33,676 nt of DNA from Bifidobacteriaceae bacterium (GTDB lineage: Bacteria; Actinomycetota; Actinomycetes; Actinomycetales; WQXJ01), in contig JAITJY010000318.1 of assembly GCA_031278675.1 (NCBI GenBank), forward strand, positions 1 to 33,676, read 5' to 3'. Of the stretch, positions 1 through 33,676 are shown piece after piece. The notes under the pieces are model-generated. The model searched no databases. It saw only the letters and a list, made by a program, of their open reading frames with translations, and had not been told where the DNA came from. The translations under genes and the position numbers were made by a program. How positions within the stretch are numbered: the stretch's first letter is position 1; the number at the start of each line of letters is the position of its first letter.

Positions 1-2
1 GA

Positions 3-29
3 CCGGAAGCGGCGCAGGGCTCTGACCTG
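3..29. repeat. Copy 1 of a 27-bp direct repeat (25/27 identical to 161-187)
   Basis: ccggaagcgGCgcagggctctgacctg versus ccggaagcgATgcagggctctgacctg, offset 158 bp, downstream of the operon end. Confidence 0.8.
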
Positions 30-160
30 GGGAAACACGTCCGGGGGGAGTTCGCGGTGATCACCCGGGCTGGGGTGGGGGGCGCGGAAGTCTACACTTC
101 TCGTCGCGGGCGGGAGAAGTGTGGGAATCGTCACGCCGACCTGCGTCGGCGGCTACCGGG

Positions 161-187
161 CCGGAAGCGATGCAGGGCTCTGACCTG
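161..187. repeat. Copy 2 of the 27-bp direct repeat
   Basis: See copy 1 (3-29). Confidence 0.8.
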
Positions 188-239
188 CGGAGACGCGGGC
201 TGGAGTGGGCTGGGGCCGTGGCCCCGGGAGAGCGAGGGG

Positions 240-1307
240 TTACGGGCGGGCGAAGCGCCAGAGTTCGTAGGAGCCCCCGGAGCCTGGGCCGGAGTACTGG
301 GGGGCGCCGCCCACCAGGGCCTCGCGGCCTGCCGGTTCGCGCCACAGCTCCAAATGTTCGGCCGGAGTGGGCAGGTCGTCGGTCGAGCCCTGGAAACCGG
401 AACGGTATTCGCCTGAAGCGTCCGGGAGCAGCCCCAGGTAGCGGAGTTCCACCTCGTCGGTGAACCCTTGGGCGAACAGGTCACGGGCGTAGGCCCAGAG
501 ATTCGGGAAGTCGACCACCCGCGGCGCCGCCCCGACCTTCGCGATCAGCCCCGGCCGGTACCCGCGGTCGAACGAGGACAACGTCTGGAACAGACGCACA
601 TCAGAGTCGGTGATCGCGTCACCGAACAAGTACCGCCGCGAAGCCAACCTGAAGTCCAAGTCCGCCAAGCGGGCCAGGAACACGTTCTTCGCAGCCTGGG
701 CCGCCCCTTGACTGGTCGCGAAGATCACCTTGTAGGTCCCGTTGTTGATGTCGTCGAACAACTGCTGGTTCAGCAGGTCGATCTCCTGCCGCAACGCGAC
801 CGGGTACAGATCAGGCGCGCCATCAGCGTGCCACGGCGACCACACCGTCTCCCAGTCCAGACTGAGAGTGTGGTAGTTGTTGGACACGACCCGGCCCGTC
901 TCGATGTCGATCACGCTGGGCGACGTTCCCCGCCCCTGATAGGCGGGATCGGTGGCGCGGTAAAGAGCGTTGAGCCGGTCCACGCCGAGGCGCTCGGCCA
1001 CACCGCCAGGGACCCGATCGATGACCCAGCCATCCTGGTCGCGGCCGTCCAGGATCTCTTGGGGCACGGCATCGTCGGGGATGCCCAGCAGACGCAGCAC
1101 TATCCGTTGGCGCCGGGCCCAGCCGCAGCCGGGGCAGCCCAACAGGTGATAGCGGCCCGGCTCTGGCGGGATTTGGCCGTCGCCCCAACCGAACCGTGCC
1201 GGGAAGTAGTTGCGTTGGCGCCGGAATCCGCCGTCGGGCGTCTGTTCCACCGAGGTTTCAGGGAACGCCGGCGGGCTGTCGGGGCGCTCGTTGTCAGTCG
1301 TGGTCAT
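240..1307 (-). CDS. Xi-class glutathione S-transferase / glutathionyl-hydroquinone reductase family protein (YqjG/ECM4-like), paralog with CPGCGWA active-site variant
   Basis: 355-aa ORF. RYHLLGCPGCGWARR aligns residue-for-residue with the RYHLYVSxACPWAHR catalytic segment of YqjG-type GSTs. GST_C-like helices are present (RRYLFGDAITDSDVRLFQTLSSFD, FPNLWAYARDL). The ATG at 1307 is preceded by AAGGAG with a 6-nt spacer, and that SD overlaps the upstream TAA stop. Confidence 0.85.
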   Translation of the reverse strand: MTTTDNERPDSPPAFPETSVEQTPDGGFRRQRNYFPARFGWGDGQIPPEPGRYHLLGCPGCGWARRQRIVLRLLGIPDDAVPQEILDGRDQDGWVIDRVPGGVAERLGVDRLNALYRATDPAYQGRGTSPSVIDIETGRVVSNNYHTLSLDWETVWSPWHADGAPDLYPVALRQEIDLLNQQLFDDINNGTYKVIFATSQGAAQAAKNVFLARLADLDFRLASRRYLFGDAITDSDVRLFQTLSSFDRGYRPGLIAKVGAAPRVVDFPNLWAYARDLFAQGFTDEVELRYLGLLPDASGEYRSGFQGSTDDLPTPAEHLELWREPAGREALVGGAPQYSGPGSGGSYELWRFARP

Positions 1308-1317
1308 AGCTGTCTCC

Positions 1318-2436
1318 TTAGTCGTTCGGGTAGGACCAGTCGATCTGTGGCGGATCGGGAATGATCCCAGTGGGATTGATGTGTCGTTGTGTGCCGTAGT
1401 AGTGCCGGATGATCTGGTCCAGCTTGGTGGTGTCGCGGAATTCCGCCCGAGTCATCAAACGCCGGGCGTACGCCCACAGCGCCGGGTAGTCCCGCAATTG
1501 GCGCCGCGCCAGTTTGAAATGCCCGTAGTACACCGGGTCGAACCGGACCAGTGTGACCCAAGTCTGGACGTCCACGAACGTGAGTTGTTCCCCCAGCAAG
1601 TTGGCGCACGATGCCGTCAACTCCTTTTCCAGCTGATCCAACGTCGCGTACACGTCCTCCACGGCGGCGTCGTGATCCGTTTGCGACGCGGTGAATCCAG
1701 CGCGGTAGACGCCTTGGTTCAACCCCCAGGCCACGTGTTCCGCCAGGGCGGACTGCGTTTCGGCCAACTCTGCGGGGGCCAGGTCGAGGTCCCGGTTCCG
1801 CGTCGCGTATGCGCGCAGACCATTCGCGAGGTCCAAGTAGATCGTGGGGTAGTGGTTCGACACGATCCGGCCCGCGTGTTTGTCCCATAAAGCGGGGACG
1901 GAGACGTGGCCCGAATAGACGCCTCCCGGCGAGGAGGAATCGTATGCCTCCGACAGATAGGCGAAGCCGCGGCCGCCGGTGTCAAGCGTGATTCCGTCAC
2001 CGTGGCGGAAAGCCCAACCGCGGCCGTCGCGGATCGGATCGACCACGCTGACGCTGACCGCCTCCTCCAGCCCGTACAGCGCCCGAATGATCAACGCGCG
2101 GTGCGCGTATGGGCAGGCGTAGGACACGTAGAGGTGGTAGCGGCCGCCTTCCGCGGGGAATTCCGGTTCGCCGATCCTGCCCTTGAATGGGTAGCGGTCA
2201 GCTTGTGGCCCGACGAGGGGCCGTGCCAGCGGCCCCCGTGGCTGGTAGATGGAGCCGTGGGTCTCGAAGTCGGCGGGGTCGGCGACGCGTGGCGAGGGCG
2301 GCACGCTGGGCGCGGGGCGGGTCGGCGCCGTGCCGGGCGGGACCTCGGCAGCCGCGGATCTGGGCGCGGGGCGGGTCGGCGCCGGGTCGGGCGGGACCTG
2401 GCCCGCCCCGGCCCCGCGCGCCGGGCTTGTGCTCAT
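1318..2436 (-). CDS. Xi-class glutathione S-transferase / glutathionyl-hydroquinone reductase (canonical CPYAHR motif) with Pro/Ala-rich N-terminal extension
   Basis: GGRYHLYVSYACPYAHRALIIRAL matches the YqjG catalytic motif. C-terminal LTFVDVQTWVTLVRFDPVYY and YPALWAYARRL also match. The start is placed at the internal ATG 2436 because it forms an ATGA overlap with the stop of the upstream binding-protein gene (2433-2436). The track ORF runs to 2523. Confidence 0.85.
   Translation of the reverse strand: MSTSPARGAGAGQVPPDPAPTRPAPRSAAAEVPPGTAPTRPAPSVPPSPRVADPADFETHGSIYQPRGPLARPLVGPQADRYPFKGRIGEPEFPAEGGRYHLYVSYACPYAHRALIIRALYGLEEAVSVSVVDPIRDGRGWAFRHGDGITLDTGGRGFAYLSEAYDSSSPGGVYSGHVSVPALWDKHAGRIVSNHYPTIYLDLANGLRAYATRNRDLDLAPAELAETQSALAEHVAWGLNQGVYRAGFTASQTDHDAAVEDVYATLDQLEKELTASCANLLGEQLTFVDVQTWVTLVRFDPVYYGHFKLARRQLRDYPALWAYARRLMTRAEFRDTTKLDQIIRHYYGTQRHINPTGIIPDPPQIDWSYPND
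2306..2399. repeat. 54-bp-period direct repeat (two 40-nt copies, 38/40 identical) inside the Pro-rich N-terminus of the second GST
   Basis: ctgggcgcggggcgggtcggcgccgtgccgggcgggacct (2306-2345) versus ctgggcgcggggcgggtcggcgccgggtcgggcgggacct (2360-2399). The 54-bp period equals 18 codons and encodes ...APTRPAP... twice. Confidence 0.9.
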
Positions 2437-4163
2437 TCGTCGATCCAGACGGTGGTGGCCCCAGCGGGCTGTCCCGTGGCGTCGAGGGTCGTGATGCCGT
2501 GCACCGAAACCTTGGCGGCCCACGTGTCCTGAGTCTGATAGAGCGGCAACACATATGCCTTGTCCAGCGTCACATAGCTCTGCAGCGTGGTGTAGGCGGC
2601 CAAACGCTTGGCGGAGTCGGTGGTGAAACGGCCCTCGTCGATCAGTTTCTCCAGCGTGGAGTCGTTGAACTTCCCGCGGGCGATGTACCCCCGCGCCGGG
2701 TCAGACGCGTAATAGAGCAGGTCAAGACCCGTCACCGGGTCGGGCCCGCCGTACGAGTTGTCGAAGATCTCGTAGTCGTTGGCAGCCGCGCGCTCGGATT
2801 CGGTGCCTAGGTCGACGATGTCGTAGACGTAGTTGATCCCGACGTTCTGTTTGAGGGCCGCACCGATCGCGATGGCCAATTGATCCCGTGACTCACGCAC
2901 GAAGTCAGCGCCTGAGACCGCCCGGACCGTCAGCCTCTCGCCGTTCTTGATCCGGAAGCCGTCGCTGTCGCGTTCAGTCCAGCCCGCCTCGTCCAGTAGG
3001 CGGTTCGCCTCGTCGATGTTTGTCGCCGCCCACCCGATCAGCGACTGGTCCGGGAACGGGCCGATGTCGGAGATCGGCAGCCAAGCCCTCTCATAAGCGC
3101 CCTGATAGATGGTGTTCAGCAACGCCTGATAGTCAGCGCCGAGGATGAAGGCTCGGCGCACGTTCTCGTCGTCGAACGGCGTGCGAGACACATTCAGGTA
3201 ATAGGCGTAAGGCAGTCCGCCCACAAAAGTGCGGTGGTACTGGAATGAGTCGGAGTCCGCGAAGACCGACACGTCGAGGGGCTGTATGTCGGAGGCGACG
3301 TCGACCTGGCCCTGCTGCAACGCCCCGGTGCGAGTGGAGCCTTCAGCGAAGGTCCGGTAGGTCACCTTGTCGAGGTAGGCCTGAGGGTGGTCCGCCCGGT
3401 CAGCTGTCGCCGCCCAGGCGTAGTCGGCCCGCTTGACAAGCACCAACTCGGTGTTGGCCGTGAACGATTCGATGGTGAACGGACCCACCCCAGCCAATTC
3501 GGGGCCACCGGATTCCAACACGTCCTGCGGCAACGCCAGCGAAGCTGGCGAAAGCGGCGTGGACTGCCGGGACGAAAGGAAGATCAGGAACTGGATGTCC
3601 GGTTCGGTCAGCTTGAATTCGATGGTCTTGGAGTCGACCTTGCTGTAGCTGTCCAAGAACCTGAGCCCACCGGGTGGCGAGGTCAGATAAACGCCGTCGA
3701 GCAGCTTGTCGATGGTCGCGACAACCGCGTCCGCGTCCAGCGCCGCGCCGTCGGAGAACGTGACGCCGTCCCGGAGGGTCAGGGTGTAGGTCAGGCCGTC
3801 CTCTGACTGCGTGTAACCCTGCGCCAACCATGGCTGGAACTTGCCTTCCGCGTCCTGGAAAAGGTACGTGGAGAACACGTTGAACAGGATCGGATTGGCC
3901 TTGTCTTGGCCGTTGCGATGCGGGTTGACCGTAGCGAGTTTGGTTTCGATCGCCCAGATCAGCTCACCGCCGTCACGCGGTGTGGCCGAAGCGCCGGCGC
4001 CCGTCGTGGGCGTGGCGGGCTTGTCGGCCGAACCGCAGCCCGCCAGGACGGTGGCAGCGAGGGCCACCGTCATGATGGCGGCTAGCGGGGCGGCGCGCCG
4101 GTGGCGCCGCGGCGCGCGGCGCCACCTCGATCCGGTTTGCGATGCTTCGGTGGGAACTGACAT
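2433..4163 (-). CDS. ABC transporter substrate-binding lipoprotein, family 5 (peptide/nickel/glutathione, DppA/OppA/GsiB-like)
   Basis: 576 aa. Arg-rich N-terminus followed by the lipobox LAGC (TVLAGCGSADK). Family-5 SBP size and motifs (NPHRNGQDKANP, LVLVKRADYW, YYLNVSRTPFDDENVRRA). AAGGAG lies 6 nt upstream of ATG 4163. Confidence 0.9.
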   Translation of the reverse strand: MSVPTEASQTGSRWRRAPRRHRRAAPLAAIMTVALAATVLAGCGSADKPATPTTGAGASATPRDGGELIWAIETKLATVNPHRNGQDKANPILFNVFSTYLFQDAEGKFQPWLAQGYTQSEDGLTYTLTLRDGVTFSDGAALDADAVVATIDKLLDGVYLTSPPGGLRFLDSYSKVDSKTIEFKLTEPDIQFLIFLSSRQSTPLSPASLALPQDVLESGGPELAGVGPFTIESFTANTELVLVKRADYAWAATADRADHPQAYLDKVTYRTFAEGSTRTGALQQGQVDVASDIQPLDVSVFADSDSFQYHRTFVGGLPYAYYLNVSRTPFDDENVRRAFILGADYQALLNTIYQGAYERAWLPISDIGPFPDQSLIGWAATNIDEANRLLDEAGWTERDSDGFRIKNGERLTVRAVSGADFVRESRDQLAIAIGAALKQNVGINYVYDIVDLGTESERAAANDYEIFDNSYGGPDPVTGLDLLYYASDPARGYIARGKFNDSTLEKLIDEGRFTTDSAKRLAAYTTLQSYVTLDKAYVLPLYQTQDTWAAKVSVHGITTLDATGQPAGATTVWIDE

Positions 4164-4201
4164 GGGATTCTCCTTAGTTGTCTGAGGCCCGGGGGCCGTT
4201 G

Positions 4202-6013
4202 TCAGCCGTTGCGGTGGCTTTGGGCTTGGTCGGGTAGCTGGGGGATGGCCGCGATCAGCGACTTGGTGTAAGGGTGGAGCGGGTTGGCGAACACGTCTTG
4301 CACGTCGCCTGATTCGACGACGTGGCCTTGAGTCATCACAAGCACGTGGTCCACCAGATGGTGGACCACGCCCAGATCGTGTGAGATGAACACCAACGCT
4401 GTGCCTGCGGCCTTGTTGAGATCGTCCAGCAAGTCAAGGATCTGCGCCTGGATGGACACGTCTAACGCGGAGACCGGCTCGTCGCAGACTATGACCTTGG
4501 GCCGCAGCGCCAAGGCCCGTGCGATCGCCACGCGCTGGGCTTGGCCCCCTGACAGGGTTCGCGGGTGGCGGCGCAGCAAGTCCCGCTCCAAATCGACCAG
4601 CGTGGCCAAGTCTTCGACTCGCGCCGCCACATCGGCCTTGTCGGCCGTGCCACGCAGCGGTTCAGCGATCACCTCGGCCACCGTGTATCTGGGGTCGAAG
4701 GACCCGACCGAGTCCTGCGAGATGAACTGCGCCGCGTGCCGCAATGCCACCCGTTGGTCTTTCGGTTGGCCGGTCCACGGCCGCCCTTGGACCAGGACTT
4801 GGCCTGAATCCGCTGTCTCCAAGCCGAGCAGGAGGCGGGCCAGAGTTGATTTGCCGGACCCGGATTCGCCCACCACGCCCAGCCTGTCGCCCGGGAAGAC
4901 TTCAAGCGACACATTCACCACCGCCCGCCTGAGCCCGCCGCCGGGCAGCGGAAACGTCTTGGTCAGGGATTCGGCGGCCAGGACCGGCGCGGCGCGGGTC
5001 CCCGCTTCGCGGGCCGCGGGCGCGGGTGTGACGCCAGCCGCGTCCACGTGATCCGGGCCGCCCCCCGGGGATGCGACGCTCACCGTCCCGCTATCCGGCG
5101 CGGCGGGCCGGCCCGTCGCCGGGCCCGCCAGCCGCGCCGCCTTCGCCGAATCCACCCGCGCGTCGCTGAGCCGCCGCCCGCGTGACGCCGCCGAAGGCAC
5201 GGCGGCCAGCAACCCCTTGGTGTAAGGGTGCTTGGGATCACCCAACACCTGCGCGGGTGATCCCTCTTCGACGGCGACGCCATCGCGCAACACGACTATG
5301 TGGTCGGCTAAAGCCAAGACCACAGCTAGATCGTGCGAGATCATGAGCAGAGCGGTGCCGCGCGCCGCCCGCTCGCGCAGGAGCGCCAGAATCTGGGCCT
5401 GAACAGTCACATCAAGGGCGGTGGTCGGCTCGTCGACGATCAACAGCGCCGGATCCGCCGCTAAAGCTGAGGCGATCAGCGCGCGTTGGCGCAGCCCCCC
5501 GGACAGCTGATGCGAATACTGGCGTGCCCGCACCTGAGGATCCGGTATGCCCACGTCCGCGAGCAACTCGTGGACCCGGCCAAGGCGCTCGCGGCGCGGC
5601 GCCGTGCGGTGGATCCGCAGCGGCTCCGCCACCTCCCGTGCCACAGTCCGCAGCGGATCCAACGACGTCAACGCGTCCTGGAACACGAACCCGATCCGGG
5701 CGCCGCGCAGTTCCCGCCAGCGCCGCTCGGACAACCGGACGGAATCGTGCCCGAAGATCTCGAAGCGGGAGGCGCTGACCTGGGCGTGTTCGCCTGCCAA
5801 ACCCACCAACGTCCGGGCGGTGACGGACTTGCCGGACCCAGACTCGCCCACCAAAGCGGTGACCCGTCCCGGCAGGATGTCGAAGCTGAGGCCCCGCACC
5901 GCCCGGACGGCGGGCCGGCCCGGGAAGGTGACGGCGAGGTCGCGGACGCTGACGAGGGGTTTGAGCGCGGTCGCGGCGGACGGCATCGGGCGCTGGGTGG
6001 TCAGGAGGCTCAC
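4202..6013 (-). CDS. Fused double ABC transporter ATP-binding protein (DppD-DppF / GsiA-like)
   Basis: Two complete cassettes are present. Walker A occurs twice (GESGSGKSVT and GESGSGKSTL), signature twice (LSGGLRQR and LSGGQAQR), Walker B twice (LLIVDEPTTALD and VIVCDEPVSALD), and the HPYTK tail twice. The start is placed at GTG 6013, which overlaps the permease TGA (GTGA, 6010-6013). ATG 5986 is the alternative. The track ORF (to 6487) would overlap the permease by 478 nt. Confidence 0.85.
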   Translation of the reverse strand: MSLLTTQRPMPSAATALKPLVSVRDLAVTFPGRPAVRAVRGLSFDILPGRVTALVGESGSGKSVTARTLVGLAGEHAQVSASRFEIFGHDSVRLSERRWRELRGARIGFVFQDALTSLDPLRTVAREVAEPLRIHRTAPRRERLGRVHELLADVGIPDPQVRARQYSHQLSGGLRQRALIASALAADPALLIVDEPTTALDVTVQAQILALLRERAARGTALLMISHDLAVVLALADHIVVLRDGVAVEEGSPAQVLGDPKHPYTKGLLAAVPSAASRGRRLSDARVDSAKAARLAGPATGRPAAPDSGTVSVASPGGGPDHVDAAGVTPAPAAREAGTRAAPVLAAESLTKTFPLPGGGLRRAVVNVSLEVFPGDRLGVVGESGSGKSTLARLLLGLETADSGQVLVQGRPWTGQPKDQRVALRHAAQFISQDSVGSFDPRYTVAEVIAEPLRGTADKADVAARVEDLATLVDLERDLLRRHPRTLSGGQAQRVAIARALALRPKVIVCDEPVSALDVSIQAQILDLLDDLNKAAGTALVFISHDLGVVHHLVDHVLVMTQGHVVESGDVQDVFANPLHPYTKSLIAAIPQLPDQAQSHRNG

Positions 6014-6840
6014 GCGGTCCGCCTTTCGTAGCGGCGCTGCAGGTGGCGGCCGACCACCGTGGCCGCGATCACCACTGAGGTGATGGCGACCCCCGGGAAC
6101 ACGCCGGTCCACCAGGCGTTGCGCAGGTAGTTGCGGGATTCGGACAACATCAGGCCCCATTCGGCGGCGGGCGGCTGCGGCCCCAGCCCCAGGAATGAGA
6201 GCCCGGAGGAACCGATGATCGCGCTGCCTAAGCCGATCGTCGCCACCACGGGAAGCGCCCCGAGCGCATTCGGGATGACGTGCCGCACCGCGATGCGCGC
6301 CGGGCTGACCGCGTAGGTTTTGGCCTGGTCCACGTACAAGGACGTGGCCGCCACACGCGCCTGGGAACGTGACAGCCGGGCGTAGATCGGCAGGCCGCCC
6401 AACCCGAGCGCGAGTATCAGGTTCCAGATCCCAGGGCCCGTGAACGTGATCAGGAGCAGCGCCAGCAGCACGCCCGGGAACGCGCACAGCACGTCGACCG
6501 CCCGCGAGATCACCTGATCGAGCCAGCGCGGCCCCAATCCCGCGAACCCGCCCAAGGCGACCCCGGCCAAAGCCGCCAAGACCGTCGCTCCCAGCCCGAT
6601 CAGCAGGGAATACCGGGCGCCATAGACCACCCTGGTGTAGACGTCCCGGCCCTGCAGGTCGGTGCCGGCGATGTGTCGCGCGCTGGGCGCCAGGTTCGAT
6701 TGGGCCGGATCGGCGTACAGCGGGTCCGCGTTGGTCAGCAGCTCCGGCCAGGCGGCGGCCAAGGCAGCCAAAGCCAACACCGTCCCAGCCACGATCGCGC
6801 CCCAGGGAGCGGCCCGGAGCGCCCTCAGTTTGTCCGTCAT
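6010..6840 (-). CDS. ABC transporter permease (DppC/GsiD-like)
   Basis: 276 aa and polytopic. It has a binding-protein-dependent transport (EAA-loop) region, YVDQAKTYAVSPARIAVRHVIPNALG. AAGGAGAGG lies just upstream of ATG 6840. Confidence 0.9.
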   Translation of the reverse strand: MTDKLRALRAAPWGAIVAGTVLALAALAAAWPELLTNADPLYADPAQSNLAPSARHIAGTDLQGRDVYTRVVYGARYSLLIGLGATVLAALAGVALGGFAGLGPRWLDQVISRAVDVLCAFPGVLLALLLITFTGPGIWNLILALGLGGLPIYARLSRSQARVAATSLYVDQAKTYAVSPARIAVRHVIPNALGALPVVATIGLGSAIIGSSGLSFLGLGPQPPAAEWGLMLSESRNYLRNAWWTGVFPGVAITSVVIAATVVGRHLQRRYERRTA

Positions 6841-6850
6841 GACCTCTCCT

Positions 6851-7870
6851 TCAAGCGCTGGCCGGCCCGCGGAGGCGGGGGTCGAGCAGGATTCCGAATA
6901 TGTCGACCGCCGTCGAGGCGATCACGTACGCGGCGGTCGTGACGATCGCCGCGCCGAGGATCAACGGCACGTCCTTGACCGTGACCGCCGAGACCGCGAC
7001 CTGCCCCAGCCCGGGCCGGCCGAAAACCGTTTCCACGAACACCGCGCCGCCCAACAGCGAACCGATCGTCAACCCCGCCACGGTGATGCCCGGCAGGGTG
7101 GCGTGCCGCAGCGCGTGGTGGTAGCGCACCCCGGCGTGGCCGAGCCCCCGGGTCCGCGCGGTCAGCGCGAAGGGCTGTTCCATGGCCCGGTCGATCCCTT
7201 CGCTCAACACTTGGGCGAAGTAGAACCCGCACGGTATGGCGATGGCCGCGACCGGCAAGACCAGCCCTTGCCAACTGTCCGCGTCCACCACCGAGAACCA
7301 GCCCAGCTGGAACGAGAAGATCGCCAGGAGCACAATCGCCAGCCAGAACGGCGGCGCGGACAGGAACACCAATTGCACGGCGTTCGAGACGGGCCGAACC
7401 CCCCGCCGCTTGGTGGTCGAGATGTAGGCCACCACAAACCCGATCGCCAGCATCCCGAGCCCGGCCAGAGCCGCGAGCTTGAAAGTCGGGGCCATGGCCT
7501 CGGCGATCAGCTCCCCCACGGGCCGGCGCAGCACGTAGCTGGTGCCGAAATCACCCGACGGGATGCGCTGCAGGTACGTCAAGTACTGCGCCCAGACCGG
7601 CTGGTCCAGACCCCAGCGCTCCACCACGGCGGCCCGCGCCAGCGGGTCGTCGCGGTTCTCCCCGAGCAGCAAGGAAACCGTGTCCCCTGGGGCCAGGTGC
7701 ACCGCGAGGAAGGTCACGGTGACGGCCGCCCACAACACGAACACGGCGGTCGCCAGCCGGATCGCGATCAGCCGGGCCGCGGCCGACCGGCGCCGCCTCC
7801 GACTGGTGGGCGCCTCGTCTGCGCAGCCGACCACAGCTACGGCCGGGTCTAGGCAGAAGTGGACGGTCAT
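6851..7870 (-). CDS. ABC transporter permease (DppB/GsiC-like)
   Basis: 339 aa. LAVHLAPGD near the N-terminus and ARTRGLGHAGVRYHHALRHATLPGITV (EAA loop) are typical of DppB-type permeases. ATG 7870 overlaps the upstream TGA (ATGA, 7867-7870). Confidence 0.85.
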   Translation of the reverse strand: MTVHFCLDPAVAVVGCADEAPTSRRRRRSAAARLIAIRLATAVFVLWAAVTVTFLAVHLAPGDTVSLLLGENRDDPLARAAVVERWGLDQPVWAQYLTYLQRIPSGDFGTSYVLRRPVGELIAEAMAPTFKLAALAGLGMLAIGFVVAYISTTKRRGVRPVSNAVQLVFLSAPPFWLAIVLLAIFSFQLGWFSVVDADSWQGLVLPVAAIAIPCGFYFAQVLSEGIDRAMEQPFALTARTRGLGHAGVRYHHALRHATLPGITVAGLTIGSLLGGAVFVETVFGRPGLGQVAVSAVTVKDVPLILGAAIVTTAAYVIASTAVDIFGILLDPRLRGPASA

Positions 7871-9720
7871 CTCGCCTCCGTTTGATCGGGGTGGGTCGCC
7901 AGGTGGCCCGCCTTCCCGGACGCGACCAGCGCCTGGATGCGCGGGAAGTCCCTGAGATCGGCTGGGTAGGCCTCGAGGACCGCGTGGAGCGCCTGGTCAG
8001 CGGCGGTCGGGTGCCCGCCGGCCAGGTGGGGTCGGCTGCTCAGCCGCGCCTCCAACCAGCCGAGCCGCGCCCAGAACAGCCGCCATCGCGCCAGTTGATC
8101 GTTCGGGCTGCTGGGTGTCAGCAGGTCTTCGAGTGGGTCCAGCAAGTCGTGCACGATTCCGTCCACTAGCGCGGCCGGGTCTTGTCCGGTCCGCTCGTGT
8201 GGGCCGGTTGGGCCGGTTGGCGCGGCGGTGGGCGGTGGGCTGCTGGCCAGGGCGGCGATCCGCGCGCGGGCGCGTTCCAGGCGGACCCGCGCTGCGGCCG
8301 GGTCCGGGCCGGGCCAGTCGGCCGGATAGGCGAGGACGGGGACGGCGGGGTCCCGGGGTGGTTTGCGGCGGCGTAGCTCGGCGCGGGGGGTGAGCCAGGC
8401 GGCCCTCACATCGGGGACCCCGGGGACGGGCGGGAGGGGGCCGTACGGTTCGGGGTAGACGGCATCGGCGTCCGGCTCAAGGCCGGCGGCTTGCCGTTGC
8501 GCTGGTGAGAGCCCCGCCAAACTGAGCGTCAACCGCGCCTGACGCCACAGGTGGGGCCAATCCGCCACGCCGCCCAGGGCGGAGAAACCGGCGCGCCAGC
8601 CCAAATCGTAGGCGAGCAGGAAACTGAACAGGTAGATGTCGGCTCGTCCCGGGCGGGTCCCGGCGAGGAACGGGCCGGCGCTGGCGGCCAAGCGTCGCTC
8701 TAGCGTGTCCAGTTTGGCGAAGTAGAGGCGGACGGCGGCTTGCCTGGCCTCGGTCGTCTCGGACCACAGCGCGGCTAGGGCGCCACCGCCGAGTTCGGCG
8801 GCGACACGTTGGGCCGACTCGGCGGCGCCCGGGGAATCCGGGGCCAACCAGCCGCGGGCCGCCAACTCGCGTGTCACCGATTCGGCGCGGGCGAGCGGGA
8901 CGGAGGGCACGGCATCGGGCACGAAGGCGCCCGACTGGTCGATGCCGCCGGGCGGGCGGGGCGGCCAGAGCGAGCGGTCCGGGCGGCGCGACCAGGGCGG
9001 CCCCGCGTTGGGCTGGCGCTGGGCACGGCTGGCGGGCGGGGGCGAGCCGGGAAATGGGGCGGGGAGCGGGTCGGCGCGCTGGTCGGGGATGTGGTAGATG
9101 AAGGTGAGCAGACGCTCGCCGTATTCGGAGACGATGGCCGTCTCGCGTTCCGGGCGGCGGACGAATCCTTTGCGGTAGTAAAGCTTGTGGGCGGCCGACA
9201 TTTGCGGGCTGGAATTGATCTCGATGACACGGAAACCTTGGATCCGGGCCAATGCGATGGCGTGATCCGTGAGGGCCGAACCGATGCGCAAACCGCGGCC
9301 CGAGGGGTGGACGGCGAGCACTGAGAAGGTGAAGTGGTCGGCAGTCCAGTATTCGAGCCGGGGAGTCAGGACCACGCCGAGGACCTGCCCCGCCTCGCTG
9401 GCCGCGATCCAAATGTGCCAGGTTTCGGCGCGCTGGCGGAGTGTCCGCAGGCCCTGTTCGTATTCCTCCGCCACCCAGCATCCGGTGGTGAACGCGGCCA
9501 CCAGTGTGTCCTCGGCGGCGGGCAGTTCCGCAGGCTGAGCTTCCCTGATCACCAGGCCTTCGGGGAGCCGCGGGGCCGCGGCGGGTGGGATCGCTCTTGC
9601 GGGCGGGGCGGGCGCGATGTCTTGGGGGATGTGGGCTGTGTCTTGGGGAACGGAATCGTGCGCGCGGGGCGTGACGGGCGGGCGGACGTGACCTCGCAGA
9701 ATCGGCGATGTGTGGCTCAT
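7867..9720 (-). CDS. GNAT family N-acetyltransferase fused to two GST C-terminal-like helical domains
   Basis: 617 aa. The GNAT core spans about aa 60-215 (HIWIAASEAGQVLGVVL, VLAVHPSGRGLRIGSALTDHAIALAR, AHKLYYRKGF). A Pro-rich linker follows. Two segments then resemble the helical domain of the neighbouring Xi GSTs: FLAGTRPGRADIYLFSFLLAYDLGWR..WPHLWRQA, and HLAGGHPTAADQALHAVLEAY..FPRIQALV. No thioredoxin-fold or CPxA cysteine motif is seen. Confidence 0.7.
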   Translation of the reverse strand: MSHTSPILRGHVRPPVTPRAHDSVPQDTAHIPQDIAPAPPARAIPPAAAPRLPEGLVIREAQPAELPAAEDTLVAAFTTGCWVAEEYEQGLRTLRQRAETWHIWIAASEAGQVLGVVLTPRLEYWTADHFTFSVLAVHPSGRGLRIGSALTDHAIALARIQGFRVIEINSSPQMSAAHKLYYRKGFVRRPERETAIVSEYGERLLTFIYHIPDQRADPLPAPFPGSPPPASRAQRQPNAGPPWSRRPDRSLWPPRPPGGIDQSGAFVPDAVPSVPLARAESVTRELAARGWLAPDSPGAAESAQRVAAELGGGALAALWSETTEARQAAVRLYFAKLDTLERRLAASAGPFLAGTRPGRADIYLFSFLLAYDLGWRAGFSALGGVADWPHLWRQARLTLSLAGLSPAQRQAAGLEPDADAVYPEPYGPLPPVPGVPDVRAAWLTPRAELRRRKPPRDPAVPVLAYPADWPGPDPAAARVRLERARARIAALASSPPPTAAPTGPTGPHERTGQDPAALVDGIVHDLLDPLEDLLTPSSPNDQLARWRLFWARLGWLEARLSSRPHLAGGHPTAADQALHAVLEAYPADLRDFPRIQALVASGKAGHLATHPDQTEAR

Positions 9721-9987
9721 TGGGGCTTTTCCTAGGCGAAAGGCGCGACGCCACGGCGGCAGGCGGCGCGCTAGGAGTGGACGGGTGAAGCGTCAGCAGC
9801 TAAAGCGCATTCGCGCGCTCGGCATTCGGTTCAACCAATTGGCCACGCGGTCATTGTGGTAGCCGCGCGATCGAGGGCGCAAGGAATGTAAAGATGGCCA
9901 CGCTCCCCGCGGCGCCGGCTTAGCCCGCGCCGGCCGTGCGACCTGCGGCCCAATGGCTCTGGCCCTGCGGGCCGTGCCGCTGCAGCG

Positions 9988-10027
9988 GGCCCGTGGCACT
10001 CAAGACTGCCACACGGCAGTGCGGGCC
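9988..10027 (-). terminator. GC-rich nested or alternative hairpins downstream of the 895-aa gene (possible factor-independent terminator without a U-tract)
   Basis: Outer stem ggcccg (9988-9993) pairs with cgggcc (10022-10027). Two inner hairpins are mutually exclusive: gtggca (9993-9998) with tgccac (10007-10012), and ctgcc (10006-10010) with ggcag (10015-10019). No T-tract is present. Confidence 0.25.
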
Positions 10028-10139
10028 GAACTCGCAAGAACGCTGCGGCGTCCACCTGAGACTGGAAACCGGCCGAACAGCCCCTCGCGGAACCGTGCTC
10101 CGACCCTCACCCGCGTTCTGTGGCACCCTCAGGATCGGG

Positions 10140-12827
10140 TCAGGTCGTCGCGACCTGGCCCGGGCCTCCCGTAAACGCTCCTTGGCGCATCCAATGCTCA
10201 AGACAGGTGTGGGCGACTTGGGCCGCCACCAATGCGGCCACCTCTTGACGACTCGCCTTGGTCGCAGGATCCGCGTCCTCGCTGGCGTCGGCGAGGTCGC
10301 AGACAGCTTTGAAACAGTAGAAGGGGATCGGACCGCCACCGAATCGCGAGCAGGAGGAAGCGATGGCGTCGGCCTCCATGTCCAAAGCGATTGGCGAACC
10401 GCCTTTTTGTTCGCACTCCACGGCGAGACCGTCGCGCTCGCTAGGCGTCTTGACTTTGGTGGCCGTTGTTATGAAAGTGCCGGCTTTGACCGTCGGCAGA
10501 AACGGACCCTGCACCTCAGGGGCCGTGAATCTTGAAAATGTGGACGAGTCCGGCATCAGGAGAAGTGGGCGACGGTGGACCTCTGCCAAGTGAGTTTCGC
10601 CGCTCATCCATCCGCCGTCCCAGGTGGAGTCGGCGACACACACATCGTAGAGATGAACCGACTCGGGGCGAGCCGAGCCGCAGATGCCCAGCGCAACCAC
10701 GGCCTGGACGCCATTATGGCTATGAATAGCAGCGGTGACCGCCGTAGCTGCCTCTTGTGGATTTTGGTGTCCGTGCAGATGGATAACCTCATGGCTTTCC
10801 AGCTTGGCGGCCTGCCACAATAATCCATACCCTTCGGCGGACGGCCGCCCGCTCCCCTTGAAAACTTCAAGCACCGCGTTGCGCTCGTATTCATTGCAGG
10901 TGTAGAGCAACACCTTAGGAGCGGGATCCGCTGGCACCTCAGCAGGGAAACCCTCACTGCTGTCTTGAAGGGTGGCGTGGCACCGTTTGCCGGCCAGGAC
11001 CTCGCGGAAGAGGTTCAGCCCAGTGCTGCCGAATACCTCCAATGCGACGGGGACCAGCTCCGCCTGGAATGCGGCGGTCTCTTTGGCGATGAGACTGAGG
11101 TCCGGCTCGGTCAAGGCCTTTGCGATTCGAGTGGCCAGGCCATTGAAGTCATGGACACCGGGCCGTTGGTCGGTGTCGTCTACCAGGAGGATTCCCGCTG
11201 GGCTGACGGGTTCTTGAGGTTCGATGGATGCTTCGGGCTTCATGCGCGTGAAAGCCCAGGTGAGCGCCATCAGCCCAGCGTCACGTAGAGCGTTCTCAGC
11301 GGCAGTGTGGTTGTGCTGGAGCCAGGACGCTGTGGGCAGCTGGGCCGTTGACGCCGGCGGTTCAAACTCACCATCACAGATTAATTCCCGTTCGTACGGG
11401 TTATGGCATCCGGCATTTTCCAGGAGTGTGCCTAGATGCACCTTGAGCGCGCGTCGCAGCGCGGCGAACTCGCCCACCTTAGCGCTGTCTGTCTCGCCGG
11501 CCGAGTACTTGTCCCAACAATCCTTGATGCCGCTGAGCCGACGGCGCACATCGTCACGGCTGTGCACAAAGACAGCGCGCCTGCCCAACAATCGCCTGTC
11601 AAACCAATGCTCGCATTCGGACCGCACGCCTGAGGACCATGCGCTGGAGTCGTAGAACGGTCGGAAAACAATCAAATGCGGCACGTGTTCGACGATGTAA
11701 TGGTCGCGGGAAGATATGTCGAAGAAGACGGCGTCGCGGACACCTCGCGCTGTCTCGCGGGCGGCAGTTCTGGCTGCCTGGGTTGGCTGGGCGCTAGGGG
11801 GCAGGAAGAAATTGGTGCGATCTTGTTGTTCGGGAGGGTATGGATAGTCCGTTGAAGCTTCGTCCAATGCGCGATCGGGCCACCGTCGAGACAGGTACAC
11901 GTCTCCGGCTGGGTCCTCAACGAAACGCAGCTCGTCTATGGCTGTGGGGCAGACCAGCGGGATTTCCCGTGCGCGAAGCGCTGCGTGCAATTGCATGGTA
12001 TCGTCGACGAGACCCGGGGGCCATGTGGCCAGTGTGGTCGCGTCTCGTTCGAAGTGCGAATTGGCTTGGTTGCTAGTTCGCAGGCTCTTAATCGGGTGGG
12101 ACAGATAGGCTGCCGTCGCGGTTCGCTGGTTCAGTGCCAATCTGAGGGTGGCGAAGCCCTGCTTTAATCCAAGTGGCGTGACAGGCAGCGGAAGCCCAGG
12201 TTTCCCTAGATTTACTGCGACGGTGTCCGCGAAGTGCATTTCCGTGCGGCGCCAGTTCCGAAGCACTCGGAGGTTCTCGGCCAGGCCGCGGGAGACGTCA
12301 GCCTCGGCGTCGACGACTCCGTCGAGGGCGCTGATCAGACGGCCGTCGGCTTGAGAACTCTGTCGGTCGAACAGGTAGTCTCGCTGCGCAAGGCGTGTCC
12401 ACACGTCATAGATGTCGTCGAGGAGCACCACAACCTGGGTTATGCCAAGTGCGGCAAGCGGCTCGGTCTGGACGGCTGACAATAGTTCGCGCGTGCCGCT
12501 GTTGTACCAGCTAAGGTGTGTCAGCAGCACGCCGGGCACGTCAGCGGTCAGGGTTGCGAAGGTCTCGCCAGACTCCTCGACGATCTCTCGCCACACCTGT
12601 CGCAACTGAGCACGGGGTCTGTTTCGGAGGGCGATTTCAAGGTTGGCTGGCCGACCTCTGAGCCTTGCGAGCAGCAGGTCCTCCACGTCGACCACCTTGA
12701 AGCGGCCCTCTGCCTCGAGCTTGGCCGCGACGACGCGAGGCGAGCATGCATAGAGGCCGCAGAGGAGTGTGACCACGCGTGGCGGCAACTGGGGCGAAGG
12801 GTCAGCGCCCGAGTCTGGGGCGATCAT
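10140..12827 (-). CDS. Large multidomain protein: degenerate P-loop kinase-like N-terminal region, TIR/nucleoside 2-deoxyribosyltransferase-like middle region, C-terminal PNP_UDP_1 (purine nucleoside phosphorylase / MTA nucleosidase superfamily) domain; candidate conflict-system protein
   Basis: 895-aa uninterrupted ORF in a lower-GC stretch. The C-terminal aa 638-880 carry PNP/MTAN hallmarks: first strand KVLLYTCNEYERNAVLEVF, glycine loop VVALGICGSA, and IALDMEADAIASSC (DME motif). The middle region has AAYLSHPI, PLVCPTAIDE and SRDHYIVEHVPHLIVFRPFYDSSAWSSGVRSECEHW. The N-terminus has VVTLLCGLYACSPRVVAAKLEAEGRFKVVDVEDLL (adenylate-kinase-like strand-loop-helix lacking GK[ST]) and VVVLLDD. Confidence 0.75.
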   Translation of the reverse strand: MIAPDSGADPSPQLPPRVVTLLCGLYACSPRVVAAKLEAEGRFKVVDVEDLLLARLRGRPANLEIALRNRPRAQLRQVWREIVEESGETFATLTADVPGVLLTHLSWYNSGTRELLSAVQTEPLAALGITQVVVLLDDIYDVWTRLAQRDYLFDRQSSQADGRLISALDGVVDAEADVSRGLAENLRVLRNWRRTEMHFADTVAVNLGKPGLPLPVTPLGLKQGFATLRLALNQRTATAAYLSHPIKSLRTSNQANSHFERDATTLATWPPGLVDDTMQLHAALRAREIPLVCPTAIDELRFVEDPAGDVYLSRRWPDRALDEASTDYPYPPEQQDRTNFFLPPSAQPTQAARTAARETARGVRDAVFFDISSRDHYIVEHVPHLIVFRPFYDSSAWSSGVRSECEHWFDRRLLGRRAVFVHSRDDVRRRLSGIKDCWDKYSAGETDSAKVGEFAALRRALKVHLGTLLENAGCHNPYERELICDGEFEPPASTAQLPTASWLQHNHTAAENALRDAGLMALTWAFTRMKPEASIEPQEPVSPAGILLVDDTDQRPGVHDFNGLATRIAKALTEPDLSLIAKETAAFQAELVPVALEVFGSTGLNLFREVLAGKRCHATLQDSSEGFPAEVPADPAPKVLLYTCNEYERNAVLEVFKGSGRPSAEGYGLLWQAAKLESHEVIHLHGHQNPQEAATAVTAAIHSHNGVQAVVALGICGSARPESVHLYDVCVADSTWDGGWMSGETHLAEVHRRPLLLMPDSSTFSRFTAPEVQGPFLPTVKAGTFITTATKVKTPSERDGLAVECEQKGGSPIALDMEADAIASSCSRFGGGPIPFYCFKAVCDLADASEDADPATKASRQEVAALVAAQVAHTCLEHWMRQGAFTGGPGQVATT

Positions 12828-12863
12828 TTTGGGGGAGGCGTTGAGTTCAGCGCACAGCTGCCG

Positions 12864-13244
12864 CTAGCGGCTGCACTCTGCGATGTGCCTCTTGATCTCG
12901 CTCGATCCAACGAATCTCTGGCGTTCTTGGAGGATCAGCAGCGACGGGCGGCCTAACGTCGGGTCATAATCGAGGAAATACGGAAGGCGTGCGCGGTCAA
13001 GCAGGTCAGCCAACTCGTCCGTCTCCTGGTTGGGCGGCCCGCCAAGGATCGCGTACGTTGTGTTCAGGTAGGCCCTGCGCGACTCTGCGCTGGCCATCAT
13101 GGTCGCGAACCCGTTCGGTTGGATCGCAGGCACTGCTGTTGGCATTGGTGTCCCTTGTGTTGTCTCTTGTGCTCCGGGTCCCGCCATCATATCTAGCGTC
13201 TCGGAGCCGATGCATGTAAGCGTAGCGGGAGCCTCTGCACTCAT
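12864..13244 (-). CDS. Hypothetical small protein upstream of the 895-aa gene (start uncertain)
   Basis: The ORF is open from 13478 (GTG). That start lies inside the divergent galE remnant, so I place it at the first ATG (13244). ATGs at 13190 and 13100 are alternatives. The last ~75 aa (YAILGGPPNQETDELADLLDRARLPYFLDYD...RPSLLILQERQRFVGSSEIKRHI) have glutaredoxin/NrdH-like topology but no CxxC. It uses A/T-ending codons (TTA, AGA, CAA, GAA, TAT) like the 895-aa gene. A 36-nt gap separates it from that gene. Confidence 0.35.
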   Translation of the reverse strand: MSAEAPATLTCIGSETLDMMAGPGAQETTQGTPMPTAVPAIQPNGFATMMASAESRRAYLNTTYAILGGPPNQETDELADLLDRARLPYFLDYDPTLGRPSLLILQERQRFVGSSEIKRHIAECSR

Positions 13245-13256
13245 GGCAGAGGTGGC

Positions 13257-13293
13257 CGCGAGAGTCGCGCCCGCGAGAGTCGCGCCCGCGAGA
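13257..13293. repeat. 15-bp tandem repeat, 2.5 copies (cgcgagagtcgcgcc); each unit is itself a small palindrome (cgcga-gag-tcgcg)
   Basis: Read directly: 13257-13271 and 13272-13286 are identical, followed by the partial copy cgcgaga (13287-13293). It lies 12 nt upstream (minus-strand sense) of ATG 13244. Confidence 0.9.
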
Positions 13294-13433
13294 CGGAGGG
13301 CAGGGCCGCGCGTTGGGGCGCGGATCAGTCGAAAGCCGTCATACCGCGGGAGACACGCAGCCCAGGCCGCGGTGTCCGGCGGGGCCCCGCTGTCCAGGAA
13401 CTGGGGGGCGTGGGGTCGTAGCTTGCGTTGGGC

Positions 13434-14404
13434 ATGGTGATCTGAGTGACCGGCGGGACTGGCTATGTTGGGGCCCACATTGTGCGGGGCACGATCTCGT
13501 GGCGGTCGATCGCTCGAACAGATTGGCGGGCCGCGTCGGCGGTGCCAGGCTCGTTCAGCTTGACCTGGCCGACGGCTCCACGTCGTCCCAGCTTGAGGCG
13601 GCGCTCAGTGGTTGCGACGGCGGTGGTCCACTCCGCGGCTTGCAAGCAGGTAGGCGAGCCGGTGGAACGACCCGCCCACTACTACCAGCAGAACGTCGGC
13701 GGGACAGCGAATCTGCTGCTGGCGATGGATGCGGCCGGCGTTGGCAAGCTGGTCTTCTCCTCGGCTGCCGCCGTATATGGCCAGCCGGGCGCCGAGAGGA
13801 ACCGTGATGATGCCGATCTAGCCCCGATCAGGCCGTACGGTCACATTAAGCTGGCCTGCGAGTGGACAGTTCGGAATGCGGCCAGGGCGTGCGGCTGGGC
13901 AGCGGTCAACCTGAGGTCCCCTAGCGTCGCCGGCGCGGGGTGGGACGATCTGACGATCTGGGTGACTGTGTGGCGCTGAACCTGATCCCGACGGTGTTGC
14001 AAAGACTCGCCGACCGCCGCCGCCCTGCGGTTTTCGGGGTCGATTACCCCACCCCGGGCGGCGCCTGCGTTCGCGGTTTTGTCCGCGTGGAGGATCTGGC
14101 CAGTGCCCACGTCGCCGGTTTAGAGTACTCGGACCGCGGTGAGCGACTGTTCGATGTCTTCGACGTTGGCCCTGCCGTGGGTCATTCGGTGCGCGAGGCG
14201 ATCGACGCGATCGGGAAGGCGACGGGCCTGGACGTGACTCCTGATGACGAACCGCGACGGGGGAAAGGTGACCCAGCTATTCTGATCGGTGACGTTGGCC
14301 GGATCGAGCGGGTCTTCGGCTGGAAAGCGCGGCACGGCCTGACCTCGATCGTCGATTCCGCTTGGCGGGCGTGGCAGACGGGCCCCAGACGCTTCGCAGT
14401 TTGA
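13434..14404 (+). pseudogene. galE: UDP-glucose 4-epimerase (GalE) pseudogene: premature stop plus at least 3 frameshifts
   Basis: ATG GTG ATC TGA GTG ACC GGC GGG reads M V I * V T G G T G Y V G A H I V, so there is an in-frame TGA at codon 4 (13443-13445). GalE-like segments alternate between two reading frames. TGGTGYVGAHIV is in the frame of 13446. GHDLVAVDRSN..ARLVQLDLADG is in the frame of 13313. VVHSAACKQVGEPVERPAHYYQQNVGGTANLL..KLVFSSAAAVYG..PYGHIKL is back in the frame of 13446. NLIPTVLQ..AVFGVDYPTPGGACVRGFVRVEDLASAHV..GDPA..FGW is in the frame of 13940. Confidence 0.85.
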
Positions 14405-14473
14405 GGCCCGGCCCCGGCGAATGCGCCTGTGGCGACGTGCGCGAGTTCGGCGAGCCGGTGGCTGCGGCTGTCG

Positions 14474-15739
14474 TCAGGCCGACTGCCTAGCGTCGTAGCG
14501 TTTGGCTAGCCCGAGGCCACCGAGCCAATAGATAAGGTAATGCAGCGCCTGAGCGATGGCGAAGGTCCAACACGCGGCGATCGCGGCCATCTGCGTGGCG
14601 TAGATGATAGCGGCCGCGGAGCCGATTATCGCCAATCGGATGCCCGCCATCGCCATCGCGGCCGGCGACTGGAGCAGCGTGTAGATCTGGCTGAGGGGCG
14701 AGCCCACCAGAGCAGCGGCCGCGGAGACGGCCAATGCTTGCGCAAAGTAGCCACAGGCTTGCCAGTCCTCCCCCAGCACTATTGGGCAGAGCCACGGCCC
14801 CAGTGTGATCACGGCTGTCGCGGTCGCGGTTCCGCAAGCCGCCAACGCCAGGGAGAGCCGCAGGTAATAGGGGGTTATCCGGCCGGTTCCTTCGCGCATT
14901 CGGCTGGCTGTTTCGGCGACAAAGACGCGAGCCACAGCCTCGCCCACAACCGCCAGTGGCAGCAAGACCACGCGTTGTGCCACGCTCATCTCGCCCGTGA
15001 GCGAGGCCCCGAACCACGCGGCGAAGAAGATGATCGGTAGCTGGCGCGACAGGTCGTTGATCAGAGTGGATGGCGTCATTATGGCGGGCATGCGCCAGAA
15101 TTCGCGCAGTGCTTGCTTGTATCCACCAAGGCGCGTTCCGCGCAAGAGCGGGCGGACAACTCGGAGTAGCGGGAGGAACCCGAACGCTCGACCGACCACG
15201 TTGGCGCCGATCAAACCGGTGGCGGAAGGGGAGAGCGCGGCCGCGCCCAATTGGGCGCAAGCGACCGCGGTGGCCTGAACCGGAACCCGTTGGGCTACTA
15301 CCCGATAAGCCTTGTAGCGCAGCGCGGCCTGGGTCAGCGTGCTGAACCCGCTGCCGAGCACCACGGTGGCGCCGGCCCAGAGCGGGGCGAACGGGATGCC
15401 GTCCCAGCCGACCGAGTCGCTCAGCGCCTGTATCAGTGCCATAGCCGCAGCGACCAAGATGCCGCTGGCGACCCCGGCCGCTAGAGCGAGCCGTGTCAGC
15501 CGCCGCGCCGTGTCTTCGGCTGCGGGGATGACGAGCGCCGCGTCGAGCTTGAGCGCCGCGCTGGGTGTCACCGCGGTCGCGACCGCCGTCACGACGGCGT
15601 AGCCGCCGAACGCCGCGGTGGGATAAAGGCGGCTCAGTATCGGCGTCACGCCGAGCACGATTAGCTGGCCGGCAATAGTGCCGCCGCCGATCGCCGCCAC
15701 GCCGCGGACGGATCTTGGCAGCTTGCGCCAAACGTTCAC
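14474..15739 (-). CDS. wzx: Polysaccharide flippase (Wzx / MOP-family, RfbX-like)
   Basis: 421 aa, highly hydrophobic, with an estimated 12 or so TM segments. N-terminal GGGTIAGQLIVLGVTPILSRLYPTAAFGGYAV is typical of Wzx/polysaccharide biosynthesis proteins. GTG start. It sits within the glycosyltransferase cluster. Confidence 0.75.
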   Translation of the reverse strand: MNVWRKLPRSVRGVAAIGGGTIAGQLIVLGVTPILSRLYPTAAFGGYAVVTAVATAVTPSAALKLDAALVIPAAEDTARRLTRLALAAGVASGILVAAAMALIQALSDSVGWDGIPFAPLWAGATVVLGSGFSTLTQAALRYKAYRVVAQRVPVQATAVACAQLGAAALSPSATGLIGANVVGRAFGFLPLLRVVRPLLRGTRLGGYKQALREFWRMPAIMTPSTLINDLSRQLPIIFFAAWFGASLTGEMSVAQRVVLLPLAVVGEAVARVFVAETASRMREGTGRITPYYLRLSLALAACGTATATAVITLGPWLCPIVLGEDWQACGYFAQALAVSAAAALVGSPLSQIYTLLQSPAAMAMAGIRLAIIGSAAAIIYATQMAAIAACWTFAIAQALHYLIYWLGGLGLAKRYDARQSA

Positions 15740-15902
15740 GGTGATCGCCGCCTGGCGCCTACCCGCCTACTTGCTCGATGCCGTGCTGGAACACTCAGCA
15801 GACTCTTCACGCTGCGCTGAGGGATCTCGTGGGGATCGAGGCACAGTGAAATTTGACTCAACTTCAAAAGGTCCCCATCCCCTAGTGGTCCAATACTTCC
15901 GG

Positions 15903-17075
15903 TCATGCCGCCGCGCGACGCTCCAGTGCTCGGTAGAACTCGAGCAGCACTGCTTCTTGGGACTCCCAGTTGTATTCCCGTCGCACAGCCGCCGCACCCC
16001 GCTCACCCATGGCTTTTGCTTCGGCGCGATCGGCGACGAGTTGGCGGAGCGCCGCGGTCAGCGCGTTTAGGTCGCCCGGCGGCACCAGGATGCCAGTGCC
16101 GAGGCCTTCCACGATCGGCTTGTAAATCTCAAAGTCGGTCATGACTAGCGGCAGGCCGAGCATCATCACCTCGAATGGCTTCACGATTCGCAGCACTCCA
16201 GCGTGGCCCGCCATGTTATCCCGGTAGTTGAGCAGAGCTACGCCCGCGTCGCAGCCCGCCAACAGCCGAATCGCCTCGGAATGCGGGACGCGGCCGACGT
16301 ATTCGACCCTGTCCCAGGCCGGGAGTTGCTTCAGCTCGTCAAGGTAAGCGTCTGTTCCAGAGCCTCCGAGAACGAGCTTCGTCTCAGGGATGGCCTCCAT
16401 CGCCTGCAGCAAGACGTGCAGGTTGTAGAACGGCTTTATCCCGCCCATGAATCCGATCTTGAACTCCGCCGGATCCTTCGGCCGCGATCCATCGGCGCAG
16501 GCAGTCGTTGCAGGGGGGGCCCATTCCGGCCGTGGGTAGTTCGTCACCGTCACGCAGTTCGGGTTGATGGCGGAAAGCTTCTCCGTCAGGTCCGGCCCGG
16601 CGGCGATCACGCCGTCGAACCTGGGCAGTGCCAGCTCCTGAAGCTTGCGGGCAGCGAACATGAGCGCTTGCCTGATGGGTCGCGGTATCCACTTGAGTTC
16701 GCCGGCGTATACAAAGAAGTCCTCATGGGAGTCGAAGACGACTTTCGCGCCGCGTCGTCGCAGCAGCAGGCCGACCGGGATCAAGAGGAGATCGTGGAAG
16801 TGGAAGACGTCGGCCTTGACCTTCATTGCGACTCGAGCCGCCCGCGCCGGCATCACGGTGTACACGTAGGCGAACTGGGCCAGCTTGGAGATGCTGGAGC
16901 GTGTCGGGATCTCCCGCAATTTGATCCCGCGCAAGACCACGCCATCGGCCATCCCGTCTTCGCCCCGTGCGATCAATGCGACCTGGTGGCCCGCGCGGCG
17001 TAGCGAGACGCACTCCTTGCCGAAGACCCGCTGGTCGTAGAGTTGGTGCGAGTGCGTGACGTGGCAGACTCTCAT
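15903..17075 (-). CDS. Glycosyltransferase family 4 (GT-B, group 1)
   Basis: The C-terminal GT1/GT4 signature is present: LVLGGSGTDAYLDELK, VEYVGRVPHSE, FEVMMLGLPLVMTD, GILVPPGD. The start is placed at ATG 17075 (MRVCHVTHS...), which forms an ATGA overlap with the stop of the upstream GT (17072-17075). The track start is 17090. Confidence 0.85.
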   Translation of the reverse strand: MRVCHVTHSHQLYDQRVFGKECVSLRRAGHQVALIARGEDGMADGVVLRGIKLREIPTRSSISKLAQFAYVYTVMPARAARVAMKVKADVFHFHDLLLIPVGLLLRRRGAKVVFDSHEDFFVYAGELKWIPRPIRQALMFAARKLQELALPRFDGVIAAGPDLTEKLSAINPNCVTVTNYPRPEWAPPATTACADGSRPKDPAEFKIGFMGGIKPFYNLHVLLQAMEAIPETKLVLGGSGTDAYLDELKQLPAWDRVEYVGRVPHSEAIRLLAGCDAGVALLNYRDNMAGHAGVLRIVKPFEVMMLGLPLVMTDFEIYKPIVEGLGTGILVPPGDLNALTAALRQLVADRAEAKAMGERGAAAVRREYNWESQEAVLLEFYRALERRAAA

Positions 17076-18232
17076 AGTTCTCCAGTCCATTCGTTGATCG
17101 CGGCGACAATCGGCGCCATGGTGACGCTGATGTCCATCTTGGTCTCAGCGAACGCTCTGAGCGTCTGCGCGGCGGTCAGAGCGCCCCGGCGCTCGATCGC
17201 GTCCCAGAAGCGGAGCACGCCCGCCACGTCCAGGGGCTCTTCGTTGGCTGGCGCGTCGAAAATGAAATCGCTGCAGGCGGTGCTGAGGGCTCCGAGCCTG
17301 ATCGAGGTCACGATCGGCAGGCCGCGGGCCGCGTACTCTCGAGTCTTGAGTGTCGTGACGTCGCTCATGCCGCGCCGGTGCAGGCCAAGCGACGCCACCG
17401 CGACGTCTGCGCGGTCAAAGGCTCTGTCCAACGCCGCGCCCAACAGCCGACCGCTGAACTGGACGCGCGCGGTCAAACCCTGATCGGTCGCAAGCTTGCG
17501 GTACCTCGTCAACTCGGGACCGTCGCCGACGAGTTCTAGGACTATATCGCGCGTGCCGTTCTCCCTGTAGTAAGTGGCGAGTCCATCGATGGCGCGATCG
17601 AATCCATGCCAGGGCATCATCGACCCAACGGCCAGTAACCGCACCGGACCGCTCGTGCTGGGGTTGACGGCCGCGAGGGGAACAGTGCTGACGTCGATGC
17701 CGTTCTCTATGCGGATTGTGGGCACTCCGTGGATCTCGGTGTGCGTGCTGTAAGTCGCGAACCGGTCGACGAACGGGGCGATTCGCGGCTCCCACTTGCT
17801 CGTCTTGTTGTTCCAAGCTCGCAAGTGCAGCGGCAGAGACGCTGAAGGCATCTCCGTCGGGTAATCAGGGAACTCTATGATCACGAACGCCTTAGGGCTG
17901 TTCTGTTTAAGCGCGCGCAGAAAGTTCACCAGCTGGCGGTCGGCTCCAGGATAGCGAGCGAACACGAAGTCCAGGCCGGTGTGACGCGAGTCGTAGCGCA
18001 AGCGATAATTGTAGGGAAAAAGCGGAAGCGCCTTTAGCGCACGTGTCACAGCTAGGCTTTGGTGGGCGAGGCGCAGATCCAACTCGACAACGAAATGTTG
18101 GCGTAGAGCCTTCATTTGGGCACGGACTTTCTTTCCCACCCCGGCCGAGGCCCTCGACTTGAAGACATTTGGAGCGGCGATGAACACTCCCCGGGGCCGG
18201 GTCCTCGGGGTGGACCGTCCCACGTCGTTCAA
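17072..18232 (-). CDS. Glycosyltransferase (GT-B, group 1-like)
   Basis: LLAVGSMMPWHGFDRAIDGL, LELVGDGPELTRYRKLA, VQFSGRL and TLKTREYAARGLPIV resemble group-1 glycosyltransferases of capsule/EPS loci. The start is TTG 18232 or GTG 18223. The internal ATG 18115 would remove a probable first strand (GVFIAAPNVF). Confidence 0.75.
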   Translation of the reverse strand: MNDVGRSTPRTRPRGVFIAAPNVFKSRASAGVGKKVRAQMKALRQHFVVELDLRLAHQSLAVTRALKALPLFPYNYRLRYDSRHTGLDFVFARYPGADRQLVNFLRALKQNSPKAFVIIEFPDYPTEMPSASLPLHLRAWNNKTSKWEPRIAPFVDRFATYSTHTEIHGVPTIRIENGIDVSTVPLAAVNPSTSGPVRLLAVGSMMPWHGFDRAIDGLATYYRENGTRDIVLELVGDGPELTRYRKLATDQGLTARVQFSGRLLGAALDRAFDRADVAVASLGLHRRGMSDVTTLKTREYAARGLPIVTSIRLGALSTACSDFIFDAPANEEPLDVAGVLRFWDAIERRGALTAAQTLRAFAETKMDISVTMAPIVAAINEWTGEL

Positions 18233-18454
18233 GTCAGAGCGCTCCCGATTCTTCTAGCGGCCCCGCGCGTTGGGCCGGCCTCGCGCCGCTCGCGAGCCAC
18301 ACTAGGCTACCATCAGCAGAAGCGGGCCCGGGGCTGCGTGTCCGTGCTAGCCTCTCTGTCTGTGTTCGCGCTCTCCGGAACTGGGTGGCGCAGGCCGTCA
18401 GGCGGAGCGACGGCCGCGCTGCGGCGATGGGCAAGGCGCTCAGGGGGCCGCGCG

Positions 18455-19759
18455 TTGAGCCGGCCGGAGGCGGCACGAGCGGCCGATGGGCCATTGGTAT
18501 TCGCGTTTTGCGCGCTGCTTTACCAGCCGCTGATCACATTGATGCTTATCCCCATGATTGGCGAGATCCCGGCCGTGGTTGTCGCCTATGGGTTCTCGGC
18601 CGCCTGCCTCCTAGCGGCGGCCCCTGTGGCCCTGCGCCGGACACCAGTCGCATTGCTGAGCATTCCCTCGGTGGTGTTGGCTGTCTTCGTCGGGGTCACG
18701 CTGTCGGGCGGCGCGCTGGCGCCGGTGGGCGCAGAAGCGGCCGTGAGAGTGGCTGCTGCTGGCATATGGCTCTTCCTCCTTGCTGCGCTGATCGAGGACT
18801 ACGGATTGCTGTGGCGATGGCTGGTTCGGGCGTCGGCCATGGCGGTCGCCTTGAGCACAGCCGCGATGGCTGTGGGCCTATTTGGCACGCTTTTTGCGAC
18901 GACATCCGAAAACATGGTGGGCAGTTACGCACTGTTGCCCGCGGGTTGCGTCTTCGTGGAGGCATTCCTGCGGCGGCCGTCGGCTCGAATGGCCTTGGCT
19001 CTCGCCCTGGCGACGATTGGCGCCGTCGGCTTCGGGGCGCGCGGCCCAGCCGGGGTCCTGATGGGCTTTTTCGCCATTCGGGTGGTGTCACTTTGGCGAT
19101 GGAAACGGCTGCTCATCGTCGCCGGGGCTGTGGCGGCTGGTGCGGGAGTCCTCTGTCTGGCGGCCGCGCGGGGCGGCTTCACCAGGTTCGCGAGCGCGGC
19201 GCTCGAACATCTTGGGATGAGTCCGCGAGTGCTGACCTACTTTGGCCGCGGCGCCCTGCTGGATGGGCGCGGTCGCGGCGAGATCGCACAAGCGGCGCTG
19301 GACGCGATTTGGCAGCATCCATTCGGTGTCGGTCCGCTGGCTGATCGGGCGCGAATCGGTGATCGCGTCGCGTTTGAGGGGCTCGAAGAGGGAGCGATTG
19401 TCGGCTTGTACCCGCACAACATTGTGTTGGAGGTGATTCTACAATGGGGGATTGCTGGAGGGTCGCTATTGCTCGTCGCCTTGGTCTTGTTGATCCGCGC
19501 CGCTTTTCGCCGGCGGCCAGCGGCTGGCCCGACATTGTGGGTGGGGATCGGGTTTGGTCTGATGCCTCTGTTCGTCTCTGGTTCCTATCTCACCTATAGC
19601 GGCTTCTGGGCGTTGTTGGGCCTGAGCCTCGGAGCGACTGGCAAGTTCAAGAGCACGCAGTTAGGGTTCTCGGGTCTCCTTGACGCCCAAGAGTCGGTTG
19701 GCCGGCGGGTACACGGCACTACAGTGAAGCCAGGACGCGCTGGTATTCGGCGCGCATGA
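18455..19759 (+). CDS. wzy: O-antigen polymerase/ligase family membrane protein (Wzy-like)
   Basis: Polytopic membrane protein with a Wzy_C-type motif (YPHNIVLEVILQWGIAGGSLLL). The start is uncertain. The track ORF begins at 18116 but overlaps the divergent GT. I chose TTG 18455, preceded by GGGGG 7 nt upstream. Alternatives are GTG 18344 and ATG 18542. Confidence 0.65.
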   Translation: MSRPEAARAADGPLVFAFCALLYQPLITLMLIPMIGEIPAVVVAYGFSAACLLAAAPVALRRTPVALLSIPSVVLAVFVGVTLSGGALAPVGAEAAVRVAAAGIWLFLLAALIEDYGLLWRWLVRASAMAVALSTAAMAVGLFGTLFATTSENMVGSYALLPAGCVFVEAFLRRPSARMALALALATIGAVGFGARGPAGVLMGFFAIRVVSLWRWKRLLIVAGAVAAGAGVLCLAAARGGFTRFASAALEHLGMSPRVLTYFGRGALLDGRGRGEIAQAALDAIWQHPFGVGPLADRARIGDRVAFEGLEEGAIVGLYPHNIVLEVILQWGIAGGSLLLVALVLLIRAAFRRRPAAGPTLWVGIGFGLMPLFVSGSYLTYSGFWALLGLSLGATGKFKSTQLGFSGLLDAQESVGRRVHGTTVKPGRAGIRRA

Positions 19760-20888
19760 TCCGATCGGTGGCCTCGTTGTCGAACTTGGCGGCCAGGGTT
19801 CGGTTGTGGTCAGCGATCTGGGCGCGTTCGGAGGGCTTCACGGCCAGTAGCTGAGCGATGCCGCGGGCGAGTTCGTCAGGGTCTAGGGGATCGCGGAGGA
19901 GGCAGCCTGACTCCCCGCCGTCCATATACTCACGGGGACCGGACAGATCCGAGGCGATCAACGGCAGCCCGGCGGCCATCGCTTCCAAGCCGAACATGCC
20001 GAGGCCCTCGCGCAGGGAGGGGAAGACGGCGACATCGGCTAAGGCGAGGAAGGGGCGGATGTCAGAGCGGAAGCCGGCGAGTGTGACTCGATCACTCAAC
20101 CCCAGCTCTGTGGCCAACATCTTGAGGTTCTCCTGCTCGGGGCCTGTGCCGCACACCACGAAATGCGCGCCGACCCCCTCAAGGCGCGCCAGCGCCCGGA
20201 TGACAGTGGCATGGTTCTTGCGGCGGGTGAGTTCGCCGATGGACAAGACCACGTCGGCTCCCGGTGGGATGCCTAATTCGCGCCGGAGCTGATCCAGCGC
20301 GGCGCGCTGCGTCTCAGCCTGGAAACTCTTCCAGTCGATCCCCACGCCGGGAATCTGCACGACGCGTTGCGGGTGCATCCGCCGCCGCGCCAAGTTCGCG
20401 TCCTCGGAGTTGATTGTGAATAACACATCCGTACGGCGCGACAAGCCCGCCTCGATCGGGAAGAAGGCGAGCCAATCCCGCCGCGGGCCGCCTTGGAAGA
20501 ACTGGAACCCGTGCGCGGTGTAGAGGACTCGACTCATCTTCCCCGCTAACGCGACCCGTGCCAGCACCGACGCCGCGGGCTGGTGGGTGTGCAGAACATC
20601 GAACCGCTCCCGGCGTTGGAGTTCGCGTAATTCGCGGACTACCCGCACGGCGCCTTGGACGGTGCCAGTCCGTCGCTCAAAACTCACGTGATGGCGTGCG
20701 ACACCCATCGCCTTGAGATCGCGCCCGAGTTCGCGTAGCGCCGCCGAACCGACCACATCGTCGTTGCGGAGGTTGGTGGCGACGGCCACGTCGCAGCCGA
20801 GGCTTAGCAAGATGGCGATGTTGCGCATGTTGAAAAGCCGAATCATCGACGGTGTGCCTGTGGACATCAACACGCGCGGTGGTCTCAT
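19719..20888 (-). CDS. Glycosyltransferase family 4
   Basis: VVLSIGELTRRKNHATVIRAL, FVVCGTGPEQENLK, VTLAGFRSD, FPSLREGLGMFGLEAMAAGLPLIASD. ATG 20888 is preceded by GGAG with a 6-nt spacer. The track start is GTG 20915. Confidence 0.85.
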   Translation of the reverse strand: MRPPRVLMSTGTPSMIRLFNMRNIAILLSLGCDVAVATNLRNDDVVGSAALRELGRDLKAMGVARHHVSFERRTGTVQGAVRVVRELRELQRRERFDVLHTHQPAASVLARVALAGKMSRVLYTAHGFQFFQGGPRRDWLAFFPIEAGLSRRTDVLFTINSEDANLARRRMHPQRVVQIPGVGIDWKSFQAETQRAALDQLRRELGIPPGADVVLSIGELTRRKNHATVIRALARLEGVGAHFVVCGTGPEQENLKMLATELGLSDRVTLAGFRSDIRPFLALADVAVFPSLREGLGMFGLEAMAAGLPLIASDLSGPREYMDGGESGCLLRDPLDPDELARGIAQLLAVKPSERAQIADHNRTLAAKFDNEATDRIMRAEYQRVLASL

Positions 20889-21069
20889 CGTGCGCTCCAA
20901 CTGTTGGCTGCCCACCCGTTGACGGGCTGGAGCCCGGGCGAGAGCGACGGCACGGTGCCGCTTGGTTCAGGCATTGGTCTTCTCCTCATGGGACTTGGAT
21001 TCTTCAGCCGGGCGATTGGCCGTGGCAGACTGCCAGGCGCTATCACGCCACGGTGGGGTGTGGCGGCCA

Positions 21070-23094
21070 TCAACATGCGCGGGAGCGTCTCAGGACTTCG
21101 ACAATTCCGGTCGAAGACGCGGGCGGTTCCAAGACGGTGGCGGCGGGGTCTTGTCCCTGACCGAACCAGGCCAATTCGACTCGTCGGACCGGGCCGGCCA
21201 ACTCGGCGGCGACCCGCCCGGCAAGCTTGCCCACCCCAACAACGGCCCGGCAGATGCCGGCGGGCAAGAGCCTGGGGCGGCGGCCGCCGGCAAGGAACAA
21301 GACGTCGGAGACCGATAGCCCCTCCCAAGGTTGCAACAAGACAGGCGGTATCGGTTCTCTGGTCGCTCCCGCGGCGTAGATGAATCCGGCCAAGCCCGAA
21401 ACGCTGCTCACCGCGGTGGGCTGCGTGCCCGGCCGCGCGACGGCCGCCAGCAACGGCGACCGGGCGAGGCGGGCGAGGCGTTCCGTCTCTGCCCTGCCTT
21501 CGCCCTGCACACGAGTCGCCCGGACTATGACGACGTCGGGGCGGCCGCAGCCTGGCCGGGCGGCTGTGAACCCCGCCAGCAGCGACAACTCCCCAAGGGC
21601 CTTGGAACGCGAGTAGGGAGAGAAAGGTCTCAGATTCATCGTCGCGTCGATCGTCCGGCGTGGACCTTGCACGGCGACGGTGCTGATGTGGACCACCCGC
21701 GTCACGGCGGCGTCAGCGGCCGCCCATGCGACCACAGCTGGTAGAAGCGAGTTGGCGCCGTACAACTCGGGGTTGGCGGCGCTGTCCGGCGCCGCCAACC
21801 CCGCTGCGTTGACCACCACGTCTGCGCCCGCAAAGGCTTCGGCCAAGGATTGCCGGGCTTCTAAGGTCGCAGCCAGGCGGCTCACCGCCGCGCCATCATG
21901 CGCGCGGGGCGTCAGCTCGAGCCGTGGGGCGGGCACCGCGACCACTTGGTGGCCGTGCTGCTCGAGGAGCGATCTCACGGCTCGGCCCACGAATCCCCCC
22001 GCTCCCACAACGGCCCAGACCACAGGGCGGAACTCGGCGCGCGGCGGCAATGGGTCCAGCGCTCCGGCCGCGGTCAACGGGACAGGCGTGGCGGGAGGCA
22101 TGCGGCACCCGACCGCGCGGGGCAACGCGACGTAGAGGGCCATCAGACCCGCCACCAGAGCTGCGCCGACGCCGGCCGAGACGCGGCCCGTGGCTGTCAG
22201 CAGCCCCATGGCGCTGGCTGCGAGCGTGAACAGACCAACCGTCGCGGTCGCGCCGATGTGTGACCCGAATCGCTGCGCCAGCCTTTGATAGGCGTACATG
22301 CGGTGGGCGGCGAAGAGCGGCTCCCGGCGCGCCGAGCGCCAAACTAGGGTCACCATGACGTCCGCGAGGTAGATAGAGACCGGCGCCGCGAGCGCCAGCC
22401 ATGGCGCGCCGGCGAAAACGGCGCCTAGCGCGGTCACCGCCAAGGCGCCGCCCAGAGCATAGGAGCCCACGTCTCCGAGGAATCCACCGGGCGGGATCAG
22501 ATTCCATGGCAAGAAAGCCGCGAACGCCGCGGCGACCAACATGCCGGTGAAGGTCAACCAAGGCATGTCGGCGAGGGAGCCAACGACCGCGTAGGCGGCG
22601 CCGATCAACAGGCCATGGAGACCTGAGATGCCGTTGATGCCGTCCATGAAGTTGACACAGTTGACGTAAGTCACAAAAGCTGTCGCCGCGATCACCGCCG
22701 CCCACCAGGGAAAGGAGAACCAACGGCCCAGGAACCATACCGCGCCCACGCTCAACGCCGCCTGGACGGCGAGTCGGCGGAACACACTGAGTCCAGCTGG
22801 CGCTAGGTCATCGGCCAAACCCAGCAGCCCCGACGCGGTCCCCGCGCCGACGACCAAGGCCACAACGCCAGTTCGGGCGCCTGTCGCGTCAAGCGCGAAT
22901 CCCACGGACCAGCCGGTGACGATCGCGAATAGCTGACAAATCCCTAGGCCCCGGACGGTCGGCGCGGCATGGGAAGAGCGGTCATTCGGAATGTCAAGCA
23001 CTTCGTGTCGCGCCAACAGTGGCCTGACGGCGTAGGGGGTGAGCAACGCCACGCCGAAGCCAGCGGCGACAGCGGTCCAGCCGGTCCCTAACAA
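21070..23094 (-). CDS. Fusion of polyprenyl-phosphate HexNAc-1-phosphate transferase (WecA/MraY family) and NAD-dependent epimerase/dehydratase (SDR) domain
   Basis: The N-terminal half has LDIPNDRSSHAAPTVRGLGI and VNCVNFMDGINGISG (WecA/MraY signatures) plus multiple TM segments. The C-terminal half has VVGAGGFVGRAV (Rossmann GxxGxxG) and SPYSRSK (YxxxK). The start is uncertain. TTG 23094 (LLGTGWTAV...) avoids overlap with the upstream gene. The track start at 23325 overlaps it by 161 nt. Confidence 0.75.
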   Translation of the reverse strand: MLGTGWTAVAAGFGVALLTPYAVRPLLARHEVLDIPNDRSSHAAPTVRGLGICQLFAIVTGWSVGFALDATGARTGVVALVVGAGTASGLLGLADDLAPAGLSVFRRLAVQAALSVGAVWFLGRWFSFPWWAAVIAATAFVTYVNCVNFMDGINGISGLHGLLIGAAYAVVGSLADMPWLTFTGMLVAAAFAAFLPWNLIPPGGFLGDVGSYALGGALAVTALGAVFAGAPWLALAAPVSIYLADVMVTLVWRSARREPLFAAHRMYAYQRLAQRFGSHIGATATVGLFTLAASAMGLLTATGRVSAGVGAALVAGLMALYVALPRAVGCRMPPATPVPLTAAGALDPLPPRAEFRPVVWAVVGAGGFVGRAVRSLLEQHGHQVVAVPAPRLELTPRAHDGAAVSRLAATLEARQSLAEAFAGADVVVNAAGLAAPDSAANPELYGANSLLPAVVAWAAADAAVTRVVHISTVAVQGPRRTIDATMNLRPFSPYSRSKALGELSLLAGFTAARPGCGRPDVVIVRATRVQGEGRAETERLARLARSPLLAAVARPGTQPTAVSSVSGLAGFIYAAGATREPIPPVLLQPWEGLSVSDVLFLAGGRRPRLLPAGICRAVVGVGKLAGRVAAELAGPVRRVELAWFGQGQDPAATVLEPPASSTGIVEVLRRSRAC

Positions 23095-23164
23095 GCCGTG
23101 TCCCCGGTCATCCGATCCAACCCGGAGGGGTCTTGGCCGGTCAGAGCGGCGCGCGGCGAACGCC

Positions 23165-25048
23165 TCATGCCGTGACCGTGATGACAGAGACCTGCGGCGA
23201 GGCCTCAGCGGCGCCGCCGGCCAAGGGCGCCGCGGGCGGCCACTCGTCGCTGGGACGGCGCTTCCGCCACCGCCTGGCCTGGTCGGGTGGTTCGGTGGAC
23301 GGTTCCGCCTGGCCGCTCGGGCCATCGGCGCATGCCACCTCCGGCGCGAGCGGGGGCACCTGGACGCGCTTGATCAAGGGGTGATGGCTCGGCTGACCGA
23401 CCTCTGCGCTCGAGAACAGCGCCTCATGCAGTTTCTCGCCGGGACGCAGCCCGGTGAACTTGATCGCGAGGTCGTGTCCGGATTCGGCGATCAGGTGGGT
23501 CGCCAAGTCGACGATCCTGACCGGATCGCCCATGTCGAGGACCAGCACGTCTCCGCTGAAGCCGCCGGCGCCAGCCTGTAGGACCAGCTCACAGGCCTCG
23601 GGGATGGTCATGAAATACCGCGTCACATCGGGGTGAGTGATCGTCAGAGGACCGCCGTTCGCGATTTGCGCTCTGAACGTGTCGAGCACGGAGCCGCGCG
23701 AGCCGAGCACGTTGCCGAACCGCACCGACACGTAAGGCGCGTCGAGTTGGGTGGCGAAGTGGGCTGTCATCCTCTCGGCGACACGCTTCGTGCGTCCGAG
23801 CACGCTTGATGGGTCGGCCGCCTTGTCGGTGGAGATGTTCACGAAGTGCGTCACGCCGGCCTCGGCGGCGCAGGCAAGCACGTTGGCGGTGCCGACGACG
23901 TTGGTCTTGAATCCCTCCGCGGGGAAGCGCTCGAGCACCGGGAGATGTTTCAGCGCGGCCGCGTGGAACACGACATCGGGCTGCTCAGCGCGGAAGACGC
24001 CCACGAGAGCGTCGTAGTCCCGGATGTCGCAAAGCACCGTCTCGTCGGTGTGGAGCAACCCGGAGCCGCTGATCGAGAGCGCCACAGCGTGCAGGGCCGA
24101 CTCGTCGCGGTCGAGCAGCGCCACTCTGGCGGGGGCCAGGCGGTGGACTTGACGCGCCAGCTCGGCGCCGATGGAGCCTCCGGCGCCCGTGATCAACACT
24201 CTGCGACCGTTGATGTAGCCCGCGATCGCCGCCAGGTCCGTGGACACCGGCCGGCGGCCCAGAAGATCGCTCAAATCGAGGTCGCGTAGCTGGTCCAAGC
24301 GAATCCGGCCACCGATCATCTCGTGCAGAGGCGGCACGGCCGCGAACGCCAAGCCGATCTGCCGACAGCGCTCGCGGACCTCGCGCAGCAACGCGGGCGA
24401 GGCGCCAGCCATCGCCACCACCAAAGCCGCCGCGCCTTGCTCCCGTGCCACCCGGACCAAGTCCTCGCCTGTGCCCAAGACCCGGTGGCCTTCGACCCGC
24501 CGCAAGCGCTTGCTCTCGTTGTCGTCCAAGAATCCGACGATTGAGTAGGGGGAGTCCTGACTCGTGACGATCTGCCGGGCGATCTGGTGGCCCAACTCGC
24601 CGGCACCATAAATCAAGGTCGGGGTCTCACCCCCGCCGCCGCGCCGCCGGATCAACTCGCGATAGGCGCGCCAGGCGTAACGGCCGGACACCATCAGCAT
24701 CAGCGCCAGCGCGGGCAGGGCGATCAGCGCGCCCCGTGGCGCCCCGATTGGCAGGACGCTGGCCAGCACTAATAGCGTCGCGCCGATCACCGCCACAGTG
24801 CCGCCCAGCCAAGAAACGTCCAGGAAACTGCCGATGCGGCTACGGCCCAGATAGATCTGGGTCGCGAGCCCGCCCACAACCTGGAAGACGATGGCAGTGG
24901 CGACGTAAGTCGCCGACCCGCGCCATTCGGCCGCATCCATCTCGAAGTCGTAACGCATCAACGCGAACCAGCCCAGCGCCAGCACCCAGCACAACACGTC
25001 CCAAGAGATCAAACCGATCGACCGATGTCGCGCCAGCAGTTGGCGCAT
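23165..25048 (-). CDS. Polysaccharide biosynthesis protein CapD/WbpM/PglF-type (membrane-anchored UDP-HexNAc 4,6-dehydratase)
   Basis: 627 aa with four N-terminal TM segments. It has two Rossmann regions (LIYGAGELGHQI and VLITGAGGSIGAEL) and CapD-type motifs (FVNISTDKAADPSSVLGRTKR, VRFGNVLGSRGSV). GGAGG lies 5 nt upstream of ATG 25048. The last ~60 aa are low-complexity. Confidence 0.85.
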   Translation of the reverse strand: MRQLLARHRSIGLISWDVLCWVLALGWFALMRYDFEMDAAEWRGSATYVATAIVFQVVGGLATQIYLGRSRIGSFLDVSWLGGTVAVIGATLLVLASVLPIGAPRGALIALPALALMLMVSGRYAWRAYRELIRRRGGGGETPTLIYGAGELGHQIARQIVTSQDSPYSIVGFLDDNESKRLRRVEGHRVLGTGEDLVRVAREQGAAALVVAMAGASPALLREVRERCRQIGLAFAAVPPLHEMIGGRIRLDQLRDLDLSDLLGRRPVSTDLAAIAGYINGRRVLITGAGGSIGAELARQVHRLAPARVALLDRDESALHAVALSISGSGLLHTDETVLCDIRDYDALVGVFRAEQPDVVFHAAALKHLPVLERFPAEGFKTNVVGTANVLACAAEAGVTHFVNISTDKAADPSSVLGRTKRVAERMTAHFATQLDAPYVSVRFGNVLGSRGSVLDTFRAQIANGGPLTITHPDVTRYFMTIPEACELVLQAGAGGFSGDVLVLDMGDPVRIVDLATHLIAESGHDLAIKFTGLRPGEKLHEALFSSAEVGQPSHHPLIKRVQVPPLAPEVACADGPSGQAEPSTEPPDQARRWRKRRPSDEWPPAAPLAGGAAEASPQVSVITVTA

Positions 25049-25270
25049 GACAACCTCCTCGACTCAGGACAAGCAAACTGAGCGCTCGGCGTGGGAAACA
25101 GGAGCGCAGCCCGTGCCACACTCGTCAATCACCATACAACACCGCGTCAGCCCGTCATCGTGTGCGCGGCGGCGCGCCGGAATAGGACTGGCCAGAACCA
25201 CGGCCACTGTGAAGGCGCGCGGGAAGGCGAAGTCTGAACCAAATGGCGGGCCTCGGCGCAGCCCCTCGGG

Positions 25271-25276
25271 TACGAT
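25271..25276 (+). promoter_or_regulatory. Candidate -10 hexamer TACGAT for a leaderless wecB transcript
   Basis: The TANNNT hexamer lies directly before GTG 25277 and 6 nt before the in-frame GTG 25283. It is in the 228-bp divergent region shared with the capD-like gene. Confidence 0.25.
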
Positions 25277-26431
25277 GTGCCGGTGCCTGCTATCCCGGTC
25301 ATGGCGGTTTTCGGAACTCGCCCTGAGGCGATCAAGTTGGCGCCGGTCATCAGCGCGCTGCGGAGTTCTCCCCTGTTCGTCTGCCAAGTCGTCGTGACCG
25401 GGCAACACCCCGAGATGGTCGGCCGGATCAACGAACTCTTCGGGATCGTCCCCGACACGGCGATCGACGTCTACTCGCCGCGCTCCGACCCGGGCGGGAT
25501 GGTCGCCAGGACCCTCGAACAGTTGGCGCCCGAGTTGGCGCGTCTCCAGCCGCGCGCGGTGTTGGTCCAAGGGGACACGTCGTCTGCGCTGGGAGCGGGT
25601 CTGGCGGCCTTCTTCGCGGGCGTCCCTGTTGTTCACGTCGAAGCCGGGCTGCGGACCGGGAACCTCGCGGCGCCGTTCCCCGAAGAGGGCAACCGGCGGC
25701 TGCTCTCCCAGATCAGCGCGCTGCACCTCGCCCCGACGCAGCGGAACCGGCAGAACTTGCTGACAGAAGGGATCGACCCTGCGTCCGTGGCGGTGACCGG
25801 CAACACCGTGATCGACGCGCTTCTCGCGGCTGCGAGTTCAGACGGCCAGGTGCGGGACAGCACCGTGCGCGCGGCGCTTCAGTCGGGGCGGCGCCTGGTG
25901 CTGGTGACGGCCCACCGCCGCGAATCCTGGGGGAAGCCGATGGCCCGGATCGCCGAGGCGCTGCGCGAACTCGCCGAACTGGAGCCGGACGTCGGCTTTG
26001 TGCTGCCGCTGCACCCGAACCCGCTGGTGCGAGACGTGTTGGCGCCGCCGCTCAGGGCGCGCGCGAACGTCTACTTGACGGAACCGCTCGACTACCTGGA
26101 CTTGGTGCGCGTGATCCAAGCGTCCGCCCTGGTGCTGACCGATTCCGGCGGCATCCAGGAGGAGGCGCCTGCCCTGGGCGTGCCTGTTCTTGTGCTCAGG
26201 GACAGCACGGAGCGGCCGGAAGGCGTGGCGGCGGGCAACGCGCGGCTGGTCGGCGCCGAGAGCGGCAGGATAGTCGAACAGACCAGACTCTTGTTGGACG
26301 ATGCCGTCGCGCGGCAAGCGATGGCTGGGGCGCGGAACCCGTACGGCGACGGCGGGGCGGCCGCGCGGAGCGTGGCCGCGCTGGCTGAATTCTTCGGGGT
26401 CGGCAGGCGCCTGCCGGACTTCGCGGGCTGA
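25277..26431 (+). CDS. wecB: UDP-N-acetylglucosamine 2-epimerase (non-hydrolysing)
   Basis: MAVFGTRPEAIKLAPV, GDTSSALGAGLAAFFAGVPVVHVEAGLRT, PEEGNRRL and LTDSGGIQEEAPALGVPVLVLRDSTERPE are classical WecB/MnaA motifs. The start may be GTG 25277, GTG 25283 or ATG 25301. Confidence 0.92.
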   Translation: MPVPAIPVMAVFGTRPEAIKLAPVISALRSSPLFVCQVVVTGQHPEMVGRINELFGIVPDTAIDVYSPRSDPGGMVARTLEQLAPELARLQPRAVLVQGDTSSALGAGLAAFFAGVPVVHVEAGLRTGNLAAPFPEEGNRRLLSQISALHLAPTQRNRQNLLTEGIDPASVAVTGNTVIDALLAAASSDGQVRDSTVRAALQSGRRLVLVTAHRRESWGKPMARIAEALRELAELEPDVGFVLPLHPNPLVRDVLAPPLRARANVYLTEPLDYLDLVRVIQASALVLTDSGGIQEEAPALGVPVLVLRDSTERPEGVAAGNARLVGAESGRIVEQTRLLLDDAVARQAMAGARNPYGDGGAAARSVAALAEFFGVGRRLPDFAG

Positions 26432-26452
26432 GAGAATAAGGTGCGATAAACG

Positions 26453-27697
26453 GTGCGGCAGCAGATTTCGAGCGTGTGTGTGGTGGGTTTGGGGTATATC
26501 GGTTTGCCGACGGCGGCGATGCTGGCCAGCCGTGGTCTGGCGGTCATCGGCGTGGACACCAAGCCCTCCACACTTGGCGCGGTGGCCAACGGCGAGACGC
26601 CATTCGTCGAACCCGACCTGGCCGAATTGGTGCGGCGGGCGGTCGCGGCGGGCAGCTTGACCGTCGCAGCCGTCCCCGCGCCGGCGGACGCGTTCGTCAT
26701 CGCCGTGCCCACCCCGGTGAACGCCGACCGGAGCCCGGATTTAAGCCACGTCTTCGCGGCGGTCGACTCGATCTGCCCCGTGCTGCGGCCTGGCGCGCTG
26801 GTGGTGCTCGAGTCGACATCGCCACCTGGCACAACCGCTCGGGTCGCTCAGCGGATCGCGGAGAGACGCCCCGACTTGGCGGCCCCGGGTGGTGACATGG
26901 CCGTGGAGATCGCCTACTGCCCTGAGCGGGTGTTGCCCGGCCGGGTGGTGCATGAGCTGCGGTTCAACGACCGGATTGTCGGCGGCTTGACGCCGCGGGC
27001 CGCTTCGCGGGCGGGTGTCCTCTATCGGACGTTCTGCGAAGGAGAGATCATGCCCACGGACGCGGTCACCGCGGAGATGGCGAAACTCGTGGAGAACGCT
27101 TTCCGGGACGTCAACATCGCGTTCGCCAACGAATTGTCTGTGGTGTGCGAGAACCTGGGCGTGGACGTCCGGGAGTTGATCGCCCTGGCGAACCACCATC
27201 CCAGAGTGTCAATTCTGAGCCCCGGACCAGGCGTGGGCGGCCATTGCATCGCTGTGGACCCGTGGTTCATCGCGGCGGCCGACCCGGCCAGCACCCGGTT
27301 GATCCAGTGCGCCCGCCGCGTCAACGACTCCATGCCCGCGTGGGTTGGCGCCAGGGTCGAAGCCGCGTTGGCGGAGACGCAGGCGCCCACTGTGGTGGCG
27401 TTGGGGTTGGCGTTCAAGGCCAATATCGACGATCTGCGGCAATCGCCCGCCCGGGAGGTTGTGGCCCGCTTGGCGCAGGCTCATCCCGATGGCGTGATCA
27501 GAGTGGTGGAACCCCATGTCAGCGCGCTGCCAGCCGAATTGGCGGCCCGGTCGAACGTGGAGCTGGTGAGCTTTGAGACCGCTTTCGCGGGCGCGGACGC
27601 TGTGGTCTTGTTGGTCGACCACGACGCCTTCCGGACCCGACCCCCAGACCTCGCGCCGGACATCCCCGTGATCGACACCCGGGGGCTGTGGCGCTGA
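26453..27697 (+). CDS. wecC: UDP-N-acetyl-D-mannosamine dehydrogenase (UDP-glucose/GDP-mannose dehydrogenase family)
   Basis: VCVVGLGYIGLPTAAMLA (NAD fold), AYCPERVLPG, AEMAKLVENAFRDVNIAFANEL, GGHCIAVDPWF (catalytic Cys). It lies immediately downstream of wecB, which is the classical wecB-wecC pairing. Confidence 0.85.
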   Translation: MRQQISSVCVVGLGYIGLPTAAMLASRGLAVIGVDTKPSTLGAVANGETPFVEPDLAELVRRAVAAGSLTVAAVPAPADAFVIAVPTPVNADRSPDLSHVFAAVDSICPVLRPGALVVLESTSPPGTTARVAQRIAERRPDLAAPGGDMAVEIAYCPERVLPGRVVHELRFNDRIVGGLTPRAASRAGVLYRTFCEGEIMPTDAVTAEMAKLVENAFRDVNIAFANELSVVCENLGVDVRELIALANHHPRVSILSPGPGVGGHCIAVDPWFIAAADPASTRLIQCARRVNDSMPAWVGARVEAALAETQAPTVVALGLAFKANIDDLRQSPAREVVARLAQAHPDGVIRVVEPHVSALPAELAARSNVELVSFETAFAGADAVVLLVDHDAFRTRPPDLAPDIPVIDTRGLWR

Positions 27698-27828
27698 CGT
27701 GGCGTGGGCCGCCGCCGATCCGTGGCGGAGCGTGAGCGCCACGCGGGCCGTCCAACCTGCCCACAGGGACCCGCGCAAGCCGTCCCGCACCCGGCCGGCT
27801 TGCCGCCTTGCCTGGTTGACGTGCCTGT

Positions 27829-27834
27829 TAGCAT
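27829..27834 (+). promoter_or_regulatory. Candidate -10 hexamer TAGCAT for a leaderless ugd transcript
   Basis: The TANNNT hexamer ends 6 nt before GTG 27841. No SD-like purine run lies between them. Confidence 0.3.
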
Positions 27835-27840
27835 GACTCG

Positions 27841-29157
27841 GTGCGGATTTCGGTGATTGGCTGCGGCTATCTTGGCGCGGTGCACGCGGCGGCAATGGCG
27901 TCGCTGGGACACAATGTGGTCGGCGTGGACAAGGACCCGGTCAAAGTTGACCGGCTGGCGGGCGGTGAGGCGCCGTTCTTCGAGCCCGGGCTAGAAGAAT
28001 TGTTGGAGCGCGGCGCCGTTTCCGGGAGTCTGGAATTCACCACGGATCTGGGGCGCGTGGCGGGGGCGAAGATCCACTTCGTGTGCGTCGGCACGCCCCA
28101 AGCGGCGTCCGGTTTAGGCGCCGACCTCGCGGCGCTGGACGGGGCTGTCGACTCTCTGATCCCGTTCCTCAGTCCCGGGAACGTGGTGGTGGGCAAGTCG
28201 ACGGCGCCTGTGGGCACCGCCCGCAGGCTCGCTGGCGCCCTGCCCGCCGGAGTGGCTCTGGTGTGGAATCCGGAGTTCTTGCGAGAAGGGAGCGCCGTGG
28301 CTGACACATTGCGCCCGGACCGGATCGTTTACGGTGTCGCGGATTCGGGAGAACCGCGCGGCGCGGCAGAATTGGATTCCGTTTACGGTTCCATATTGGA
28401 AGCTGGCGTCCCCAGGTTGGCCATGTCCTATGAGTCGGCGGAATTGGTCAAGACCGCCGCGAACTCGTATCTGGCGGTGCGGGTCAGTTTCATCAACGCG
28501 GTCTCGGATCTGGCGGACGCCTCGGGCGCGGACGTGCTGGATGTGGCGGCGGCGTTGCGCCTGGACCCGCGCATCGGGTCTCGTTTCTTGAACCCCGGGC
28601 TGGGCTTCGGGGGCGGTTGCCTGCCGAAGGACTTGCGGGCGCTGGCGGCCCGCGCCGATGAACTCGAGGCGCCGCTGACGGCGGATTTGTTACGCGTCGC
28701 GGACTGTGTCAACGAGGCGCGAATTGGCCGCGTGGCCGCTTTGGCCGCGGCGGGGCTGGGCGGTTCGCTCGACGGCCGCCGGGTCGCGCTGTTGGGCTTG
28801 GCGTTCAAGCCGCTGTCCGACGACGTGCGCAACAGCCCAGCGGTGCGTCTCGCGGCGGCGCTGGCCGGCGCGGGCGCCCGGGTGGTCGCGACCGACCCCG
28901 TGGCCGTGGGCGCGGCGCGCCCGGGACTGGAATTTGCCGTAGGTGTGCGCGAGGCGGTGGCCGGCGCTGAGTTGTTGGTGTTGGCGACGGAGTGGCCGCA
29001 GTACCGGGAACTGGACCCGGCAGAGGTGGCCGGTTGGACCGCGGCGCGGGTGATCGTGGACGCGCGGTGTGTCTTGGACCGGGCCGTGTGGGCAGCGGCC
29101 GGCTGGACGGTGCTGGCCCCCGGCCGGCCCAGCCCTGATCCCCGCCGTTTGTCGTGA
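27841..29157 (+). CDS. ugd: UDP-glucose 6-dehydrogenase
   Basis: VRISVIGCGYLGAVHAAAMA, WNPEFLREGSAV, ELVKTAANSYLAVRVSFINA, GFGGGCLPKD (catalytic Cys), LGLAFKPLSDDVRNSPA. Confidence 0.9.
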   Translation: MRISVIGCGYLGAVHAAAMASLGHNVVGVDKDPVKVDRLAGGEAPFFEPGLEELLERGAVSGSLEFTTDLGRVAGAKIHFVCVGTPQAASGLGADLAALDGAVDSLIPFLSPGNVVVGKSTAPVGTARRLAGALPAGVALVWNPEFLREGSAVADTLRPDRIVYGVADSGEPRGAAELDSVYGSILEAGVPRLAMSYESAELVKTAANSYLAVRVSFINAVSDLADASGADVLDVAAALRLDPRIGSRFLNPGLGFGGGCLPKDLRALAARADELEAPLTADLLRVADCVNEARIGRVAALAAAGLGGSLDGRRVALLGLAFKPLSDDVRNSPAVRLAAALAGAGARVVATDPVAVGAARPGLEFAVGVREAVAGAELLVLATEWPQYRELDPAEVAGWTAARVIVDARCVLDRAVWAAAGWTVLAPGRPSPDPRRLS

Positions 29158-29252
29158 TGTTCCCCACGCGGCGTGGCTTGAGCATCTAGGCGCACCTGTC
29201 ATCTCGCCCCCGGGCTGAACCAGCAGGAGACCACCACGCCCTGGTCCAACGA

Positions 29253-29276
29253 GCCGCGTCGGGGATGTGACGCGGC
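29253..29276. terminator. Hairpin between convergent ugd and mntH (possible bidirectional terminator)
   Basis: gccgcgtc (29253-29260) pairs with gacgcggc (29269-29276), giving an 8-bp stem and an 8-nt loop. No clear T-tract is present. Confidence 0.3.
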
Positions 29277-29282
29277 CTGGGG

Positions 29283-30722
29283 TCACGCCACCGTCAGCCA
29301 GATCAGCGCCAGGTTCAGCGCCACGATCAGCGCGGTGGCAGTCCAGGCGGCTATGTGGGTGACTGGCCGGTTGACGGCATCGCCCATCACGGAGCGACGG
29401 CCGGTCAGGTAGACGAGCGGAACTATCGCGAACGGTATGCCGAACGAAAGCACCACCTGCGAGATCACCAACGCCCACGAGGGTGAGGCCCCCGCCGCCA
29501 GCACGATCAGCGCCGGGATGAGCGTCACCACGCGCACCGCCAGCAGCGGGGGGCGGATGCGGAGGAAACCGTAGATGATCTCGGCGCCGGCGTAGGAGCC
29601 CACCGAGGTCGAGGCGAGCCCCGAGAACAGCAAACCGATCGCGAAAACCACTCCGACCGCCGGCCCCATCGCTTCCGAGATGGCCGCGTGCGCCCCCTCG
29701 ATGCTGTCTGTGCCGCTCACGCCTCGCAGGTTCGCGGCGGCGAGCACCAGCATCGCGATGTTGACCGATCCCGCGACCACCAGCGCGCACAACACATCCC
29801 ACCGCGTCGCGCGGATCAAGTGCCGGCGTTTGGCCGGGTCGCCAACCCGCCCGTGGCGGTCCCTCGTCAAGGAAGAGTGCAGGTAGACCGCGTGCGGCAT
29901 CACGGTGGCGCCCAGCATCGACGCGGCCAGCAGCACCGAATCCGTGCCCCTGAAGCGCGGCTCCAACCCGGCCAGCATCTCGGTGGCGCTGACCGGCGAG
30001 ATCGCCAGCCCCGAGACGAACCCCACCGTGATGATCACCAGCATTCCCGTGATGACCAGCTCAAACGACCGTTGGCCCCGCCTCGATTGGACGGCCAGCA
30101 CACCGATCGAGACCACGCCAGTGATCACGCCGCCAGCTAGCAGCGGCAAACCGAACAGCAGGTTGAGCGCGATCGCACCGCCGATCACTTCCGCGAGGTC
30201 GGTGGCGACGGCGATGATCTCCGCCTGGCCGAAGTACGCCAGCCGCGCCTTGTGTCCCAGCCGGGCCGCGAGCATCTGCGGCAGCGACCGTCCCGTCGCG
30301 ATCCCGAGCTTCGCGCTCAGGTATTGCACCAGCACCGCCATCGCGTTGGCCAGCACCAGCACCCACACCAGCAGGTAGCCGTAGCGCGCGCCCGCGGTGA
30401 GATTGGCGGCGACGTTGCCCGGGTCGACGTAGGCGACCGCCGCCACAAAGGCCGGTCCGAACAGGCGCAACATGCGGGCGCGGCTTCGGTGTTTGTGGCG
30501 CCGCCCAGAGTGCGGCCGCTTCTCCCAGCCGCCGATGCCGTCCGGTCGCGCCCCCGCCGCCGTCGCGTCGGCCGTCGAGCCGGCTGGGCAGCCTGGCTGG
30601 CGCGGTTCCGGTCCGCCGGGAGTGGCGCTGAGCGCGGCGCGGGCCTCGCCGTCGGGGAGCTTGGTCGGCGCCGCGGGGGCGCTGTTCGGCGCGTCGTGGT
30701 GGCCGGCCGGTCCGCCCGTCAC
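29283..30722 (-). CDS. mntH: Nramp-family divalent metal (Mn2+/Fe2+) transporter
   Basis: GPAFVAAVAYVDPGNVAANLTAGARYGYLLVWVLVLANAMAVLVQYLSAKLG and MPHAVYLHS are Nramp signatures. I chose GTG 30722 as the start because GGAGG lies 4 nt upstream. The conservative core start is ATG 30473. The track start at 30848 falls inside a DtxR-like operator and gives a low-complexity N-terminus. Confidence 0.85.
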   Translation of the reverse strand: MTGGPAGHHDAPNSAPAAPTKLPDGEARAALSATPGGPEPRQPGCPAGSTADATAAGARPDGIGGWEKRPHSGRRHKHRSRARMLRLFGPAFVAAVAYVDPGNVAANLTAGARYGYLLVWVLVLANAMAVLVQYLSAKLGIATGRSLPQMLAARLGHKARLAYFGQAEIIAVATDLAEVIGGAIALNLLFGLPLLAGGVITGVVSIGVLAVQSRRGQRSFELVITGMLVIITVGFVSGLAISPVSATEMLAGLEPRFRGTDSVLLAASMLGATVMPHAVYLHSSLTRDRHGRVGDPAKRRHLIRATRWDVLCALVVAGSVNIAMLVLAAANLRGVSGTDSIEGAHAAISEAMGPAVGVVFAIGLLFSGLASTSVGSYAGAEIIYGFLRIRPPLLAVRVVTLIPALIVLAAGASPSWALVISQVVLSFGIPFAIVPLVYLTGRRSVMGDAVNRPVTHIAAWTATALIVALNLALIWLTVA

Positions 30723-30840
30723 GTTCCCTCCGATCCGATCGGAGCCGCGCCCCCGGGGATGGACCGTGTGGGCGCCGGGTGCGGCGGTCAGCGCCGCCGC
30801 CCTGGTCCCGCGGGCCCGGGCCGCGGCTCTTGGCGTCACC

Positions 30841-30859
30841 TGAGGCAAGGCAAGCCTAA
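30841..30859 (-). promoter_or_regulatory. Candidate DtxR/IdeR/MntR-family operator upstream of mntH
   Basis: The minus-strand reading TTAGGCTTGCCTTGCCTCA matches the 19-bp DtxR/IdeR-type consensus TTAGGTTAGCCTAACCTAA at 14 of 19 positions (hand count). Confidence 0.4.
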
Positions 30860-30864
30860 GGCGG

Positions 30865-30898
30865 CCCGAAACTAAAAGTTCGGGTACCCGAAATCATA
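30865..30898 (-). promoter_or_regulatory. Candidate mntH promoter: -10 TATGAT abutting a perfect 14-bp palindrome TTCGGGTACCCGAA plus a third CCCGAA half-site
   Basis: The minus-strand reading is TATGAT (30898-30893), then TTCGGGTACCCGAA (30892-30879), then CTTTTAGT, then TTCGGG (30870-30865). This is an unusually AT-rich patch for this genome. Confidence 0.35.
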
Positions 30899-30971
30899 GC
30901 GCGCGGGCGGCGCAGGCCCGTCCGGGCCAGCCCGCGCTGCGCCAGCGTCTAGGAGCGCCGTCAGGCGGGGT

Positions 30972-32687
30972 TCAGATCCAGCTAGGCATCCACATGTGGA
31001 GCTGCCAGAAGATCTTGGGCACAGACCCCGCGGACCAGATCGGCCAGAAGAAGGCGGACATGAAGAGAATCAAGCTCAGCAACACAGTGACCGCGATGAT
31101 CGCCCGGCGCCGCCGGCGCGGCTGCGGGTCCGCGGGCCGCGCGAAGGGACTCAGCGCGGCGGCGCCCAGGTCGGCGGGCCAACGGGCGCCTCGCGCCGCC
31201 GGCCGCAGATCGCCGAATTCGCCGACCGCCCGTCCGCTGACCGCTCTGGCCGGAGCTCGGGCAATTCCAAGGCCCGCCGCCCCATCAGAGCCGACAGGCG
31301 GTCCTATCAGCCTGCCCGCGGCGTACGCCAGCGCCAACACAACATACGGCAAGAACGCCACCGTGTAGAAATTGAAAATGGTTCGGTGCGCGTAGAACAA
31401 CCAAGGCAGATAGCCGCCGACGTAGCCCATGAGGATCGCCCAGCAGCGGCGGTCCGCCCACACCACCGCGTTGTAAATCACCACTCCGAGCGCGATCACG
31501 CCGAACCACCAGATCAACGGGTTGCCCAGAGCCAGAATCTCTTGGCTGCATTCCGCGCTGGAACAAGTCGGGTGAGTCGTGTAATAAACACACGTCGGCC
31601 GTTGCTGGATCAGCCAGAGCGCCGGATTCGACATGTACGTGTGTTCGGAGGTCAAGGTGGTGTGGAACTTATACGCCTCCAAGTGGTAATGCAACAAGGA
31701 CCGGAGCGGGGCCGGGAGCCACAGCACACCCTCACCGGGGTTCTTATCCGCCCAATCCCTAAAGTACCCGCCCTTGGTCATAAGCCAGCCGGTCCAGCTG
31801 CCAACATAGACGACGAACGCCACCGGCACCATCAGCAAGAATGCCTTCACGCCGTCGAGCAGGCAGCCGGCCGCCACCCAACGCCGCACCCCAGCGCGGC
31901 GGCGCGCCGCCGCGTCCCAAGCCACCACCAGCGCGCCGAACGCCGCGAGGAAGAACAACCCCGACCACTTGACCCCGGTCGCGAGTCCCAACGCGACCCC
32001 CGCGCCAACCAGGTGCCAACGCATCCCCAGCCGGGGCCCATAAACCCGCCCCGGATACCGCGGCGCGCCGTTGGCCCCATGGCCCACCGGCGTTCTGAGG
32101 GCGAGCGCCAAACGCTCGTCCATCACCGCCCTGTCTTTCAGCGTGAACCAGAACCCCAACAGCGCGAAGAACATCAGGAACACGTCGAGCAGGCCGGTCC
32201 GCGAAAGCACGATCCCGATCCCGTCGACCGCCAGCAGCAGCCCAGCGATCAGACCCAACGCTTGCGAGTTGAACAAACGCCAGCCCACCAGGATCACAAG
32301 GAACACCGCGGCTGTCCCGAAGAGAGCTGTCGAGAATCGCCAGCCAAACGACGAATCCGGCCCGAATAGCCACATCCCCAAGCCGATCAACCATTTGCCG
32401 ACCGGCGGATGCACCGCATATGAAGGATCCGTGAGCATCGCCGAGAAATCGCCCGCGGCGAACAGGTGGTCCATGTCCTCGGCCCACTTCGACTCGTAGC
32501 CGCGCCGCATCAGCGAATACGCGTCCTTGACGTAGTAGGTCTCGTCGAACATCAATGTGTAAGGCGCCTCGAGGTTCCAGAACCGCAGCGCGCCGCCCAG
32601 AACCGTCACGGCGAACGGCCCGAACCAGCGCTCCAACCACGCCTGACGGCGTAAAGTACGCGTGGCGACGACGGGTGCTGGACTCAC
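30972..32687 (-). CDS. pmt: Protein O-mannosyltransferase (polyprenol-phosphate-mannose-dependent, GT39/PMT family)
   Basis: 571 aa and polytopic. N-terminal LRFWNLEAPYTLMFDETYYVKDAYSLMRRGYE (the DE motif of the PMT family). The actinobacterial Pmt architecture is present, along with the divergent rsmI neighbour. GTG start. Confidence 0.85.
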   Translation of the reverse strand: MSPAPVVATRTLRRQAWLERWFGPFAVTVLGGALRFWNLEAPYTLMFDETYYVKDAYSLMRRGYESKWAEDMDHLFAAGDFSAMLTDPSYAVHPPVGKWLIGLGMWLFGPDSSFGWRFSTALFGTAAVFLVILVGWRLFNSQALGLIAGLLLAVDGIGIVLSRTGLLDVFLMFFALLGFWFTLKDRAVMDERLALALRTPVGHGANGAPRYPGRVYGPRLGMRWHLVGAGVALGLATGVKWSGLFFLAAFGALVVAWDAAARRRAGVRRWVAAGCLLDGVKAFLLMVPVAFVVYVGSWTGWLMTKGGYFRDWADKNPGEGVLWLPAPLRSLLHYHLEAYKFHTTLTSEHTYMSNPALWLIQQRPTCVYYTTHPTCSSAECSQEILALGNPLIWWFGVIALGVVIYNAVVWADRRCWAILMGYVGGYLPWLFYAHRTIFNFYTVAFLPYVVLALAYAAGRLIGPPVGSDGAAGLGIARAPARAVSGRAVGEFGDLRPAARGARWPADLGAAALSPFARPADPQPRRRRRAIIAVTVLLSLILFMSAFFWPIWSAGSVPKIFWQLHMWMPSWI

Positions 32688-32694
32688 AACGCCC

Positions 32695-32701
32695 TATCGT
32701 A
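32695..32701. promoter_or_regulatory. Overlapping back-to-back -10 hexamers for divergent leaderless pmt and rsmI
   Basis: On the plus strand, TATCGT (32695-32700) lies 7 nt before GTG 32708 (rsmI). On the minus strand, TACGAT (32701-32696) lies 8 nt before GTG 32687 (pmt). The whole intergenic gap is only 20 bp. Confidence 0.4.
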
Positions 32702-32707
32702 CGGTCT

Positions 32708-33616
32708 GTGACTGCTGAGACGGTCGGCATCGTGCTGGCGGCGACACCCATCGGCGACGTGCGCGACGCGAGCGCGCGCTTGAGCGAACTGCTGGAGACG
32801 GCTGCGGTGATCGCGGCTGAGGACACGCGGCGGCTGCGGCGGCTCGCCGCGCGGCTGGGCGTGACGCTGAGCGGGCAGGTGGTCTCGTTCTTCGACCACA
32901 ACGAGGCGTCGCGGGCGCCGTGGCTGGTCGAACGGGCGCGGGAGGGGCTGGTGGTGGTGGTCTCGGACGCGGGGACGCCACTGGTCGCGGACCCGGGCTT
33001 CGGCCTGACGCGCGCCGCGATCGCCGCGGGCGTGCCGTTGACGTGCGCGCCGGGGCCGTCGGCGGTGCTGGCGGCGCTCGCGTTGTCCGGATTGCCGGCG
33101 CATCGGTTCGCGTTCGAGGGCTTCGTGCCGCGCGCGGCGGGGCGGCGGCGGGCGTGGCTCGACACGTTGGTCGCAGAGCCGCGGACCGTCGTCGCCTTCG
33201 ATTCGCCGCGGCGTGTGGCGGCCACCTTGCACGATGCCGTCGCTCGCCTCGGTCCCGAACGGCCCGCTTGTGTGGCGCGTGAGTTGACGAAGCCCCATGA
33301 AGAGGTGCTCCGTGGCACGCTCCGCGAGCTGGCGGAGATGGCGCGCGCGAGCGAGTTGCTGGGCGAGGTGACGTTGGTGATAGGCGGGCACGCGGCGCGC
33401 GGGGCGGGTTCCGCGCCTGCGGCTGTTGGGGCTGGAGCTGGTGTTGGGGCTGGTGTTGGGGCTGGTGTTGAGGCTGGTGTTGGCTCGGCTGGCGCCGGTG
33501 GGGTTGGCGGCGCGATCGGCGGTGGGCCACTGGGCTTAGGCGCGGCCGGCGAGGATCACGGCGCGATGGCCGCAGCCGTCGCCGAGGTTGTGGGCTCGGT
33601 CGCGGCTGGTCAGACC
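32708..33616 (+). CDS. rsmI: 16S rRNA (cytidine1402-2'-O)-methyltransferase RsmI, 3' end not reliable (runs into terminal palindrome and the window end without a stop)
   Basis: This ORF is not in the supplied track because no stop codon is reached. My translation from GTG 32708 reads VTAETVGIVLAATPIGDVRDASARL..VIAAEDTRRL..VVVVSDAGTPLVADPGF..CAPGPSAVLAALALSGLP..FAFEGFVPR..VVAFDSPRR..ARELTKPHEEVLRGTL..GEVTLVIGG. These are tetrapyrrole-methylase-fold RsmI motifs. Confidence 0.85.
33437..33484. repeat. 12-bp in-frame tandem repeat (GCTGGTGTTGGG x4, last two units with one substitution each) in the rsmI 3' region
   Basis: GCT GGT GTT GGG / GCT GGT GTT GGG / GCT GGT GTT GAG / GCT GGT GTT GGC. Degenerate units lie at 33422-33436. 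It encodes (AGVG)n. Confidence 0.9.
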
Positions 33617-33676
33617 GGTCTGACCAGCCGCGACCGAGCCCACAACCTCGGCGACGGCTGCGGCCATCGCGCCGTG
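33557..33676. repeat. Perfect 120-bp palindrome (60-bp arms, no loop, centre between 33616 and 33617) reaching the last base of the window
   Basis: I checked every position i against 67233-i from 33557/33676 inward to 33616/33617. All 60 pairs are complementary. Confidence 0.95.

Follow-up and report, generated by a model that had tools for sequence, protein, structure and literature searches.

The window analysed here, a 33,676-nucleotide stretch of a Bifidobacteriaceae contig, carries a large gene whose product had been predicted from sequence to join three nucleotide-related modules in one 895-aa polypeptide and to act in defence or conflict. What might such a protein do, and does it act alone? 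The ORF is real: it opens with ATG, its codon profile is of the coding type (GC3 0.70 vs GC2 0.49) and homologs are present. Every motif quoted in the original prediction was found at the residues given for it. In the 895-aa numbering, VVTLLCGLYACSP... begins at aa 18, DDIYD occupies aa 137-141, YLSHPI 241-246, PTAIDE 294-299, YTCNEYE 642-648, GICGSA 714-719 and DMEAD 816-820 (D816, E818); since SSGVRSE sits at aa 398-404, both E404 and E406 are present. The protein is identical to NCBI MAG protein P0001, which is annotated as 818 aa with the start at codon 78. That annotation is too short, since conserved family positions precede codon 78. Homology to P0002, a paralog of 46% identity from a different contig of this MAG, indicates that the true start may be the GTG at codon 18 (12776), giving 878 aa.

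The location of the gene in a low-GC islet was borne out. GC is ~0.61 over 10-12.5 kb of the window vs 0.65-0.75 in the flanks, and GC3 of the large gene is 0.70 vs 0.77-0.91 in neighbouring genes. The domain order, which had been thought undescribed, was unmatched in PADLOC, Pfam, NCBIfam, PHROGs and the literature searched. The features of the locus are listed in Table 1.

Table 1. Coordinates of the features of the locus, in window numbering.
Feature	Position	Strand	Details and basis
Large multi-domain gene	10140..12827	-	895 aa from ATG; ORF listing
P-loop NMP-kinase (adenylate-kinase-like) fold, lysine-less degraded P-loop CGLYACSPR	12168..12776	-	aa ~18-220; Foldseek vs PDB
Rossmann-like domain, nucleoside 2'-deoxyribosyltransferase (NDT)-like topology	11493..12164	-	aa ~222-445; AlphaFold model and Foldseek
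C-terminal end of family module, mostly helix and with little conservation; linker to PNP	10923..11486	-	aa ~448-635; model secondary structure
PNP_UDP_1 / MTAN-like nucleosidase domain	10188..10916	-	aa 638-880; Pfam PF01048
Small partner gene	12864..13145	-	93 aa (MPTAVPAIQPNGFATMMAS...AYLNTT...); homology to small ORFs beside family members
Perfect 15-nt tandem repeat	13256..13285	.	CCGCGAGAGTCGCGC x2, internal dyad per unit; repeat search; ~110 nt upstream of partner start

The N-terminal domain has the three-layer alpha/beta fold of NMP kinases. The top 35 Foldseek matches in the PDB were archaeal adenylate kinases (E 7e-6 to 6e-4), aligned over ~205 columns with prob 1.0 and TM on target of 0.5-0.68. 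The likeness to P-loop NMP kinases extends to a Walker-B-like hhhhDD strand end. An adenylate-kinase-type N-terminus devoid of GK[ST] had been proposed, and both parts of this proposal hold. The Walker A motif GxxxxGK[ST] with its catalytic lysine was seen in 0/154 family members, the lysine position being Leu, Ile or Val throughout the family. The P-loop of the present protein has degenerated beyond the family consensus A-P-S-G-T-G-L-S, so that ligand binding there is uncertain. DDIYD is invariant (D137 and D138 each in 154/154 members), and WR..E at 192-196 is conserved (W192 in 154/154, R193 in 153/154). Kinase-family profiles of Pfam and NCBIfam (ADK, AAA_17/18/33 and similar) did not match the domain. 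Membership of a kinase family was therefore ruled out for the large protein, as the Walker-A lysine is replaced and no Pfam kinase model matches. One family member matches AAA_18, at E 0.069 only.

The middle domain had been read as either TIR or NDT-like, with E404 or E406 as the candidate catalytic Glu. Its AlphaFold model has a pLDDT of 88 and a pTM of 0.83. The best-probability Foldseek matches in the PDB were the NDTs 6qai and 8pqr, MilB (4ohr) and DNPH1 (8rqd); NDT-fold matches reached prob 0.63-0.80 and TM on target of 0.47-0.52, at sub-significant E of 0.25-0.5. Matches in BFVD were N-deoxyribosyltransferases and related folds, with prob up to 0.98, E 0.03-0.3 and TM on target up to 0.60. 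TIR structures were recovered only at prob 0.16-0.23 with E > 1, there was no match to a TIR family of Pfam, and a TIR identity was rejected. The NDT-like assignment is favoured because the TIR matches are much weaker. No NDT model of Pfam matched the domain either, PHROG and PDB sequence profiles gave no match, and hhalign against the verified DNPH1 sequence gave a probability of 0.7%. In both structure libraries, PDB and BFVD, the model comes closest to the NDT fold, with sub-significant E-values and without sequence-profile support.

Fourteen polar positions of this domain are invariant: K222, Y241, S243, H244, R250, D298, E299, R301, R315, W316, R374, D375, R389 and E404. Among these, Y241 (154/154), D375 (154/154) and E404 (153/154) lie in the AlphaFold model at positions topologically like those of NDT catalytic residues. 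E404 is a good catalytic candidate as judged by conservation, but E406 is not conserved in the family and is a poor one. The earlier reading of this domain is partly supported, with NDT-like favoured over TIR and E404 over E406.

The best structural neighbours of the middle domain are DNPH1, MilB, the NDTs and the NDT-like effector of retron-Ec86. With NDT/DRHyd fold proteins it appears to share the beta-alpha-beta order and an Asp in the preceding helix. With DNPH1 it appears to share the strand-1 Tyr (Y-L-S-H-P-I here, Y-F-C-G-S-I in DNPH1) and, after the third strand, S-x-G-V-x-x-E (SSGVRSE here, SLGVGYE in DNPH1). It differs from the NDT/DRHyd proteins in having no significant sequence or profile match with them, in its fusion to a kinase-fold domain, and in a pair of sizeable insertions, at aa ~256-272 and 300-349, that carry the family-specific invariant motifs PTAIDELR and RWP. 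The NDT-like effector of retron-Ec86 depletes NAD+ (PMC13276650). The present locus, unlike retron-Ec86 (Eco1), has neither a reverse transcriptase nor msDNA.

Together with the helical segment that follows, these two domains make up an orphan family. The family of aa 1-635 comprises 1,243 clusters, and its members are mostly standalone proteins of ~580 aa. No sequence match to it was found in Pfam, NCBIfam, PADLOC, PHROG or PDB. A comparison of 154 members, divergent at 20-30% identity, showed ~25 polar residues that vary hardly or not at all, including D137, D138, Y241, H244, D298, E299, R374, D375 and E404. Only L497 is conserved within aa ~448-635, and no family or structure match was obtained for that segment. 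Fusion to PNP occurs in 3 clusters only; added domains among the 154 members are three PNP, one N-terminal Ser/Thr kinase and one C-terminal AAA-like domain. The family is thus widespread in standalone form and seldom bears a PNP domain. The standalone family of aa 1-635, the PNP domain as a rare add-on and the conserved partner gene described below are features absent from the original prediction.

The C-terminal PNP_UDP_1 domain had been recognised correctly. PF01048 matches aa 681-873 at E 7e-12 (45.7 bits vs a cutoff of 25.1), and the MTAN-type catalytic set is intact: E646/E648, M817-E818 (DMEA) and D844 (CDLAD), equivalents of Glu12, Glu174 and Asp197. PDB MTANs match at E 2e-3, with their ...EMEA... 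and ...SDVAD motifs aligned, and the catalytic E/E/D equivalents are kept in 3/3 PNP-fusion proteins in the alignment. Of the two catalytic residues named earlier, E818 stands, but D816 has to give way to D844, which corresponds to the catalytic Asp of MTAN (D197) and DtcC (D353). In sequence, the nearest relatives of the domain are MTAN and futalosine hydrolase, which share the catalytic Glu/Glu/Asp; they differ in that the PNP domain here is fused to a 635-aa module, lies in a mobile islet and has a partner gene. The NCBIfam matches to these two families were weak, 28-33 bits against equivalog cutoffs of 125-169.

PNP domains serve as ATP-nucleosidase immune effectors (bioRxiv 10.1101/2023.01.24.525353). 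Like Cap17 of CBASS, DtcC of Detocs and the immune PNPs of NLR-like and pAgo proteins, the large protein places a PNP_UDP_1 domain at the C-terminus behind an unrelated regulatory N-terminus. Unlike these, it is accompanied by no SAVED, receiver, NLR sensor, CD-NTase or histidine kinase partner. The only PADLOC model to match its PNP domain was PDC-M60C, component C of the candidate PDC-M60, over the last ~70 residues (the C-terminal third) at E 7e-8; the N-terminal module and the partner have no counterpart there. The PNP domain of paralog P0002 weakly matches the PADLOC model of CBASS PN-superfamily effectors (E 1e-5). The PNP domain of the large protein resembles MTAN and futalosine hydrolase as closely as it does immune PNP models, the NCBIfam and PADLOC matches being of similar strength.

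The complete catalytic set of the PNP domain raises the question whether it is the sole effector here, gated by kinase-like and NDT-like domains that are dead sensor pseudo-enzymes, the output of standalone members being otherwise, e.g. through the partner or oligomerisation. The family-wide absence of the Walker-A lysine, the eroded P-loop of the present protein and the lack of any sequence-level match to NDT or TIR enzyme families are in keeping with this arrangement, as are the different added domains (Ser/Thr kinase, AAA-like) of other members, which sensor modules often bear. It is nevertheless unlikely. More than 95% of members have no added effector, and therefore the module must carry its own output. 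The invariant acidic and basic clusters (DDxYD, D298-E299, R374-D375 and the nucleophile-like E404) also suit an active site better than a ligand pocket.

PNPase and TIR/DRHyd/SLOG fold domains have been predicted by Aravind and colleagues to generate messengers in conflict systems (PMC7159879). By analogy, the enzyme could free a base or sugar-phosphate as a second messenger rather than act as a depleting effector. This is very unlikely, given that characterised immune PNP and NDT-like domains work by depletion and that no conserved receptor or effector gene was found beside the gene pair.

The pair is formed with the small ORF directly upstream of the large gene, which had been noted as its only companion and proved to be real. 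The two genes are read in the same direction, the small one ending 36 nt upstream of the large one. The maximal ORF is 12864..13478; an alignment with the P0017 partner places the true start at 13145. The 93-aa product is homologous to small ORFs at other family loci (blastp E 1e-6 to 4e-10) and is matched by the type-1 partner HMM at E 1.5e-26; Pfam, PDB-sequence and PADLOC searches gave no match. The iterated partner HMM had 37 matches among 8,023 ORFs of 54 loci, and 37/37 were adjacent to the large gene and co-oriented with it, none lying elsewhere. At full-length loci outside the 37, divergent small ORFs fill the same slot; the divergent partner types are linked by hhalign (P 5e-5 to 7e-5). 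Some clades have the partner downstream of the large gene instead of upstream. The two genes form a conserved unit, which at 37/54 loci has the type II toxin-antitoxin (TA)-like form of a large gene kept together with a small neighbour in the same orientation. A scan of the region for promoters and terminators gave results at chance level. The tandem repeat upstream of the partner (Table 1) may, speculatively, be an operator.

The immediate neighbours in the window are an Opp-type ABC transporter, a GNAT-GST fusion, a split epimerase and an EPS cluster, with no defence genes among them. At other loci the neighbours included a DEAD/ResIII helicase, an MmeI-type fragment, Eco57I/N6_Mtase with HTH, and a DUF4062 protein. 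One locus has Prok-E2/ThiF/BubE neighbours, and one family member is carried by a conjugative element that also encodes a relaxase and TraG. A raw tally of 145 neighbours contained four N6_N4 methylases, type III and IIG R-M, mad2, HTH_31 and M78; housekeeping genes, e.g. enoyl-CoA hydratases and dehydrogenases, were also common at the other loci in the raw tally. GC3 of the focal gene was well below that of the flanks for the window copy and at four other loci (L005, L006, L011 and L013). The family was found at 11 loci in 185,579 species genomes (Actinomycetota, Acidobacteriota and Chloroflexota) and was not found in 72,556 plasmids, nor in phage and IMG/VR collections. A defence or conflict role is circumstantially supported by the conserved pair, the patchy distribution, the islets and the defence or mobile-element neighbours.

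The metabolic and transport genes around the window copy could instead point to an enzyme of nucleoside or nucleotide salvage, or of modified nucleoside or nucleoside antibiotic synthesis, combining NDT-fold hydrolysis (as in MilB and BlsM) with PNP cleavage. MilB, DNPH1 and true NDTs are among the structural neighbours, and by sequence the PNP domain is nearest to MTAN and futalosine hydrolase. Yet salvage or biosynthetic genes were not found consistently beside the family, the tiny partner being the sole conserved neighbour. The extremely patchy and rare distribution, the low-GC3 islets, the loss of the kinase catalytic lysine and NCBIfam scores far under the equivalog cutoffs (e.g. 33 bits vs 125) also count against a metabolic role, which is decidedly unlikely.

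The small partner also recalls epsilon/zeta systems, in which a small antitoxin is paired with a P-loop-kinase-fold toxin. Both have a small partner gene adjacent to that of a larger P-loop-kinase-fold protein, which acts, or in the present case would act, on a nucleotide-sugar or nucleotide. Zeta toxins retain a canonical Walker A and act as kinases, whereas the P-loop of the large protein is lysine-less. No sequence match to epsilon/zeta was found, nor was any among the top-50 Foldseek matches of the kinase-fold domain. A plain addiction-type TA pair that stabilises islets or mobile elements, with no role in phage defence, would account for a small conserved gene beside a large enzyme gene, for the movement of the pair alone as a two-gene islet, for the member on a conjugative element, for the absence of defence neighbours around the window copy and for the epsilon/zeta analogy. 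It is improbable all the same, in view of the absence of the family from the plasmids searched, the several loci amid R-M, DUF4062 or ubiquitin-like defence genes, and the downstream position of the partner in some clades, an arrangement less characteristic of type II TA pairs.

The reading that we prefer, and to which we give slightly less than an even chance, is that the locus is an undescribed, horizontally mobile two-gene conflict module of TA or abortive-infection type that targets nucleotides. The evidence suggests a new TA-like or anti-phage system that destroys nucleotides, its role being a prediction. The large protein would do so by cleaving N-glycosidic bonds. Its kinase-fold domain keeps the invariant DDxYD and, in most members, a glycine-rich loop; being lysine-less, it would be unable to transfer phosphate and may instead bind a nucleotide by its phosphate end, serving as a substrate clamp or an allosteric ligand site. 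The NDT-fold domain would hydrolyse the N-glycosidic bond of a nucleotide or an NAD-type molecule via Y241, D375 and E404, a constellation that mirrors the Tyr/Asp/Glu of DNPH1 and NDT enzymes, and would be the ancestral "warhead" of the family. In this Bifidobacteriaceae clade, a second warhead would have been added, the MTAN/PNP-type nucleosidase with its intact catalytic residues, which plausibly cleaves (d)ATP or adenosine nucleotides in the manner of Cap17 and DtcC. The 93-aa partner would control the enzyme as a neutraliser or trigger adaptor, and may hold it off until infection or element loss.

In its fullest form, this proposal describes a widespread undescribed two-gene immune or TA system, in which a ~580-aa enzyme, made up of a lysine-less kinase-fold domain that binds nucleotides and a divergent NDT-fold N-glycosidase, is under the control of a ~80-100-aa cognate partner whose protein family is new. 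In Bifidobacteriaceae the enzyme would have two N-glycosidase warheads (NDT-like and PNP). This fuller form is possible but tentative. If it is true, one polypeptide could deplete two pools at once, e.g. NAD+ or dNMPs together with ATP/dATP.

The large gene and its neighbour proved a bigger finding than the original prediction described: a member of a large orphan family, together with a conserved partner. The 895-aa minus-strand ORF was borne out by the ORF listing and by a coding-like composition (GC3 0.70 as compared to GC2 0.49), and the residue positions of all the motifs quoted for it were correct. The low-GC islet in which it had been placed is also real. The window is a Bifidobacteriaceae MAG contig in its full length of 33,676 bp; between 10 and 12.5 kb its GC is about 0.61, as compared to 0.65-0.75 in the surroundings, and the neighbouring genes have a GC3 of 0.77-0.91. 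NCBI places the start at codon 78 and annotates the product as a hypothetical protein of 818 aa. This start is too late, because the family-conserved residues E49, P71 and R72 lie upstream of it; alignment with the paralog suggests that GTG codon 18 may be the true start.

A word-indexed homolog search gave only 7 relatives, including P0002, a paralog in the same MAG, and five proteins of ~580 aa without the PNP domain; repeating it with alignments yielded no more. The family of the N-terminal 635 residues was revealed by an exhaustive HMM profile search over 1.84 billion representatives: 1,243 clusters fall within E<=1e-3, and 554 of these within E<=1e-30. Its core corresponds approximately to aa 17-440 of the query, and members are mostly 520-620 aa long. 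Comparison of the family members with Pfam, NCBIfam, PADLOC, PHROGs and PDB sequences gave no assigning match; with its more than 1,200 sequence clusters, the family lies outside the coverage of domain, defence and phage databases. Invariant or nearly invariant residues are D137, D138, D141, W192, R193, K222, Y241, S243, H244, R250, P294, D298, E299, R301, R315, W316, R374, D375, R389, P390, G400, V401 and E404. Such conservation, at a pairwise identity of 20-30%, is enzyme-like. The region from aa 448 to 635 is helical and little conserved.

PNP fusions are found in three of the best 154 members, namely the query, P0002 and a third protein, P0017. One other member carries an N-terminal Ser/Thr kinase and one a C-terminal AAA-like region. 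The kinase fusion (P0130, 928 aa) has its partner downstream. In the AAA-like fusion (P0152, 886 aa) a C-terminal extension with weak similarity to AAA-ATPases (E ~1e-3) stands in the place of the PNP domain, and a large trypsin-TPR protein is encoded nearby. The PNP-bearing paralog P0002 (NCBI tag LBE08_12835, 888 aa, 46% identity) lies on a 10,296-bp contig; diversifying conflict genes would typically show such a pair of diverged copies within a single genome. In one Candidatus Aldehydirespirator genome the family gene occurs as two overlapping ORFs, which points to a pseudogene with a frameshift or to an error in sequencing.

The kinase-like reading of the N-terminal region was correct at the level of the fold. 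When the predicted structure of aa 1-635 (model 1, pTM 0.73) was compared with the PDB, the best 35 matches were archaeal-type adenylate kinases (E 7e-6 to 6e-4, ~205 aligned columns), followed by dephospho-CoA kinases and shikimate kinases. GK[ST] is present in none of the 154 members. The P-loop lysine is replaced by Leu, Ile or Val family-wide (consensus h-h-h-h-x-A-P-S-G-T-G-L-S), the query P-loop (CGLYACSPR) is eroded beyond this consensus, and the Walker-B-like hhhhDD is 100% conserved. Judged from these residues, the kinase fold here cannot belong to a conventional kinase. A pseudo-enzyme sensor that gates the PNP domain is an unlikely reading.

The family-invariant string hhhh-DDIYD-(M/V)-Y/W-x-R-L in this region nearly coincides with the metal-binding DDxxD helix found in plant monoterpene synthases (...VIDDIYDVYGTL...). 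Terpene synthases were the only PDB sequence matches of the A2 profile, and these were plant limonene and camphene synthases only (E 0.17-0.35), aligned via DDIYD(V/M)Y. The link was rejected as a short-motif coincidence, because the motif follows a beta-strand in the kinase fold.

For the middle domain, which had been read as TIR- or NDT-like, the structure libraries favour the NDT-like alternative. Model 2, predicted for the domain from 120 sequences (pLDDT 88, pTM 0.83), had no significant structural neighbour in the PDB (best E 0.18), and its highest-probability PDB matches were all of NDT fold (prob 0.63-0.80, TM on target 0.47-0.52): the Leishmania and Chroococcidiopsis NDTs, MilB and DNPH1. 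In BFVD, N-deoxyribosyltransferases and related folds were matched with prob up to 0.98 (TM on target <=0.60, E 0.03-0.3). The structural matches to TIR, and also to SIR2, were far weaker, and the TIR reading is disfavoured. The order of strands and helices is that of NDT/DNPH1, and putative counterparts of three DNPH1 residues were placed by position, using a verified human DNPH1 sequence. Of the two Glu residues proposed as catalytic, E404 is invariant or nearly so in the 154 members and stands as a candidate; E406 is variable and does not. The domain had no match in Pfam or PHROGs, and hhalign of the 154-sequence domain alignment with human DNPH1 gave a prob of 0.7% in an inconsistent register. 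The predicted NDT-like fold is graded as plausible only, because sequence-profile evidence is absent. That the large protein generates a signal, rather than depleting nucleotides, is very unlikely.

The C-terminal PNP_UDP_1 domain was confirmed, being the sole Pfam match in the protein (E 7e-12, above the gathering score) and carrying MTAN-type residues. NCBIfam gave weak, sub-cutoff matches to futalosine hydrolase, HpnG and MTAN, and MTANs in the PDB were matched at E 2e-3, with alignments running across the ...EMEA... and ...SD(V/L)AD motifs. The three PNP fusions were aligned with E. coli MtnN, and the PDB alignments agree with this alignment. The MTAN catalytic positions can be placed in the domain, which therefore looks catalytically competent. 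The predicted catalytic pair, D816 and E818, stands in part: E818 is the equivalent of MTAN Glu174, and the counterpart of DtcC D353 is D844 and not D816. This catalytic Asp of DtcC was tested by the D353A mutation (bioRxiv 10.1101/2023.01.24.525353). With PADLOC the PNP part matched the candidate PDC-M60C only (E 7e-8); the PNP domain of P0002 also matched the CBASS 'PN-superfamily effector' model (E 1e-5). On these matches the domain is no more than a candidate for the Cap17-like immune clade.

The small ORF noted beside the large gene is a conserved component. In our own gene calling of 14 homolog loci, an ORF of 75-120 aa lies directly upstream of nearly every family member in the same orientation. 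Seven of these small ORFs share homology with one another and with the long window ORF, in its last ~85 residues (E 1e-6 to 4e-10); the partner of P0017 sets the window partner's start at 13145 (93 aa). A second sequence type occupies the same slot in other clades, and hhalign connects it with the first (prob 68%, P 4.6e-5). A third type of small ORF fills the slot in the clade of loci L033-L042 and gave prob 63% and P 7e-5 with the combined partner profile. Once 31 metagenomic loci had been added, the iterated partner HMM was compared with the 8,023 ORFs of 54 loci. It matched 37 of them, of which 30 adjoin the family gene upstream and 7 adjoin it downstream; there was no match away from it. 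Apart from the L033-L042 clade, the loci without a match are truncated contigs or match weakly. The gene order is thus not fixed; the partner is directly downstream in a minority of clades (L003/L052, L013, L016, L021, L046 and L050). Since the partner is conserved and adjoining, the real unit is a two-gene module. A pure addiction module is an unlikely explanation of this unit.

The partner has no sequence relatives in Pfam or the PDB. A glutaredoxin/NrdH-like fold, suggested by its beta-alpha-beta...P-x-h...G...I pattern, is unsupported, as profiles of both types gave no thioredoxin-fold match in the PDB or Pfam. About 110 nt upstream of the partner start codon lies a perfect tandem duplication of a 15-nt unit with an internal dyad, which might be an operator; the 'TLAGATLAGATLA' repetition that the spurious long ORF shows arises from it.

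Coordinates of the features in the window, the large protein and the homolog loci
Feature	Position	Strand	Remark
Large gene	10140..12827	-	895 aa
Partner gene	12864..13145	-	93 aa
Candidate start, GTG codon 18	12776	-	
DDIYD, aa 137-141	12405-12419	-	
Spurious long ORF	12864-13478	-	
Tandem duplication	13256-13285		15-nt unit CCGCGAGAGTCGCGC
GNAT-GST fusion gene	7867-9720	-	617 aa
Split epimerase/dehydratase	13446-14404	+	ORFs 13446-13979 and 13940-14404
Middle domain (model 2)	aa 208-447		
Y241, in YLSHPI	aa 241		putative counterpart of DNPH1 Tyr24
D375	aa 375		putative counterpart of DNPH1 Asp80
E404, in S-S-G-V-R-S-E404	aa 404		putative counterpart of DNPH1 Glu104, in S-L-G-V-G-Y-E
PNP_UDP_1 (Pfam)	aa 681-873		
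E646 / E648	aa 646 / 648		equivalent of MTAN Glu12 in alignment
E818	aa 818		equivalent of MTAN Glu174 in alignment
D844	aa 844		equivalent of MTAN Asp197 in alignment
Ubiquitin-like system, locus L001	5322-8978		
Split family gene, locus L011	9857-11913		ORFs 9857-11011 and 10957-11913
Ser/Thr-kinase fusion P0130, L016/L017	10001-12787		partner 12845-13129
AAA-like fusion P0152, L018	10001-12661		
605-aa gene, locus L036	7618-9432		
DUF4062-domain gene, locus L039	~2490-3189		

No defence gene adjoins the window copy, which is flanked on one side by an Opp-type ABC transporter and a GNAT-GST gene and on the other by a split epimerase that marks the border of an exopolysaccharide cluster. The gene directly downstream is an unusual fusion of an N-terminal GNAT acetyltransferase and a central GST C-terminal-like region. 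The NAD-dependent epimerase/dehydratase, divergent from the partner gene, appears to be split into two overlapping ORFs, through a frameshift in a pseudogene or through an error in the assembly; the cluster beyond it includes a flippase and GT1/GT4 glycosyltransferases.

Other members have neighbours of a different kind. Directly upstream of the pair in L001 is a bacterial ubiquitin-like system that looks complete; it consists of Prok-E2_E, ThiF E1, a TCAD9/APH-like protein and BubE, and an HTH_31 regulator comes after it. A DEAD/ResIII helicase with DUF559, an MmeI-type fragment with an STK-LRR protein, and Eco57I/N6_Mtase with HTH_3 were each found near a family member. The DUF4062-domain gene downstream of the pair in L039 matches PDB 10wc, 'KpSwz TIR/DUF4062' (E 9e-6); a 2026 preprint describes the DUF4062 domain as an immune NADase. 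The kinase fusion P0130 lies in a conjugative or mobilisable element with a Replic_Relax relaxase, TraG-D_C and DUF932. Among 145 neighbours in 14 loci there were four N6_N4 methylases, type III and IIG R-M models, mad2, PD-T4-6-like kinases, HTH_31/M78 and Mu transposase or integrase genes, along with many housekeeping enzymes. A conserved 605-aa gene directly downstream of the pair in L035-L037 has an N-terminal 'VVFLSGAGIS' motif; the SIR2-like reading that 'FLSGAGIS' suggested was not confirmed by a PDB phmmer search, which gave no match. The link to defence and mobile DNA is suggestive only, because the window copy has no adjacent defence gene and the neighbours elsewhere are mixed. That the large protein is a metabolic enzyme is very unlikely.

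A scan of 185,579 species genomes with the PTAIDELRF block, taken from an alignment of members carrying it, gave only 11 loci, in Acidimicrobiia, Mycobacterium, 'Hakubella', Acidobacteriota and Chloroflexota. The family was absent from the 72,556 plasmids, 50,697 phages and 2.9 million viral contigs searched. In several genomes the GC3 of the pair is far below that of its flanks (0.62 vs. ~0.9 in L006; 0.50 vs. ~0.85 in L013). In the window, no tRNA and no convincing flanking direct repeats were found, and promoter/terminator matches did not exceed chance.

One of the main strategies of bacterial immunity is to deplete nucleotides by means of PNP, TIR, SIR2 or NDT-like enzymes, and this strategy has eukaryotic counterparts. 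The original interpretation is partly supported, two of its three domain calls being solid and the third plausible. The most economical reading, held tentatively, is a mobile two-gene conflict module with a nucleotide N-glycosidase as its large protein. The NDT-like core would be this N-glycosidase, the PNP domain a second one added in the focal clade, and the lysine-less kinase-fold nucleotide-binding domain, together with the small partner, would regulate the large protein. Both proposed activities have precedents: PNP domains are ATP nucleosidases in CBASS and Detocs (bioRxiv 10.1101/2023.01.24.525353), the NDT-like effector of retron-Ec86 depletes NAD+ (PMC13276650), and PNPase and TIR/DRHyd/SLOG folds have been predicted to serve conflict systems (PMC7159879). 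The literature searched contained no account of a kinase-like plus NDT-like family or of the gene pair.

The value of the finding lies in an uncharted family and a clear, cheap experimental path; against this stands the statistically weak NDT assignment. Should the pair prove to function in defence or as a toxin and antitoxin, it would represent a new architecture of sensor and effector, a novel use of the P-loop-kinase fold without its lysine and possibly a new substrate specificity of the NDT fold. The rare PNP fusion, carried by a gut-associated Bifidobacteriaceae MAG, would then form a natural 'double warhead'; as PNP activity can be assayed easily, this fusion also gives experiments a starting point. 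If metabolic instead, the family would still be a new enzyme family.
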